Positions 1 to 64,000 of a stretch of DNA of 64,000 bases are shown here, one piece after another (within the stretch, counting starts at the first letter, position 1; each line of letters begins with the position of its first letter). The stretch is from an uncultured Actinomycetes bacterium (GTDB lineage: Bacteria; Actinomycetota; UBA4738; HRBIN12), in assembly GCA_963704885.1 (NCBI GenBank), contig CAVPIB010000004.1, positions 992,001 to 1,056,000 on the forward strand, written 5' to 3'. Below the pieces are notes generated by a model. That model did no database searches. It had not been told where the DNA came from and saw only the letters and a program-made list of their open reading frames with translations. Position numbers and translations under genes: made by a program.

Positions 1-1269
1 CGTGATGTTGCCGACCGGATCGTAGGCATAGGCGATCTTGGTGAGCCCGGTTGATGCCGAGCACGGCGTTGGCGTCGTGTCGTAGCAGACCTGCTGGAGC
101 CGGTCGTCGTTGAGGTACGTGTAGTTGATCGTCTCCGTCGGCGTGACCACCTTCGTGGGGTTGCCCACCGCGTCCAGGGTGTAGTTGAAGCTCGAGAGCG
201 TGACGCCGCTGCGGATGTTCGTGAGGTTGGTGAGACGGTCTGCCTTGTCGTAGGTCGCCGTAGACACGAACCCGTTCGCGTTGGGAAGCGTCTTCGTGAT
301 GGTGCCGGCCCCCACGTTGTAGGCGAACCTGGTGGAGGTCGTCGGAGCGGACCCGCACGAGGCCGTAGAGGTTCCCACGAACGCGTAGCAGAGGCGGTTG
401 TGGCTGTCGTAGTTGTAGGAGGTCTTGGTCGCCGCGGAGTCTGGATAGGTCCTTCGGGTGAGATTCCCGGCGGCGTCGTAGATGTAGCTGAACTGGGGAG
501 CCCCCGTCCCGGGACCGCGCTTGGCGGTGAGGAGCCGGTTCATCTTGTCGTAGGTGTAGTTCATGACGGCTGACGCGCCATCGGTCATGGTGGCCCTGTT
601 CCCGGCGTTGTCGTAGGTGAACGAGACATTCGGGGTCGTCGGGGCGTTGCTGAAGGTGATCGAGGAGAGCCGGTCCATCTGGTCGTTGGTGCGGGTGATG
701 GTGGCACCAGAAGGGAGCGTCTCGGTGACCTGACTGGTGGCGGGGTTGTAGAGCGAGTACTGCCACGTGTGAAGAGGATCGGTGACCAACTTCAGCTCGT
801 TGTTGTCCCAGTACTGATAGCTCGTGATGTTGTTGTTCTGGTCCTTCACGGTGGCGATGTTCCCGTTGCCGTCGTACGTGAACGAGACCTTGCGGCCCAG
901 CGGATCGTTGACCTCTTGCAGGCGTCCGCCAGGGAAGTAGGTGTAGGTCGTGAGGTGCAGGTTTGCATCCTGGACTGTGTACAAGGAGCCCGTTGGCTTG
1001 TAAGCGTACGTCGTCGTCTGGATCAGCGGATCCGTCACCGTGTTCAGCTGGTTGTTCGGGTAGTAGGTGTAGTTCCAGGTGTAGTCGGCCGGGAGGTTGG
1101 GCGAGGTGTTCCCCCGTGGAGTGACCATGCTCAACCGCCAGCCCGTGTTCACGTTGTACGTGTAGCTGGTAGCACCGGAGGGCGGGGCGTTGCATGCGTT
1201 CGGGGACGTCCCCACGAAGACCCAGCAGAGGTTGCCCTGTCCGTCGTAGCGATACGTGGTGACGTTGCC
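1..1269 (-). CDS. YD/RHS-repeat region, continuation of the large RHS protein (partial, runs off window)
   Basis: Stop-free minus frame read by hand: GNVTTYRYDGQGNL...VSFTYDGNGNIATVKD...FTYDNAGNRATMTD...YAYDPVGNIT. It joins the 1149..4571 ORF if one G is restored in the run at 1268-1270. Confidence 0.9.
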
Positions 1270-4200
1270 CGAGGATCGGTGACGGTCTCGAGCAGTTTCG
1301 AAGTTGGGTTGTATGTGTACAACTGCTTGTTCGCTTGCGTGGCCCCCGAGCATGTTGCGCCGGGCGCTGTTGGCAGGAGCACGCACGTGAGGTTCCCTGC
1401 CGCGTCGTACTCGTACCTCGTGACGTTGCCACGCCCATCGGTGAAACTGGTGACCTCGCTGAAGCTGTTGTAGGTGTACGACGTGGTGTTGCTGGTGAGC
1501 GGAGGGATGATCGTCAGCGAGGTCACGTGACCGTCCCCGGGGTCATCGTACGTGTAGTTGTAGACCCACAGCCGATTCCCGGGCCGCGTGATCTGCGTCG
1601 GGTTGTTGTGGATGTCATAGTTCGAGTACGTGGTTACGTTGTTGTTGGGGTCCGTCGAGCTGATCAACTTCCCGCCGTCATAGGAATCGATCCAGTCATG
1701 GCCGTTGTTGTCCGTGAAGGTAGTGACACCCGAATCGGATCCGGGGAACAGGGTCGAGTAGTAGCTGGTGTACTGGTTCGCATCGAGTTGAGAGATGACT
1801 GCGCCCGTGGCTAGGTCATACAGGTTGGCCACGACCGGCTGGTTGTTCTGATCCGTGATCTGCGCCAACTGCGCGCCGTTGTACGTGTAAGTCGTCGTTC
1901 CACCGCCGAGATCGTCGACGAACCTCAGCTGTCCGTTGACGAAGCGATACGTCACGGTTCGTCCACCAGGAAGGGTCATCACCGTGGTATCCGCGTTCGG
2001 GTATGAGAAATCGATCGTACGGTTCGCCGTGTCCGTAACGGAGTCAAGCTGTCCTGAGGAGTAGGAGAGCGTCAGGGCGTGGCCATTGCGATCGGTGATG
2101 GCGAGTAGTGCACCCACGGCGTTGAACCTGTAGACGGTGTGATCCGGTTGGGTGAGGAGATACTCGTTGCTGATGTTCTTCACGAGTGTGTCTCTCACCC
2201 CATCGCCGGACGTGTAGCTGGCTCCGGACTTCGTGAAGGTGAGTTCAGGCCCGTTCGGAAGGAAGGCGCGCACGTCGCCGTTCCCGAGGATCTCCAGGGA
2301 CGCGTCGAACGAGTCAGTCCACCCCACGCCGAATCGGCCAACATGAGGAAGCAGGGAGTTGTACCAACGCGTGAACACGAACGGCATCCCGATCCCCGGG
2401 ACGCTGGCATCGGTCGTGGACCACGAGAAGTTGCCGCTGGACGTATCGACAGGGTCTCCCCTGAGCGCCCGCGGCGTCGAGGCGTCGACGACCTGAGCGG
2501 GTCCGATCTCTTGTGCGAGCAAAGGAACGAACTTGACCCGCCGGAGCCGGTGGTTGCCCGAGTCCGCTATCCACAGATCCGTTCCATCCGACGCGAGACC
2601 GGTCACTTGCGAGAACTTCGCGCCATGCCAGGAATCGTCGCTCATCCCAGCTGAGCTGCCGACCAGGTTGCCGACCGCACCGGTCGCCTTCGTGATCCTC
2701 TCCACGCCGGTGTCTCCTGGGGCGGACACGTAGAGGAAGTCGCCCGCGGAGACCAGCTGACCGATCCCCGCGACCGCCGTGCAGAACCCCGGGATCGAGT
2801 AGATCGTGGTGGACCCGTCCGAGAGTTTGATCCTCAACAGATCGTTGCCGCACGGGAAGCTGGGCGTGATCGCCTCGGTGATCCACAGATGGGTCGCATC
2901 GGAGGTGATGGAGAGCCCTGATTTGTAGGTCGTGTACTGGTAGTAGTTCGTGACCGTCCCGTTGATGGGGTCCACGCGATAGACCCATGGCCCGTTCGAC
3001 GCGACGTACAGGTATCCGTCGGGGCCGTAGGTTAGCGAGCCCGTGACGGCCGAGGTGACGGTGGATGTGGCACCCGTCGAAAGGGACACGCGCCGGATGC
3101 CGCATTCCGGATCCGACAGGTAGAGGTAGTAGCCGTCCGAGTCCATGTCGCTGAGGATGAGCCCGGTGCCCCCTAACCGGACCTGGGCCGGATCAGCGCT
3201 GTCCACACAGCCCGTCGCGGTTGGGGACCCCGTCAGGGTCGTGACCTGTGCGGTCGCGAGGTCGATCCTCCGCACTGCCCCGATCGTGGAGAGATAGGCG
3301 GCACCATCCACGATGGTCGCTCCACCCAGATTCTTGAAGCTCGCAGCTGTTCCCCGTGCATCGACGGTAGCCGCAGTTCCATCGCCGGCGAACGTCGTGA
3401 CCCGCCGGGTAGATGTCGACCGTCGATTTGGCAGGCCGGACTCACTCTTCGGCAGAGCCGTATCGGCACGACATTGCGGAACCGATGGTTGCCGGAATCC
3501 AACAACCAGAGACTGGAACCGTCCGAGGCGACCCCTGTGATCTTGGAGAACCATGCGTCGGTCCCCGTTCAGTTCTGGTAGCCGACCCCGTGGTGCCCGC
3601 CGTCTGCACGATCGAGCCGTGGCCTTCGTGATCCGCTCTAACGCCGAGTCGGTGAGATTCGAGACGTAGAGGTAGTTCCCCGCGGAAGCGAGCTGGCTGA
3701 TCCCGGCGAGCTTCGGGCAGCTGCCGGACAGCGAGTAGAGCGTGGTCGAACCGTTGGCGAGCGTGATCCGAAGGAGATCGGTACCACACGGGAGCCCCTC
3801 GATCACCCAGAGGTACGACGAGTCGGCGGCGATGGAGATCCCGTACTTCGAGAACGTGTACTGGTAGTAGTTGGTCTTGGATCCCGTGGTGGTGTCGACC
3901 CGGTAGATGTACGAGCTGCCGGCGACATACAGGAAGCCGTCGGGGCCAACCGTGACGGAGCCAGTGGCCGTCGTGGTCAGCGTGGAAGTGGCACCGCTGG
4001 CTAGATCGATCTTGCGGATCCCGCATTCAGGATCAGACAGATACAGATACGTTCCATCGGAGTCCATGTCGCCCAGGTAGAGCCCGCTGCCACCGAATCT
4101 GACGGCGGTCGGGTCCGTGCTATCGACGCATCCGGTCGATGTGGGCGAGCCGGCGCGCGTCGTGACCTGGGCGGTCGCCAGGTCGACGCGTCGAACTGCC

Positions 4201-4853
4201 CCGGTTGTTGAGACGTAGGCGGCGCCCGACACAACGACCGACCCACCCATATCCTTGAAACTCGCGCCCGAGCCGGTGCCATCGACGGTTGCGGAAGTAC
4301 CACTTCCAGCGAACGTCGAGACCAGACCCGTTGCGATATCGACGTTGGTGTCTGCCGTGGGGAAGATGGAGTTGCCGTTGAGACGAAGCGATGCAGACGA
4401 AGTATCCGCCCGTCGAATGAGATGACGGATCCGAATCGATGTCCGATCGGAGCTGCGGGCGAGCTCAGGGGATGGATGGATCCCCGCCGCCATGATGGCC
4501 GTGGATGGTTCGCTGTTGCGCATCCGCTCCTTGAAACGTGAGGCAGCCTCCGAACGGCGTGCGGCATCCAACCCGTGATTGGCTGCCCGCTACGGGGTGA
4601 CGCGCGCTCGCGTCGTCTCAGCTATCGCAGGGACGGCGACCGAGACGACCAGCAGGCTGACGACCAAGGCAGCTCTGCGAAGGAAAGCCGATCGACCGAC
4701 TCGACGAGATTCGATCCCTGAAACCTGGCCGCAGTCTGGAGCGTCGAGCGGTGCCCCGGGCGCCGCGAACCACGAAATCCCATCGGATCTCTCCCCCTCG
4801 TGTTCGGCGATGCGGGCGCTGCGGACGCTAGCGCTCTTCTTGACAGCTGACAA
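1269..4853 (-). CDS. Secreted NHL-like beta-propeller x2 + DUF6531 + YD/RHS protein, N-terminal part (frameshifted/interrupted)
   Basis: Signal-like segment RRAALVVSLLVVSVAVPAIA in the 4590..4853 ORF, in the same frame as 1149..4571. Two ~290-aa repeats (TFAGxG...DGxxLWxxDSGNHR), DUF6531-like GDPVDTSSGNF...RWYNS...GRFGVGW, then YD repeats. True start uncertain. Confidence 0.8.
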
Positions 4854-4941
4854 AACCCGCAGTACAGGACCACCTCAAGAGACCCTGGGAGAGGCTCAGG
4901 TCACTGATTCGCGGACACTTGAGGCTTGTGTTCTCCGATGA

Positions 4942-6897
4942 TCACCAGGGAACCCGGACCACGCGAACCGGCTCGGCCAGCCCTTTAAGGTTGACCTCCC
5001 GCGGCTCATCGCTCGTCACGTCCAAGCCGTCGAGCGTTCCCTCGCTCGCGAGGATCACGCCGCCGTCTGCCATCGATCCGATCCGCGCCGCCGCGTGAAC
5101 ACCCAAACCGCTGAAGCCGGTCCCGGCTCGCGTCGCCTCCGTGGCATGCAGGCCGATGCGCACCTGTGGCGCGAAGCCGTGCCCCTTCCGATGTTCCGCG
5201 AGCATGCGCTGGATCTCTATGGCACACGCGACGGCCGCAGGAGCGCTTTCGAATGCCACGAAGAACCCATCGCCCGCGTGGTCGACCTCTTCACCCGCAT
5301 GTTCGGCGAAGCAGGTCCGCAGAGCATCGTCGTGCCAGCGCCGCAGGTCCTGCCACGCTTGGTCACCGATCGCTTCCACCAATGCCGTGGAGCCCACGAT
5401 GTCGGTGAACATGAACGTGCGGCTCTCACGCGTGGACGTGTCGGTCGGGACCATGCGTTCGAGCGTCTCGGCAGCTCGCCGGGCGTCCGGCACGGCCCCC
5501 AGCCGCTCGAAGGTCGCTAGCGCGCTCTGCAGCTCCGAGATCGCGGCGTCCCGGTCGCCGTCCGCGAGGTAGGCCTCCGCGAGGGATGTGGAGGCCAGCC
5601 CGGTCTCGAACGGTGCATCGATCTGACGCCAATGTTGCGCGGCCCGCCGCAGCTCGCGAACCGCGTCCTCAGCAGCCCCGCCCATGAGGTAGACGATGCC
5701 TCCGGTCTCCTCTGCGCTGGCCTGCAGAGCCGTGGTCCCGTACTCCTTCGCGATCGCGGCGAGCTCTTCCGCGGCGGCTCGCGCCACCTCGACCTGGCCG
5801 AGCGCGCGAGCGACCCGAACCTGCGCCGGCAGCAAGCGCGCCCGAGCCAGCCGTTCCCACGTGAGCTCATCGAGGCTCCGCCGGATGGACGCGGCGGCCG
5901 CATCGGTCTTCCCCTCGGCCAGCAGGAGCATCGTCATCCCGGGCTGAGGGTCCTCGCCCAACTCGTGCGCCCGACGGAACGCCTCGCCGGCCCCTTCGAG
6001 ATCTCCCATCCGCAACCGCACCTCTCCCAGCTCGTGGAAGGCGGCGCCGGCGTGCACGGGACTGAACTCGGAGAGCTCGTCGCAGGCTCGGCGAACCTCG
6101 GCCTCGGCCTCGGCCCACGATCCGACCAGGCGCATGACCTCCGCCCGGTGCACGCGGCAGACGCCCGGGAAGCCGGTGATCGCCTGACGCTCACACCATC
6201 GCTTCGCGGCGTCGGCCCACTCCGTGGCGCGTCCATAGTCGGCAAGATCCCGGCACGTGCTGATCACGTTGCAGAACACCGCCCCGGTCGTGTAGGCCCC
6301 GAGCTCACCGCCGACAGCCGCGGCGCTCACCTCTTCCATGTGGAGCCAGCCTTCCTCGACCTCTCCCTTGTCGACGAGCGTCATGCCCCTTCGCATCGAG
6401 GTCCACGCTCGCAGGTCGCGGTCGCTCGACCGGCCCGCGATCTCGACCGCGCGATCGAAATGTGAGAGGGCGTGGTCCAGCTCGCCCTTGCCGCCGGCGA
6501 GCTCACCGTGGGCTAGCGCGAGGTACCCGTGCGCAGTCGATTCCGGCTCATCTTCGAGGAGCGTCTCCGCGCGGTTCAGCCACCCGCTCGCCACCGATGC
6601 GGCGAGCTTGGCCGAGTACTCCCGACGAAGCGTCAGCGCCACGAACGCCGCAGGAGCGCGATCGCCTCGTTCGACGAGCGCGGCGTAGGCTCGCTCACGC
6701 GCCGAGATCGACCCGTTCTGATGACCCGTCCACCATGCCGCCTTGGCCAGGCCGATGAGGTCCTCGGGCGGGAGCGAACCCGCTACATCCAGCGCCGAGA
6801 GCAGCTCGTACGCCTCGGGCCAGGCGAGACGACGCACGGCGTCGCGCCCGCGTTCGAGGCCATCGTTGAAGTCGGGTGGCTGCATCATGTCGGTCAT
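4942..6897 (-). CDS. TPR-like helical sensor fused to class III adenylate/guanylate cyclase domain
   Basis: C-terminal FTDIVGST, AGDGFF, VRIGLH, VHAAARI, LKG. The N-terminal region resembles the TPR part of actinobacterial LuxR regulators. GGAGG precedes the ATG at 6897. Confidence 0.85.
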   Translation of the reverse strand: MTDMMQPPDFNDGLERGRDAVRRLAWPEAYELLSALDVAGSLPPEDLIGLAKAAWWTGHQNGSISARERAYAALVERGDRAPAAFVALTLRREYSAKLAASVASGWLNRAETLLEDEPESTAHGYLALAHGELAGGKGELDHALSHFDRAVEIAGRSSDRDLRAWTSMRRGMTLVDKGEVEEGWLHMEEVSAAAVGGELGAYTTGAVFCNVISTCRDLADYGRATEWADAAKRWCERQAITGFPGVCRVHRAEVMRLVGSWAEAEAEVRRACDELSEFSPVHAGAAFHELGEVRLRMGDLEGAGEAFRRAHELGEDPQPGMTMLLLAEGKTDAAAASIRRSLDELTWERLARARLLPAQVRVARALGQVEVARAAAEELAAIAKEYGTTALQASAEETGGIVYLMGGAAEDAVRELRRAAQHWRQIDAPFETGLASTSLAEAYLADGDRDAAISELQSALATFERLGAVPDARRAAETLERMVPTDTSTRESRTFMFTDIVGSTALVEAIGDQAWQDLRRWHDDALRTCFAEHAGEEVDHAGDGFFVAFESAPAAVACAIEIQRMLAEHRKGHGFAPQVRIGLHATEATRAGTGFSGLGVHAAARIGSMADGGVILASEGTLDGLDVTSDEPREVNLKGLAEPVRVVRVPW

Positions 6898-6940
6898 TCT
6901 GCCTCCCGCCCCCGTTCCGGGGGAAGGGTAGGCTCCCGAC

Positions 6941-8098
6941 GTGGACTTCGACCTCTCACCTGAGCAGGAGGCGTTCCGCGGCGTCGTCCGCGCGTTCGCG
7001 GAGGACGTCGTCGCGCCCCAGGCCGCCGAGTCCGACCGCGAGGAGCGGTTCCCGCTCGACGTCGTGAAGCGCATGGGCGAGCTCGGGTTGTTCGGTCTCC
7101 CCTTCCCGGAGGCGTACGGCGGCAGCGACGCCGACGCCATCACCCTGTGCCTGGCGATCGAGGAGCTTGGCCGCGTGGACCAGTCGATCGGCATCACGCT
7201 CTCCGCAGCCGTCGGCCTGGCCGGGGGCTTGATCCACCGGTTCGGAACCGACGAGCAGAAGGAGCGGTGGCTCGCGCCACTCTGTCGCGGCGAGTCGCTC
7301 GGCTCGTTCGCGCTCACCGAGCCGGGAGCGGGGTCCGACGCCGCCGCCACGAGCACCACGGCCCGGGAGGACGACGGAGATTGGACGATCGACGGCACCA
7401 AGGCCTTCATCACGAACAGCGGCACGCCTATCACGGCGTTCCACGTAGTGGTCGCCGCGACCGAGCCCGGCGGCGGCACGCGCGGGCTCTCGACCATCGT
7501 CGTGCCCGCCGACTCGCCCGGCCTCACCGTAGACCCCGCCTATCGCAAGCTGGGCTGGCACGCCAGCGACACGCACGGTCTCACGTTCCAGGACTGCCGC
7601 GTGCCCATGGATCACCTGCTTGGCGAGCGGGGGAAGGGCTTCTCCCAGTGCCTGGAGATCCTGACAGAAGCACGGATCACGGTGGCCGCCCTCGCGGTGG
7701 GACTCGCGCAGGCGTGCATGGAGGCGAGCGTGGCCTACGCGAAGGAGCGCGAGGCGTTCGGGCGGCCAATCGGCGCGTACCAGGCCACCCAGATGAAGAT
7801 CGCCGACATGCGCGCCAAGACCGAGACCGCGCGCTTGGCTACGTACCGGGCGGCATGGCTGAAGGATCAGGGCCGGCCCCACGTGGCCGAGGCGTCGATC
7901 GCGAAGCTCGTCGCCAGCGAGACGGCGGTCGAGTGCGCGCGCGAGGCCGTGCAGATCCACGGCGCGTCCGGATACAGCGAGGACCTCCCGATCGCGCGCT
8001 ACTACCGCGACGCGAAGGTGCTGGAGATCGGCGAGGGCACCAGCGAGATCCACCGGCTGATCCTGGCTCGCGACCTCGGCCTGCCCGACACGTTCTGA
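6941..8098 (+). CDS. Acyl-CoA dehydrogenase
   Basis: FALTEPGAGSDA, GTKAFITN, REAFGRPIG, QIHGASGY, IGEGTSEI. TAGGCT lies 6 nt before the GTG. Confidence 0.95.
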   Translation: MDFDLSPEQEAFRGVVRAFAEDVVAPQAAESDREERFPLDVVKRMGELGLFGLPFPEAYGGSDADAITLCLAIEELGRVDQSIGITLSAAVGLAGGLIHRFGTDEQKERWLAPLCRGESLGSFALTEPGAGSDAAATSTTAREDDGDWTIDGTKAFITNSGTPITAFHVVVAATEPGGGTRGLSTIVVPADSPGLTVDPAYRKLGWHASDTHGLTFQDCRVPMDHLLGERGKGFSQCLEILTEARITVAALAVGLAQACMEASVAYAKEREAFGRPIGAYQATQMKIADMRAKTETARLATYRAAWLKDQGRPHVAEASIAKLVASETAVECAREAVQIHGASGYSEDLPIARYYRDAKVLEIGEGTSEIHRLILARDLGLPDTF

Positions 8099-8652
8099 TG
8101 CCGGCGGGCACATACGCGATCCTCGGTGACGACGGGCAGAAGGTCGGGACCGAGTCGTTCCGTTGCGCTCCGGGGCCCATGGGCTGGAGGTACTTCGCCG
8201 AGATCGAGACCTCCGAGAACGGCCAGCACCATGAGGTCGTAGACATCGTGGTCGATGCCGAATGGCGGATCGTCCGCATGCGTATCGACTCGGGCGAGCA
8301 CCAGCTGCTCCTGGAGCCGTCCGGCGGCGAGCACCTCGACTACCTCACTCCGGCGACGAATCTCATCACGACGAAGCGCCTGACCGGCACGACCGAGCTC
8401 GACGTCGTCTTCATCGAACCGTTCACGCTGGAGCAGGTTCGCGAGCGCCAGCGGTACGAGCTGCGCGGGGAGGAGCTGATCGACACGCCTGTCGGCCGGT
8501 TCGAGGCCGTTAGGTGGACGTACACGTCGCTGGCGAGCGGGTGGTCGAGCGACCTGTGGGTAGCGGACGAAGTCGTCGTCCGCTACGCCCGGATATTCGA
8601 GCTGAACGAGTACGACCCTGGGGCGAGCGGCCCCCGGGTCATTGGTCCCTGA
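8098..8652 (+). CDS. Hypothetical beta-rich protein (possibly putative glycolipid-binding domain-like)
   Basis: TGATG coupling to the upstream gene. TPATN, RQRYE and DLWV..VVRY are reminiscent of that family. Confidence 0.65.
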   Translation: MPAGTYAILGDDGQKVGTESFRCAPGPMGWRYFAEIETSENGQHHEVVDIVVDAEWRIVRMRIDSGEHQLLLEPSGGEHLDYLTPATNLITTKRLTGTTELDVVFIEPFTLEQVRERQRYELRGEELIDTPVGRFEAVRWTYTSLASGWSSDLWVADEVVVRYARIFELNEYDPGASGPRVIGP

Positions 8653-8701
8653 GACGCCCTACTCGGTTCTCAGCAGCTCCACGCTGAACCCAGACCGAGC
8701 C

Positions 8702-8840
8702 TGTCAACCGGTTGACACCTCGCGCCTGTCGCAACGCCGCCGGCTGGAAACAGGTTGACGGGCATCGTCGCAGGTCGCACATGTCGACCAGTGGACACCC
8801 ACGGCCCGCCGCACCGCTGGCTCGCGTCAACCGGTTGACA
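8702..8840. repeat. Four copies of 16-bp palindrome TGTCAACCGGTTGACA (REP-like array)
   Basis: Copies start at 8702 (16/16), 8745 (12/16), 8782 (13/16) and 8825 (15/16), between convergent genes. Confidence 0.75.
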
Positions 8841-8875
8841 CAACCCGCGCAGCGGCACCAGACGGTCCCCTCTCG

Positions 8876-10207
8876 CTAGCCCTCCAACGCCTCGTCGGCG
8901 ATCAGCAGCGCTCGGTCGATGATCTCGAACCCCTCGCCCAGCTGCTCCTCCGTGATCGGCAGCGGCGGGTTGGTCATCAGGTTCCACCAATGGGTCATGG
9001 TGTAGAGGCCGTTGTCGAGCAGGAACCGAGCCACATCGGCCATGACCGGACTCGTCGTATTGAACGCCGAGATCGGCTCCATGGTCTCGCGGTTCTTCAC
9101 CAGATCCAGGCACCCGAACAACCCGATGTTGCGGACCGCTCCGACTGATGGATGCTTGTCCTTCAGCTCCTGATGGTGGCGGGCCATCACATCGCCCATC
9201 TTGCGGGTGTGCTCGATCAGACCGTCCTCTTCGTACACCGCGATCGTAGCGAGCGCCGCCGCCACGCCGAGCGGATGCGTGTTGTAAGTCAGACCGCCCC
9301 AGAACACGTTCTCCTGGAAATGGGCCGCCACGTGGGGCGCCAGCCCCAGCGCGCCGAGCGGCGCGTACGACGACGTCAAACCCTTGGCGCACGCGATGAT
9401 GTCCGGCACCACATCCCAGTGGTTCACCGCGAACCACTCTCCGGTCCGTCCGAAGCCGCACATGACCTCGTCGCTCACCATCAGGATCCCGTACTCGGTG
9501 CACAGCTCGCGGACACCCTGCAGGTAACCATCGGGCGGGATCAGGATCCCGTTCGTCCCGGTGACCGTCTCGATGAAGAACGCAGCGACGGTCGAGGCTC
9601 CCTCCAGCTGGATCGTTTCCTCCAGCCGCGCAAGCGCCGTCGCGGCGTCGTCCGCCGGCTGATCGGGGCCGTGGTACGGATCCAGCACGTGCACCACCCC
9701 CGACAGCGCCGGTTCGTTCGCCCAGCGTCGTGGGTCGCCCGTCAGCGTCATGGCGCCCGTGGTGGCGCCGTGGTACGAGCGATAGCGCGCCATCACCTTG
9801 TGGCGGCCGGTGACCATCCGCGCGATCTTGATCGCGTTCTCATTCGCCTCGGCTCCGCCCAGGGTGAAGAAGGACTTCTCGATGTCACCCGGGTAGAGCT
9901 CGGCCATCTTCTGACCCAGGAGCGCTCGCCCCTCGTAGGCCATGAACGGCGAGATGTAGGTGAGGCGCTTGGCCTGCTCGTGCATCGCGTCGATCACGCG
10001 GCGATCGCCGTGACCGATGTTCACACCCATCAGCTGGCTGTTGAAGTCGATGTAGCGCTTGCCGTCCACGTCCCAGAAGTAGATCCCCTCGGCCCGGTCC
10101 ACCGCGATGGGCGAGGCCTTCGACTGCGCCTGCCAGTCGTAGAGCGTGTAACGCTTCGAAAGCTCGACGATGCCCTGAGCGTCGAGCTTTCCTGGGTCCT
10201 CGGTCAT
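8876..10207 (-). CDS. Class III PLP aminotransferase (omega-amino acid/taurine:pyruvate-like)
   Basis: GGAEANE, SYHG, DEVMCGFGRTG, PDIIACAKGL, GLTY. GGAGGG SD. Confidence 0.92.
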   Translation of the reverse strand: MTEDPGKLDAQGIVELSKRYTLYDWQAQSKASPIAVDRAEGIYFWDVDGKRYIDFNSQLMGVNIGHGDRRVIDAMHEQAKRLTYISPFMAYEGRALLGQKMAELYPGDIEKSFFTLGGAEANENAIKIARMVTGRHKVMARYRSYHGATTGAMTLTGDPRRWANEPALSGVVHVLDPYHGPDQPADDAATALARLEETIQLEGASTVAAFFIETVTGTNGILIPPDGYLQGVRELCTEYGILMVSDEVMCGFGRTGEWFAVNHWDVVPDIIACAKGLTSSYAPLGALGLAPHVAAHFQENVFWGGLTYNTHPLGVAAALATIAVYEEDGLIEHTRKMGDVMARHHQELKDKHPSVGAVRNIGLFGCLDLVKNRETMEPISAFNTTSPVMADVARFLLDNGLYTMTHWWNLMTNPPLPITEEQLGEGFEIIDRALLIADEALEG

Positions 10208-10317
10208 ATGGCTGGTCCCTCCTGACGGTTCACCTACTGATGTTGCCACACGGCGGCTAGCGTCGGAACACGCTCGCGGGCTAGGCTGCCCGGACCGTTC
10301 CGATACAGGGGGAAACT

Positions 10318-11697
10318 ATGAGGCGGTTCTCGACCGGTGCGCTCGCTTTGTTGCTGATGGGGACCGTGGGGCCTGCGACGGCCTCCGCCGGGCCACCGGT
10401 CGACTCGATCGCGCCGTTCATCACGTCTGCTCGGCCGTATCTGATCTCGACCGACCCCGGCACCACGATCACCCCGATCCTGACGAGCGGCGAGGTGATC
10501 GACGGGACCGAGGGCCCCTTCCAGTTCACCGGGGTGCCCGACGGCATCGGCGCGTACGCGAGCGCCGCCGACCGGCTCGAGGTGTTCGTGAACCATGAGA
10601 CCGCCTACGAGTGGGGCGACGCGTCCGACGCACGCGTCTCGCACGTGACCCTCGATCCCGACATGCAAGTGGTGGACGCCACGTACCTGGTCGACGGCAC
10701 CGAGGGTTACCAGTACTTCTGCTCGAGCACCCTCGACTACGTGGGAGACACGCCCTGGTACTTCACCGGCGAGGAGTGGATCGGGGCCCCTAAGGGCGGC
10801 ATCTCGATCGCGGTGAACACCGTGACCGGCCGCATCGTCGAGACCCCGCAGTTCGGGCATCTCAACCATGAGAACGTGGTGCCGATCCAAGGTCTCGCGA
10901 AGTCGATGGTGTACCTCGCAGAGGATTCCTTCCGTCTGGAATCGCAGGCCTACGCCTACTACAGCGCGTCGCTCTGGAAGGCGATCCACGGAGAAGGCAC
11001 GTTCACCGTTTGGGTGCCCGATGACCAGGGTGACGGCAACCCGTCGGCGAACGACATCGCCAAGGGCGAGACGCTCGACGGCCGCTTCGTCTCCATCCCC
11101 AGCGCCGGGTCCTACTCGGGTCTCGAGCTGAACGAGGTCAGCGAGGACCTCGGTTCGTTCGACTTCGTGCGCATCGAGGACGCCGCTCACGACCCCGGCA
11201 ACCCGGGCGTGATCTACCTCTCGGACACCGGGGCCAACAAGGCGGAAACGAAGAACGGTCGCATCTACCGGCTCACGGTCGACCCTGTGCATCCGCGGCG
11301 AGCGAGCCTGGAGGTCGTGCTGGACGGCGATGCGGGCGACGAACTTGTCAACCCCGACAACCTGGGTATCAACGAGACGACGCTCGTGATCCAGGAGGAT
11401 CGCAACAGCGCCAAGTCGGGGTACGCGCGCGTGCGCGTCTACGACCTCGGCTCCGGGACGCTGACCGCCGTCGCTCGGCTCGACCCGTCGCAGCATTCGA
11501 TCGACGCCGCAGGGGGACCCGGTGTGTGGGAATCCAGCGGCGTGGTCGATGTGAGCGACTTCTTCGGAGACGGGTACTGGCTGCTCGACGTTCAGGCGCA
11601 CAAGACATCCGTGCTCCAGCAGGGTCCGACCCTCGAGTTGAACTCGGGGCGTGGACAGAGGGGGCAGCTCCTGTTGATACACATCGAGGGCACGTAG
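10318..11697 (+). CDS. Secreted PhoX/DUF839-like phosphatase
   Basis: Signal peptide, VPDG, FVNHE, FCS, HEN, RIED, NPDN, IQED, WESSG, DVQAH. Confidence 0.8.
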   Translation: MRRFSTGALALLLMGTVGPATASAGPPVDSIAPFITSARPYLISTDPGTTITPILTSGEVIDGTEGPFQFTGVPDGIGAYASAADRLEVFVNHETAYEWGDASDARVSHVTLDPDMQVVDATYLVDGTEGYQYFCSSTLDYVGDTPWYFTGEEWIGAPKGGISIAVNTVTGRIVETPQFGHLNHENVVPIQGLAKSMVYLAEDSFRLESQAYAYYSASLWKAIHGEGTFTVWVPDDQGDGNPSANDIAKGETLDGRFVSIPSAGSYSGLELNEVSEDLGSFDFVRIEDAAHDPGNPGVIYLSDTGANKAETKNGRIYRLTVDPVHPRRASLEVVLDGDAGDELVNPDNLGINETTLVIQEDRNSAKSGYARVRVYDLGSGTLTAVARLDPSQHSIDAAGGPGVWESSGVVDVSDFFGDGYWLLDVQAHKTSVLQQGPTLELNSGRGQRGQLLLIHIEGT

Positions 11698-11706
11698 GTC
11701 CTCGAT

Positions 11707-14079
11707 GTGAGTGAGCTTCAGGAGAGACCCTCCGGCGACCTCGATCCACTAGAGGAGCCACCACCCCGGTTCTCTGCCGCCCTGGCGGAACGGATCGCGT
11801 CGGAGCGCTTCGGCATCCAGGGCGCCGCAGAGCCGCTGGACAGCGAGCGCGACCAGAACGTCCGGATCACGACGGCGGACGGAGAAGGCTACGTCCTCAA
11901 GATCAGCAACCCGGCGGAGGATGCCGGGTTCGTGGACATGCAGACGCAGGCGATGCTCCATATCGCGCGCACCGACCCCGCCCTGCCGGTGATGCGGCTG
12001 ATCCCCTCAGCCGACGATACGCATCACGTCGACGCGGAGGGGACCGATGGACGAAAGCACATCATCCGTCTGGTGACGCTGATGCCCGGCCGCAAGCTGG
12101 AGCCTCGCGATCTGGATCTGGAGGCCATCCACCACTTCGGCCAGATCTCGGCGCGCCTGGGCCGCGCCATGCGCGGCTTCTTCCACCCGGCGGCCGGGCA
12201 CCCGCTGCTTTGGAACATCAAGCACGCCTTGGATCTTCGGCCCCTGGTGGAGAACGTCTCAGAGCCCGCACGAAGGGCGATCGTGAGCGACGTGCTCGAC
12301 CGGTTCGAGGAGCACGTGCAACCTGCGTTCGATGGCCTTCGCGGACAGGTGATCCACAACGACCTGACGTCGGACAACGTGTTGTTCGACGATGACCTGC
12401 GCATCAGCGGCGTCCTGGACTTCGGAGACATGGCGTACTCGGCACTGGTCTGCGATCTGGTCTCAACCGTCGAGGCGTTGATGGGCGAGCGCGACGATCC
12501 CTACGACGCGCTGCGCGCGGCGGTCGCGGGCTTCACCTCGGTGACGCCCTTGGAACCCGACGAGATAGAGCTGTTGCCGGACCTGCTGTTGGCGCGATGG
12601 ACCACGACGGCCGTCATCTCCGCATGGCGCGTCCGCCGCCACCCCGAGAACTCGGATTACATCACCGGATGGGACACGGGGGTGTGGGGCATGCTCGAGG
12701 CGTTCCACGACATCGGAGCCGCCGAGTTCCAACGGCGCGTGAACCAAGCGGTCGTCGACGCGGCGAGATCGTTCTTGCCGGGGACGGGGTCGGTTGAGGA
12801 GCTGATCGAACGACGGCGCCGGGTGCTGGGCTCCGCGATCTCGCCCCTGTCCTACGACCGCCCGCTCCACCTGATCGAAGGGCGCGGCGCATGGGTGACC
12901 GACGCGGAGGGGCGCACCTACCTGGACGCCTACAACAACGTGCCCGTCGTGGGCCACTGCCACCCGCACGTGGTCCAGGCGATCGCCCGGCAGGCCGCGA
13001 CCCTGAACACGAACACGCGCTACCTGCATCGTTCCGCGCTCGATCTGGCCGAACGGCTGATCGCGACCATGCCAGAGGGTCTGGACACGGTCATGTTCGT
13101 GAACTCCGGAAGCGAGGCGAACGACCTGGCGTGGCGCCTTGCGACCACGGTGACCGGCGCCACAGGAGGTCTGGTGACGGGGTTCGCGTACCACGGCGTC
13201 ACATCGGTCATCGCCGATCTTTCGCCCGAGGAGTGGCGGGCCGGCTCAGCCCCGGAGCACGTGGCGACCCTGCCCCCTCCCAACGGATACCGCGGCCTGT
13301 TCCGAGACGACGAGCCCGGGTGGATAGAGAGCTACGCGGCTTGCGTGGACGACGCGATCGCCTCGTTGGACGAGCGCGGGATCCGTCCCGCCGCCATGCT
13401 GATCGACTCCGGCTTCACGAGCGACGGGATCTTCACGCCGCCGCCCGAGTATCTGCTGGACGTCGTACGAAGGTGGCGCGAGGCCGGCGGGTTGTTCGTG
13501 GCCGACGAGGTCCAGGTGGGCTACGGACGGACCGGCTCGAACCTGTGGGGGTTCGAGCGACACGGGGTGACGCCCGACGTGGTCACGCTCGGCAAGCCCA
13601 TGGGCAACGGCCACCCCGTGGCCGCTGTGGTGACACGCTCGGACATCGTGGATCGGTTCGCTGAGGAGACGGAGTGGTTCAGCACGTTCGGCGGCAATCC
13701 CGTGGCGTGCGAAGCGGGCCTGGCCGTATTGGACGTGATCGAGCAGGAGCAGCTGATCGTGAACGCCTCCGAGATGGGCGGGCATCTGATCGCCGGTCTC
13801 CGAGAGCTGGCGGCACGCCACCTGGTGATCGGCGACGTGCGAGCGCTCGGCCTGCTGATCGGAGTGGAGCTGGTCCGCGACCGCGGGTCGCGTGAGCCCG
13901 CTGCCCAGTGGACCGAGCGTGTCCAGAACGACATGCGCGAACGGGGGGTCCTGGTGGGAACGACCGGTCGAGACGGGAACGTGCTCAAGATCCGCCCACC
14001 GCTGGTGATCTCCGAACGCGAGGCAGACCTGATAGTTGGAACGCTGGACGCGGCGCTGTCCGAGCTCAGCCGCTCTTGA
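11707..14079 (+). CDS. Phosphotransferase (hydroxylysine kinase-like) + class III PLP enzyme (phospho-lyase-like) fusion
   Basis: N-terminal SERDQN, VLKI, VIHND..DN, LDFGD. C-terminal YLDAYNNVP, NSGSEAND, DEVQVGYGRTG, TLGKPMGNG. Confidence 0.9.
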   Translation: MSELQERPSGDLDPLEEPPPRFSAALAERIASERFGIQGAAEPLDSERDQNVRITTADGEGYVLKISNPAEDAGFVDMQTQAMLHIARTDPALPVMRLIPSADDTHHVDAEGTDGRKHIIRLVTLMPGRKLEPRDLDLEAIHHFGQISARLGRAMRGFFHPAAGHPLLWNIKHALDLRPLVENVSEPARRAIVSDVLDRFEEHVQPAFDGLRGQVIHNDLTSDNVLFDDDLRISGVLDFGDMAYSALVCDLVSTVEALMGERDDPYDALRAAVAGFTSVTPLEPDEIELLPDLLLARWTTTAVISAWRVRRHPENSDYITGWDTGVWGMLEAFHDIGAAEFQRRVNQAVVDAARSFLPGTGSVEELIERRRRVLGSAISPLSYDRPLHLIEGRGAWVTDAEGRTYLDAYNNVPVVGHCHPHVVQAIARQAATLNTNTRYLHRSALDLAERLIATMPEGLDTVMFVNSGSEANDLAWRLATTVTGATGGLVTGFAYHGVTSVIADLSPEEWRAGSAPEHVATLPPPNGYRGLFRDDEPGWIESYAACVDDAIASLDERGIRPAAMLIDSGFTSDGIFTPPPEYLLDVVRRWREAGGLFVADEVQVGYGRTGSNLWGFERHGVTPDVVTLGKPMGNGHPVAAVVTRSDIVDRFAEETEWFSTFGGNPVACEAGLAVLDVIEQEQLIVNASEMGGHLIAGLRELAARHLVIGDVRALGLLIGVELVRDRGSREPAAQWTERVQNDMRERGVLVGTTGRDGNVLKIRPPLVISEREADLIVGTLDAALSELSRS

Positions 14080-15304
14080 TGACCCGCCCGCCCTTCAACA
14101 CGAATCGAACGTCCTCAAGCACCGACACGTCCTCCAGAGGATCGCCCTCGACCGCTATCAGGTCGGCCATCTGGCCGGGTGTGATCGACCCCACGCGGTC
14201 CTGCCATCCCATCAGCTCAGCGGCCACCAGCGTGGCGCTGCGGATCGCCTCGGCCGGTGTCTGACCAAGCCGGACCATATAGGCGAACTGCCGCGCGACG
14301 AACCGGTGCGGATAGACGCCGCTGTCGGTCCCGTATGCGATCTTCACGCCGGCCTTGACGGCCTTGGTGAATCCCTGGCGTTGTGCCTCCGTCGTCTCCT
14401 CGTTCTTGCGCATCACGTCGGCGGACCAACCGCCGCGCGCGCCCTCTTCGGCGATCCAGTCGCCGTCGTAGACGTCGGCCACCAGGTACGTGCCGTGGCT
14501 CGCCATCAGTTCGATCGACTCGTCGTCCATCAGCGAGCCGTGCTCGATCGAGCGGACGCCCGCCCGCACGGCGCGTTTGATGCCCTCGGCCCCATGCGCG
14601 TGCGCGGCGACGTGCGTGCCGATCAACCCGGCTTCCTGAACCGCCGCGCGGATCTCGTCCTCGCTGAACTCGGGCGCGCCGGGCGTGGTGCCCTCGGTCA
14701 GCACGGCGCCGGTCGCGATGACCTTGATGAAGTCCGCGCCACCGGCCAGGATGCGCCGGACCGCCCGGCGGACCTCGTCGATCGAGTTCGACACGCCGAA
14801 CCGCAGATCGATGGGCACGGTGGCGTCCACGTCGGGCGCCAAGCCGGTGACGTCTCCGCCACCCCCCGAGACCGTCACGTAGGCGCCGGCGCAAAGCATG
14901 CGCGGGCCTGGGGTGTCGCCCGCATCTATCGCGTCGCGCAGCGCGCAGTCCACGAAAGCTCTGAACGTGCCCACGTCGCGCACCGACGTGAAGCCGGCCT
15001 CGAGGGTCTCACGCGCGTTGCGCACCCCCGACATGGCCTCCTGCGCCGCGGTCCGCATCACGAGCCCCGCGTAGCCGAAGCCGGTCTCCATCTCTCCGAT
15101 CATGTGGGCGTGACAGTCGATCAGGCCTGGGAGGACGGTCAGGTCGCCGAGGTGGAGGATGCGGCTGGAGGTCTCTGCCGGCGCCTCTGACACCACGTCG
15201 ACTATGCGTTCGCCCTCGGTCACGATCACGCGGCCGGCAAGGAGTTCTCCGCGCTCGACGTCGAGCATATGTCCAGCGTGGATGAGGGTTCGTTCAGCGG
15301 TCAT
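14066..15304 (-). CDS. Metal-dependent amidohydrolase (Xaa-Pro dipeptidase-like)
   Basis: PGLIDCHAH, GFTSVRDVG, AHAHG, SIEHG, GTDSG, ADLIAV. Confidence 0.92.
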   Translation of the reverse strand: MTAERTLIHAGHMLDVERGELLAGRVIVTEGERIVDVVSEAPAETSSRILHLGDLTVLPGLIDCHAHMIGEMETGFGYAGLVMRTAAQEAMSGVRNARETLEAGFTSVRDVGTFRAFVDCALRDAIDAGDTPGPRMLCAGAYVTVSGGGGDVTGLAPDVDATVPIDLRFGVSNSIDEVRRAVRRILAGGADFIKVIATGAVLTEGTTPGAPEFSEDEIRAAVQEAGLIGTHVAAHAHGAEGIKRAVRAGVRSIEHGSLMDDESIELMASHGTYLVADVYDGDWIAEEGARGGWSADVMRKNEETTEAQRQGFTKAVKAGVKIAYGTDSGVYPHRFVARQFAYMVRLGQTPAEAIRSATLVAAELMGWQDRVGSITPGQMADLIAVEGDPLEDVSVLEDVRFVLKGGRVIKSG

Positions 15305-16098
15305 GGCGCGTCCGGCGGAGCATGTGGCCCGTGACGGACGGTCAGCGAGCCAAGCTCGGCGTCGATGAGCTCATACATCCGATCCCGATCGAACGACGGA
15401 TCGTGCCCGCCGAACACGCGCCGAACGGGAAGCTCGCGGAGCCTCCTCAGCGAGGACGACGCGGCGGCCGCATCGTCGAACCTCATGGGGCCGTCGTAGA
15501 GCGTGTCCCCGGTGAACAGCAGGCCCCGCCCACCGTCCCAGAGCGCCACGCTCCCGGGCGTGTGCCCAGGTACGTGGAGCACCTCCATCGTCTTGTCGCC
15601 CAGGTCCAGGATCTGTCCGTCCTCGACGAACGACGACGGCTCGGCGCCGGAGCTCACCCATGCATCCAGGTCGAAGTCGGCCGAGGGCACCGCGGCGAGG
15701 ATCGACTCCGGCACCGGCATCCCGTAGGAGGCGAACATCGCCTCGGCGCCCTCGGGGAAGTCGGCTCGCAGGACCTTCATCGGATAGGGCGAGCGGGTGT
15801 CCCCAGCGTCTGCCGCGTGGCAACGCCTGTCGTCGAACGCCGCCAGCCCCCCGACGTGATCGAAGTGGCAATGAGTCACGACCGTGATGACGGCTCGATC
15901 TCCGGAGAGCGACGCGATCTCGACGGACAGCTCGCCGAATCCATTCGCCGTATCGATGACCAGGTCCCTCTCGCTACCGCGCACGTGCCACACGTTGGAA
16001 GCGAGCAGAGGATCGGCGTGCGGCTCCGTGATCAGCGTGATGCCATCACCCATGTCTTCCTGATCGAACCACCTGTCCGCTACCGGGAGACTCGTCAC
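15301..16098 (-). CDS. MBL-fold metallo-hydrolase
   Basis: THCHFDHVGG, PGHTPGS, FTGD, GGH. 4-nt overlap with the next gene. Confidence 0.92.
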   Translation of the reverse strand: MTSLPVADRWFDQEDMGDGITLITEPHADPLLASNVWHVRGSERDLVIDTANGFGELSVEIASLSGDRAVITVVTHCHFDHVGGLAAFDDRRCHAADAGDTRSPYPMKVLRADFPEGAEAMFASYGMPVPESILAAVPSADFDLDAWVSSGAEPSSFVEDGQILDLGDKTMEVLHVPGHTPGSVALWDGGRGLLFTGDTLYDGPMRFDDAAAASSSLRRLRELPVRRVFGGHDPSFDRDRMYELIDAELGSLTVRHGPHAPPDAP

Positions 16099-17354
16099 AC
16101 CAACCGCTCCGGGAAGAAGACCGCGGCCGCCGGCGGTCGCAGGCAGTGCTCCGACGTCATCGAGGCGTTATAGCTGCCCACGTTGATCGTCGCCACGATG
16201 TCTCCCTCCGCTACGTCGGGGAAGGGCATGTCCTCGGCGAAGATATCGTTCCCTTCGTTGATGTGTCCGCTGATCGTCACCGGGCTACCGGGGGGCGCGT
16301 CGGCCGCCCGGCATAGCACCACCTCCATCAGCGAACGGTAGATGAAGCGCTCGCCCAAGACGTTCCAGCCCACGTCCAAGCCCACGAACCGGACCCCGTC
16401 GCGGTCCTCCACCGTGACGACCTCGGCCAGGTTGACGGCGCACTCCTTGACCAGGAAGTCGCCCGGCTCGGTGCCGACCGCGACCCCGAGCGGACCCAGA
16501 TGCTCAGCCAAGATCGAGGCCCAGCGCGTGAGGTCGAGCGGGGCGTCACCCGTCCGCTGCGGTACGCCCAGGCCGCCGCCCGTGTTGACCTCAGCTATCG
16601 GGCACCCCTCGTCGAGCAAGGAACGGACCATGACCGCAACTCGAGTCACGACCTCCTCGAACACGGGCAACCCATCGTTCAGATAGCCGTCGCCGACGTG
16701 GAAGTGAACGGTGTCGATGGTCAGGTCATGTCCGCGCGCAACACGGAGGGCGTCCTCCAGGCGCTCGGGGAAGATCCCGAACTTGGTCGGGCGCGGACCT
16801 GAATAGAGCGTTCGATCGCCGCCCTCGAACCCTGCGCCGGCACGCGGATTGACACGAAGACCGATCGTTCGGCCCGGCGCCCGCCGCCCCACTCGCTCGA
16901 TCTGCGTGATCAGATCGACGTTCAGGTGCACGTCGGGGTGGGCCAGGATCACGTCCAGGTCTCGCTCGGACAGGTTGGTGCCGGTGTAGCTGATCTCATC
17001 CTGGCGCCAGCCGTACCGCAGTGCGTGCAGCAGCTCGCCGGGAGAGCACACGTCGATCCCAACGCTCTCGGGCTCGCCCGGAGCCCCCAGTCCCCGCATG
17101 AACCGAAGCACCTCGGGTTCGTGTTGGGCTTTCACGGCCAGCCTCACCCGTCCGTCCAGGTCGGCTCCCACGAATACCGTCTGCAGTGCGCGCGCCTGCT
17201 CCCCGATCCGGGTCAGGTCGTGGACGTAGACAGGGGTGCCGTGTTCACGCGCGATCGACTCGGCGTCTCGGCCGGCGATCGTCAGCCTACCGTCCCGGAC
17301 CTCAAGTCCGGGACGGGCCCACCACGCGCGCTGTTGGGTCTGGGCCTCCGGCAT
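16095..17354 (-). CDS. Group IV PLP decarboxylase (diaminopimelate decarboxylase-like, variant)
   Basis: AVKA (PLP Lys), LRVNP, KFG, HFHVG, GGG, EPG, GSY. INEGND replaces CESGD. Confidence 0.85.
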   Translation of the reverse strand: MPEAQTQQRAWWARPGLEVRDGRLTIAGRDAESIAREHGTPVYVHDLTRIGEQARALQTVFVGADLDGRVRLAVKAQHEPEVLRFMRGLGAPGEPESVGIDVCSPGELLHALRYGWRQDEISYTGTNLSERDLDVILAHPDVHLNVDLITQIERVGRRAPGRTIGLRVNPRAGAGFEGGDRTLYSGPRPTKFGIFPERLEDALRVARGHDLTIDTVHFHVGDGYLNDGLPVFEEVVTRVAVMVRSLLDEGCPIAEVNTGGGLGVPQRTGDAPLDLTRWASILAEHLGPLGVAVGTEPGDFLVKECAVNLAEVVTVEDRDGVRFVGLDVGWNVLGERFIYRSLMEVVLCRAADAPPGSPVTISGHINEGNDIFAEDMPFPDVAEGDIVATINVGSYNASMTSEHCLRPPAAAVFFPERLV

Positions 17355-17382
17355 GGAGGCCCAGACTACAGAACGCTCTGGG

Positions 17383-17871
17383 TCAAACCTCGACGGCGTC
17401 GGAGACCGCGGGCGCGTCGGCGGCCTCGCTGCCGGCGGCCAGGAAGTCACGCGATGATAGGAATGCACCTACCGTGGCCAGCACGCCGCCAAGGAACGAG
17501 ATCACCAATCCGGCCGCCGCCTGGACCGTGAACCGTGCCGCGGGGAGCCCGACCGCTTCGTCGATCCGCGTGAAGCCGAAGAGCGGCATCATCAGCAGGA
17601 ACGCCGCGCAGACGCTCATGAGCACGCCGAAGAGCCGGCGCATCACAGGGTCGTCGAGGAGGATGTAAGCACCGCCGAACGCGAAAGCGCCGAACGACGC
17701 CGCCAGCGCTATCGAGCCGGTCCAGTCGACCGTCCCCGAGAACGTGACCGTGAGCGTCTCGCCGTTCACGGGAACCGAGTACGCGAACCAGTGCGTAAGG
17801 ATACCGATGAACCCGACCAGGCCGCCGACGGCCACGCCGACGCCCGGATACGTGATCTTGCCAGCCTTCAT
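17383..17871 (-). CDS. Hypothetical 4-TM membrane protein
   Basis: AGGAGGG SD before MKAGK. Four hydrophobic segments. Confidence 0.7.
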   Translation of the reverse strand: MKAGKITYPGVGVAVGGLVGFIGILTHWFAYSVPVNGETLTVTFSGTVDWTGSIALAASFGAFAFGGAYILLDDPVMRRLFGVLMSVCAAFLLMMPLFGFTRIDEAVGLPAARFTVQAAAGLVISFLGGVLATVGAFLSSRDFLAAGSEAADAPAVSDAVEV

Positions 17872-17936
17872 GGTCCCTCCTGGGAGCCGAGGATTACCCA
17901 GTAGTTCTCGGCACGGGAGGGGGTAGCTCTTGACCC

Positions 17937-19118
17937 TCAGTGGTAGATGATGACCGGCGTTCCGATCGGGTCGCGCGCGAATACCCACAGCGTTACCCAG
18001 TACGGGAGCCGCACGCATCCGTGACTGGCCGCGTACGTAGGCACGTCCGTCCAGCCGTGGATCGCGCGTTCGCCGTCGAAGAAACTCGGGTAGTACAACC
18101 TCTTAGGACTGAAGCCCGCCAGCTTCGAGTAGACGTTGAACGTACCGTCGCGGGTGGGGGTCGAGGGCTTGCCGGTCGAGACGTGGATCATGGCGTCGAC
18201 CTTGCCGTCGCGAACGAGCGCCAGCACCTGGCGGGTCTGATCTACCTCGATGTGGAAACCGTCGGAGCGGACGCGCGGCACGAAGAGCTTCGGCGTGCCG
18301 AGGGCCCGCCACACCGCTGTGTTCACGTCCTGGGTCCGGGGAAGACGCTGCACCTTGCGGAACGCCATCACCGCGTCGGCCGTCCGGTAGTCGAAGACGT
18401 GGTCCACTCCGGCCAGGTGGTAGTGCAGCTGGACCAGGCGACGCTCCAACAACCTCACGAAGACCCCGCGCGCGCCCGACGACAGATCGGGCAGCGGCGT
18501 TACGGAAGGCGCGGTCGCGGCCCGGCCGGGTAACAGATCGGGGGGGTCCAGCACGGCCCGAGCCCGGTAGCTCCCGGCTCGGGGCACCCGGAACGTTGCC
18601 GAGAAACGACCATGCGCGTCCATGACCGGCCGCTTGGTTGCGACCACCGCGCCACCGTGTCGCAGCTCGATCGTCACGCGCTCGCCCTGGCGGATCGGCC
18701 GGAACGTGCCGCGCACCCTGACGTCGTCGAAGAGGCGGATCGCCCCCGCTCGCAGCGTCATGATCGGCCGGACGCCCACCGCGACCGGCGCGCTGTCGAC
18801 GCCTAGAGCCGAGGCGTGCACCACCAGGTTGGCCTTCGGCTGAACCTCCGCAGAGAAAGAGCCGCTCTGACCGGTCATGCCAGACGCCAGCTCGTTGCCG
18901 GATGCATCCAGGATCGCGATGGACTCGCCGACCAACGCGGGAACGGTGGAGGCCGTGAGCGTCACGTCCTCACCGAACGCGACCTCATCCGCGGACGCGG
19001 AGATCGTGACGCTAGATGCTCCGCCGGCCACGGCGGGCGCGAGAAGCGCAGGTGCCCACACGAGCGCCAGCACGGCGAGCAGGGCGACGGAGATCAGGGC
19101 CTTGGCGCGGGAAGACAT
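17937..19118 (-). CDS. L,D-transpeptidase (YkuD) with Ig-like and peptidoglycan-binding domains
   Basis: Signal peptide, T.DAV.AF.K PG-binding motif, AIHG...ASHGCVRL. Confidence 0.9.
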   Translation of the reverse strand: MSSRAKALISVALLAVLALVWAPALLAPAVAGGASSVTISASADEVAFGEDVTLTASTVPALVGESIAILDASGNELASGMTGQSGSFSAEVQPKANLVVHASALGVDSAPVAVGVRPIMTLRAGAIRLFDDVRVRGTFRPIRQGERVTIELRHGGAVVATKRPVMDAHGRFSATFRVPRAGSYRARAVLDPPDLLPGRAATAPSVTPLPDLSSGARGVFVRLLERRLVQLHYHLAGVDHVFDYRTADAVMAFRKVQRLPRTQDVNTAVWRALGTPKLFVPRVRSDGFHIEVDQTRQVLALVRDGKVDAMIHVSTGKPSTPTRDGTFNVYSKLAGFSPKRLYYPSFFDGERAIHGWTDVPTYAASHGCVRLPYWVTLWVFARDPIGTPVIIYH

Positions 19119-19167
19119 CCAAGCCATGGTACGGAACACTCGGCCGAACGCGTGGAACAGATGGGAA

Positions 19168-20421
19168 CTAGAAGTACGTCGCGATCGCGTCCACGACCCG
19201 GTCCTCGTCGTCGAGCACCGGGATGACCCGCCACTTGTCGAACGCGGTGCAGGGGTGGCTCAGTCCGCACTCGACCAGGTCGCCCACCTCGAGCGTCAAC
19301 CCGGGATCGACCCGGCCGTACGCGTGTTGGTCGTTCAGCTCGTCGATCTCGATGAGCCCGCGCACGTCCCGGACCTCGCCGCCGGGCGAGCGCACGACCT
19401 GGGCGACGGGCATGTCCATGTCGAACGGCACGTCGCGCTTGCCGAAACCGAAGAGGGCCAAGGCGGGCTCTGGGCGAGAGAGCACCGACCCCCATAGCTC
19501 CATGGCCGGCTGGAACCCGCGTTCGCCGTCGCGGGCGGGTAGCGGCGAGACCCGCTCGTAGGTGCCAGAGTCGTGGGTGAGGTAGCAACCGGAACGCAGC
19601 ACCACGCGGACGTCGGCGTCGCCCGGCCACGGACCGCGCAGCCGATCGACCACGAGGTCGAAGAAAGCGCTGCCACCGGTGGTGAGGATGATCCGTTCGA
19701 CACCGTCGAAGCTGCCGGCGTCGATAACGGTACGCGTGAGCTCCTGAAGCGTATCCAGGTAGGCGAGCACCGGAGCCAGACACTCCGGGGAGCGGTCGTG
19801 ACAGATTGTCCCCTCGTAGCCGGCCACGCCCGCCAGGTGCAGCACGTCGGACGACGCCACACGCCCGGCGATGTGCACGGCCTCCGGGATGGTCCGGCAA
19901 CCGGTTCGACCACCCTCGAACCCCAGCTCGACCAGCACGGACAGCGGCCGCTCAGCGTGCCCGTCGCGGAGCTGTGCCTCCAAGATGTCGACGCCGCGAT
20001 CGGAGTCGACATAACACAGGAAGGAGAACGTCGGGTCGGCGAGTTGCGCGGCCACCCAGTCGATCGACACCGGGTCGACCAGTTCGTTCGCGAGCAGGAT
20101 CGTCGGCACCTCCGCCGCGCGCATCACGCGCGCCTGCGTGACGGTGGCCGCGGTCATCCCCCAGGCGCCGGCAGCGAGCTGCCGGCCCCAGAGCTGCGGC
20201 GCCATGGTGGTCTTGCCGTGCGGCGCGATGTCCACGCCCCAGGCCCGACAGAACTCGTGCATCAACGCCAGGTTGTGCGCGAGCGCACGCTCGCGGAGCA
20301 CCATGACGGGGGTCGGTAGATCGCGGAGCGTCCACCCGCGACCCGCGACGTCGGAGAGCGCCACCGGCTCGTCGACCGCCGGGAACCCCTTCGTGCCGAT
20401 GTCGATGCGAACGATCTCGAT
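19168..20421 (-). CDS. Fold-type III PLP amino acid deaminase/aldolase (D-serine deaminase-like)
   Basis: PHGKTTM, GRTG.R, GYEG, GGS, LRSGCY..HD, NDQH, SHPCT. The start is uncertain (ATC at 20421 or GTG at 20364). Confidence 0.88.
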   Translation of the reverse strand: MEIVRIDIGTKGFPAVDEPVALSDVAGRGWTLRDLPTPVMVLRERALAHNLALMHEFCRAWGVDIAPHGKTTMAPQLWGRQLAAGAWGMTAATVTQARVMRAAEVPTILLANELVDPVSIDWVAAQLADPTFSFLCYVDSDRGVDILEAQLRDGHAERPLSVLVELGFEGGRTGCRTIPEAVHIAGRVASSDVLHLAGVAGYEGTICHDRSPECLAPVLAYLDTLQELTRTVIDAGSFDGVERIILTTGGSAFFDLVVDRLRGPWPGDADVRVVLRSGCYLTHDSGTYERVSPLPARDGERGFQPAMELWGSVLSRPEPALALFGFGKRDVPFDMDMPVAQVVRSPGGEVRDVRGLIEIDELNDQHAYGRVDPGLTLEVGDLVECGLSHPCTAFDKWRVIPVLDDEDRVVDAIATYF

Positions 20422-20454
20422 ACGGCGAGGGTAGCAGCGCCCCTTGGCCTGACG

Positions 20455-20490
20455 CGATGAGCGCGCCCCCGAGAGGGAGCGCGCTCATCG
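20455..20490. terminator. Hairpin, probable intrinsic terminator
   Basis: CGATGAGCGCGC...GCGCGCTCATCG, a 12-bp perfect inverted repeat just downstream of the gene ending at 20505. Confidence 0.7.
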
Positions 20491-20504
20491 AGGATCGAAA
20501 GGCG

Positions 20505-20891
20505 CTACTGGGGCACGCCGTCGACGAGCTCGATCACCCGGCTCCGGCCTCGCATGCAGTCGGGCGTCGCCTTGGCCTTGGCGAAGAAGAATCCGTCGCG
20601 CAGGCCCGTGTTCCCCATCGACCACACGCCAACCCGGCCTTGCTGCTCCGACGTGTCTGAGTTGCCCGTACGTTGGAACGGACCGTCGGCGCTGTCGGAC
20701 ATGAAGAGCCGCACGAGGCGTTCCCCGCGGCACCCGGGATCCGGGCTCTTGACCTTGCCGTGGAAATCGCCGTTGGGACCCTTGATCGTCACGATCGTCC
20801 TGGCGGCGGTACCCGCCGTGGCGAGCCCTGTGAACATCAGCGAACTCGCCGCGACGACCGCGACGAGCAGGAACGCCAACCTCGTCTTCAT
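20505..20891 (-). CDS. Small secreted protein with two Cys
   Basis: AAGGAG SD, signal peptide, FHGKVKS...C...R.V.LF. Confidence 0.75.
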   Translation of the reverse strand: MKTRLAFLLVAVVAASSLMFTGLATAGTAARTIVTIKGPNGDFHGKVKSPDPGCRGERLVRLFMSDSADGPFQRTGNSDTSEQQGRVGVWSMGNTGLRDGFFFAKAKATPDCMRGRSRVIELVDGVPQ

Positions 20892-20969
20892 CCAAACTCC
20901 TTCCGGGGGCAGACGCCCGCACTGAACCACTGGGCGTGAACAACAGTCAAGCTGGCTACTCGCGGCTCC

Positions 20970-21046
20970 TGGTGGAGGTGAGGGGATTCGAACCCCTGAC
21001 CTCTGCCGTGCGAGGGCAGCGCTCTACCGGGCTGAGCTACACCCCC
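20970..21046 (-). tRNA. tRNA-Ala (CGC)
   Basis: Cloverleaf GGGGGTGTAGCTCAG...CTGCC-CTCGCAC-GGCAG...GGTTCGAATCCC...CCA, with a G3:U70 pair. Confidence 0.97.
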
Positions 21047-21087
21047 AGGAATTGGTCAGCGTAGCAAAGGGGTACGTCGCGGCCGAG

Positions 21088-21672
21088 CTAGGCGCCGGCC
21101 AGGTCGCCGCCGGCCCGAACGACCACATGAACGCGGTCCCCTTCACCCACCGAGCCCAGACCGTTGAACGTCGGACGCGCCCACCCGTTCATGCTGTCCA
21201 CCACGTAGCGGGGGACTGCGGTGACCGGAGTCTTCACGCGCGCTGGGGCCCTGGCGGCCTGGGCCCTCTCGCGTGGATCGACGCCCTCGCGGTGCTTGAT
21301 CGAGAGCAGTAGCCAGACGTAGAGCAGCAGCAGAGCCCCGAACACAGCCGTGAGCGTCCAGACGACGCGGAGTGGAGGAACCAGTCCGATCAGGAACGTC
21401 AACCCGATCGATTCGAGCAGGAACACCAACACCTTGCGGCGTCGCTCGCGGACCCGCGCTCGCCGTCGCTCCGCGGCCCCGACGAACCGGGCTCCCTTTC
21501 GGGGGGTGACGATCCAGCGCCCCTGACTGCCTTGAGCCTCCACGTGCGCCAACAACTCCATCCTGCGTTCGAAATCCTCGACGCTACGCGCCGCGGTGTG
21601 CCGCCGACGGTCGGTCGGCAGGAGGAACGCCACCCACATGATGCCCAAAGCGCCTAGGAGCAGCCAATCCAC
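21088..21672 (-). CDS. GlpR/SepX-like 3-TM divisome-associated membrane protein
   Basis: N-terminal TM, RSVEDFERRMELL, an Arg-rich RRRKV segment, then 2 TMs. Sits between tRNA-Ala and moaC/moeA/galU. AGGAGG SD. Confidence 0.7.
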   Translation of the reverse strand: MDWLLLGALGIMWVAFLLPTDRRRHTAARSVEDFERRMELLAHVEAQGSQGRWIVTPRKGARFVGAAERRRARVRERRRKVLVFLLESIGLTFLIGLVPPLRVVWTLTAVFGALLLLYVWLLLSIKHREGVDPRERAQAARAPARVKTPVTAVPRYVVDSMNGWARPTFNGLGSVGEGDRVHVVVRAGGDLAGA

Positions 21673-21706
21673 GCGCCCGCCTCCTGCCTGATGATCCCCG
21701 GTTCAG

Positions 21707-21753
21707 ACACAACATCTAGGCTGGCTCTGGAACGTAGCACCCACATATGGGGT
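21707..21753. promoter_or_regulatory. Tandem NrdR-box-like sites flanking a -10 element
   Basis: ACACAACATCTAGGCT (21707) and CACCCACATATGGGGT (21738), 31 bp apart. Minus-strand TACGTT at 21736-21731. Confidence 0.65.
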
Positions 21754-21813
21754 GGGAAAGCACATCGATGTGATTTTAGGAACTAATGCACAAGCGGGCT
21801 GGCGCGGAGGCGG

Positions 21814-22263
21814 CTACTCCGCCCGGTAGTCGCCGGACTTGCCGCCGGATTTCGCCAGCAGGCGCAACCCGTCGATCCGCGCGGCGCGATCGTAGGCCTT
21901 GGCCGTGTCGTACAGGCTGAGCGCGGCCACGGCCGCCGCGGTTAGCGCCTCCATCTCCACGCCCGTGCGGTCGTTCGCGCGCACGGTGGTCTCCACACGG
22001 ATGAGGCCGGTCGCGGGGTCGGGCGAGACCACCACCTCGGCGCCCGTCACTGCGATCGGGTGGCAGAACGGGAGCAGGTCGGGCGTGCGCTTCACGCCCA
22101 TCACCCCGGCGATCCTGGCGGCCTCGATCGGGTTGCCCTTCGGGGTGCCGGCTACCAGCTGCGCGCAGGCCTCGGGAGTCATGGTTATCACGCACTCGGC
22201 GGTGGCCTGGCGCTTGGTGACCGCCTTCTCGCCCACCTCCACGATCCGCGCCCGGTCACTCAC
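21814..22263 (-). CDS. moaC: Cyclic pyranopterin monophosphate synthase MoaC
   Basis: KG.P...ARIAG, LLPFCH, TGVEMEAL, KSGGKSG. Confidence 0.95.
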   Translation of the reverse strand: MSDRARIVEVGEKAVTKRQATAECVITMTPEACAQLVAGTPKGNPIEAARIAGVMGVKRTPDLLPFCHPIAVTGAEVVVSPDPATGLIRVETTVRANDRTGVEMEALTAAAVAALSLYDTAKAYDRAARIDGLRLLAKSGGKSGDYRAE

Positions 22264-22266
22264 GAC

Positions 22267-23529
22267 TCAGTCCTCCGCCGGGCGGAACACCATGACGCGG
22301 ACCTGCGAGCCGGCCGGCGCCGTGGCCGTCCCCACCGGGATCATGGCCAGTCCGTTGGCTCGAGCGACCGTCGAGATCAGGTTGGACCCGCGGGCGCCCG
22401 TCGGCGAAGCGGTCCAACCGTCGCCGCTGCGCTCCAACCGGACGCGAGCGAACTGCAGCTTGCCCCTGGGACCCGAGATCTCCTCGGACAGCGTCGCCGT
22501 CACCTCGGGCCGGTGGAGCTGCGTGCGGCCCATCATCTTGAGCACGGCCGGGCGCACGAAGATCTCGAAGCTCACGAACACGCTCACAGGGTTACCCGGC
22601 AGGCCGAAGAACGGCTTGCCTTCGATCTGGCCGAAGCCCTGCGGCATTCCGGGCTGCATCGCCACCTTGTAGAAATCCAGGTCGCCGCGGCGGAAGAACG
22701 CCGCCTTCACGACGTCGCGCTCCCCTACCGACACGCCTCCCGACGACACGAACGCGTCTGCCTGGATCACGTAGCTGAGCACCGTCTCGCGGAGCGATTC
22801 GACGTCGTCTTTGACTATTCCAGCGAGCACCGGCATGGCACCCAGCTCGCGCAGACCGGCGAAGAGCGTGTAGGCGTTGGAGTCGCGGATCTGACCGAAC
22901 TCCGGAGTCTCGGTGGGCGGGATCAGCTCGTCCCCGGTGGACAGCACGATCACGCGGGGACGCGGATGCACCATCGGGTGCGGGAACCCTGCGTTCGCCA
23001 GCAGGCCGAGTTCGGGGGGGCCCAGGCGCTTGCCTTCCGGCACCAGGATCTGCCCGCCCTTGACGTCCTCGCCCGCCGGCCGAACGTGCTTGCCGGCCGT
23101 GGGGGCGTCGAAGATCTGCACCATCTCACCGCCGGGCTCGGCGTTCTCGATCGGGACGACCGAGTCGGCGCCGGCGGGGATCGGCGCCCCGGTGGCGATC
23201 CGGATAGCTTCCCCGCCCCCCACCACCGCTTCGGGTCGCCGCCCGATCATGGCCCGTCCCACGATCTTCAGCTCCACCGGAGAGCCTGGGGTAGCGCCGA
23301 CCACGTCGGATGCTCGAACCGCGAACCCGTCCATCGCCGACGAAGCGAACTCCGGCAGGTCGCGCATGGCCACGACGTCTTCGGCCGAGACGCAGCCGTG
23401 AGCGTCCGTCAGGGGGAGCTGGAGCGGGGCCAGAGGTTGGATCTGAGACAACACCCGCTCCTGCGCATCCTCGACCGATAGGAGCCCGGTGACGTCGTCA
23501 TGGTCGTGGATCTGGCGGGTCGGGGGCAT
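22267..23529 (-). CDS. moeA: Molybdopterin molybdotransferase MoeA (gephyrin-like Glp)
   Basis: SAMDGFAV, IATGAPIP, STGDEL, SGGVSVG, LPGNP. TAGACT lies 6 nt before the ATG. Confidence 0.95.
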   Translation of the reverse strand: MPPTRQIHDHDDVTGLLSVEDAQERVLSQIQPLAPLQLPLTDAHGCVSAEDVVAMRDLPEFASSAMDGFAVRASDVVGATPGSPVELKIVGRAMIGRRPEAVVGGGEAIRIATGAPIPAGADSVVPIENAEPGGEMVQIFDAPTAGKHVRPAGEDVKGGQILVPEGKRLGPPELGLLANAGFPHPMVHPRPRVIVLSTGDELIPPTETPEFGQIRDSNAYTLFAGLRELGAMPVLAGIVKDDVESLRETVLSYVIQADAFVSSGGVSVGERDVVKAAFFRRGDLDFYKVAMQPGMPQGFGQIEGKPFFGLPGNPVSVFVSFEIFVRPAVLKMMGRTQLHRPEVTATLSEEISGPRGKLQFARVRLERSGDGWTASPTGARGSNLISTVARANGLAMIPVGTATAPAGSQVRVMVFRPAED

Positions 23530-23571
23530 GCGGGCAGTCTACCCGTGGCCGCGGAATGGCCAGGCCGCGGC

Positions 23572-24450
23572 TCAGGCCAGGTCGATGCGGTGGATCAGTT
23601 CCTTCAGGTAGTGAGCGAAGTCCTTGCCCACGTCCTCGCGATCGAGCGCCATCTCCACCGTCGCCTTCAGGTAGTCGAGCCTGTTCCCAACGTCGAACCG
23701 CCCGCCGTCGAGCCGGTACGCGTAGACGGCGTGCTCCTTGGCCAACAGGTTGATCGCGTCGGTCAGCTGGATCTCTCCGCCACGGCCGGGTTCCGTCTGA
23801 CGGAGCGCGTCGAAGATATCGGGCGTCAACACGTAGCGGCCGATAGCCGCCAGGTTCGATGGCGCGTCTTCCGGCGAGGGCTTCTCCACGATCGAAAGCA
23901 CGCGAGCCAGGTGCTCTTCGATGAACTCCGGCTCGATCGAGCCGTAGTGGCTGATGTCTTGGAGCGGGACCTCTTGGACGGCGATCACGCTGCGGCCGTA
24001 GCGCTCATGCATGCGAAGCATGTCCGACAGGAGCGGCACCGACCGGTGGATCAGATCGTCGCCCAGAAGGACCGCGAACGGCTCGTCGCCGATGTGATCC
24101 TCGGCCACCGCCACCGCGTGGCCCAGGCCGAGCGGGTCCTTCTGGCGGATGTAATGGATCGTGGCCATGTCGCTGATCTCTCGGACCTGCTTCAACTCGT
24201 CGAACTTCCCCTTGGACTCGAGGAAGTGCTCCAGCTCGATGGACCGGTCGAAGTGGTCCTCGATCGAGCGTTTTCCGCGACCGGTCACGATCAGGATGTC
24301 GGTGAGCCCCGCTCGCGCCGCTTCCTCCACCACGTACTGGATCGAGGGGGTGTCGACCACCGGCAGCATCTCTTTCGGCTGCGCCTTGGTGGCGGGCAGG
24401 AACCGGGTACCCAGGCCTGCGGCCGGTATCACGGCCTTCCTGATCGACAT
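23572..24450 (-). CDS. galU: UTP--glucose-1-phosphate uridylyltransferase
   Basis: KAVIPAAGLGTRFLPATKAQPKEMLP, LGLGHAV, VEKP, GEIQLTDAI. Confidence 0.97.
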   Translation of the reverse strand: MSIRKAVIPAAGLGTRFLPATKAQPKEMLPVVDTPSIQYVVEEAARAGLTDILIVTGRGKRSIEDHFDRSIELEHFLESKGKFDELKQVREISDMATIHYIRQKDPLGLGHAVAVAEDHIGDEPFAVLLGDDLIHRSVPLLSDMLRMHERYGRSVIAVQEVPLQDISHYGSIEPEFIEEHLARVLSIVEKPSPEDAPSNLAAIGRYVLTPDIFDALRQTEPGRGGEIQLTDAINLLAKEHAVYAYRLDGGRFDVGNRLDYLKATVEMALDREDVGKDFAHYLKELIHRIDLA

Positions 24451-24527
24451 CCCGGTCCCTCCCTTCGCCCCGGCGGCGGAGGGAACGAGTCTATGCCCTC
24501 CCGGGTCGTTCGAAGGTCCGCCGGTGG

Positions 24528-24701
24528 TCATCCGTCGTCCCTCCATGAGGGCGCGTCGTCGGCCTCGGGAAGCTCCAGCAGGCGCACGTCGTGCGGTTCG
24601 AGTGAGGGATCTGCGGTCGAGGCGGCGGCCTCGATGGGGCCGACCAGCAGCTCCAGGTCGGGTCGACGTCGCGCCTCCCTGCCGAGTGTGGACCCGCGCA
24701 T
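24528..24701 (-). CDS. Possible small acidic protein (57 aa)
   Basis: GAGGAGG SD before the ATG at 24701. No recognisable motif. Confidence 0.4.
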   Translation of the reverse strand: MRGSTLGREARRRPDLELLVGPIEAAASTADPSLEPHDVRLLELPEADDAPSWRDDG

Positions 24702-24912
24702 GCCGAACCTCCTCGTGAACGCCGCCCCGGTCGGCGCTCCGCGGGCGGCGCGCCGTGGTCCTTCTCGGTGATGACGGTAGCCGGGTGTGACCACGCGAAC
24801 ATCGTCCAGAGGGCTCATCCGAAAGGCGGATGGCGCAACCATCGAAAGGCCCGGTCGAACGCCAGAACCGCATCCGGGACCTGCGGAAACCCTCCGCTAC
24901 ACTCGTCCGGTC

Positions 24913-25266
24913 ATGCCCACGTACGAGTACATGTGCCGCAGCTGCGGCCACACGTTCGACATCGTCCAAGCCATGCGCGACGACTCCATGACCGTCTGCC
25001 CCGAGTGCGGCGGCGAGCTCCGCAAGGTGTTCGCTCCACCGTCGATAGCGTTCAAGGGCTCGGGCTTCTACGCCACCGACCATGGGAAGAAGTCGAAGAA
25101 GGAGTCCGAGAAGTCTGGCGAGAAGTCTGGCGAGAAGTCTGGCGACACCGCGGCCGCGAAGTCCGATGTTAAGTCCGATAAGCCGGCGGAGTCGACCGGA
25201 TCCAAAGACGCTCCGAAACCCGCGCCCGAGAAGAAGCCGACGAAGAGCTCGGAGGCCACATCGTGA
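24913..25266 (+). CDS. FmdB family zinc-ribbon protein
   Basis: MPTYEYMCRSCG...CPECGG...FKGSGFYATD, followed by a K/S/E-rich tail. Confidence 0.95.
   Translation: MPTYEYMCRSCGHTFDIVQAMRDDSMTVCPECGGELRKVFAPPSIAFKGSGFYATDHGKKSKKESEKSGEKSGEKSGDTAAAKSDVKSDKPAESTGSKDAPKPAPEKKPTKSSEATS
25108..25143 (+). repeat. 12-bp tandem repeat x3 (EKSG)
   Basis: GAGAAGTCTGGC x3 within the FmdB tail. Confidence 0.9.
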
Positions 25267-26057
25267 CGACAGCGGAGATCGGGGTCTTCGGTGGATCGGG
25301 GTTCACCGAGTTCCTGGAAGAGACCGAGACCGTGGACGTGGACACGCCGTACGGGAAGCCGTCGGCGCCTCCGGTGATCGGCGAAGTCGGCGGCCGCCGC
25401 GTGGCCTTCATCCCGCGACACGGCCTGAAGCATGAGTTCCCGCCTCATCGCGTGCCCTACCAGGCCAACGTCTGGGCCATGAAAGAGCTCGGGGTAACGC
25501 GGCTGCTCGGCCCGAACGCCTGCGGGTCGCTCCAGGCGAACGTGAAGCCCGGCGAGTTCGTGATCTGCGATCAGCTGGTCGACCGCACGCGCGACCGTCC
25601 GAACACGTTCTACGACGGGCCGGTCACCACCCACATCTCGTTCGCCGATCCGTACTGCCCGACCATGCGCGGCGCCACGATCGCGGCCGGACGCGAGATC
25701 GGTATCCCTTTGCACGAGCGCGGGACCGTTGTCGTGATCGAAGGGCCCAGGTTCTCCACCCGCGCCGAATCGGAGTGGTTCGCCTCGGTGGGATGGGAGG
25801 TCATCAACATGACGCAGTACCCCGAGTCGATCCTGGCGCGCGAGCTGGAGCTCTGCTACGCCAACATCTCGCTGATCACCGACTACGACGTGGGCGTGGA
25901 GGGCGTCCCCCCGGTGACGAACGACGAGGTGGTGCGGGTGTTCAACGAGAACAACGACAAGCTCCGCGGATTGTTGTTCGCGACGATCCCGGCCCTGCCC
26001 GACGAGCGAGACTGCCCCTGCCCCACGGCGTTGCAGGGCGCGAGCTTCGAGGCATAG
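25263..26057 (+). CDS. mtnP: S-methyl-5'-thioadenosine phosphorylase
   Basis: GGSG, TPYG, PRHG, GPRFSTRAES, NMT, TDYD. Confidence 0.95.
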   Translation: MTTAEIGVFGGSGFTEFLEETETVDVDTPYGKPSAPPVIGEVGGRRVAFIPRHGLKHEFPPHRVPYQANVWAMKELGVTRLLGPNACGSLQANVKPGEFVICDQLVDRTRDRPNTFYDGPVTTHISFADPYCPTMRGATIAAGREIGIPLHERGTVVVIEGPRFSTRAESEWFASVGWEVINMTQYPESILARELELCYANISLITDYDVGVEGVPPVTNDEVVRVFNENNDKLRGLLFATIPALPDERDCPCPTALQGASFEA

Positions 26058-26060
26058 TCC

Positions 26061-26240
26061 ATGGCCGACCGGGTGCTGGTCTCGGTGGAGATGCGCTTCA
26101 AGACCGAGGCCGACGCGCGAGCGCTCGGCGATCGGATCGAGGAGGCGGTGCGGCAGATCGTGGGCCGCGAGGCGCTGGAGGAGTTCCGGGTACGAACCTT
26201 GCCTCTGTCCCAGAAGAAAGGCCCGCGCCCGGTCGAGTGA
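26061..26240 (+). CDS. Small hypothetical protein (59 aa, absent from ORF track)
   Basis: ATG 3 nt after the mtnP stop. MADRVLVSVEMRFKTEADARALGDRIEEAVRQIVGREALEEFRVRTLPLSQKKGPRPVE, with typical GC3-rich codons. Confidence 0.7.
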   Translation: MADRVLVSVEMRFKTEADARALGDRIEEAVRQIVGREALEEFRVRTLPLSQKKGPRPVE

Positions 26241-26310
26241 TCTTGGGGAAACGTCGCCGGTCGTGACCGTCGTCACGGTAGGGACGGCGCCCATGTGCGA
26301 ACGTCCCGAC

Positions 26311-26985
26311 ATGTTCCGTCGACGCTGGCCGATCGCCTCGAAGATCCTGATGGTTCTCGCGGTCCTGCTTGGATCGCTGGCTTTCGTGTTGGTGCGCGGA
26401 TATCAGGACCGTGTGGAGGCGCTCCGCCCGGCGGTGGGTCCGATGGTGCCGGTCGCGGTGGCTGCTTCGGATCTGGCTCGTGGATCGGTCCTGAGCGAGG
26501 CGATGCTGGAGACGTCTTCTATGCCCGAGTCGTTCGTTCCACCTGGTGCCGTGGCGTCGCCCGCCGCGGCAGCCGGTCGTGTGCTCACGGCCGACATCGC
26601 GGCGGGCGAGGTGCTGACAGCGTCGCGACTCTCCGTCCCGGAGGCTGGCCCGATCGCGGCTCTGGTTCCCGAGGGTCTTCGCGCCATGGTGATCACGGCG
26701 CCGCTGCCCACGAACGCGCTGCGCGCCGGCGACCACGTCGACGTGTACGCGACCTACGGCGGCGGCCGCCCTCACACGGAACTGGCGGCAAGCGCGCTCG
26801 AGGTCCTGCGGGTCATCGCCGGCTCGTCGGGTAGCGGCGGGATCGCGGGAACCACGTCAGGTGCGGACGGCATCACGTTGGTCTTGTTGGTGGACGAAGC
26901 CACCGCGTCGCGTCTCGCCTACGCACGCTCGTTCGCGCAGCTGTCGGTCGCGATCCTCGCTCCCGGGCCCGCGACAGGAACGTGA
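26311..26985 (+). CDS. SAF/CpaB(RcpC)-like protein
   Basis: N-terminal TM, VAASDLARGSVL, GEVLT..RL, LRAGDHVDV. Confidence 0.85.
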   Translation: MFRRRWPIASKILMVLAVLLGSLAFVLVRGYQDRVEALRPAVGPMVPVAVAASDLARGSVLSEAMLETSSMPESFVPPGAVASPAAAAGRVLTADIAAGEVLTASRLSVPEAGPIAALVPEGLRAMVITAPLPTNALRAGDHVDVYATYGGGRPHTELAASALEVLRVIAGSSGSGGIAGTTSGADGITLVLLVDEATASRLAYARSFAQLSVAILAPGPATGT

Positions 26986-27070
26986 TAGTCCCCAGCCGTT
27001 CGCCGCGTGGCGCACAGGAAGGCGCCCGCTAGCATGGGCCGGACCTTCCGCCGGAAAGGACCAGCTCCCC

Positions 27071-27910
27071 GTGACGATCTTCCAGGCCATCGTGCTCGGC
27101 ATCACCCAGGGTGCCACCGAGTTCGCGCCTATCTCCAGCTCCGGACACCTGATCTTGGTGCCCTGGCTCTTCAACTGGTCGATCGTCAGCGACGTGGCGC
27201 TGAACAAGACGTTCGATGTGGCGCTGCACGTGGGAACGCTGGTCGGAGCTGTCGCGTACTTCCGGAAGGACCTGTGGCGTTACCTGCTCGCGTGGATCGT
27301 CTCGATCCGGCACCGTTCGATCCAGACGCAGGATCAACGGCTGGCGTGGGCGCTCGTTGTCGGCACGATCCCGGGTGCCCTGGTCGGTGCCGTCTTCGAG
27401 GGCCCCATCCAGGAGCACCTGGGCGAGCCCCTCCTGATCGCGGTGATGCTCGCCGTGTTCGGCGTTGTGCTGTGGTGGGTCGACGCGCGGTCACCGTCCG
27501 ACCGCGGCATGAACTCGATCGGCGTGAAGACCGGGCTCGGTCTCGGCGTGGTGCAAGCGGTGGCGCTTCAGCCGGGGGTCTCACGCTCGGGCATAACGAT
27601 GACGGCCGCGCGCTGGATCGGGATCGACCGTGAGTCGGCCGCTCGGTTCTCGTTCCTGCTGGCCATCCCGATCATCGCGGGCGCGGGTCTCTACAAGGGC
27701 CTAGATCTGTTCGAGACGGGGTTCCAGGGCTACGCCAGCGAGTTCTTCTGGGGGTTCGTCTCGTCGGCGGTCAGCGGGTACGTGGTGATCTGGGGCCTGC
27801 TCGGCTATCTGCGCCGGCACACGTTCAAGGCGTTCATGTACTACCGGTTGGCCGTGGCTGGACTGGTGTTCGCACTCATCGCCACGGGAGCCCGCTCCGC
27901 CACCGTCTAG
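27071..27910 (+). CDS. uppP: Undecaprenyl-diphosphatase
   Basis: QGATEFAPISSSGHL, HVGT, PGVSRSG, ARFSFLL. Confidence 0.95.
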   Translation: MTIFQAIVLGITQGATEFAPISSSGHLILVPWLFNWSIVSDVALNKTFDVALHVGTLVGAVAYFRKDLWRYLLAWIVSIRHRSIQTQDQRLAWALVVGTIPGALVGAVFEGPIQEHLGEPLLIAVMLAVFGVVLWWVDARSPSDRGMNSIGVKTGLGLGVVQAVALQPGVSRSGITMTAARWIGIDRESAARFSFLLAIPIIAGAGLYKGLDLFETGFQGYASEFFWGFVSSAVSGYVVIWGLLGYLRRHTFKAFMYYRLAVAGLVFALIATGARSATV

Positions 27911-27991
27911 TCTGAACTGGACTAGCTCCGGGGCGTCGGCGCGCCGGGCGCCCGTAAGGGGTTCGCAACATCCGTGCTCCATCATGGTTGG

Positions 27992-28672
27992 ATGAGCGAC
28001 GTGCGCGTCCTGGTGGTCGACGACGAACCGATGGTGCGCGAGGTACTGGAGCGGTACCTCCGCAAGGAGGGCTTCGACGTCAGCACGGCCGAGGACGGCC
28101 CCGAGGCCCTGGCGACGTTCGCGTCGGACGAGCCGGACCTGGTGCTGCTCGACCTGATGCTGCCGCAGATCGACGGCTACGAGGTGTTCCGTCGGATGCG
28201 CGCCACCGCCGAGACACCCGTGATCATGCTCACCGCCCGCGGCGAGGAGACCGATCGAGTGGTGGGATTGGAGCTGGGCGCCGACGACTACGTGACCAAG
28301 CCGTTCTCCCCACGCGAGGTCGTGGCCCGTGTCCGCGCGGTCCTTCGGCGCACCGGGCAACCGGCGGTCGCCGGTCGCCTGGACTTCGGCGACCTGCAGA
28401 TCGACACCGATCGGCGTGAGGTCCGGCTGGCCGAGAGTTCGATCCACCTGACCCGCAAGGAATTCGACCTGCTCGCCTATCTTGCTGCTCGCCCCGGGGT
28501 GACGTTCACGCGCAGCCAGCTGCTCGAGGACCTGTGGGACTGGGCGTGGGACGGGGACACGGCCACCGTCACCGTTCACATCCGCCGGCTGCGCGAGAAG
28601 ATCGAGGCCGACCCCTCCCAGCCCGAGCGACTTATCACCGTCTGGGGCGTGGGGTACAGGTTCGAACCATGA
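27992..28672 (+). CDS. OmpR-family response regulator
   Basis: VVDDE, LDLMLP, GADDYVTKPF, VHIRRLREK, VWGVGY. Confidence 0.96.
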   Translation: MSDVRVLVVDDEPMVREVLERYLRKEGFDVSTAEDGPEALATFASDEPDLVLLDLMLPQIDGYEVFRRMRATAETPVIMLTARGEETDRVVGLELGADDYVTKPFSPREVVARVRAVLRRTGQPAVAGRLDFGDLQIDTDRREVRLAESSIHLTRKEFDLLAYLAARPGVTFTRSQLLEDLWDWAWDGDTATVTVHIRRLREKIEADPSQPERLITVWGVGYRFEP

Positions 28673-29874
28673 CCACGTGGAGGACCTTCGCGCTTGTGGT
28701 CGCCGTGGCCGCGGCCGGAGCCGCGGGAACAGCGGTCGTGGCCGTGGCGTTCGGCATGCCCCAGAGCGACATCGTCCATCTGCTCTGGCTGATCCTGCCT
28801 GCAGCGGCGGTTACGGTGGTGGCCGCCTTCGCCGCCAAGCCCCTGCTGCGGCGCGCATCGCTCCGACAGCGGTTCGTCGCGGTGGCGCTGGTGGCCGCGG
28901 CGGTGGCGCTCGCCAACGTGGCGGTCCTCACCCGGCAGATGTTCGTGAGCGCGCACGACGCCACGACCCTGGCCGTGCTCCTGGTGTTCGGGTTGGGCGC
29001 CGGCGTGGCGGCTGCGCTCGTGGTCGCGCGCTCGGCCTCGGCGTCGCTCGACCGTCTGGACGCGACCGCTCACGCCCTGGGCGAGGGACGCTTGGACGCA
29101 CGCGCGGGCACGCTCGACGCCGGGCCCGAGCTCGACACGCTCGCACGAACCCTCGACGAGATGGCCGAACGGCTTCAGGTGGCGCAGGTGCGCGAGCGCG
29201 AGGCGGAGTCCATGAGGCGCGACCTGATAACCACGGTTTCCCACGACCTGCGGACCCCGCTCGCCAGCCTTCGGGCAATGATCGAGGCGGTGGACGACGG
29301 CGTGGTCACCGACGCCCCCAGCCTGCAGCGGTACTCGCGCGAGATGCGCCGCTCGGTCGATCAGCTGGTGACCATGGTCGACGACCTGTTCGAGCTAACC
29401 CAATTGGATGCGGTCGCGATCGAGACCGAAACCCGGCGGGCACGCCTGGAGGACATCGTCCGCTCGGCGGTGGCCGCCGTTGAGGGCCAGGCGGGTGAGA
29501 AGGGACTGTCGCTGGTGGCAGACCTTGGCGACGCGGGCGAGACCGCATGTTCGCCTCGTCTGGTGCGAGTCCTGCAGAACCTGCTCGCGAACGCGGTCCG
29601 CCACACCCCTGCCGATGGGTCGGTCAGCATCACCGCCGTGCGTGACCACGCCACCGTTCGGGTCGCGGTGGTCGACACCGGCGAGGGTATAGCGCAGGAC
29701 GACCTGGACCGGGTCTTCGATCCGTTCTTCCGGGCGGACCCGTCACGCACCGGAGGCGGGGCCGGCTTGGGACTGGCATTGGCCAAGCGGATCGTGGAGG
29801 CGATGGGCGGCAGGATCAGCGTGGAGAGCGCGGTCGCGTCGGGCTCGCGGTTCGCCGTGGAGCTACCGCTCTAG
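28669..29874 (+). CDS. HAMP sensor histidine kinase
   Basis: TMs, SHDLRTPL, NLLANA, DTGEGI, GLGL. ATGA overlap with the regulator. Confidence 0.95.
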   Translation: MTTWRTFALVVAVAAAGAAGTAVVAVAFGMPQSDIVHLLWLILPAAAVTVVAAFAAKPLLRRASLRQRFVAVALVAAAVALANVAVLTRQMFVSAHDATTLAVLLVFGLGAGVAAALVVARSASASLDRLDATAHALGEGRLDARAGTLDAGPELDTLARTLDEMAERLQVAQVREREAESMRRDLITTVSHDLRTPLASLRAMIEAVDDGVVTDAPSLQRYSREMRRSVDQLVTMVDDLFELTQLDAVAIETETRRARLEDIVRSAVAAVEGQAGEKGLSLVADLGDAGETACSPRLVRVLQNLLANAVRHTPADGSVSITAVRDHATVRVAVVDTGEGIAQDDLDRVFDPFFRADPSRTGGGAGLGLALAKRIVEAMGGRISVESAVASGSRFAVELPL

Positions 29875-30371
29875 AGCGGCGCAACCCCGAACCCGACCGA
29901 GAACCGGCGGCACCAGATCACGGCGCTGCGGATCGACGCGATGTCGACGCCGGCCGGGATCTCGTAGTTCTGGCTCCCCTGGTTCCCCTTCAGTCCGCCC
30001 AGGTCGATCGGGGCGACGCCGAACGCGGCCTCGTCGCCGTCGGCCGGCGCGATCGACAGGTACACGCGCAGGTCCGGGCCGTCGAGCGTGTCCAGATCAT
30101 CGATCCGAAGGATGAAGCTCCCGTCGTCCAACTCCACGATCCTCGCGGAACCGGTGGTCTCGTGGGCCAGCCCGGTGAACGACCCCCCGCTCTGCCCAGC
30201 ATCGTCCGCGGGGACCGTGCTCGCCGAGGGCAGCGCCTCGTCGACCCGCCGGTCGAACAGCAACGCCTGCGGACCGAACCAGTAGATGCCGAAGCCGATG
30301 GCGGCCAGCAGGGAAAGCGCGACGACGACTGAGAGTCCCTTCCTGCGCCGGATGACCTCCGTGATCTGCAC
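29871..30371 (-). CDS. DM13 domain protein
   Basis: GPDLRVYL, LGGLKGNQGSQNYEIP, IWCRRFSVGFG. Confidence 0.92.
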   Translation of the reverse strand: MQITEVIRRRKGLSVVVALSLLAAIGFGIYWFGPQALLFDRRVDEALPSASTVPADDAGQSGGSFTGLAHETTGSARIVELDDGSFILRIDDLDTLDGPDLRVYLSIAPADGDEAAFGVAPIDLGGLKGNQGSQNYEIPAGVDIASIRSAVIWCRRFSVGFGVAPL

Positions 30372-30435
30372 GACTTCACTCTGGCAGGCGGACCTTTCCA
30401 ACCTCGAACGGAACCCGCATCGAGGTGAAACTTCC

Positions 30436-31779
30436 CTACACGCCCGCTAGCGTCATCTCCCCGATCAGGAGCGAAGGGGTTCCGACCGAGGAGAAGAAGC
30501 GGAGGTCGCTACCCACACCCGTGATGCCGGCGAGCATCTCGGGCAGCGTGGAGGCAACCGTCATCTCGCGCAGCGGCTCGCCCAACGCCCCGCCGGCGAT
30601 CCGAAGCCCGGTCGCCCCCACCGAGAACTCGCCGCTGATCGGGTTGGCGCCGGAATGAACGCCGGAGACGTCCTGGATCAGGACGCCACCCTCCGCGCGC
30701 TGCAACAACTGATCGAACGACAGCTCGCCCGCCTCCACGTAGAAGTTCGAGGTGCCCACCCCGGGAGCGGACTTGTAGCCGCCGCGCTTTGCGTTGCCCG
30801 TGGAGGCCGTGCCCTCTCCCGTACGGCTGGCCGTATACGTGTTGTGCAGGAAGCCGTTCAACGTCCCTCGCGTGAACAGCTCCGTCCGTCCGCTGGGCAC
30901 GCCCTCGTCGTCGAACGGCGAGGCGGCCGGGCCAGCGGTGATCGTGCCGTCGTCCACGAGCGTGAACAGCTCAGAGCCCACCTGCCGTCCGGCCATAGTC
31001 GCGAACAGCGAACGGCCCTTGAGCACCGCCTCCGCCGAGAGCGCCCCGGCCAGCACACCCAGGAACGACATCGCGGCGAACTGATCGAGCACCACCGGCA
31101 CCTTCACGGTGGTCGGCTTCGTGGCGCCCAGCATGCGGACCGAACGCGCGACGGCCTCGTCGGCGATCGCCTCCGGATCGAGCTCGTCGATACCACGGGA
31201 GATCGAGAACGAGAACCCGGTCTGCGTCTCGTCGCCTTCGACCGCGAGCGCCACCGCGACGCACCAGGCGTCGGTGCGCGCGTACTCGGCCTGAACACCG
31301 GTCGTGGAAGCGATCGCCACCCGCGACACCGCGTCTCCGATCTGCGCGGCGTCGATCTTGCTCACCCGTGGATCGATCGAGACCGTCCGCCGTTCCAGGT
31401 CGAGCGCCAGCTGCACCTTGCGATCGGTAGCGATGTTCGCCTGATCTTCGCGATACAGCCCCTCGATCGACACTGCCGGCTGGGCGGCCGGCAATAGGTT
31501 GAACTCGTCGGGCTCTGCGAGCGAGGCGTTCACTCGTGCGCTTTCGACCGCCGCGCGCACCTCGTCCGCCGTGGGATCGGCCGCGTAGGCGTATCCCAGC
31601 CGCCCGTCCGCGATCAGACGCACACCCACCCCGCGCGACTCCGCGAACGTCAGTCCTTCGATCTCGCCGCGGAGCGCGCTAGCCTCGGTGTGGCGCGACT
31701 CCTCCGCGTAGGCCTCCACCGCCTCCTCGTCGCGAGCACCTTCGATCGCCACCCGGCACAGTTCGGCCAGATCAGGCAC
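30436..31779 (-). CDS. pmbA: TldE/PmbA family protein
   Basis: GVGVR, PFDDEG, STGNA, N.ISGEFS. Lacks HExxxH. Confidence 0.9.
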   Translation of the reverse strand: MPDLAELCRVAIEGARDEEAVEAYAEESRHTEASALRGEIEGLTFAESRGVGVRLIADGRLGYAYAADPTADEVRAAVESARVNASLAEPDEFNLLPAAQPAVSIEGLYREDQANIATDRKVQLALDLERRTVSIDPRVSKIDAAQIGDAVSRVAIASTTGVQAEYARTDAWCVAVALAVEGDETQTGFSFSISRGIDELDPEAIADEAVARSVRMLGATKPTTVKVPVVLDQFAAMSFLGVLAGALSAEAVLKGRSLFATMAGRQVGSELFTLVDDGTITAGPAASPFDDEGVPSGRTELFTRGTLNGFLHNTYTASRTGEGTASTGNAKRGGYKSAPGVGTSNFYVEAGELSFDQLLQRAEGGVLIQDVSGVHSGANPISGEFSVGATGLRIAGGALGEPLREMTVASTLPEMLAGITGVGSDLRFFSSVGTPSLLIGEMTLAGV

Positions 31780-33157
31780 CGGTGCCCCCGACCGTGAGCC
31801 TGCTGATGCGCAGGGTGGGCGAGCCGCTTCCCACGGGCGCCGACTGACCGTCCTTGCCGCACACGCCTTCCCAGGTGTCGAAGTCACCGGCCACGGCGTC
31901 CACGGCGCTCATCACGTCGATCGCTCGTCCGATCAGGTTGGCCCCGCGCACCGGCGTGGTCACCTCACCGTTCTCGATGAGGAACCCCTCGGATACACCG
32001 AACACGAAGTCTCCCGTGGCCGGGTTGGTCTGGCCGCCCCCGAGCGAGGTGACGTACACGCCGCGCTCCGTGGAGGACAGGATCTCGGCCGCGTCCGCGC
32101 TCCCGTTCAAGATGTTCGTGTTGGTCATGCGGGGGATCGGCGGCGACGCGTAGGACTGCCGCCGTCCGTTCCCGGTGGGTGGCAACCCGTCCTTGTCGGC
32201 GTGCATCCGGTCGTACAACAGCCCCTGCAGCACCCCACCCTCGAACAGGGAGGTCCGCTGCGATGGCGTTCCCTCGTCATCGAACGCGTAGGACCCCCAG
32301 CCGTTGGGGATGGAGGCGTCGTCCACGCCGTCGATCAGCTCGGACGCGCAGCGTTCGCCGATCAGACCGCGATACACGCTCGCCTCTTTGTCGATCGCGT
32401 CCGACTCGAGCGGATGCCCGACCGCCTCGTGGAAGAGCACCCCGCCCATCCCCGGGGCGAGCACCACGGTCATCTCCCCCGCTGGAGCAGGGATGGAGTC
32501 CAGCATGGTGACCGCCCTGCGGGCCGCGGTCTCGGCGGTGTCACGCGGTGGATGCCGATCCACGAACTCCACTCCGCTGCACGCGGCGGGACCGTGGAAG
32601 CCTGTCTGGATGTTCCCGTCGCGCGCGGCCACCACCTGGGCCACCAGGCGTATCCGGGGACGCGACTCCTCGACCCACCGACCGTCGGATGTGGCGATCA
32701 GCACGCGCTGGAGGGAGTCCCCGTAGATGCCGACCACCTGTGTGACCTCGGGGCTGAACGATCGAGCGGCGTCGTCGACCTGTCGGAGCCAGGCCACCTT
32801 CTCGGCGGCCGGCACGCTGTCCGCCGCGCGCTCGACGGTGTTCACGACCGACCCTGAACCCCCTCGCAGATCCACGACGCCGCCGCTCTCGCCCTCAGGG
32901 AGAGCGGCGCTCGCCGCCTCGGCCGCTGCCAGGAGGGCCTCGCGGTCCAGCCTGTTCGAGTAGGCGTAGCCGTAGGAGGTGCCGAGGCAGACCCTCACGC
33001 CCGCGCCCCGGTCCAGTCCGGTCGTAAGCTCCTCGACCTTCCCGTCGTCCAGACGGATCGACGTGGACGTCTTCTCCTCCACGAACACCTCGGCGAACGA
33101 GCCTCCTCGCCGTCGAGCGACGCGCAGCACCTCTTGCACGAGTAGCGGATCCAGCAT
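31772..33157 (-). CDS. tldD: TldD metalloprotease
   Basis: HEAVGH, FDDEG, PRMTNT, CGKDGQ. Confidence 0.93.
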   Translation of the reverse strand: MLDPLLVQEVLRVARRRGGSFAEVFVEEKTSTSIRLDDGKVEELTTGLDRGAGVRVCLGTSYGYAYSNRLDREALLAAAEAASAALPEGESGGVVDLRGGSGSVVNTVERAADSVPAAEKVAWLRQVDDAARSFSPEVTQVVGIYGDSLQRVLIATSDGRWVEESRPRIRLVAQVVAARDGNIQTGFHGPAACSGVEFVDRHPPRDTAETAARRAVTMLDSIPAPAGEMTVVLAPGMGGVLFHEAVGHPLESDAIDKEASVYRGLIGERCASELIDGVDDASIPNGWGSYAFDDEGTPSQRTSLFEGGVLQGLLYDRMHADKDGLPPTGNGRRQSYASPPIPRMTNTNILNGSADAAEILSSTERGVYVTSLGGGQTNPATGDFVFGVSEGFLIENGEVTTPVRGANLIGRAIDVMSAVDAVAGDFDTWEGVCGKDGQSAPVGSGSPTLRISRLTVGGTGA

Positions 33158-33239
33158 GGGCAGGAGGCTACCAACGTACCCGGACCACGCCGGGTGGTGA
33201 CCGCAGGTGCCGCCGACACGTGCGCTACAGTCAGCCGCC

Positions 33240-35108
33240 ATGGAGGGGTCCGGGTCTGCGCGCCCCGCGAGGGAGCTGGCGTGGCTCGCGGGCGTCGGGC
33301 TCGCCGTCATGGCCGTGTTGCTGGCTCCGACCGTCCGCCACGGCTACCGGTTCGCGTTGGGGCCCGACACTCCCGTGTACCTGTGGTGGACGCGCGTCGG
33401 CGCCTCCCAGGGGCTCTCCGTGGTCGGTCAACGACCTGGTAGCCCCGCGCTGATCGCCGTCCTGTCGGGAGTCCTACACGTGCCGATCTCCGCGGTGACG
33501 GCGGGACTCGAGGCTGCGCTCGGATGCGCGACGGCCGTCGCCACCGCGATGCTGGTTAGGGCCGCTGCGGCGATGGGCGGCGAGCGCCGTGGAGCCCGGG
33601 CCGCTTGGGTCCTGGCCGGCGTCCTCACAGGCCTGTTCACGATCCACCTGGCCAGCGGCTACCTGGCCAACCTGGCGTTCGCTGCACCTTTCGTTGGGGC
33701 GACCGTGTGTCTGGCCCTGGGCACGAGGCGCTCGGCCGTGGCCGGTGCCCTGCTGCTCGGCGGCGGGGGACTCGCCCACCCGCAGTTCTTCCTGGTGGGC
33801 GCCATCGTTCTCGTGGCGGTGGCGCTCTGGTCGCTCATCCGACGGGAGGGCCGATCGGGAGATGCGGTGAACGTGGCGCTCGCCACGCTCGGCGGAGGCG
33901 CGGTCGTGGGCGCCGGTCTCCTGTCGATGTCTATCGGACCGTCGCTGTTGGCGGTCGACACCTCGCGGGACGGATTCCTGCGGCGCGCCGGGATGACCGC
34001 CACCGTGCAACAGGCGTACCTGGACAGGTTCCGCTTCCGATGGGCGAGATACGTTCAATGGCTGGCCCTGCCGCTCGCCGTGCTGGGCTCCATGCGAACC
34101 AGCGGGTTCGCGCGGCGCATCCTGGTGTCCTGGACCGCGTTGGTGGTGATCGGCGCACCGGTCGGCCTGCTGACCGGCTGGTACCCGCCGGATCGGCTCA
34201 TCACGTTCGGCTTCTCGGTCCCGGCGCTCGCAGGGGTCGGAGTGGTAGCCGTGTGGCTGTGGCTCTCGCGGCGGAGATGGCTGGCGGCCGTCGTTGCCGC
34301 CACGCTGTTCGGACTCATGGCCGCCGGAGCACTGATCGCCTGGAACCGCCAGCTCCCATACATCTCTCGCACCGAGGTCGAACAGGTGACGATGGCGGCG
34401 CGCATCGCCCGGGCCTCCGCGCCCGACGCGCCGATGGTCTTCGTCATGGACGATCGCGAAGGGAGCGCCTCGTTCCTGGCTACCAGGGCCGCGAACGTGA
34501 TCCGCGCGGCCGTCCCGCCCGATCGCGCTGCGGACGTGTACGTCTACGTCGGGAACCCCTCGAACCTGGCCGAGGGTGAGCCGACCGTTCGCGGACTGCC
34601 GGAGCACGACGCCCTCTCGCGCCTGTACCTCTCCGATATCCCGCAGGGGCCGAACACGGTCTTCTGGCTGAGCGCGTTCAACACTGGGATCACCTCGGAC
34701 GGAGCCGATCTGTACACGTGGGGTGGCGGCGTGTCGTCCTCCGTGGCGCCCGGCGACGTGGGGACCCGGTTCGCGCCCGCCCGTGAACCTCTTCGGCCGT
34801 CCTCGGCCGGGCAGATCGTTCTGACCGCCTTCGCGATCCTCGGCCTCTGTGGCGTGGTCGGGTTCGGGTGGGCGCGCTGGACCGGGCTGGACGCGGTCGC
34901 CGCCGCGGCGATCGCCCCGGCGTTCGGCGTGGCCACGCTCGCTCTGTTGGGCGTGGCGATGGAGAGGTTCGGCCTACCGCTCTCCGGCGCCGGCGGCCCG
35001 GCGATCGTCGCGATCCTCGCCGGTGCCCCCGGCTACGGTCTTTCGATCCTGCAGCGGCCGCCCGCCGCGCCACCGGCGCCATCCGTCGAGCAACAGCCAT
35101 CCGAGTAG
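33240..35108 (+). CDS. Polytopic membrane protein, GT-C-like
   Basis: First TM followed by GPDTPVY (loop Asp), many TMs, a soluble domain, then 3 more TMs. Confidence 0.65.
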   Translation: MEGSGSARPARELAWLAGVGLAVMAVLLAPTVRHGYRFALGPDTPVYLWWTRVGASQGLSVVGQRPGSPALIAVLSGVLHVPISAVTAGLEAALGCATAVATAMLVRAAAAMGGERRGARAAWVLAGVLTGLFTIHLASGYLANLAFAAPFVGATVCLALGTRRSAVAGALLLGGGGLAHPQFFLVGAIVLVAVALWSLIRREGRSGDAVNVALATLGGGAVVGAGLLSMSIGPSLLAVDTSRDGFLRRAGMTATVQQAYLDRFRFRWARYVQWLALPLAVLGSMRTSGFARRILVSWTALVVIGAPVGLLTGWYPPDRLITFGFSVPALAGVGVVAVWLWLSRRRWLAAVVAATLFGLMAAGALIAWNRQLPYISRTEVEQVTMAARIARASAPDAPMVFVMDDREGSASFLATRAANVIRAAVPPDRAADVYVYVGNPSNLAEGEPTVRGLPEHDALSRLYLSDIPQGPNTVFWLSAFNTGITSDGADLYTWGGGVSSSVAPGDVGTRFAPAREPLRPSSAGQIVLTAFAILGLCGVVGFGWARWTGLDAVAAAAIAPAFGVATLALLGVAMERFGLPLSGAGGPAIVAILAGAPGYGLSILQRPPAAPPAPSVEQQPSE

Positions 35109-36554
35109 CCCGATCACGACGGGCGTTATCAAGTAGTGCCCCACAAGCACGTTCAGGTCGTACGCGGCCGGGAACAGGCCGGGTTCCGCGGTCCACTGAG
35201 AGAGAGCCAGCGCCACGGACGTGGCCACCAGCACGTCGCGGGGAACGCGGGGGAGCAGCCACGCGAGGGGTAGGGCCCACACCACGTACCAGGGCAGCAG
35301 CACCGGTCCGAGCATCATCAGGAGCAGGAGCGACCACCCCCACGCGGCCCCGAGCTCCAGGACCGGGTCCTCGAGTGCGAGCTTCCGCGTTGCCTCGCGC
35401 CACACGATCCGGCAAAGGAGAACCACGGCGCTCACCAACAGCGCCGCGAACCCGATCCTCGCGACGACCCCGAGCGTGTCTCCCGACGCTGCGTCCAGGA
35501 ACCTGCGGAAGAACCTCGACGGGGCGAGCCACCCCTCGTGTCCCGCAAGCTCGAGCATCCCGAGGGTGGGGTCGTGGAGTTGGAAGAACGGCGCCGCGAA
35601 CACCGCGCCGATCGCCACCGCGAGTCCGCCGCGCGTGAGGAGCATGCGGAGCCGCCTTCCGGATGGCGCGCGAGCCAGGAGCCATACGAGAAGGAGCAGC
35701 AGAGGCAGGGCCGCGGTCGCCTTGACCAGTGTCCCGAGCGTCAGGACGGCGACGGCGAGCAGGTCCCTCCGGCGCCGCATCAGCGCGAACGCGCCGGCCA
35801 CCGCGAGCGCCACCAGGATGTCGTTGTGGCCGCTCGCCACCGTCTGGAACAGCACGACGGGGCTGAGTCCGAACGCCACCACGGCGAACGCCGCACGCGT
35901 TGGCCATGCGCGACGCACCGTCGTCGCGATCACCGCGACGGTACCCAGGCTGGCGGCGGCCGCCGTCCATCGGAACGTCTCGACCTGCGCGCCCAGTGTG
36001 TGCACGGTTCGCACCACGATCGACGCGTAGCCGGTGAAGAGCGGTCCGTATACCGCAGGGGTCGAGAACCACTTCGGGCCCACGAGCGCCGCGACCGCGT
36101 CGAGAGGGAAGTCGGCCGGCGTCTGCACGTATGGGTTCGCGTGGTGCAGCGCGGCGATGTTGCCGTACGCGATGTAGGAGTACACATCGCGCGAGATCAA
36201 GAGCGGGAGTGAAAGGACGACCGCGTGCGCAGCGACGGCTAGGAACACCACGGTTCTCAAGGAGACGGCACCGCGCCACGCGGCCCGGAGCATCAGCAAG
36301 AACCCCCCGGTCGCGAGCACGACCGCGGCGACCCCGACCCAGACCAGAGCCGAACCATTCAAACCGTCCACGCCGAGGGCGCCAGCCAGCCAGGCGAACG
36401 GCCCGTGCGGCTGTACGCCGGGTGCCAGGATCGGGTGCAGCGGCGAATCCGGAACGGACGCCGCGGTGGCGATCGCCGTGAGCCCGATCAGGAAGCCGGC
36501 GATCGCGAGCGACGACGATCGTGAGGAGCGCTCCACGGGGCCCGAACGTATCAC
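34974..36554 (-). CDS. Polyprenol-phosphomannose-dependent mannosyltransferase (MptA/MptB, GT87-like)
   Basis: SRDVYSY, NPY, YGPL, GHND, VK, PWY. Confidence 0.88.
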   Translation of the reverse strand: MIRSGPVERSSRSSSLAIAGFLIGLTAIATAASVPDSPLHPILAPGVQPHGPFAWLAGALGVDGLNGSALVWVGVAAVVLATGGFLLMLRAAWRGAVSLRTVVFLAVAAHAVVLSLPLLISRDVYSYIAYGNIAALHHANPYVQTPADFPLDAVAALVGPKWFSTPAVYGPLFTGYASIVVRTVHTLGAQVETFRWTAAAASLGTVAVIATTVRRAWPTRAAFAVVAFGLSPVVLFQTVASGHNDILVALAVAGAFALMRRRRDLLAVAVLTLGTLVKATAALPLLLLLVWLLARAPSGRRLRMLLTRGGLAVAIGAVFAAPFFQLHDPTLGMLELAGHEGWLAPSRFFRRFLDAASGDTLGVVARIGFAALLVSAVVLLCRIVWREATRKLALEDPVLELGAAWGWSLLLLMMLGPVLLPWYVVWALPLAWLLPRVPRDVLVATSVALALSQWTAEPGLFPAAYDLNVLVGHYLITPVVIGLLGWLLLDGWRRWRGGRPLQDRKTVAGGTGEDRDDRRAAGAGER

Positions 36555-36774
36555 CGGCGGCGGTCCCGACCTTCGACCCGGCAGGTCCCGCCGTTCGGCC
36601 TAGGGACCGTTCGAGCGCATGGTGCGATACTCGGCGGACGGGGTGCCCCAGCCCACGTCGACAGACGCGAGCTCCGACATCCTCCACTGCTCAAGGCCGG
36701 GGGCCCGCGCTTCGCGCGGGCCCCCGCGCATCACGCCCCTTGTCGCCGGCGGGCGCGGCCCGGAGACTGGCCGG

Positions 36775-37461
36775 GTGGATGACCGGCGGATGTTCCAGCG
36801 CGACGGACAGGTCGACCGTCAGGTCACCGAGATCCAGGAGGAGTTCCGTCGTGGGTTCGAGCTGGTCAACTCGATCGAACGGCCGTCCGTCTCGATCTTC
36901 GGATCGGCCCGGCTGGGCCCGTCCGACCCCGCCTACGCATGGGCCAGGGCCACCGGCCGGGCGTTCGCGGAGCGCGGTTGGGCCGTGGTGACCGGAGGCG
37001 GCCCCGGGATCATGGAGGCCGCGAACCGCGGGTGCCGCGAGGCCGGTGGGCTGTCCGTCGGGTTCAACATACGCCTCCCGCATGAGCAGGGAGACAACCC
37101 CTTCCTGGATCTCGCGATCGAGTTCAGCCACTTCTACGCGCGCAAGACCATGTTCGTGAAGGCGGCTGAGGGTTTCGTGGTCTTCCCCGGCGGGTTCGGG
37201 ACGCTGGACGAGCTCTTCGAGGCGCTCACGCTTCTCCAGACCGGTGTGATCCGCCATTTCCCGGTGGTCCTCTTCGGGAGCGAGCACTGGCGGCCGGTCC
37301 TCGCGTGGGCCGAGGGAGAGCTGCTCCGGGACGGGCTTATCTCACGGTCGGACCTCGGGCTCGTCTCCGTGACGGACGACCCGACGGTCGCCACGCAGAC
37401 CGTCATCGACTGCTACGAGCGCACGTGCGCCCACGACGTCCCCGAAGAACGGGGGGACTAG
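36775..37461 (+). CDS. LOG family protein (TIGR00730)
   Basis: FGSAR, TGGGPGIME, PHEQ, RK.MF, PGGFGTLDE. Confidence 0.95.
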   Translation: MDDRRMFQRDGQVDRQVTEIQEEFRRGFELVNSIERPSVSIFGSARLGPSDPAYAWARATGRAFAERGWAVVTGGGPGIMEAANRGCREAGGLSVGFNIRLPHEQGDNPFLDLAIEFSHFYARKTMFVKAAEGFVVFPGGFGTLDELFEALTLLQTGVIRHFPVVLFGSEHWRPVLAWAEGELLRDGLISRSDLGLVSVTDDPTVATQTVIDCYERTCAHDVPEERGD

Positions 37462-37991
37462 GCGTGCGCGCCCGCGCCGACCGGCTGCGAGCGACGCTCG
37501 AAGGAGAGCACCAACTTGCGGAGCAGCGCATTGAGACGTTTCTGCTCCGCCGGCGTGAGGACCGATAGCACGGCGATCTCGTTGTCGATCCCCGCGTTGA
37601 CGGCCTGATCGATCTTGGCGATCCCCGCGGGCGTCAGGCGTACGATAAGGGCGCGGCGATCCTCGGGGTCAGGTTCGCGGGTGATGAGCCCGGCCTCCTC
37701 CAGCCCGTCGAGGCGGTTGGTCATGGCCCCGGACGACAACATCAGGCACTCCCCCAGCTCGCCGGGCGACATGGCGATGTCGGGATCGCGCTGACGGAGC
37801 TGAGCGAGCAGCTTGAACTCGCCCTTGTTCAGTTCGAACTCGGCGCTGCCGTGCTCCAGGATGCCGTCGAACCTCTTCGCGACCTTATGTACCCGATCGA
37901 CGATCCCTTCGACCTCCGGATCCAGCCGGGGGAAGATCTTGCACGCGCGCTCCACGAAGTCGTCTATCGAATCCCTCGTTCCCATCGCCAC
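37458..37991 (-). CDS. MarR family regulator (HucR/PecS/TamR-like)
   Basis: N-terminal D..D......P.LD helix, SPGEL, SSGAMTNRLD.LE, DRR. Confidence 0.92.
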   Translation of the reverse strand: MAMGTRDSIDDFVERACKIFPRLDPEVEGIVDRVHKVAKRFDGILEHGSAEFELNKGEFKLLAQLRQRDPDIAMSPGELGECLMLSSGAMTNRLDGLEEAGLITREPDPEDRRALIVRLTPAGIAKIDQAVNAGIDNEIAVLSVLTPAEQKRLNALLRKLVLSFERRSQPVGAGAHA

Positions 37992-38013
37992 TCGCTCCTT
38001 TCGACAGCAAGAC

Positions 38014-38071
38014 TCTTGACATCGGATTTCTTGACATCAAGCTACATCTGAAGTATCTTCACGTCAAGCTA
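38014..38071. promoter_or_regulatory. MarR operators overlapping a sigma-70 promoter
   Basis: TCTTGACATCGG (38014), TCTTGACATCAAG (38029), TATCTTCACGTCAAGCTA (38054). TTGACA(38031)-17 nt-TATCTT(38054). Confidence 0.8.
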
Positions 38072-38095
38072 TCACGGGAGGGAGGTGAGCGCGAG

Positions 38096-38326
38096 ATGGT
38101 CCAGACCCCACAGCTCCGTACGGATGAGCAGAGGCTGCGCGAGCACGAACTCCGCCGGGCGACCGAAGATGCCCGCCGCGAGGGCGTCAGGCCCGCCACC
38201 CGCACGGGGAAGATGGCGGCAGGAGCGTTGCGAGCGATCTCCGCGGCGCTCACGCGCACGGCGAACGCGCTCGACGCGCCTTCCGAGCGTCTCGAGCGAA
38301 GCGTCCGCATGGTCGACCGGGCCTGA
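38096..38326 (+). CDS. Small helical hypothetical protein (76 aa)
   Basis: Strong SD GGAGGTGA and a consensus promoter upstream. Confidence 0.7.
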   Translation: MVQTPQLRTDEQRLREHELRRATEDARREGVRPATRTGKMAAGALRAISAALTRTANALDAPSERLERSVRMVDRA

Positions 38327-38446
38327 CCCGATCGGTCGTCGGACCGACGAGGCCGAGCCGAGCCCAAGATGCCCAGGTGCGCCACACCCCCGCATCGAGG
38401 GCTCGGCTCGGCCTCCGTCTCACGCGCAGGACCGATACTGACGTTC

Positions 38447-39436
38447 ATGCGACATCGGTGGGTACCTCTCTTGGCGCCGATGCTGCTGGCTGCTGCCTGC
38501 TCGCGCGCATCTGGCACGGAGCCCTCCAGCGCGGCGCCCGGGACACCGCCAGACACGGCCACCTCCGGCTGCCCCGCAGCCGGAGAGCTGGCGCCACCCC
38601 GAACCTTGATCCTGTTCCGTAAGGACGGGTGCGTCCCCACATCCGAACTGTTCGCGTTCCAGTGTTCTCCGATCGATCCGCCCGTGATCGAGACCCAAGC
38701 CGAAGGCTTGACCGAGCGGTTCATAGGCGGGCGGTTCGCATTGCCTTTGCGATCGCTCCCAGCGGGCGCTTCGCCCGTGGGCGAGGGAGCCGGCATGCAG
38801 GTGTACACGGTCATGGGGAACCCGGCGCTCCTGTACGTGGGACAGGGCGAAGGCGTGACGCGTTGGCTTCGGCTGCCCCGGCGCCGGATCGGTGAGCCTC
38901 CCAACGCGTACGTCATCGGCGACTCGATCGCGGATGGCTCCTCGCCTTTCATCACCGCGGCGCTCCCGGAGTGGTCGATCGACTTCGACACCGTCATCGG
39001 TCGGGGTACGGACTCCGCGCTTCCGATCGCAGCCGCCCAGGGCGCCGAGCGGCCCGACGTAGTGGTCGTCGAACTCGGCACGAACGACGCCGACCCGGTG
39101 GCTTTCCGTGAGAACGTGATGGCGATGATGGCGTCGCTACGACGGGTGCCATTGGTGGTGTGGCAGACGGCACACGGTCCCCTGGTGAACATCCCAGATG
39201 TCAACATGCTCATCCGCGACCTGATGGCCCAGTACCCCAACACGTGGATCGCCGACTGGGACGCGTTCGTAGACGACGAGGAACTGATCGCCGACGGAGT
39301 GCATCCCGCGCCGGAACACCAGGACCTGATGGCCCGGCTCGTCGCACCGATGCTCACTCGATGGCTAGAGGTGGCGAGCGGTGAAGGTGCCGCGTCGTGC
39401 AGCGCCCAGGCCGAGGGCGCGGCCGGAGTCTCCTAG
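38447..39436 (+). CDS. Lipoprotein with C-terminal SGNH hydrolase domain
   Basis: LAAAC lipobox, GDS, GR, GTND, DGVHP. Confidence 0.85.
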   Translation: MRHRWVPLLAPMLLAAACSRASGTEPSSAAPGTPPDTATSGCPAAGELAPPRTLILFRKDGCVPTSELFAFQCSPIDPPVIETQAEGLTERFIGGRFALPLRSLPAGASPVGEGAGMQVYTVMGNPALLYVGQGEGVTRWLRLPRRRIGEPPNAYVIGDSIADGSSPFITAALPEWSIDFDTVIGRGTDSALPIAAAQGAERPDVVVVELGTNDADPVAFRENVMAMMASLRRVPLVVWQTAHGPLVNIPDVNMLIRDLMAQYPNTWIADWDAFVDDEELIADGVHPAPEHQDLMARLVAPMLTRWLEVASGEGAASCSAQAEGAAGVS

Positions 39437-39451
39437 AGTACCGACACCGCT

Positions 39452-40384
39452 TCAACCGGCGGGCGCGGGCGACTCCGGTTCTTCGAAGGTGTCGGCGAGC
39501 GGTCGCGATCGCTGACGCAGCAGCACGACCGCCGTCGATCCCAACACCATCAGTCCTCCGACGATCACGGGGGTGGTGAGCTGCTCATCCAGCAACGCCC
39601 ACGCGGCGATAGAGCCGACGATCGGCTGGGTCTGGGTGATGAGCGAGCCCAGCCACGCCTCCACGAACCGGTGCGACCAAGCGACCATCAGATGGCCGAG
39701 CATCCCGGGCACGAGCGTCACCAGCCAGATCCAGGCCCAATCGACGCGCCGCGGAAGGGCGAGGCCCTGTCCTGAAGCCACGGCGAAGACGGTCATCAAC
39801 ATGGCCGACACCAGCATGACGCTCGCCATGTACTCCAGAGCTCCCACGCCGGACCTAACCCTCTTGGAGAACAGCCAGTACCCGGTCCACGACAACACGC
39901 TGATCCCGGCGAACACGTCGCCCCAGGCACCGGAGGTTGGCGAGCCCGCCGATCCGATCGCCACGATCGCCACGCCCAGGAACGACGTGGCGATGAAGAC
40001 CAGATCGCGGCGCCCGACGCGCTCCCCGAACCATCTCGCTGCGCCTATCGCGATGAGCACCGGAGCCAGGGCCCCGATGATCGTGGCGTTGGCGACGCTC
40101 GTGAGCTGGAACGCCAGGAAGCTGCACCCGATGTCGATCGCGAAGACGACGCCGCCCAACGCGCAGGTCCGCAAGGTCGTCCAAGGCAGGCGCCGGCCGG
40201 TCATCGCGAACACGGCGACGTAGACGAGCACTCCCATCCAGAGGCGGTACGCGGCGAAAGACAGTGCCGGCATCTCCGTCTGCTTCAAGATCAGCGGGAC
40301 GAGTCCCCACGCGACCGTGGCGAAGGACAAGGCCATGATCCCGGCGGTTCTCCGATCAGGCCCCGTTCGCGTCTCGGTGGACAT
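39452..40384 (-). CDS. DMT/EamA transporter
   Basis: About 10 TMs in two EamA repeats. Confidence 0.9.
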   Translation of the reverse strand: MSTETRTGPDRRTAGIMALSFATVAWGLVPLILKQTEMPALSFAAYRLWMGVLVYVAVFAMTGRRLPWTTLRTCALGGVVFAIDIGCSFLAFQLTSVANATIIGALAPVLIAIGAARWFGERVGRRDLVFIATSFLGVAIVAIGSAGSPTSGAWGDVFAGISVLSWTGYWLFSKRVRSGVGALEYMASVMLVSAMLMTVFAVASGQGLALPRRVDWAWIWLVTLVPGMLGHLMVAWSHRFVEAWLGSLITQTQPIVGSIAAWALLDEQLTTPVIVGGLMVLGSTAVVLLRQRSRPLADTFEEPESPAPAG

Positions 40385-40444
40385 CGCCCGACGCTACCAG
40401 CGCGGCCCGCGCCGACCTGGACGCACCCGATAGCATCAACCGGA

Positions 40445-41410
40445 ATGGGCCTCGGATCCGATCCGTTCGCCGCCGACGGGGAGTGGCTGAAGACCGCTCT
40501 GCACACCCACACGTCCGTCTCCGACGGCGAGCTGGAGCCGGGAGCCGTTGCGGCGCACTACGAGTGGGCTGGGTTCGATGTCTTGGCGATCACTGATCAT
40601 TGGACCCTCACGTATCTCCCTTCAACCGAGAACCTCCTCGTCATCACGGGCGCCGAGCTCGCCGTCGATCCGATGGGACCGGGTCGCTACACGGAGATCT
40701 TGGCCATCGGCATCGACGACATCCCCCAGGATCCAGGCGGGGATCGCGCCCACTGGGAGACGATCGACGGCTACGAGTTCAAGACGTTCCCGGATCTCAC
40801 GGTGGCGGCGGCCAACATCACGGGACAGGGAGGTGCCGCCTTCGTGGCGCATCCCTATTGGAGCGGACTCACGCCCGAGGTCATCTTGGAGGCGCAGGGG
40901 CTCACTGGCATCGAGCTCTTCAACGCATCGTCGCACCGCGAGAACGACCGCGGCGATTCCTCCTACATCTGGGACCTAGCGCTCGAGGCCGGTATGTCGC
41001 TCTCAGGGATCGCCGCCGATGACAGCCACTACCCGCTGTTCGACATCGGTGACGCCTGGACCATGGTGCGTGCCGCGGAGCGCACGCAGGAGGCCGTGCT
41101 CGATGCGCTCCGAGAACACCGGACCTACGCGTCGAGTGGCCCGGTCATGCACGACGTCGCTCGCGAGGGGAACGTCGTCGAGGTGAGATGCAGCCCGTGC
41201 CCGTCGGTCGTGTTGCACTCGCGTTACCAGGAGGGCTGGTCGGTGCGCGCCGACCATCGTGGGCGCCAAGAGTCCGCGCGGATCCTGGAGCGAGACGACC
41301 GAGGGATGATCGTTCGCGCTTCGTTCCAGCCGCCGGTCGACGACCTGCCGTTCGTCCGCGTGGTGGCGACCGACGAGCAGGGTCGATCCGCCTGGACGAA
41401 CCCCGTCTAG
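40445..41410 (+). CDS. PHP-domain metallohydrolase (CehA/McbA-like)
   Basis: LHTHT..SDG, ITDH, AHP, IELFN, DDSH. Confidence 0.88.
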   Translation: MGLGSDPFAADGEWLKTALHTHTSVSDGELEPGAVAAHYEWAGFDVLAITDHWTLTYLPSTENLLVITGAELAVDPMGPGRYTEILAIGIDDIPQDPGGDRAHWETIDGYEFKTFPDLTVAAANITGQGGAAFVAHPYWSGLTPEVILEAQGLTGIELFNASSHRENDRGDSSYIWDLALEAGMSLSGIAADDSHYPLFDIGDAWTMVRAAERTQEAVLDALREHRTYASSGPVMHDVAREGNVVEVRCSPCPSVVLHSRYQEGWSVRADHRGRQESARILERDDRGMIVRASFQPPVDDLPFVRVVATDEQGRSAWTNPV

Positions 41411-42231
41411 GTCTGGTCCTCGGGCACCGTCGTCGCGGCCGGAGGCTCGGGCACGACGGGTGGCTCGGCTGCCTGGGGTGCGGACTCGGCTACGACTGGC
41501 ATCTCGGATACCGGCGGCGCCTCCAGAGTTGCGCCATCGGACGGGCCGTCGGCTGTCGCCGCGGATCTGCGACGCATCATCAGCACCGCTCCGATCACGA
41601 CGAGCACCGCGACCGCAGCGATCACGATCCACAGCACCGGGGACGAGGACGAGCCCGACGGGATCGCACTCGCCTGTGCCTGAAGCTCGGTCCGTTCCCC
41701 CAACTTCGGCGTCCAGGAAACCGTGTTCCCGTTGATCTCGCCGTTGGACGACGCCACCGGGCCAGGGAACGTGATCGAGATGCTGATATCCGCCGAAGAC
41801 AGCGCGTTCTGCACGGCCTCGTTCGCGTCCGCGCCACCGGTGTCGTTCGTCATATCGAGCGCGCCGGTCACCGTGAAGACGTCGCCCTCGCGCGCGATCT
41901 TCAGCGCGTCCGCGTCCTCCAACTCGCTGAGCGCTGCGATCGGCACTCCGTCGAACGTGATCTCCTGCCCGACGAACGTGTCGTCCTCGTAGTCAGAGGT
42001 CGTCAGTCCTTCCGTGCCTTCGGGGGCGATCGTGTCGCCGCCGAAGATCTCATCTACCGGTTGGCCGCTGAGCGCGAGCAGCTGCTTGTCGACGGCGACG
42101 ATCGCCGAACCGCTAACGGTGTTGTCCGTGGAGACCGTCAGATCCATGTTGAGCTTGATGCAGCTCGAGAGCAGTATCACGAGCCCCGCTACCGCGAGCA
42201 TCCTGCCCGCCATCGAGTTGGTCCGCTTCAT
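41407..42231 (-). CDS. LppM-like lipoprotein with C-terminal TM
   Basis: LLSSC lipobox, TFPGPV..SNG, C-terminal TM and Pro-rich tail. Confidence 0.8.
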   Translation of the reverse strand: MKRTNSMAGRMLAVAGLVILLSSCIKLNMDLTVSTDNTVSGSAIVAVDKQLLALSGQPVDEIFGGDTIAPEGTEGLTTSDYEDDTFVGQEITFDGVPIAALSELEDADALKIAREGDVFTVTGALDMTNDTGGADANEAVQNALSSADISISITFPGPVASSNGEINGNTVSWTPKLGERTELQAQASAIPSGSSSSPVLWIVIAAVAVLVVIGAVLMMRRRSAATADGPSDGATLEAPPVSEMPVVAESAPQAAEPPVVPEPPAATTVPEDQT

Positions 42232-42378
42232 GGGAGCTCCCATTCGATCCGGATCGTTCGCTCGATTATCAGCCCACTTGAGGCCCTCACCTCGCAAGGG
42301 AGGGGTCTCGGAAGCTAGCCCAACTGACCGCGACGCTGCGTCCGACCGCATCGGCCGCGAACCTCGTAGTCTCGGCGC

Positions 42379-42878
42379 GTGACTTCGGCAGGATGGCAGG
42401 TCGCGCAGGTGAACATCGCGCTCCACGGGCACCCATCGACTCGCCGCAACTCGCGGACTTCGTCGCGTTGCTCGAACCCATCAACGAACTGGCTGATCAC
42501 AGTCCCGGGTTCGTCTGGCGCCTTCAGACCGAGGACGGCGACGCCACCGCGGTCCGCGCGTTCGACGACGATCGGATCATCGTGAACATGTCGGTGTGGG
42601 GATCCCTCGACGATCTGGGGACGTTCGTCTACGCCACCGGCCATCTTGAGGTCCTGCGTCGCCGTCGCGAGTGGTTCGCGCGCATGGCCGAGTCTCACCT
42701 CGCGCTCTGGTGGGTTCCCGCCGGGACGCTGCCCGATGTGGCCGAAGCCGAACGCAGGCTGGCGCACCTCCAAGAGCACGGCGCCTCGCCGCACGCGTTC
42801 ACTCTCCGCGAGCCATACCCACCGCCGAACGCGGTCTCGCCGATCACTCCCGACGATCGCTGGGTTTGCCCCGTCTAG
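42379..42878 (+). CDS. DUF3291 protein, one apparent frameshift at ~42423
   Basis: AQVNIA in one frame; RAPIDSPQLADF...PGFVWRL...NMSVW in the next. Confidence 0.85.
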
Positions 42879-42884
42879 AGCCCG

Positions 42885-44435
42885 TCAGTCCCGGACGGTG
42901 AACCAGGAACGCGCCAAGACACGGTAACCATCGTCGGCTAGCAGGTAGACGCTGTACTTGCCGGCTCGAAGCGGCCACGGGCCATAGGAGTGGGCGTCCA
43001 GGACCGCGGATCCCTGGATCGACGCGTTCGTGTAGAACCACAGGAGGTACGAGGCGACGTTCGGATCGGCTCCCCGCCTGTAGACGCCGATCCAGTCCCA
43101 TCTCTGACCGGGCGTGTTGGCCCACCACACGCGGATCGACTCGCCAGTCCCGAACACGCGCTCGGACACGAGCACCTGCGGCTTGGCTCCGGGCAGGCTC
43201 ACCCAGAACCGCGTGCGCGAACGAACCTGACCGCCGTCGAGCAGGAGGGCCACGTATGTTCCAGGCTCCCAACCGTCGGTCGGCACCGCGACGGTGCCAT
43301 CGGTGGCACCGCCGGTCGATACCTCGAAGAGCGGCGCCGCCGGGTCACCGCCCGCACGGATGACCGCCACCTCCTCGTCGGATCCGCCCGATCCGTGGAA
43401 CGTGACCTGTTGGTCGTCTCCGACCCCTAACAACCGGCTGCCCGCCGCGACGAAGATCGGCGGAGCGCCCGGCGTCGCGGAGAACGTCGAGACAACGGCA
43501 CGGTGATCGGTCCCCCAGGGGTCCACCGAAAGGGTCACGCCGGGACCTCCGGGCTCGCCAACCAGCTCGCTCTGCAGCGTCTGCGCCGGACCCGCCGCGT
43601 ACACGTAGTCGATCCGGTCCTGCGGCGCGTGCGGCCCCGGGTTCCAGCCGTCGTCCGTGTCTGGGCGTTCCGACGGCCAGGTGAGACCCGGGTCGGTCAC
43701 GGGATCGGGGTGCGCCTCGTGCCAGGAGTCGACGAATCCAGCCTTCTCCACGAACGCGCTCACCGGCCAGCGAACCGGATACGTGATCTGGGGCCGAAGC
43801 CCCACGGTGTCAGTGGTCCAGTCGTGGAGCGACGGCGCGTTGAAGTCCCCGGTGAGGAAGACTGGGATGTCCAGGCCCGCGAGCTCCGAGAGCGCCACGA
43901 CGCTGGGCGTCACGGCAGGCACCCGGACACGCCGCTCGATCTCCAAGATCTGGCTCCGAGGGGCGCCGCGCCTGGTCAGGTTGGGGCTGTAAGGACCGGC
44001 GGGCAGATGGACGTTGCCGATCGCCACCACTTGACCCGGGGCGATCTGCACGAAGAGATACAGGCCGTCGCCGCCGGCTGGATCGATCAGTGGATACCGC
44101 GAGATCACCTGGAGGCGCTCGTTGTAGTACGGATAACCGAGCGTCTTCGCCAGCCGGTCGATGTTGCCCTGCCCTTCCTGCAGACCCACCACGTCGGCAT
44201 CGGCCACCTGCACCCCTTGCACGATGCTGTGGAAGCTGATGACGGTGCCGCCGTACTCCATGTTGAACGTCATGACCTTGAGGTCCAAAGGAGCGGCGCT
44301 GCCGAGCGCGGGCCGGGGTACCGTGGGTCGCGCCGAGGCGGGGACCGCGGCGATGCCGGACGACAGGGCCATCACGATCGCGAACGTGGCCAGGGAGCGG
44401 AGCCGAACGCGGGGGGTCGTCACGGCCGACATCAT
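42885..44435 (-). CDS. Secreted endonuclease/exonuclease/phosphatase family protein with C-terminal beta domains
   Basis: TFN, LQE, HL, GDFN, RIDY, DH, then DWIGVY domain. Confidence 0.88.
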   Translation of the reverse strand: MMSAVTTPRVRLRSLATFAIVMALSSGIAAVPASARPTVPRPALGSAAPLDLKVMTFNMEYGGTVISFHSIVQGVQVADADVVGLQEGQGNIDRLAKTLGYPYYNERLQVISRYPLIDPAGGDGLYLFVQIAPGQVVAIGNVHLPAGPYSPNLTRRGAPRSQILEIERRVRVPAVTPSVVALSELAGLDIPVFLTGDFNAPSLHDWTTDTVGLRPQITYPVRWPVSAFVEKAGFVDSWHEAHPDPVTDPGLTWPSERPDTDDGWNPGPHAPQDRIDYVYAAGPAQTLQSELVGEPGGPGVTLSVDPWGTDHRAVVSTFSATPGAPPIFVAAGSRLLGVGDDQQVTFHGSGGSDEEVAVIRAGGDPAAPLFEVSTGGATDGTVAVPTDGWEPGTYVALLLDGGQVRSRTRFWVSLPGAKPQVLVSERVFGTGESIRVWWANTPGQRWDWIGVYRRGADPNVASYLLWFYTNASIQGSAVLDAHSYGPWPLRAGKYSVYLLADDGYRVLARSWFTVRD

Positions 44436-44479
44436 GCCCCTCGGGCCGACGGCCGGGCAAGCGAGCGCGTGACACGGGA

Positions 44480-46186
44480 GTGACCGACGGGCACACTGCC
44501 CCGATGGATGCGGAGGGACCCGCCGAGCTGGCGTTCGTTAACGGGGCAGTGCAAACGGTCGATGGCTCGAACACCCGCGCGCAGGCGGTTGCCGTTCGCA
44601 ACGGCCGGATAGCGGCGGTCGGCTCGAACGACCTGATACGCGGGTCCAGCGGGCGTGCCACCGAGACGATCGACTTGGCGGGCCGCTCCCTGCTCCCGGG
44701 GTTCCAGGACGCGCACATCCACCCTGGGGGCGGCGGCCTCGACCGTCTGCGGTGTGACCTCAGCCAGGTCCATGCGTTAGACCGCTACTTCGCTCTGATC
44801 CGTGCATACGCGGACACGCATCCCGACCAGCCGTGGATCCTGGGCGGCGGATGGGCAATGGACGTCTTCCCCGGCGGCACACCGGACCGCGCCGTGCTCG
44901 ACGCCGTGGTGCCGGACAGGCCGGTGTTCCTGACGAATCGAGACAGCCATGCGGCCTGGGTGAACAGCGCCGCGTTGCGCCTCGCGCGCATCGACGCGTC
45001 GACGCCCGACCCCGCCGACGGGAGGATCGAGCGGAACGCATCGGGCGAGCCGCAAGGCACGTTGCAGGAGGGGGCTATGTCGCTCGTCAAGCGGCACGTC
45101 CCGCCTGTCGCGGCCGCCGACATCGAGCGCGGCATCCTGTTGGCGCAGGAGTACCTGCACTCGCTCGGCATCACCGCTTGGCAGGACGCGATCGTCGGCG
45201 ACGGCTATCCCCCGTTCCCGAACGCCCGCGACGTTTACCCCTCGCTGGCTGCGCGTGGCGTCCTCACCGCTCGTGTGGTGGGGGCGCTGTGGTGGGACCG
45301 CGCTCGCGGTCTGGAGCAGGTCGATGAGCTGATCGAGGTGCGCGAGCGGACGACCGGCGGACGCTACCGCGCAACCAGCGTCAAGATCATGCAGGACGGT
45401 GTGATCGAGAACCTCACCGCCTGCATGCTCCACCCGTACCTCGACCCCACCGGGACGAAAGACAACCGCGGCCTCGCCTATGTAGATCCGGGCGAGCTGC
45501 CCCGCTTCGTCACGCGCCTGGACGCCGAGGACTTCCAGGTGCACGTCCACGCGATCGGCGACAGGGCGGTCCGCGACACGCTGGATGCGTTCCAAGCGGC
45601 TCGAGACGCGAACGGCGTCCGCGACAACCGACACCACATGGCCCATCTGCAGGTCGTGCACCCCGACGACATGCCCCGGTTCGGCGCGCTCGGTGTCACA
45701 GCGAACGGCCAGCCGCTGTGGGCCTCCAACGACCCGGCCATGGTCGATCTGACCCTCCCCGTGATCGGCCCAGAGCGAGGCACCTGGCAGTACCCGTTCG
45801 GCGGCCTGCTTCGCGCCGGCGCCACCCTGGCGTTCGGTAGCGACTGGCCGGTCTCGTCGCCCGACGTCCTGGAGGAGATCCACGTGGCGGTGAACCGGAC
45901 CACGCCTCCCGGGTTCCTGTACGCGAGCGGAGCCGCGGTCGAGGAGGAGCCGTTCCTGCCCGAACATCGGATCACGCTCGAGCAGGCGGTGAGGGCGTTC
46001 ACCATGGGGTCGGCGTTCGTGAACCACCTGGACGACCGAACCGGATCGATCGAGGTCGGGAAGCTCGCCGACCTGGTGGTCCTGTCGGAGGACCTGTTCG
46101 GGCTGGAGCCGGCCCACATCACGAAGGCGAAGGTCGACATGACGTTCGTGGACGGCCGTGCGGTCTACGAGCGAACGGGATCGTGA
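44480..46186 (+). CDS. Amidohydrolase 3 (YtcJ-like)
   Basis: PGFQDAHIH, HAIGD, H.Q, GSDWPV, GKLADLVVL. The start may be a few codons later. Confidence 0.92.
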   Translation: MTDGHTAPMDAEGPAELAFVNGAVQTVDGSNTRAQAVAVRNGRIAAVGSNDLIRGSSGRATETIDLAGRSLLPGFQDAHIHPGGGGLDRLRCDLSQVHALDRYFALIRAYADTHPDQPWILGGGWAMDVFPGGTPDRAVLDAVVPDRPVFLTNRDSHAAWVNSAALRLARIDASTPDPADGRIERNASGEPQGTLQEGAMSLVKRHVPPVAAADIERGILLAQEYLHSLGITAWQDAIVGDGYPPFPNARDVYPSLAARGVLTARVVGALWWDRARGLEQVDELIEVRERTTGGRYRATSVKIMQDGVIENLTACMLHPYLDPTGTKDNRGLAYVDPGELPRFVTRLDAEDFQVHVHAIGDRAVRDTLDAFQAARDANGVRDNRHHMAHLQVVHPDDMPRFGALGVTANGQPLWASNDPAMVDLTLPVIGPERGTWQYPFGGLLRAGATLAFGSDWPVSSPDVLEEIHVAVNRTTPPGFLYASGAAVEEEPFLPEHRITLEQAVRAFTMGSAFVNHLDDRTGSIEVGKLADLVVLSEDLFGLEPAHITKAKVDMTFVDGRAVYERTGS

Positions 46187-46203
46187 GATGAGGAGGCGAG
46201 GGT

Positions 46204-46776
46204 ATGGCCGAGGTTCACGTCCTGAGTGAGGGCTACATCCGCGAGGGCGACATAGAGCTCCGAGTAGGCTCCACCGTCGGGTTCGTGAGGGACGGCGACA
46301 CGTTGGTCGTGATCGACCCAGGGATGGTTCCCGGCGTCGGGTCGATCCTGGACCCGCTCACGACGCTGGGTGTCGCCGCCGGCGACGTCACGGACGTGGT
46401 GATCTCACATCACCATCCCGATCACACCGTCAACGTCGCGCTCTTCCCGCGAGCACAGATCCACGACCACTGGGCGACCTACCGGGACGATCTGTGGATC
46501 TCACGCCCGGCCGAGGGGTTCGACGTTTCGCCCAACGTCTCGCTGATCGAGACCCCGGGGCACACGCCTCAGGACATCACGACCCTCGTGGAGACCGATG
46601 AGGGCGTGGTGGCCTTCACGCACCTGTGGTGGATGGCCGAAGGGCCCGCCGATGACCCGTACGCCCCGGATCTGGCGCTCCTGAGGAGCAGCCGGGCCCG
46701 GGTTCTCGACCTGGCAACGGCGATCGTTCCCGGGCACGGCCCGATGTTCACCCCCAACGACTTCACGCCGCGCTGA
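46204..46776 (+). CDS. MBL-fold metallo-hydrolase
   Basis: SHHHPDH, TPGHT, PGH. AGGAGG SD. Confidence 0.9.
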   Translation: MAEVHVLSEGYIREGDIELRVGSTVGFVRDGDTLVVIDPGMVPGVGSILDPLTTLGVAAGDVTDVVISHHHPDHTVNVALFPRAQIHDHWATYRDDLWISRPAEGFDVSPNVSLIETPGHTPQDITTLVETDEGVVAFTHLWWMAEGPADDPYAPDLALLRSSRARVLDLATAIVPGHGPMFTPNDFTPR

Positions 46777-46807
46777 GGGTCGCTGGGCATAGGATCGCCG
46801 TGCCGGC

Positions 46808-47740
46808 CTAGCCGACGAGTGCGCCCACCCGTTGCACGACGTCGCGGCAGAACGCCGCCACATGTGACCGGTCGTCGATGAACTGCGACGGCTTGATGCA
46901 GATGGTGGTGAAGCCGCGCGCGATCTGTTCTGGGATGGACGCGAGAGCCTGATCCAGGTCGGCCACGCCCGACGCGTCAGAGAACGAGCCGCGCGTCCCG
47001 CCGAGCATCTCCAGCTCGCCCATGTCGCGGCCCGCTTCTTCCATTTCGCGCGCGAGCCGCTCCAGGTCGCCGGGATCGGTGGATCCGAGCGGGTTGAACC
47101 CGCTGCCATACGAGACCAACCGGCGGAGGAGACGCTCGTGCAGCGAGCTGCCGCCGAACCACAGAACGGGACCTGTCGGCCGGAAGGCCTTGGGTTCCAG
47201 GTAAACATCGGCGAACCGGTAGTGTGCCCCTTCGAACGAGGCGGGACTCTGCCCCCACAACGCGCTCCAGGCCGCCAGGTGCTCGTCGAGCAGCTCGCCT
47301 CGTCGCTCGAACGGAACCCCGAGCGCCTCGTACTCGGCCCGATGCCAGCTGACGGTGGGCTGCACGACCAGCCGGCCCTCGCAGAGCAGATCGAGCGTGG
47401 CGAGCTGTTTGGCGATCAGCAGCGGGTGACGAAGGGGTGGGATCACGGAGCCGGCGATCAGCCGCAAGCGGCTGGTCGCCTGCGCGATCGCGGCCAGCAG
47501 TACGAGAGGATCCGGCCACGGAGTGGCCGGATCCTGGTTGCCGACCAAGGCGTAGTCGCGCGGGTTCACCGGAAGGCCGCCAGAGTCCGCGCCACGCCCC
47601 ATGACCACGTGCTCGCTGACCATGACCGCATCGAACCCGGCCTCTTCGGCCGCGACGGCGATCCTGACCAGTCCGCGCAGGTCTCGTGGCGAGGTCATCG
47701 TCCAGTTCTCGCTCAGGAGCAACACGAGTTTGGGCATCAT
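46808..47740 (-). CDS. LLM-class (probable F420-dependent) oxidoreductase
   Basis: AEEAGFD..SEH, DP.V.L, AKQLATLD, EYEALG. Confidence 0.9.
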   Translation of the reverse strand: MMPKLVLLLSENWTMTSPRDLRGLVRIAVAAEEAGFDAVMVSEHVVMGRGADSGGLPVNPRDYALVGNQDPATPWPDPLVLLAAIAQATSRLRLIAGSVIPPLRHPLLIAKQLATLDLLCEGRLVVQPTVSWHRAEYEALGVPFERRGELLDEHLAAWSALWGQSPASFEGAHYRFADVYLEPKAFRPTGPVLWFGGSSLHERLLRRLVSYGSGFNPLGSTDPGDLERLAREMEEAGRDMGELEMLGGTRGSFSDASGVADLDQALASIPEQIARGFTTICIKPSQFIDDRSHVAAFCRDVVQRVGALVG

Positions 47741-47802
47741 CCGGCCATCCTACGGAGACGGCCCACACCCAGGTCGTAGACTCGCCGTTCGCGACCACGA
47801 GG

Positions 47803-49692
47803 GTGGTGACGACCACGGCACGAGCGCTCAGAGCGACGACGGTATTCCTGGCGGTAACGGCGATCATGGGCTCCGCGCTGATCACCCGACCGGTCCTTGC
47901 CGGCTCCTCGCCCTCTCGGACAGCCGGCTCGTCGGGGGGGGGCGGCAACGCTGGACCCCCTCTCCGCGGAGCACAGCCACCAGATTCGCTCCCCGGGATC
48001 GACGTGTCGCACTATCAAGAGACCATCAACTGGACGAAGGTGGCCGCCTCGGGGCGACGGTTCGCGATCGTGAAGGCCACCGACGGGCGTTCGTTCATCG
48101 ACCCGATGTACGCCACGAACAAGGCCGAGGCTACCGCTGCGGGCCTGGTGTTCGGCGCGTACCACTTCGCGCGTCCCGACGGTTCGGCGAACGACGCGGT
48201 CATAGAGGCCAACCACTTCGTAGATGTGGCCCAGCTCGGGCAAGGCGATCTGCTCCCGGTCCTGGACCTGGAGGTGACCGGCGGCCTCACGCCGAAGCGG
48301 CTGATCGGATGGATGCTCTCTTGGTTGGATGAGGTCACCGCCAGGACCGGCGTTAGGCCCATGATCTACACGAGCCCATATGGCTGGGCGTCACGGACCA
48401 ACGACTCGACGGCGATCGTCGACGCGGGCTACACGGTGCTGTGGGTCGCCCATTGGAGGGTGAACGAGCCGACGCTGCCGGCCAACGATTGGCAGGGTCA
48501 CGGCTGGACGTTCTGGCAGCACAGCAACTGCGGCTCCGTCCCCGGGATCAAGGGCTGCGTGGACGCCGACTGGTTCAACGGGTTGTCTTTCGAAGCGGTG
48601 ACGATCCCGTCGCCCGACTCCACTCCCCCGACCGCGACGCTCGCCGTCCCACCCGGCGTGAGCGGATCGGTCGACGTCCGTTTCAGCGAGATCGTGCGCG
48701 GCGTGACCTCCGACAACGTGACGCTCCGTGTGCTGGATACCGGCGAGGACGTACCGTCAGCACTCACGTGCGTCTCGAAGGACGGTCGCACGGTGGACTG
48801 CGCCACGGGGAAGATAGTCAGCGCCACCGTTCAACCGAACGGCCCGTTGATCCCCGGACAGATCTACGCGGCGACGGTGAACCCGTCCGATGCACCCGCT
48901 CCGGTCATGGATCGCAGCGACAACGTCGCGCCCACTACGGAGCAGACCTTCGGCGCCCCCTCCGAGATCGAGCAAGGGAGCGAGGCCGTCACGTACGGCT
49001 GGCGAACGGTGAAGAAGGCGGGCGCGTACGGGGGCTCCTACGTCAGTGAGCACATCGCGGGGGCGACGGCATCGTTCAGCTTCTCCGGCAAGAAGGTCAC
49101 CTGGTTCACCGTGACGGGTCCGAGCCACGGGAAGGCGTCCGTATGGATCGACGGTCGTCCGAAGGGGACGTTCGATCAGTACTCGGCGTCGGTCCACACG
49201 AAGGTAGCCAGATCGTTCACGGGCCTGGCCCGGGGTCCGCACACGATCACGGTTCGCGCGCTCGGTCAGGCGGGGTCGTCCCGCGGAACGGATGCACAGG
49301 TCGCGGTTGACGCCTTCCAAGGGGGCGGGAGGATCATCTGGACGCCGCCGCTCCGAACGACGTGGCAGCGGGCCGCCGTGACCGGCGCATCCGGGGGCAG
49401 CGTCGCCGTCGGCGATCAAGCCCGAACAACGGTCTCGCTCACGTTCCGTGGCAGCGGTGTTCGATGGCAGACCGTTCGCGGTCCCGACCAGGGTCGCGCG
49501 CAGATCTTCATCGACGGCGCGCTGGTGAAGACCTTGGACAACTACTCCGCCGACACCACCACGGGAGTGCTGCGATCGATCACTGGGTTGACGGCGGGCG
49601 TCCACCAACTCTTGATCGTCGTGAAAGGCGAGGCCCGGCCCGCGGCGCATGGGACGAAGATCTCCGTCGACCGGTTCTCGATCCTGGCCTGA
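47803..49692 (+). CDS. GH25 muramidase with Ig-like and two carbohydrate-binding-like domains
   Basis: GIDVSHYQ, KATDG, GAYHF, LDLE, IYTS, LWVAHW, FWQ, VD.D, plus a duplicated F.G..V.W....GP..G.A.I.IDG module. Start approximate. Confidence 0.9.
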   Translation: MVTTTARALRATTVFLAVTAIMGSALITRPVLAGSSPSRTAGSSGGGGNAGPPLRGAQPPDSLPGIDVSHYQETINWTKVAASGRRFAIVKATDGRSFIDPMYATNKAEATAAGLVFGAYHFARPDGSANDAVIEANHFVDVAQLGQGDLLPVLDLEVTGGLTPKRLIGWMLSWLDEVTARTGVRPMIYTSPYGWASRTNDSTAIVDAGYTVLWVAHWRVNEPTLPANDWQGHGWTFWQHSNCGSVPGIKGCVDADWFNGLSFEAVTIPSPDSTPPTATLAVPPGVSGSVDVRFSEIVRGVTSDNVTLRVLDTGEDVPSALTCVSKDGRTVDCATGKIVSATVQPNGPLIPGQIYAATVNPSDAPAPVMDRSDNVAPTTEQTFGAPSEIEQGSEAVTYGWRTVKKAGAYGGSYVSEHIAGATASFSFSGKKVTWFTVTGPSHGKASVWIDGRPKGTFDQYSASVHTKVARSFTGLARGPHTITVRALGQAGSSRGTDAQVAVDAFQGGGRIIWTPPLRTTWQRAAVTGASGGSVAVGDQARTTVSLTFRGSGVRWQTVRGPDQGRAQIFIDGALVKTLDNYSADTTTGVLRSITGLTAGVHQLLIVVKGEARPAAHGTKISVDRFSILA

Positions 49693-49724
49693 CCATCGCC
49701 GATCCGACCAGCCCGCCAAGGTAG

Positions 49725-49856
49725 TACGCTTGATACCTCGGGCAACGCCCCGAGGGTTCGCGTCGCGCGACCGATCGGTGGAAGCCTAAGGCTCCACCTC
49801 CTTCTCCGCCTCGACGGATCAAAGTGTGCCCTCGGGCAGGAATGAAGGGAGCGCCC
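49725..49856 (+). promoter_or_regulatory. Candidate promoter and structured 5' leader
   Basis: TACGCT -10 followed by several hairpins and a GAAGGGAG SD. Confidence 0.45.
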
Positions 49857-50048
49857 ATGGCGACGACGAGCAGCAAGCAGGTCCAGTTCGGTCCTCCGGA
49901 CCGCGGCAAAGATGCGGCGTCTCGCGCCTCCACCGGTCGCCACTGCTCAGAACCTGGCTGTGCCACGGTGCTCTCGACCTACAACGACTCCACCAACTGC
50001 TGGCTGCACTCCGCGCCGTCGTACCGGCATCCGCTAGCTCGACAGTAG
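49857..50048 (+). CDS. Small Cys/His protein (63 aa), possible zinc binder
   Basis: SD, and CSEPGC..VLSTYN....CWLH. Confidence 0.75.
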   Translation: MATTSSKQVQFGPPDRGKDAASRASTGRHCSEPGCATVLSTYNDSTNCWLHSAPSYRHPLARQ

Positions 50049-50079
50049 CGCCACGCCGTGTAAGCCCGATCGACGCCGG

Positions 50080-50685
50080 GTGAGCCACGACCTCACCCGG
50101 CCGATACTCTTCCGTCGCGTGCGCTCCGACCCAGATCTCCGACAGATCCTCACCGAGCGACTGCTGTTGCGCCGCTCACGCGCCGACGACGCCGAAGCCA
50201 TCTCCGCCTATCGTAGCGACCCCGATGTCCACCGCTACCAGGGATGGGATCGCACCGACCCGGACGGCGTCCGCGAGGAGATAGAAGAGATGAGCGCGCG
50301 GGCGCCCGGCGATCCTGAAGGATGGGTCCAGTTCTCGGTGGAGGAGCGCGCCACCGGGACGCTCGTCGGCGACGTCGGTATCAGCCCCGCCGAAGGCGAA
50401 CCCGGCGTGATCAAGCTCGGTTACACCATGTCGCCACCGGCTCAAGGTCGCGGCTACGCCACCGAGGCGATCAGCGCCCTCGTCACGTACGCGTTCGAAA
50501 CGCTCGAGGCCGATGTGGTCCGCGCATACGCGAGCGAGGTGAACGTCCCCTCCATCCGTGTCGCCGAGAAGGCCGGGCTCCGCCTCATCGAACGCGTCGA
50601 GCGAAGCTACGAGGGCGAGATCTGGTTCGGCGTCCGATACGAGCTCCGTCGCAAGGACCTCAGGTCGACGGGCGACCCGAGGTAG
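50080..50685 (+). CDS. RimJ/RimL-type GNAT acetyltransferase
   Basis: TERLLLR, QGRGYATE, N.PS....EKAG. The start may be 50119. Confidence 0.9.
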   Translation: MSHDLTRPILFRRVRSDPDLRQILTERLLLRRSRADDAEAISAYRSDPDVHRYQGWDRTDPDGVREEIEEMSARAPGDPEGWVQFSVEERATGTLVGDVGISPAEGEPGVIKLGYTMSPPAQGRGYATEAISALVTYAFETLEADVVRAYASEVNVPSIRVAEKAGLRLIERVERSYEGEIWFGVRYELRRKDLRSTGDPR

Positions 50686-50693
50686 GCTCGGCC

Positions 50694-51071
50694 ATGGCCT
50701 ACGATGAGGAGCTCGCCGAACGGGTCCGGGCCGCTCTGGGCACCGTCGCGGGCGTGACCGAGATCAAGATGTTCGGCGGGCTCTGCTACACGGTGCGCGG
50801 TCACATGGCGGTTGGCGTCACCGGCCAGGATCTGATGGTGCGGATGGACGCAGAGGCGGCCCAGGTGGCCCTCTCCGAGCCCGGCGCCCGGCCCATGGAC
50901 TTCACCGGCAGACCGATGAAGGGGTTCCTGTTCGTAGGACCCCAGGGCGTGGGGACCGAACGTTCGCTCCAGACCTGGATCGAACGGGGCGTCTCCTACG
51001 CGTCGTCCCTGCCGCCTAAGAAGCCGAAGAAGCCGAAGGCTCCCGGATCGGGCCGAACGTCCCGCCCGTAG
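50694..51071 (+). CDS. TfoX N-terminal domain protein
   Basis: MAYDEELAERVR, KMFGG, DFTGRPMKG. Confidence 0.92.
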   Translation: MAYDEELAERVRAALGTVAGVTEIKMFGGLCYTVRGHMAVGVTGQDLMVRMDAEAAQVALSEPGARPMDFTGRPMKGFLFVGPQGVGTERSLQTWIERGVSYASSLPPKKPKKPKAPGSGRTSRP

Positions 51072-51127
51072 CCGGCCATCTGCCCCCTGTCCGCTCTCCG
51101 AGCTTCGGCCATCCTTCCCCTGAGCGT

Positions 51128-51158
51128 GAAGACCGCCCGTCCCACCCGGGCGGTCTTC
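51128..51158. terminator. Bidirectional terminator-like hairpin
   Basis: GAAGACCGCCCG...CGGGCGGTCTTC, 12 bp, between convergent genes. Confidence 0.75.
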
Positions 51159-51198
51159 CGTTTGCGGGGCTCGGGCTCAAGGGCGATCGACCCTCGAA

Positions 51199-52053
51199 CT
51201 ACTCGCAGGCGTCGACGATCTCGCCATCGGTACACGTATCCGTTCCACCGCCGCCGGTGAGGCTGTCACTCCCTCCACCGCCGTCCAAGAGATCATCGCC
51301 GTCACCCGAGGTCGGCAACTCCATATCACCGTAGATCTCGTCGTTGCCGTCCTCGCCGAAGAGCCGGTCGTCGCCTAGCTCGCCGAAGATCAGATCGGCG
51401 CCATCACCGCCGCGGATCAGATCCGCCCCGTCCTTCGTGGAGTCGTACTTGTCGTTGCCGTCTAGCCGATCCTTCCCGGCGCCGCCCAAGATCGTGTCGG
51501 AGCCCGGTCCCCCGGCCAGCACATCGTTGCCATCGCCACCGACCAGCCGGTCCCGGCCCGCTTCGCCGGACAGATCGTCAGCCTGGGGGCTGCCAACCAG
51601 GAGATCGTCGCCCGCTCCTCCGTTCTGGACGCCGCCACCGTTCGCACCCGGCAGGCCCGGTCCGCTGTAGAGACGATCGTTGCCGGTGCCGCCCTCCAGG
51701 TGGTCGGCCCCGTCGCGACCGTAGAGAAGGTCGTTGCCGTGATCGCCGGTGATCAGGTCGGGGTCGGGTCCACCGTCGATCATGTCGTCCCCGCCGCCAC
51801 CGTGGATCACGTCCGTGCCGCTCCCGCCGCAGATCCGATCGTTGCCCCCTCCGCCGGAGATGAGGTCCTGGTTCCCGAAGCCCACGATGACGTCTGCGTG
51901 AGGTGTGCCGTAGATCGCGTCGACGTGGCTGCTGCCCACGATCGTCGCCGGCCGGCCGAAACAGGTGGGCTGCGCGAACGCGGGCGACGCCGTCAGCGCC
52001 CCGACGAGCGCGACGGCGGATGCCGCCCCAGTAAGGACCCACCCACGTCTCAC
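51199..52053 (-). CDS. Secreted RTX/hemolysin-type Ca-binding repeat protein
   Basis: Signal peptide, C.GRPATIVG, many GGxGxDxLx repeats, terminal C...CE. Confidence 0.9.
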   Translation of the reverse strand: MRRGWVLTGAASAVALVGALTASPAFAQPTCFGRPATIVGSSHVDAIYGTPHADVIVGFGNQDLISGGGGNDRICGGSGTDVIHGGGGDDMIDGGPDPDLITGDHGNDLLYGRDGADHLEGGTGNDRLYSGPGLPGANGGGVQNGGAGDDLLVGSPQADDLSGEAGRDRLVGGDGNDVLAGGPGSDTILGGAGKDRLDGNDKYDSTKDGADLIRGGDGADLIFGELGDDRLFGEDGNDEIYGDMELPTSGDGDDLLDGGGGSDSLTGGGGTDTCTDGEIVDACE

Positions 52054-52152
52054 GGCATAGGTGTCGGCAGGAACGGTGCGAGCTCTTGAACGAAGATCAC
52101 CTCGGTCGCAGCATCGAGCGCCCCGACCGACGGGCGCGGGCATACTAGCTCC

Positions 52153-52584
52153 GTGATCGGTCCACTCCGCGTGACACGCTCGGTGGTCGTGCCCGAGGGG
52201 GAGTTGAGATGGCGGTTCAGCCGGTCGTCGGGCCCCGGCGGTCAGTCGGTCAACACCGCCGACTCGCGCGTCGAGCTCAGTCTCGACGTCGCCAAGACGA
52301 CGGCGTTGGGTCCTGTACAGCGAGCCCGCGTTCTCGAGCGCCTGGCCGGCCGGCTGGTGGACGGGGTCCTCACCATCACGGCCTCGGAGCACCGATCGCA
52401 ACTGCAGAACCGCGAAGCCGCGCTCGAGCGGCTCGCCGCGATACTCGCGAAGGCGCTCGCACCTCCGCCACCGCGCCGGCGTCCGACGAAGGCGAGCCGT
52501 GCAGCCGTGGAACGCCGCCTGGCGGCCAAGAAGCAACGGGCGAAGACCAAGGAGCTCCGTCGCGCAGGCAACGACGACGACTAG
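52153..52584 (+). CDS. arfB: Alternative ribosome rescue factor ArfB
   Basis: RSSGPGGQSVN, RSQLQN, basic tail. Confidence 0.95.
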   Translation: MIGPLRVTRSVVVPEGELRWRFSRSSGPGGQSVNTADSRVELSLDVAKTTALGPVQRARVLERLAGRLVDGVLTITASEHRSQLQNREAALERLAAILAKALAPPPPRRRPTKASRAAVERRLAAKKQRAKTKELRRAGNDDD

Positions 52585-52586
52585 GT

Positions 52587-54056
52587 TCAGACCGTGGGGT
52601 GGGCCTCGACGTAGCCCGGCGGTGGCGTCTCGCCCGGTGCGGGCTCGTGCACGAGCCCAGGCCCCGACTCCGCACGAAGCCCTTCCATCTCGAGCTCGCC
52701 GGAAGCCAACAGAGAGAGCATGTCGATGTCCAGCTCTCGTGCGTCGACCGTTCGCCGCACGGTCCACCGGTAGTCGGCGTCGCGGATCCTCTCACTGAGA
52801 TCTCGCTCTTCCGGCTCACACGAGCTCCCGGTGGCATCGAGGATCATCTTGAGCGTGGGATGGGCGAGAAGCCGTTCGTGGTTACGGACGACCACTCCCA
52901 CCTCGCCGGTGGAGAGCTCGGCCAGCGTGCCGATCGGGTAGAGACCCATCATCCGTACGAATGCGCGAACGACGCGAGGGTCGAACCCTTTGCCGGCGCC
53001 GGCCTGGAGCAGTGACAACGCTTGCCGCCGCTCCTCGGGCTGGCGGTAGGGCCTCGCGCTGGTGACGGCGTCGAAGCAATCCGCGACCGCCACGATCCGC
53101 GAGAGCAAGGTCGGCTGACGATTGCCTCGCAGAGAGGGATACCCGGAGGCGTCGTACGCCGCGTGATGCTCCAACACCACGGTGGCCGCCGGGTGATACA
53201 GGTCCCGGCTCGTCTGCAGGATCAAACCGGTTCCGTCGACCGGATGGTGCTGCACGATCCGCCACTGTTCCTCGTCCAGCGGTCCCGCCTGTTGCAGGAT
53301 CTGCCGCGGTACCTTGACCTTGCCGACGTCGTGCAGGAGCGCGCCGATCCCGAGGTTGATCACCTGCACTCGGTCCAGGCCGATCGCGTGCCCGAGTGCC
53401 AAGGACAGGACGCAGACGTTGATCATGTGGTGGTACGTGTATTCGTCGTGGGACTTCACGGTCGTCAGCAGGAGCGCCTGCGCGGGGTCCGCCGCGACGT
53501 GGTCTGCGAAACGTTCGGTGATCTGCCGGGTCTCGTCCATGTTGCCCGGTTGACCCGCCAGCAGGCGAGAGGCGGTCTCACGGAGGAACTCGAGCCCCAT
53601 CGCGTAGCTGCCCAGCAGCTCGGTCATCTCGGTTCCCCCGACGCCGGGGCTCTCCCCTCCGGAGTCGTTGATCGCCAGATGCACCAGCTCGTCCTCCGAG
53701 TACGGCTCGCCGATCAATGCGCGCACGAAGGCGTCCAGATCCTGATCTCCGACCGTCCGTGGCAGCTCGAACGACTCGATCCCGGCGCGCTCGAACGCTG
53801 ATGCCAACCGGAGCAGCGTGAGCGACTCCCAGGCGAGCATCGTTCGGCCCAGATAGAAGCGATGACGCGAGCGGAACAGGACCGGGACGGAGCTGGCGGC
53901 TCCACGCAGCAGGTCGGCCGCCTGGGCGAGTCCGGCCGCGTGTGCCCGCCTATCCGGGTGGCCAACCGGGTAAAGGCCGTACATCTGAGTGGCCGACGAG
54001 AGCGCACGTAGGAACCCTCCGGCGCGGTCGATCGCGATGGGCGACGCCGATCTCAT
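52587..54056 (-). CDS. HD-GYP domain phosphodiesterase
   Basis: YTYHH, LLHDVGK, HP..G, EHH...SGYP, AD.FDA....RPY, FDP. Confidence 0.92.
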   Translation of the reverse strand: MRSASPIAIDRAGGFLRALSSATQMYGLYPVGHPDRRAHAAGLAQAADLLRGAASSVPVLFRSRHRFYLGRTMLAWESLTLLRLASAFERAGIESFELPRTVGDQDLDAFVRALIGEPYSEDELVHLAINDSGGESPGVGGTEMTELLGSYAMGLEFLRETASRLLAGQPGNMDETRQITERFADHVAADPAQALLLTTVKSHDEYTYHHMINVCVLSLALGHAIGLDRVQVINLGIGALLHDVGKVKVPRQILQQAGPLDEEQWRIVQHHPVDGTGLILQTSRDLYHPAATVVLEHHAAYDASGYPSLRGNRQPTLLSRIVAVADCFDAVTSARPYRQPEERRQALSLLQAGAGKGFDPRVVRAFVRMMGLYPIGTLAELSTGEVGVVVRNHERLLAHPTLKMILDATGSSCEPEERDLSERIRDADYRWTVRRTVDARELDIDMLSLLASGELEMEGLRAESGPGLVHEPAPGETPPPGYVEAHPTV

Positions 54057-55990
54057 CGCTCACCTCCCGGGTTCGTTCCGCGGACCAACGCTTGCGCTCG
54101 CTTGCGTAGGGAGCGCGGGAGGCGCGGCCGCGAGCGCCTGCGTCGGGAGAACGATGCCAGCGCGGTCGCGGCCTCCGGGGAAGCGTGGACGGCGAGCGCG
54201 TCCAACGCCGCACGTCGGGTCTTCAGGTCGCCGGATCTGGTTACGACGCCGGCGAGTGCCTCCGCCGATCCGACGCCTGCGATCCCACGCAGCGCCTCGA
54301 TCGCCAAGAGCCGCACGGACGCGTCGGGCCCGGCGGCCAGCGCACCGAGGTAGGGAGCGGCGGCTTCACCACCCGCGGCGAGTCCGAAGACGGCCTCCCG
54401 GCGCACCGCTCCGGCCGCGTGTTTGGCGGCCTCGGCCATCAGATCCAACGACCGGGGATGACGCGAGTAGCGGAGCACGTTGACGGCGTTCCGCACTACG
54501 TACCACCTGTCGTCGTCCAGTCGACGTACCACGGGCTCGGATCGACCAGGCGCCAGCTGACGGAGGACGGCCAGGAGCGCAGCTCGGCGGCCGCGGTCTT
54601 CCTCATCGGCCAGCTCTGCGAACAACACGTCGACGGCCGTCTCCCCGAACGGGGAGAGCAGCAGGAAGGGCGTAGGTTCGTCTTCGGGCGGCTCATGATC
54701 GACGATCTCGGCCACCACGTGGCGGTCGATCGCGAGCGGTGCGAACGCATCGATGAACGAACGTCCGTCGCGTGGATCACGGGACGCCTCCACGGTGGAC
54801 ACGAGCTCCAGCACTCGGAGGTGGTCACGGCGCACTAGCGCCTCGCGCGTGGAACGTGCCCACACGTCCGCGACCAGTTCGAACTGTATCGGATCGTTCT
54901 CTAGCTCCAGGTAGTCCTGCAGCGTGGCCAGGCCCAGGGCGTTGCCCTGTCGTTCACCCGCCGTCGAGAGCTCGAGCAGGGCTCGCGTATCGGTGGGTTC
55001 GGACGCGAGGAGATGTTCAGCGAGCGCGTCGGCGACCGCCGTCCCAGGCCCGTCGACCGGACTGCCGATCTGCTCGAGGCCGGCGAGGATCGTGCTTCCA
55101 TCCTCGAACCCAGCCTCAAGCGCTGCGGTGAAGTCCACGATGTCGGGCATGCGGACACCCGAATCAGCCAGCCGCTGCGCCCTGGCCAGCGGCTCGCCCT
55201 CGTTCCCCCCCAGGCTCACGATGGCCCGGCTCAGCTCCGCGTTGCTGAGCGAGCCGATCAGCCTTTCCGCGAGCGGATCGGCTGCGCCCTGTTCGACGAG
55301 CTTGCCTATGACCGAGCGCCGCAGCTCCTCGGGAAGCACCACCAGCGCGCCGCACAGATCCGAGTAGATGTCCGCATCCGTCGTGACAGGGACGGCGCCA
55401 CTCGAGAGTGTTCCGCGGAACCGCGCTAGGACGGCCTCGGCCTGATCGTCGATCGAACCCGACAAGCCTTCGGTGAGCGAGGCCGCACTGGTCGGATCCG
55501 GCAGGTCGACCAGGGGATCGAACCCCTCCACTGCGACTGGACCACGGCCGCCCGGGTATCGCGTCGGCCCGAGACGCAACAGGGCGAGCGACGTGACGCC
55601 GGAAAGACGCGACTCCAGGCCGCCCGTCCGATCGAGCTCCTCGATCGGAGCAGTCAGCGCGGCGAACAGGGTATTCAGATCCGAGACCGACGGGACGCTC
55701 ATCATCCTCAGGGATTCGGCGCGTCGTTCGAAGCAAACGCGTGCCAAGCGAACCAGCGGCGTCTCGGCGGGAAGCTCCAGGTCCGGGGCGGAGAACCCCT
55801 TGGCCGAGATCTCGATGTCGGGGGGGTCGGCCAGCAGGACCGAGCGGGCCGCTTCCTGGATCAGGCCGGCCGTGGTCACGAACCCCGATCGCTCTGGGTC
55901 ATCCGGATACAGCCGATAGGTCGCCAGCCCGAACCAGAGCTGCCGAAGGAAGCCCGCGACCGCGCGGCTGCGCTCGTTAGCCGTTGCCAT
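54053..55990 (-). CDS. HEAT-repeat protein
   Basis: LDDDRWYVVRNAV, VRREAV, VRLLAIEAL. 4-nt overlap with HD-GYP. Start approximate. Confidence 0.85.
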   Translation of the reverse strand: MATANERSRAVAGFLRQLWFGLATYRLYPDDPERSGFVTTAGLIQEAARSVLLADPPDIEISAKGFSAPDLELPAETPLVRLARVCFERRAESLRMMSVPSVSDLNTLFAALTAPIEELDRTGGLESRLSGVTSLALLRLGPTRYPGGRGPVAVEGFDPLVDLPDPTSAASLTEGLSGSIDDQAEAVLARFRGTLSSGAVPVTTDADIYSDLCGALVVLPEELRRSVIGKLVEQGAADPLAERLIGSLSNAELSRAIVSLGGNEGEPLARAQRLADSGVRMPDIVDFTAALEAGFEDGSTILAGLEQIGSPVDGPGTAVADALAEHLLASEPTDTRALLELSTAGERQGNALGLATLQDYLELENDPIQFELVADVWARSTREALVRRDHLRVLELVSTVEASRDPRDGRSFIDAFAPLAIDRHVVAEIVDHEPPEDEPTPFLLLSPFGETAVDVLFAELADEEDRGRRAALLAVLRQLAPGRSEPVVRRLDDDRWYVVRNAVNVLRYSRHPRSLDLMAEAAKHAAGAVRREAVFGLAAGGEAAAPYLGALAAGPDASVRLLAIEALRGIAGVGSAEALAGVVTRSGDLKTRRAALDALAVHASPEAATALASFSRRRRSRPRLPRSLRKRAQALVRGTNPGGER

Positions 55991-56112
55991 AGATGCCCGC
56001 TCTTCCCGTTCGACGTTCATAAGTCCTATCGGCCGGGTTCGCACGGGCATGAAATCCGGACGGCCGAGGCTCTTGAACCACCCTTGGAGCCGGAGCGCCT
56101 ACCATTCGCGCC

Positions 56113-57285
56113 GTGGACGACCGGATCGTGACCCTGCTGAGCACCGCGCCTCTGATCGACGGGCACAACGACCTGTTGTGGGCGGTACGGGAAGCTCGTG
56201 AGAAGGACGGCACCGAGCTCGACGTGGCCCAACGCACGCCTCAGCTCCAGACGGACCTGCCGCGCTTGGGCGAAGGCGGCGTGGGCGGGCAGTTCTGGTC
56301 GGTGTATGTGCCCTCGCACCTGCCACCCGACGAGGCGGTGACGAAGACGCTCGAGCAGATCGATGCTCTCTTCGAGCTCGTCCAGCGCCACCCCACGCGC
56401 CTGGAGCTCGCGCGGACGGCCGATGACGTCGAGCGGATCGCAGGTGCCGGCCGGATCGCGTCGATGATCGGCGTCGAGGGCGGGCACTCGATAGGTGGCT
56501 CGCTCGGCACGCTCCGGATCCTCGCGCGACTGGGCGCCGGCTACATGACGCTCACGCACAACGACGACACGGCCTGGGCGGACTCTGCCACGGGCGAACA
56601 CCCACACGGCGGCCTCACCACGTTCGGCGAAGAGGTGGTCCGAGAGCTGAACCGGTGCGGCGTGCTCGTGGACCTCAGTCACGTGTCCGACGACACCATG
56701 CGTCAAGCGATCGGGGTGAGCGAGGCGCCGGTGATCTTCTCCCACTCGTCGGCCCGGGCGCTGTGCGACGTGACGCGCAACGTTCCCGACGACGTGCTCG
56801 AGCTGATCGGCAAGGCCGGGGGCGTGGTGATGGTCGCATTCGTGCCCGTGTTCGTCGCGCCCGAGGGCGCCGAGGCGAACCGGGCATCCTGGGTGAAGGC
56901 GCGCGAGCTCCGCGCCCAGCACGGGGAGGATCAAGAGGCGCTCGCCGCAGCGATGGAGGAATGGTGGACCTCACTCGAAGCGGTGCCGGCGACCGTGGTC
57001 CAGGTGGCGAACCACGTCGACCACGTGCGCGCCGTCGCCGGGATCGACCACATCGGCGTCGGCGGAGACTACGACGGCGCGGGAACGATGCCCGAGGGAC
57101 TTGAGGACGTGTCGGGCTACCCGGCCCTGTTCGACGAGCTGGCAGGACGTGGCTACACCGACGAGGAACTCCAGAAGATCGCCGGACGGAACGTGCTCCG
57201 CGTGATGCGCGAGGCCGAGCAGGTCGCCGAGCGACTGAGACGTGAACGTCCACCATCGATGGCGACGATCGAGACGACGGACTGA
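56113..57285 (+). CDS. Membrane dipeptidase (M19)
   Basis: DGHND, GVEGGH, TLTH, DLSH, SHS, GGDYDG. Confidence 0.95.
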   Translation: MDDRIVTLLSTAPLIDGHNDLLWAVREAREKDGTELDVAQRTPQLQTDLPRLGEGGVGGQFWSVYVPSHLPPDEAVTKTLEQIDALFELVQRHPTRLELARTADDVERIAGAGRIASMIGVEGGHSIGGSLGTLRILARLGAGYMTLTHNDDTAWADSATGEHPHGGLTTFGEEVVRELNRCGVLVDLSHVSDDTMRQAIGVSEAPVIFSHSSARALCDVTRNVPDDVLELIGKAGGVVMVAFVPVFVAPEGAEANRASWVKARELRAQHGEDQEALAAAMEEWWTSLEAVPATVVQVANHVDHVRAVAGIDHIGVGGDYDGAGTMPEGLEDVSGYPALFDELAGRGYTDEELQKIAGRNVLRVMREAEQVAERLRRERPPSMATIETTD

Positions 57286-57365
57286 GACGGCCGCACGGGC
57301 GCGCTTTGACCGGTCCCAACACGGGGGCATAGGCTCGCCGGAACGCTCTAGGGAAGGCGTTCTGC

Positions 57366-58175
57366 ATGCTGGGTCCATCCACGCTCAGCGGTCTGGCCGA
57401 GGAGTTCGAGCGGCTGGCGCCGCTCGTCGATCGCGACGTGGCCCGTCCGGCGAAGTGGCGCGGTCCGATCCGGCGGGAGTACGAGCGTGGGTGGCAAAGC
57501 CCCGACGAGCGCGCAGCGCTGGCATCCGCGTTCGATCGATGGATACGCGCCCCGGCTGACGGGTCGCCGATCTCACCAGGGATCCTCATGATGATGCATC
57601 GAACCCTGACGGGTGACGAGACCGGGTACCGCTCGGGGCTCGTCCGCGTGGGCTCGCGCGCACTCCCACCCGAGACCGTCCCGCGCGCTCGCGATGTTCC
57701 AGGTCTCGTCGAGGCATCGCTAGCACGCGCTGCCGGCGGCTTCGAGCCGCTCCCGCTGGTCGCGGCGCGGCTGCATCTCGAGTTGTTGTTGATACATCCG
57801 TTCTCCGATGGCAACGGGCGCGCCGCCCGTCTGGCGGCCTCACACGTGCTCGCGCGGGCCGGCTACCGCTCAACGTTGATCACCGCCGTCGAGCAGCACT
57901 CCCGCGCAGACCCCGAGGCCTACGCCCTCGCGTTCGGAGCGCTCCGAGCGGGCGACTTCGTCGATCACGACGGCTGGCTGGAGGTCGCGCTTCGCGCCGC
58001 CGTCGGTCGCGTCACGTTCGCCTGCTGGTGGAAGGCGGAAGGGGAGCCGGAGCTCGCGGACGCGGGACAGCTGCGACGGTGGCGGCGACGGCATCCGCGA
58101 AACGCCGAGGAGCTGGATCGACAGATCCGCCGGCTGAAGACCGAGGAAGCGGACGTGGTGGCGATGTCCGCTTGA
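57366..58175 (+). CDS. Fic-domain protein
   Basis: HPFSDGNGRAAR, preceded by G.YR...V.VG. Confidence 0.9.
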   Translation: MLGPSTLSGLAEEFERLAPLVDRDVARPAKWRGPIRREYERGWQSPDERAALASAFDRWIRAPADGSPISPGILMMMHRTLTGDETGYRSGLVRVGSRALPPETVPRARDVPGLVEASLARAAGGFEPLPLVAARLHLELLLIHPFSDGNGRAARLAASHVLARAGYRSTLITAVEQHSRADPEAYALAFGALRAGDFVDHDGWLEVALRAAVGRVTFACWWKAEGEPELADAGQLRRWRRRHPRNAEELDRQIRRLKTEEADVVAMSA

Positions 58176-58753
58176 ACCCGAGGAAGATCTGGGGCGTCCT
58201 GCTCATCGCGGGAGGTCTCATCTTGGGCATCATCGCGGTCGCGGAGATGCTCGGGCGCGGCGACACGGGCGCAGACGCGCAGGGCGTACCGTCTGTATCG
58301 TCGACTGGTTCACTCTCGCCGTCGCCCTCCCCGACATCGTCGCCTTCGCCGAGCGAGAGCCCGTCGCCGAGCCCTTCCGTCCGGCCGGCGGAGACGGCCG
58401 AGGAGTTCTTCGCACGCTTCTCTGCGGCGCTTCGGTCGGGCAAGATCGCGTTCCAGCTCGCCAGGATGCATCCGTTCGTGCTCGATCGCTATGCCGAGAC
58501 GGACTGCCGCGCCTACTTCGGTGGACTCGAACTCCCCGACTACGCCGTGGAGGTGCTGGAGACCGGAAAGGCCATGGAGTTCGTATGGGAGACCGATGAT
58601 CAGCGACGCACCATCCCGAGGGCTGTGACGATCCGCGTCCGGTTGACCGAGGATGGCGATACCTTCGTCGAGACAGACACGCACCTGGTTCTCCGCGATG
58701 GCAAGTACCTCTTCCTGAGCGACTGTGGATCGCCGAAGGAGGGCGCCCGATGA
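58172..58753 (+). CDS. Single-pass membrane protein with Ser/Pro linker
   Basis: TTG overlapping the Fic TGA. N-terminal TM, SPSPSP linker, then a ~115-aa domain with two Cys. Confidence 0.75.
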   Translation: MNPRKIWGVLLIAGGLILGIIAVAEMLGRGDTGADAQGVPSVSSTGSLSPSPSPTSSPSPSESPSPSPSVRPAETAEEFFARFSAALRSGKIAFQLARMHPFVLDRYAETDCRAYFGGLELPDYAVEVLETGKAMEFVWETDDQRRTIPRAVTIRVRLTEDGDTFVETDTHLVLRDGKYLFLSDCGSPKEGAR

Positions 58754-61257
58754 TCTTCCGACGGAACGTGATCAGGCTCGTACTGCTCGTGCTCACCGGG
58801 GTATCGGCCCTCCCCGCACAGACCGCCGCCGCCCAGACGCCGGTCGATCTGGTGGAGCAGCTGGTCGCGAAGCTCACGACGGCCGCAGGCACCGGCGAGG
58901 ACGTGTTCGCGTGGGACGAACTCCCGCAGACGAGCCAGGCGACCGACGAAACGGACGACCTGTTCGTGGTCGAGGGTGGAACCCCCTCGTACAGACCGCC
59001 TTCTGCAGATCTGGTGCAGGAGAGCCAGTTCGGAACGACGTTCTCGGATCAAGCGTTCCGTGAGCTGTTCGGTAAGGACGGAGCGCTCGACTGTGAGGCG
59101 GCGACCGTCTCCTGTGCCTCCTACGGCTCCCGAGCGAACCGGTTCGCAGACGGTGCGATCGTCGTCGGCTTCCAACTCGCGGGCACGGCGGAGGTCTCGG
59201 GCACCGAGGCTCTGACGATCGCTGTGCTCGCGAACGACGACGATTTCCCTACCTTCCAGGACCCTCGGCCCGCGTCGCCTTTCGTAGACACGAACAAGGC
59301 TTGGCGGCTGGATCTGTCCGCGAACGGGGACACCGTGTCGTACCTCCAGGTAACTGGCGGTCCGTTCCAGGAGTTCCGCACAGACGCACGCGTGCTGCTC
59401 ACGGGAGAGATGGGATGGTTCTTCATCCCGCCGTCGGAGTTCCCGCTCGCGAGCACGATCACCGGCTTCGACGTGCACAGCTTCGCGGTGCCGGGTCCGG
59501 ACGCACCCGCCAAGCAGCAGGCGGCCGACACGGTCGGAAGCGTCGCCCCACGCACGCTGTCCGTGCCGGTCGGCCCGACGGCGCTGATGCTCTTCGCGCC
59601 GGTGACGGTCGCCTCTCCTACGACGTCGCCCTCCCAGTCCGCATCGCCGGTCCCAGATTCCGGGGATGGCCAGGCCGCCTCCGACTCGAGCCCCAACCTG
59701 GCCCTCCTGATGGGGTTGGTGTTCTTGGCCGCCGTGATGATCTACCTGGGCGCCGCGCTCCTGATCGGCTCCTGGCCGTTCCCAAGGAAGGAGGAGCCGA
59801 CCCCGCTGCCGCCCACCGTCGTGAAGGAGAAGCGCACACGTCGCGTCCAGCGGCGGGTGGAGCACACCGGCACGGAGACCATCATCGAAACGATGGAGGA
59901 GGAGTACGAGGTCGAGGTCCCGGTCGTGGTGAGACCCCCTGAGGAGCCGAAGGAGGTCTCGCCTCCCGAACCCCCCGAACAGCTCGAGCATCCTCCGGGC
60001 GCCGATGTCTCCGACATCCTCGAAGCCACTCCAGGTCCCGGATCGCTCGCGGGGATCGGGGCCGGCGTGGCCATCGCCGAAGGCATGCCACCGGAGACCC
60101 CGTGCCTCGAGGAATACCGGCGATGGAAGGCCGCCGAAGGGTTGTGCACCTCGGCCCAGCAGGCGGCGGAGCTGGCGGAGACCGCGGCCGAAGAGGCGCG
60201 TGTCGAGCTCGAGCATCTGAGGTCGGAGTTCCCGCCGCTTGGGTTCGATCAGAGCGACGAACCCGTGATCGTGATGGACGACGGAAGCCGTATGAGCGAA
60301 CTCGACGCGGGGCTGCTGGGTTGGGATCGCGCGAACAGGCCGCAGCCCCCACGACCGAAGGATCCGCGCGAGCGGCTGGAGCAGACGAAGGAGCAACTCC
60401 GACGCCTCCGCGACGAGCTAGCACGGATGAAGGCGAAGGAAGCCGAGCTGGCCACGAAGCTCGCCGAGGCCGAGGCGGCCGCACGCCAGGCACGCGCCCA
60501 CGCCGATGAGGTGTGCGCGCAGGCGGCAGAAGCGAAGGCCGCCTGGGAGCGGTGCGTCGGGGTCTCCGGCGGGGCGAAGGGCGGCGTCGTCGCTCCACCG
60601 GGCGGAGGCGAGCAACCGAAACCAGATCAGCCGAAGCCCGAGCCACCCAAGCCGGAGCCGCCGAAGAAGCCTGAGACCCCCGAGCCCCCTGAGGCCCCTG
60701 AAACCCCCAAGCCTCCGGCTCCGCGAAAGCCCGAGCCCCCCAAGCCGGCTCCACCCAAGCCCGGGGGCGGAGCAGGCGGCGGCGAGACGCCATCGGGCGG
60801 ATGCAAGGAGGGGGAAACGAGGGAAACGGACGTCACCACGCTCGTGCTCGAGGTGCCACGCCGGGGAGGAAGGGCGACGATCACGATCACGCAAGAGGCT
60901 GGTGGGGCAGTGGAGTTCGAAGGACATCCGGCGCAGGTGTTCCTCGACGCGCGCCAGTGGGCGCAGCCGATCCCCGCGACCATGCGCGGCGGCTCCTCAC
61001 TCTATCGTCTCGACATCACTCTCCAGATGGAGCGCATCAGCGCCAGGTGCTACCGGGTCGAGCGCTGCTTCGGCGGGCGCTGGGTAGCCAGCTCCGGACG
61101 TACCCGGGAAGTGGCGGACCCCGATCCCTTCGAGAAGAAGCTGGTGCATGCCGAGGAGCTAGACGGTGAGGCTCTGCGCCGGGCCCTGAACCGGGCACGG
61201 GGCACGTTCATGACAGCCGATGCATCCAGGGAGAAGCTGGACTCGTTCTGCGAGTGA
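58750..61257 (+). CDS. Large unknown membrane protein (signal, ectodomain, TM, coiled coil, Pro/Lys/Glu repeats)
   Basis: 835-aa ORF with ATGA overlap and clear modular composition. Confidence 0.8.
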   Translation: MIFRRNVIRLVLLVLTGVSALPAQTAAAQTPVDLVEQLVAKLTTAAGTGEDVFAWDELPQTSQATDETDDLFVVEGGTPSYRPPSADLVQESQFGTTFSDQAFRELFGKDGALDCEAATVSCASYGSRANRFADGAIVVGFQLAGTAEVSGTEALTIAVLANDDDFPTFQDPRPASPFVDTNKAWRLDLSANGDTVSYLQVTGGPFQEFRTDARVLLTGEMGWFFIPPSEFPLASTITGFDVHSFAVPGPDAPAKQQAADTVGSVAPRTLSVPVGPTALMLFAPVTVASPTTSPSQSASPVPDSGDGQAASDSSPNLALLMGLVFLAAVMIYLGAALLIGSWPFPRKEEPTPLPPTVVKEKRTRRVQRRVEHTGTETIIETMEEEYEVEVPVVVRPPEEPKEVSPPEPPEQLEHPPGADVSDILEATPGPGSLAGIGAGVAIAEGMPPETPCLEEYRRWKAAEGLCTSAQQAAELAETAAEEARVELEHLRSEFPPLGFDQSDEPVIVMDDGSRMSELDAGLLGWDRANRPQPPRPKDPRERLEQTKEQLRRLRDELARMKAKEAELATKLAEAEAAARQARAHADEVCAQAAEAKAAWERCVGVSGGAKGGVVAPPGGGEQPKPDQPKPEPPKPEPPKKPETPEPPEAPETPKPPAPRKPEPPKPAPPKPGGGAGGGETPSGGCKEGETRETDVTTLVLEVPRRGGRATITITQEAGGAVEFEGHPAQVFLDARQWAQPIPATMRGGSSLYRLDITLQMERISARCYRVERCFGGRWVASSGRTREVADPDPFEKKLVHAEELDGEALRRALNRARGTFMTADASREKLDSFCE

Positions 61258-61930
61258 TGAACGCGATGACGGAGCAGATCGACGTCGATGGACCGCGCTC
61301 TCTGTCGCCTTCGCTGGCCAGCCGGTCGCCGGTGCAACGCCCAAGCGTGCGGATCAGGCAGAGTGACGCGATGAGCTGCTCCGCACACGCCTTCGCGGAC
61401 GCCGTTCGATCCGGGGGGAATCCAAGATCCGCGAGCGACTCATCCATGCCGGCCAGGCAGAGGATCCCGTAGGCCGTCCTGCGCCGAGCAGCCGGTTCCG
61501 ATCCCGGATGAGCGGCGGCGAGTTCGGAGTCGAGTAGGTGTTCCAGTTCCAGGTACATCTCCCGGAGGCGCTCTCGCAAGACGGGATCGTCCGCGCTTGC
61601 CCCGATGAGCGTGTCGACCAAGCGGGCCGTCGGGTCTGAGGTCTCCTTGGCGAAAACCGCCTCAAGGAGCGTTCTCAACCGCTCGGCCGGTGGGCGACCC
61701 TCGCCCAGCGCCTGCAGTCTGTTGACGTACCGCTCGCGGACGTGGTCGAGGAGGGCACGGTCCACGTCGACGCGGTTTCCCAGGTAGTGACGGACCAGGC
61801 CGCGCGTAACCCCAGCCTCCTCGGCGATGCGGTCAAGCGTCGCCCCCTCTGAGCCGTGCTTCAGGAGCGACCGGGCATACGCCTCCAGGAGTTGAGGGCG
61901 CCGGAGTTCCGCAAGACTCGGTCTTGGCAT
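61208..61930 (-). CDS. TetR family regulator
   Basis: TLDRIAEEAGVTRGLVRHY HTH. The last ~45 aa look non-native. Confidence 0.88.
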   Translation of the reverse strand: MPRPSLAELRRPQLLEAYARSLLKHGSEGATLDRIAEEAGVTRGLVRHYLGNRVDVDRALLDHVRERYVNRLQALGEGRPPAERLRTLLEAVFAKETSDPTARLVDTLIGASADDPVLRERLREMYLELEHLLDSELAAAHPGSEPAARRRTAYGILCLAGMDESLADLGFPPDRTASAKACAEQLIASLCLIRTLGRCTGDRLASEGDRERGPSTSICSVIAFITRRTSPASPWMHRLS

Positions 61931-62077
61931 GCCGTCGATTCCTTATCCAGAGCGCCTATCATACGCGCCTCCATCGGAGCTCGTAGCCTCTGGAGACGCG
62001 GTTGACAAAGGGGCGAGTTTCTTATCTACTCTGGCAAAGAATCGGGGTGTCGGCGCTTCAGGAGTGGAGGAGACGTT

Positions 62078-64000
62078 ATGAGACTCGTATCCGTTGGAGG
62101 CAAGGTCGCGGCCGGGATCGCGGTCGTCACCATGCTCGCGCTGGGTCTCGGGCCCATCCCGGTCGAGAGGGCCGCCGCCGATCCGTCGCTCGTCGACAGC
62201 CTCGACATGGGCTACGTGCGGCAGGTGACGAAGCACCTCACGACGATCGGCTCCGTGCCGGGCGGATTCCGTGTCGCCGGCACGCCCCAGGATGAGGAAA
62301 CCGCCGACTACCTCGCCGACCAGATGGATGCGATCGGACTAGAGGATGTATCTGTCGAGACGCTCACCGTGGACGGGTGGCTCTTCGAGGGCGCTTCGGT
62401 CCGGGTGAAGGGATCAGGCCTCGACCGCACCTTCCGGGCATCATCCCTCGGAGGCATCCCCGGCACCCCGTCCGGAGGCGTTTCCGGGCGGATCGTCCCT
62501 GTCGGGTACGGCACCGCTCCCGAGTACCGTGGTCTCGACGTCGAGAACAAGATCGTGTTCGCCTGGTGGGACTACGACAGCGAGGGCATCTGGCCGAACT
62601 ACATCGCGTACGAGGCGAAGGCCCATGGCGCCAGAGCCGTCATCATCGCCTCGGCCCCGGCGAACGGGTGGTACACCGCGGGGGACGGACGGGCGCTCGG
62701 TAGCAACGACGCGGAGTGCAGCACTACCCTCTGCGTCCCGCTCGTCGTCATCAGCCGGCGCTCGGCGGCGAAGCTCGTCGACGCGCTCGACACGGGCCGG
62801 GTGCAGGGCACCGCCGAGCTGAACGCTCAGAACCTCCTCGACGCGACGGGCCACCAGCCGATCGGCCAGATCACCGGCACCGAGTATCCGGACCGGGCGA
62901 TCGTGTTCACGGCACACCAGGACGCGTGGTTCACCTCGGCCGCCGACGACTCGGTCGGCGTCGCGATGATGATGGCGATCGCGAAAGCGGCGATCGACAG
63001 CGGGTACCAACCGAAGTACACGTGGATCTTCGCTCCCGTCACCGGAGAGGAATACGGGCTGGCCGACGCCTACTACGACTGGCTCCAGGGCGCGTTCCAC
63101 CGGATCACGTCCTCGCACACCGAGTGGCAGACGCAGGCGATGGCCGTGCTCAACTGGGAGGTCCACTCTCCGCCCTACTACCTGGGGGCAGGGGTCCCGC
63201 GCGAGCTCCGCTCGTTCCTCGGCGGGTCGCTCGCCTCTAGTCAGGCGGACGGGCTGATCGACGGATTCAGGCTCTCAGAGGTCTACGCCTGGAACGACGG
63301 GTTCACTTACACGGCCGAGGGTGCGCCCGCCGTTACGTTCGCGGCCGCCGGCCCCGACTACTGGGGTCGCTACCACACGGACTACGACTCGCTCGAGACC
63401 CTCGACTTCAAGGCGCTCGAGCCGGTCCTGCAGGCCGAGACCCGGGTGGCGCTCGACCTGGACGACACCCTGATGCCGTACCGCTTCGGGGGAAGGATCA
63501 ACAACCTGGAGGCAAGCATCGACCCGGCATCGATGGCTCGCTACGACGCCGACGCTCAGGGGGTGGCCGACGCCACCGCCAGACTGAAGGCCGCATGGCA
63601 GGCAGCGAAGGACGCGACACCCTCCGTCTGTGCTTCGATCGCTCTGCGGGAGGCGACCAGGATCTCGGACGACCAGCTCACCGCGTTGTCCTTCTCCGAC
63701 GACACGATCTATCCGCATCAACAGGTCCAGTGGGATCTCTATCTGCTGGCTGCCGCGATCCGACAGCTTTCCCACGGCCGGGCGCAGAAGGCCGCAGGTT
63801 CGATCGCGGGTATCGACCTGAACGGGCTGGCACCGATCCTGAGCCGGGCGCCGTTCCTGGAGGAGCTGATGCACCACGACCCGGGATACGAGCGCATCTC
63901 GTGGGGAGCGCAGGGCCAGTTGTCTGATCCGATCGACCTCTACGGCGTGTGGCACAAGGTCGCATCGTCACGGCCCGGAGCGGACTTCGAACAGCAGATC
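62078..64000 (+). CDS. Secreted M28 metallopeptidase with PA domain (partial, runs off window)
   Basis: GGAGG SD, signal peptide, RVAGT, AHQD, ADDSVG, GEEYG, YHT.YD (read by hand). Confidence 0.88.
   Translation, partial: MRLVSVGGKVAAGIAVVTMLALGLGPIPVERAAADPSLVDSLDMGYVRQVTKHLTTIGSVPGGFRVAGTPQDEETADYLADQMDAIGLEDVSVETLTVDGWLFEGASVRVKGSGLDRTFRASSLGGIPGTPSGGVSGRIVPVGYGTAPEYRGLDVENKIVFAWWDYDSEGIWPNYIAYEAKAHGARAVIIASAPANGWYTAGDGRALGSNDAECSTTLCVPLVVISRRSAAKLVDALDTGRVQGTAELNAQNLLDATGHQPIGQITGTEYPDRAIVFTAHQDAWFTSAADDSVGVAMMMAIAKAAIDSGYQPKYTWIFAPVTGEEYGLADAYYDWLQGAFHRITSSHTEWQTQAMAVLNWEVHSPPYYLGAGVPRELRSFLGGSLASSQADGLIDGFRLSEVYAWNDGFTYTAEGAPAVTFAAAGPDYWGRYHTDYDSLETLDFKALEPVLQAETRVALDLDDTLMPYRFGGRINNLEASIDPASMARYDADAQGVADATARLKAAWQAAKDATPSVCASIALREATRISDDQLTALSFSDDTIYPHQQVQWDLYLLAAAIRQLSHGRAQKAAGSIAGIDLNGLAPILSRAPFLEELMHHDPGYERISWGAQGQLSDPIDLYGVWHKVASSRPGADFEQQI

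Follow-up and report, generated by a model that had tools for sequence, protein, structure and literature searches.

A conserved two-box NrdR-type operator over the predicted promoter of a SepX/GlpR-like membrane protein gene in uncultured Actinomycetota

The window analyzed in the present study, a 64-kb stretch of DNA, carries at positions 21707-21753 (47 bp) what is probably a canonical two-box NrdR operator, covering the sigma-70-type promoter of a monocistronic gene whose product is a SepX/GlpR-like protein with three transmembrane (TM) helices (Table 1). NrdR is described in the literature as specific for ribonucleotide reductase (RNR). An unchanged, perfect box pair 5' of a non-RNR gene in 79 species-level genomes is a clear counter-example to that specificity at the level of sequence.

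In all, 167 relatives were found, and 80 were taken into the analysis (L001-L080); the complete chromosome OY969099.1 is among the genomes behind these. One of these, L049, came without upstream DNA and so 79 loci were scored; "the 80 sequences" below are the window and these 79 loci.

Table 1. Features of the operator region and the adjoining genes in the window.
Feature	Position	Strand	Basis or detail
MoeA/Glp-like gene, two genes upstream of the target	22267..23529	-	Pfam MoeA_N, MoCF_biosynth, MoeA_C
moaC, upstream neighbor of the target	21814..22263	-	Pfam MoaC 1.3e-44; NCBIfam PRK09364 174 bits, cut-off 162
CTTGTGCATTAGTTCC, window version of the TGTGA-N4-GTTC element kept further upstream in most relatives	21779..21794	-	Sequence
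Imperfect 16-bp palindrome ATCACA-N4-TGTGCT (gene orientation), perfect core 21761-21772	21759..21774	.	Abuts the -35
Predicted weak -35, TTTCCC, 17 nt upstream of the -10	21754..21759	-	Placed from the -10 and the upstream sequences of relatives
Distal (upstream) NrdR-type box	21738..21753	-	6/6 critical positions; gene orientation ACCCCATATGTGGGTG
15-bp inter-box linker with -10 hexamer TACGTT (21731-21736)	21723..21737	-	Sequence
Proximal NrdR-type box	21707..21722	-	6/6 critical positions; gene orientation AGCCTAGATGTTGTGT
Shine-Dalgarno AGGAGG, 8 nt before the GTG start at 21672	21680..21685	-	Sequence; GGAGGCTGG-type sequence conserved upstream in relatives
Target gene, 194-aa membrane protein, three TM helices, remotely SepX/GlpR-like	21088..21672	-	ORF, hydropathy, HMM

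The box pair and its predicted promoter

The first-pass annotation of this DNA had described two 16-mers with the core C.A.AT.T.G, 31 bp apart and astride a -10 element, TACGTT, and the window sequence agrees with that description to the base. On the plus strand the proximal box reads ACACAACATCTAGGCT and the distal box CACCCACATATGGGGT; their starts are 31 bp apart, giving a 15-bp linker, and the pair lies 35 nt 5' of the GTG-started target gene. By the rule taken from PMC13584703, NrdR boxes are defined by six positions (C4, A6, A8, T9, T11 and G13), all of which are present in both 16-mers, for 12 of 12 critical positions. In our own count, the five bound operators in Table 1 of PMC13584703 score 11, 12, 12, 11 and 11 of 12 by the same rule. 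The first 13 bases of the proximal box (plus strand) are those of the synthetic consensus box of PMC13584703, and 6 of the 8 bases between its C4 and G13 are A or T (own count). The distal box carries C5 and G12 and has 5/8 A/T (62.5%) between C4 and G13, which is at the minimum of about 63% stated in PMC13584703. In that work, changes of the C5/G12 type put in both boxes lowered affinity approximately tenfold.

Linker length also falls within the published range. The available text of PMC12051234 and PMC13584703 gives 15-16 bp as the norm, and PMC12051234, in the part available, describes a functional short linker class of 14-17 bp and reports a Kd for ScoNrdR of 154 nM with a 14-bp linker versus 45 nM with 15 bp, about 3.4 times weaker. 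The linkers of the window (15 bp) and of its relatives (14-15 bp) belong to this short class.

The bare core C.A.AT.T.G occurs 11 times in the window versus 6.19 +/- 2.33 times in shuffled sequences, and 4 of 100 shuffles reach 11. Apart from the operator, no pair in the window reaches 11 of 12 critical positions at a spacing of 30-33 or 40-43, and when the window was block-shuffled 3000 times, only 5 shuffles gave any 12/12 pair at a spacing of 30-32. Scoring with a position weight matrix (PWM) had been suggested with the first-pass annotation; using a PWM from the ten experimentally bound boxes in Table 1 of PMC13584703, the two boxes were the two top-ranking 16-mers of the whole window. The proximal box scored 19.49 bits (rank 1) and the distal box 12.02 bits (rank 2), with a background over all window 16-mers of mean -17.15 and sd 6.45, and the pair score was 31.5 versus 10.9 at the next independent place in the window. 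Across 852,030 bp of loci, 79 pairs were found at the site and two others elsewhere, both 11/12 at a spacing of 33. Similarly, the published regular expression of PMC13584703 gave 79 matches at the site and 3 elsewhere in the loci. An nhmmer model of the operator, run at E-values up to 10, detected no further match in the window or the loci, and no second operator was found nearby in either. As a positive control for the pair rule, 10 kb around E. coli nrdHIEF gave exactly one pair, 120 nt 5' of nrdH.

The sequence AACGTA at 21731-21736, inside the linker, reads TACGTT on the minus strand, where it is preceded by TGC and is therefore predicted to be an extended -10 (TGn-TACGTT). A TAnnnT hexamer directly follows the distal box in all 80 sequences, and parsimony changes across the six positions of this hexamer number 0, 0, 7, 9, 13 and 0. 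Most relatives have TTGAGC or TTGTGA in the place of the -35, and a consensus promoter scan returned no full sigma-70 match. In the predicted promoter the distal box occupies most of the -35/-10 spacer, and the proximal box should span approximately +1 to +16 of the transcript, taking the start predicted from the -10. The boxes overlap the predicted RNA polymerase site or transcription start. A search of 21500-22000 with Rfam at a permissive E-value gave 0 matches to known RNA elements, and an RNA reading does not fit because the distal box lies upstream of the predicted -10.

The target gene and its relation to SepX and GlpR

The target ORF is a real gene, with a GTG start, a GC3 of 0.82, a Shine-Dalgarno sequence and 1327 homologues. 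Hydropathy peaks centered at residues 10-12, 88-92 and 106-118 mark three hydrophobic segments. The AF2 model (mean pLDDT 60.6, pTM 0.27) is confident only in a helical stretch at about residues 71-130, where mean pLDDT is 72-96 per 10-residue block. The first loop is basic (net +11) and highly conserved, with an invariant GRWI.TPRK motif. A Pfam search of the target gave no match, and among solved structures no relative was found (best E-value 0.37). A search for fused or longer forms returned two matches; one of them has the Pfam domains MoeA_C and MoaC and probably results from the merging of separate genes during gene calling.

The gene order galU, moeA/glp-like, moaC, target is found wherever enough upstream DNA is present in the loci. 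Genes downstream of the target vary among loci, with no RNR gene among them, and no nrdR, nrd/RNR or ATP-cone gene occurs among the scanned ORFs of the window or the neighbors in the fetched loci. The ORF at 20505-20930 was considered as an operon partner and rejected, having no Pfam match and no counterpart in the 80 loci.

The first-pass annotation called the target a putative cell-division gene, and a divisome protein of SepX/GlpR type is a plausible reading of its sequence. The part of this claim that holds is the three-TM layout and the presence of a MoeA/Glp-like gene nearby; the match to the family models is remote, SepX_GlpR_2 (NCBIfam) scoring only 27 bits (E 4e-6) against a cut-off of 150, and the neighboring protein scores higher with E. 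coli MoeA than with C. glutamicum Glp. It is possible, though less likely than not in our estimate, that NrdR binds and represses here a lineage-specific three-TM protein with some other role, for example one tied to the adjacent molybdenum-cofactor genes (moeA-like, moaC), and that no link between dNTPs and septation exists. None of 27 more distant relatives reaches the SepX/GlpR cut-off (4 give weak matches). Among solved structures, the MoeA/Glp-like protein scores 236.8 bits with E. coli MoeA and 191.6 bits with C. glutamicum Glp (8BVE). Additionally, moaC stands between the MoeA-like gene and the target, the HMM scores are far below cut-offs, and size and loop charge differ from those of C. 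glutamicum GlpR, a protein of about 340 aa with a long acidic disordered IDR1, whereas the target has 194 aa and a basic, conserved first loop.

In contrast, SepX/GlpR models are the only families matched by the target's own family, and SepX_GlpR_2 is matched weakly, always below cut-off, by 16 of 16 members; furthermore, the atlas lead for the target points to Pfam GlpR. The topology is that described for C. glutamicum GlpR and Streptomyces SepX, with three TM helices and two cytoplasmic stretches, and in those systems, as here, a MoeA-family gene is found nearby, downstream of galU. For the MoeA/Glp-like neighbor the best-scoring NCBIfam model is Glp_gephyrin (437 bits, cut-off 475), ahead of MoeA_actino (402 bits, cut-off 560). 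Low HMM scores are also to be expected because, according to the available text of PMC8748795, GlpR/SepX homologues have less than 10% identical residues in common. The part of PMC10522489 available describes GlpR as very divergent and identified with the aid of its gene neighborhood, next to glp.

Conservation of the operator and competing readings of the motif

Conservation upstream of orthologues had been proposed as a check on the box pair, and the outcome is uniform. Every one of the 79 loci that include upstream DNA has a 12/12 pair near -80 relative to the start codon, with 33-35 nt between the pair and that codon. Positions 4, 6, 8, 9, 11 and 13 are identical in both boxes in all 80 sequences, and positions 5 and 7 of the distal box vary freely. 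On a 69-tip tree, parsimony assigns 0 changes to the 12 critical positions and up to 23 to interleaved positions; in the distal box alone, 0 changes at critical positions compare with 76 over the other ten, including 16 and 23 at positions 5 and 7. Each of the 12 critical positions carries 2.00 bits of information, versus 0.17 bits per column far upstream. A 15-bp linker is found in 12 of the 80 sequences (the window and 11 loci) and a 14-bp linker in the other 68. An architecture with boxes three helical turns apart, at a constant distance from the start codon, is retained across the lineage.

The genomes that conserve the pair are 79 species-level genomes and represent a broad lineage of uncultured Actinomycetota.

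In at least three loci (L002, L009 and L071) a gene on the opposite strand lies between moaC and the target, and the pair is still located about 80 nt before the start codon of the target. Because the pair stays with the target where moaC is separated from it, we conclude that the operator belongs to the target gene.

These putative operators can be compared with those of S. coelicolor nrdRJ and nrdAB and of E. coli nrdAB, nrdHIEF and nrdDG, which share with the window two 16-bp, partly palindromic boxes, the six positions and a 15-bp linker (PMC13584703). As described in the available text of PMC9110341 and PMC13584703, the boxes of the same operators also cover the RNA polymerase site and the transcription start, the latter being predicted in our case. 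With S. coelicolor nrdRJ, in gene orientation, the proximal box of the window shares 12/16 bases with box 2 and the distal box 10/16 with box 1 (own count). The systems differ in that the gene here encodes a small membrane protein and not an RNR or NrdR, and that relatives mostly have a 14-bp linker.

The first-pass reading of the boxes as NrdR sites agrees with the six positions, the linker length, the PWM rank, the place over the -10 and the conservation in 79 of 79 loci, and the interpretation as a putative NrdR-type operator is well supported. It is improbable that the motif is read by a different regulator with a need for the same six positions and the three-turn spacing, such as a lineage-specific Zn-ribbon paralogue. 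Such a regulator would fit a target outside the RNR genes and the 14-bp linker of most relatives, which borders on the usual 15-16 bp; however, conservation mirrors the NrdR logo position by position (4, 6, 8, 9, 11 and 13 fixed, 5 and 7 free), and the proximal box equals the published consensus over 13 consecutive bases. We know of no other regulator with this motif. Finally, a chance resemblance, or a decaying relic of an nrd promoter without present function, is so improbable as to be set aside, since this reading has in its favor that single cores are common in the window but is contradicted by the conservation data, with all 79 promoters at 12/12, 0 changes on the tree and saturated flanks, and such a pair in 64 kb came from as few as 5 of 3000 shuffles.

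Proposed regulation and neighboring elements

Based on the mechanism described for S. coelicolor and E. coli, we hypothesize that when dATP rises, NrdR tetramers carrying dATP and ATP would occupy the two boxes, introduce a kink in the DNA at each of them and exclude RNA polymerase. With ATP only, NrdR would form oligomers unable to bind DNA and the target gene would be transcribed. The gene would in this way be switched together with the ribonucleotide reductase genes, following the demand for DNA precursors. More tentatively, the product may be the SepX/GlpR-type membrane receptor of the divisome/elongasome in this lineage, in which case septum formation would be linked through the operator to deoxynucleotide status.

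We consider it possible, with less than even confidence, that NrdR is not purely an RNR repressor and that its full dATP/ATP-sensing, two-box mechanism acts lineage-wide on the promoter of a SepX/GlpR-type divisome/elongasome receptor. If the target is such a receptor, the operator would tie the actinobacterial division machinery directly, at the level of transcription, to the dATP/ATP ratio. Synthesis of a septum-organizing protein would then follow DNA precursor demand, amounting to a nucleotide-pool checkpoint on division that is independent of the SOS response. According to the first-pass annotation, such a link is not known to have been described; our literature search of main texts likewise found no paper joining NrdR with SepX or divisome GlpR and no transcriptional link from dATP/ATP to division.

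In the available text of one genome-wide study of E. coli and P. aeruginosa, box pairs are reported at RNR operons only (bioRxiv 10.1101/2025.03.28.645925), and the large NrdR survey covered only the 500 nt upstream of RNR operons (PMC13584703). Outside RNR operons, the main texts that we found report single boxes only, at topA in Pseudomonas aeruginosa and at dnaA in Shewanella. These resemble the present case in having an NrdR-type motif 5' of a gene outside ribonucleotide reduction, whereas here a full pair with canonical spacing is retained across 79 species-level genomes.

For a SepX/GlpR-family gene, regulation at the promoter has a precedent in Actinomycetota. The available text of PMC10243135 describes that Streptomyces venezuelae sepX is activated by WhiA, together with WhiB, at a GACAC upstream of the -35, and that its transcript is leaderless. 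In contrast, the target is predicted to have a leader of about 50 nt with a Shine-Dalgarno sequence, and conservation centers on boxes of repressor type around the -10. In the 60 nt 5' of the distal box, GACAC/GTGTC is present in 7 of the 80 sequences; its sole copy in the window (21705-21709, plus strand) shares bases with the end of the proximal box and lies 3' of the -10. Activation by WhiA like that of Streptomyces sepX was therefore rejected, since GACAC is not conserved upstream of the -35.

The perfect palindrome that the first-pass annotation placed at 21761-21772 is present as CACATCGATGTG and occurs once in the window. Its C and G are separated by 6 or 10 bp, where an NrdR box has 8-9, and on this ground it was rejected as a third box; the imperfect palindrome around it (21759-21774) is probably the site of a second regulator. 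The TGTGA-N4-GTTC element, as a regular expression, matches 53 of the 80 sequences, and in 51 of these its offset from the distal box is 39-40 nt. As a long-spacer NrdR box this element was also rejected: under the loose regular expression from the literature it forms a pair with the distal box only in L029 and L077, and its majority form breaks the rule. In 77 of the 80 sequences, GATGT stands at a constant distance of 13-14 nt 5' of the distal box.

Sequence and specificity of the box pair

The first-pass annotation had placed two 16-bp NrdR boxes ahead of a putative cell-division gene, and both their letters and their coordinates proved exact (ACACAACATCTAGGCT, proximal; CACCCACATATGGGGT, distal), as did the distance of 31 bp between box starts, which leaves a 15-bp linker. 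According to the published NrdR box rule (PMC13584703), each box has six conserved positions, C4, A6, A8, T9, T11 and G13, and 15-16 bp separate the two boxes; C4 and G13 are reported as critical and A6 and T11 as important, and the stretch between C4 and G13 needs about 63% A/T. All six positions are present in both boxes of the window, and A/T between C4 and G13 amounts to 6/8 in one box and 5/8 in the other, the latter sitting at the published limit. Additionally, the first 13 bases of the box at 21707 are those of the synthetic consensus box of the same study. Counted by the same rule, the five bound operators in its Table 1 hold 11, 12, 12, 11 and 11 of the 12 positions, and thus the window pair, with 12/12, equals the best of the five.

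A PWM was built from the ten bound boxes of that table, symmetrised, with the window composition as background. Among all 16-mers of the window (mean -17.15, sd 6.45) the two boxes took ranks 1 and 2, at 19.49 and 12.02 bits, and the pair scores 31.5 versus 10.9 at the next independent place. A low PWM score, one of the outcomes that the first-pass annotation had named as refuting its reading, was thus not seen at either box. The third-best 16-mer, CTCCTACATCTGGGAC (11.78 bits), lies inside ORF 40445-41410 without a partner box and is probably a chance match.

Chance was also weighed for the pair itself. The bare core is common in the window (11 observed versus 6.19 expected), but a 12/12 pair at spacing 30-32 arises in only 5 of 3000 block shuffles of the window. 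No other pair in the window reaches 11 of 12 positions. With a rule of at least 11/12 positions at spacing 30-33 or 40-43, 10 kb around E. coli nrdHIEF, used as a positive control, gave a single pair, which is the operator already known 120 nt ahead of nrdH, and 852,030 bp of relatives' loci gave 79 pairs at the target site and 2 elsewhere (both 11/12, spacing 33). The regular expression given in the methods of PMC13584703 is looser; in the loci it matched 79 times at the site and 3 times outside it, and in the window at two places, the target operator and a weak one at 2339. An nhmmer model of 60 distinct operators, whose training sequences match by construction, gave, up to an E-value of 10, no further match in either the window or the loci. 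The observation is confirmed as real and lies far beyond chance.

Conservation and gene neighbourhood

A contig scan with alignment of the target protein kept 80 of 167 relatives, at 58-89% identity. One locus (L049) begins within the target gene and was left out, so that 79 carry upstream DNA. A 12/12 pair is present in 79/79 of these, ending 33-35 nt ahead of the start codon, and the conservation upstream of orthologues on which the first-pass annotation had staked its reading is borne out. The spacing is 31 in 11 loci and the window and 30 (14-bp linker) in the other 68. In a tree of three concatenated proteins (69 tips, 68 loci and the window; 11 loci with incomplete glp or moaC were left out), the spacing-31 sequences form one clade. 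The available portion of PMC12051234 describes a functional linker class of 14-17 bp, in which the 14-bp linker of the 68 loci falls, and ScoNrdR binding about 3.4x weaker at 14 than at 15 bp.

The pattern is the NrdR logo, reproduced by natural variation and not by shared ancestry. The 80 sequences (79 loci and the window) hold 35 distinct distal and 15 distinct proximal boxes, with positions 4, 6, 8, 9, 11 and 13 invariant in 80/80; distal position 5 is A in 9, C in 30 and T in 41, and distal position 7 is C in 22, G in 24 and T in 34. At the 12 critical positions the information content reaches 2.00 bits; it is 1.17 (distal) and 1.62 (proximal) at non-critical positions, 0.53 in the leader and 0.17 far upstream. 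Fitch parsimony over the 69 tips gave 0 changes at the 12 critical positions versus 76 distal and 25 proximal changes at the others, and, for every one of the 20 bases that follow the proximal box, 6-19 changes.

Features of the window, and of relatives' loci where a locus (L) is named
Feature	Coordinates	Strand	Remarks
galU ORF	23572-25083	minus	GalU domain from residue 214
MoeA/Glp-like gene	22267-23529	minus	
moaC	21814-22263	minus	
moaC-target gap			141 bp
TGTGA-N4-GTTC element	21779-21794		loci: about 39-40 nt upstream of distal box
Palindrome ATCACA-N4-TGTGAT	21759-21774		core 21761-21772; abuts predicted -35
Distal box	21738-21753		
Proximal box	21707-21722		
GACAC (WhiA core motif)	21705-21709	plus	overlaps gene-proximal end of proximal box
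Target ORF, 194 aa	21088-21672	minus	GTG start; Shine-Dalgarno AGGAGG 8 nt upstream
ORF, 141 aa	20505-20930	minus	next after target; good GC3
NrdR-like 16-mer	40960-40975		
GT1 glycosyltransferase-GH130 fusion	L009 3388-5832; L071 3358-5835	opposite	between moaC and target
Peptidase_M15_4	L002 5110-5826	opposite	between moaC and target

The window has a high GC content (67.8%). Its minus-strand order, galU, MoeA/Glp-like gene, moaC, target, is kept in every locus with enough upstream DNA. In the longest galU ORF, 213 codons come before the GalU domain, and this long upstream part overlaps a plus-strand ORF (23500-24771) that has no family match; galU itself probably begins much later. Some loci have additional DNA between moaC and the target. 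In L004, L009, L010 and L071 it measures about 3.3-3.7 kb, and in L002, L003 and L005-L007 about 0.9-1.5 kb; insert gene content was read in L002, L009 and L071. The box pair still lies about 80 nt ahead of the target start codon in every insert-bearing locus. The genes 3' of the target vary by clade, and no RNR gene was found downstream of it among the neighbours in the loci. Since the pair stays with the target despite inserts and variable downstream genes, the operator belongs to the 194-aa gene, which would have its own promoter and is probably monocistronic. The 141-aa ORF that follows in the window had no Pfam match and no tblastn counterpart across the 80 loci, and is either genome-specific or no gene.

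Directly 3' of the target, L015 (6774-7694) and L016 (7029-7694) carry a CAP12/Pycsar-type TIR-domain gene, which suggests that a small defence island sits at this variable junction. L034 is labelled Planctomycetaceae but does not differ from the Actinomycetota loci in gene order or operator, and its contig is probably mis-binned.

Predicted promoter and adjoining elements

The -10 TACGTT that had been claimed between the boxes is there, as AACGTA at 21731-21736 on the opposite strand. A TAnnnT hexamer stands right behind the distal box in 80/80 sequences, with 0, 0, 7, 9, 13 and 0 parsimony changes across it. TGC precedes TACGTT on the target's strand, giving an extended -10 whose TG is supplied by box positions 14-15. 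The predicted -35, 17 bases upstream, is a weak TTTCCC in the window, against TTGAGC or TTGTGA in the majority of relatives. With the -35 so placed, the distal box would fill the spacer, the -10 would lie within the linker and the proximal box would start about 8 nt after the -10. Transcription likely starts near 21722, at the start of the proximal box, with a predicted leader of about 50 nt. A simple consensus promoter scan called no promoter at the target's upstream region.

The palindrome reported in the first-pass annotation (CACATCGATGTG) is present as the core of a longer one, which occurs nowhere else in the window. As an NrdR box it breaks the NrdR rule. In 77/80 sequences its GATGT half keeps a distance of 13-14 nt to the distal box, and the palindrome probably marks a second regulator of the candidate promoter. 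The TGTGA-N4-GTTC element is found in 53/80 sequences, at an offset of 39-40 nt in 51 of the 53, as TGTGAAAAAGTTCT in 27 sequences and as a 7+2+7 palindrome in L029. It is centred about 61 nt ahead of the predicted transcript start and resembles a CRP/FNR-type half-site. GTGTC or GACAC occurs within the proximal box plus 8 nt in 39/80 sequences; the GACAC of the window is downstream of the -10 and therefore not in an activator position.

The target protein and a possible link to deoxynucleotide status

The claim that the target is a glpR/sepX-like cell-division gene held for topology and fell short on family score. The protein had no match in the Pfam library, and NCBIfam SepX_GlpR_2 gave 27 bits (E 4e-6), far under its cut-off of 150. 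That model matched 16/16 aligned family members (best E-value 5.3e-9). A profile search gave 933 representative relatives with an E-value of 0.001 or less; among 27 longer or more distant ones scanned, none reached the SepX/GlpR cut-off and 4 had weak matches. An ESM atlas lead (cluster score 0.91) has Pfam GlpR in 12% of members. Homologues number 1327, and all 120 among the matches listed come from uncultured Actinomycetota MAGs or metagenome sources.

SepX/GlpR proteins, as described in the accessible parts of PMC8748795 and PMC10522489, have three TM segments, about 340 aa and two cytoplasmic, largely unstructured regions, and diverge so highly that gene context helps to find them. The target resembles them in its three hydrophobic segments and nearby MoeA-family gene, but has 194 aa. 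Its first loop is basic (net +11) and its tail mildly so (net +4). AF2 gave a poor model (mean pLDDT 60.6, pTM 0.27), confident solely at a helical stretch at about residues 71-130, with a disordered tail. The best NCBIfam model for the neighbour is Glp_gephyrin (437 bits, below the cut-off of 475), and among solved structures E. coli MoeA (236.8 bits) outscores C. glutamicum Glp 8BVE (191.6 bits); the neighbour may be a form not fully departed from molybdenum-cofactor synthesis. The context fits SepX/GlpR, with the caveat that the neighbour is nearer MoeA among solved structures and that moaC stands between it and the target. For these reasons the target is called SepX/GlpR-like here and not a SepX/GlpR member.

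The 12/12 rule, the linker, the PWM scores and the conservation all agree with the NrdR-box reading. Taken together, we consider it quite probable that the promoter of this gene for a SepX/GlpR-like membrane protein carries a working NrdR operator, kept throughout a broad, uncultured lineage of actinobacteria. According to the available text of PMC9110341, when dATP rises an NrdR tetramer with dATP and ATP occupies both boxes, with a kink of about 90 degrees in the DNA at either one. Plentiful dATP would then repress the target gene together with RNR genes, and demand for DNA precursors would allow its expression. That dNTP status gates septation is a more tentative proposal, somewhat short of likely, as this step rests on a remote family assignment.

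The two-box NrdR operators described so far all belong to RNR operons or nrdR, and the non-RNR cases, topA and dnaA, have one box of uncertain function, in contrast to the full pair here. For E. coli and P. aeruginosa, the accessible part of a 2025 preprint (bioRxiv 10.1101/2025.03.28.645925) gives box pairs at RNR operons only. A large NrdR-box survey covered regions upstream of RNR operons only (PMC13584703) and therefore could not have caught the target's operator. Literature searches for NrdR with SepX, divisome GlpR or cell division gave no joining paper among the matches listed; the entries naming both NrdR and GlpR appear to concern an E. coli transcription-factor library and the genome of a Pseudomonas. 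WhiA and WhiB activate sepX in Streptomyces (PMC10243135, in the part available), and WhiA represses nrdR (PMC3781837, likewise), a link in the opposite direction to the predicted NrdR operator of the target.
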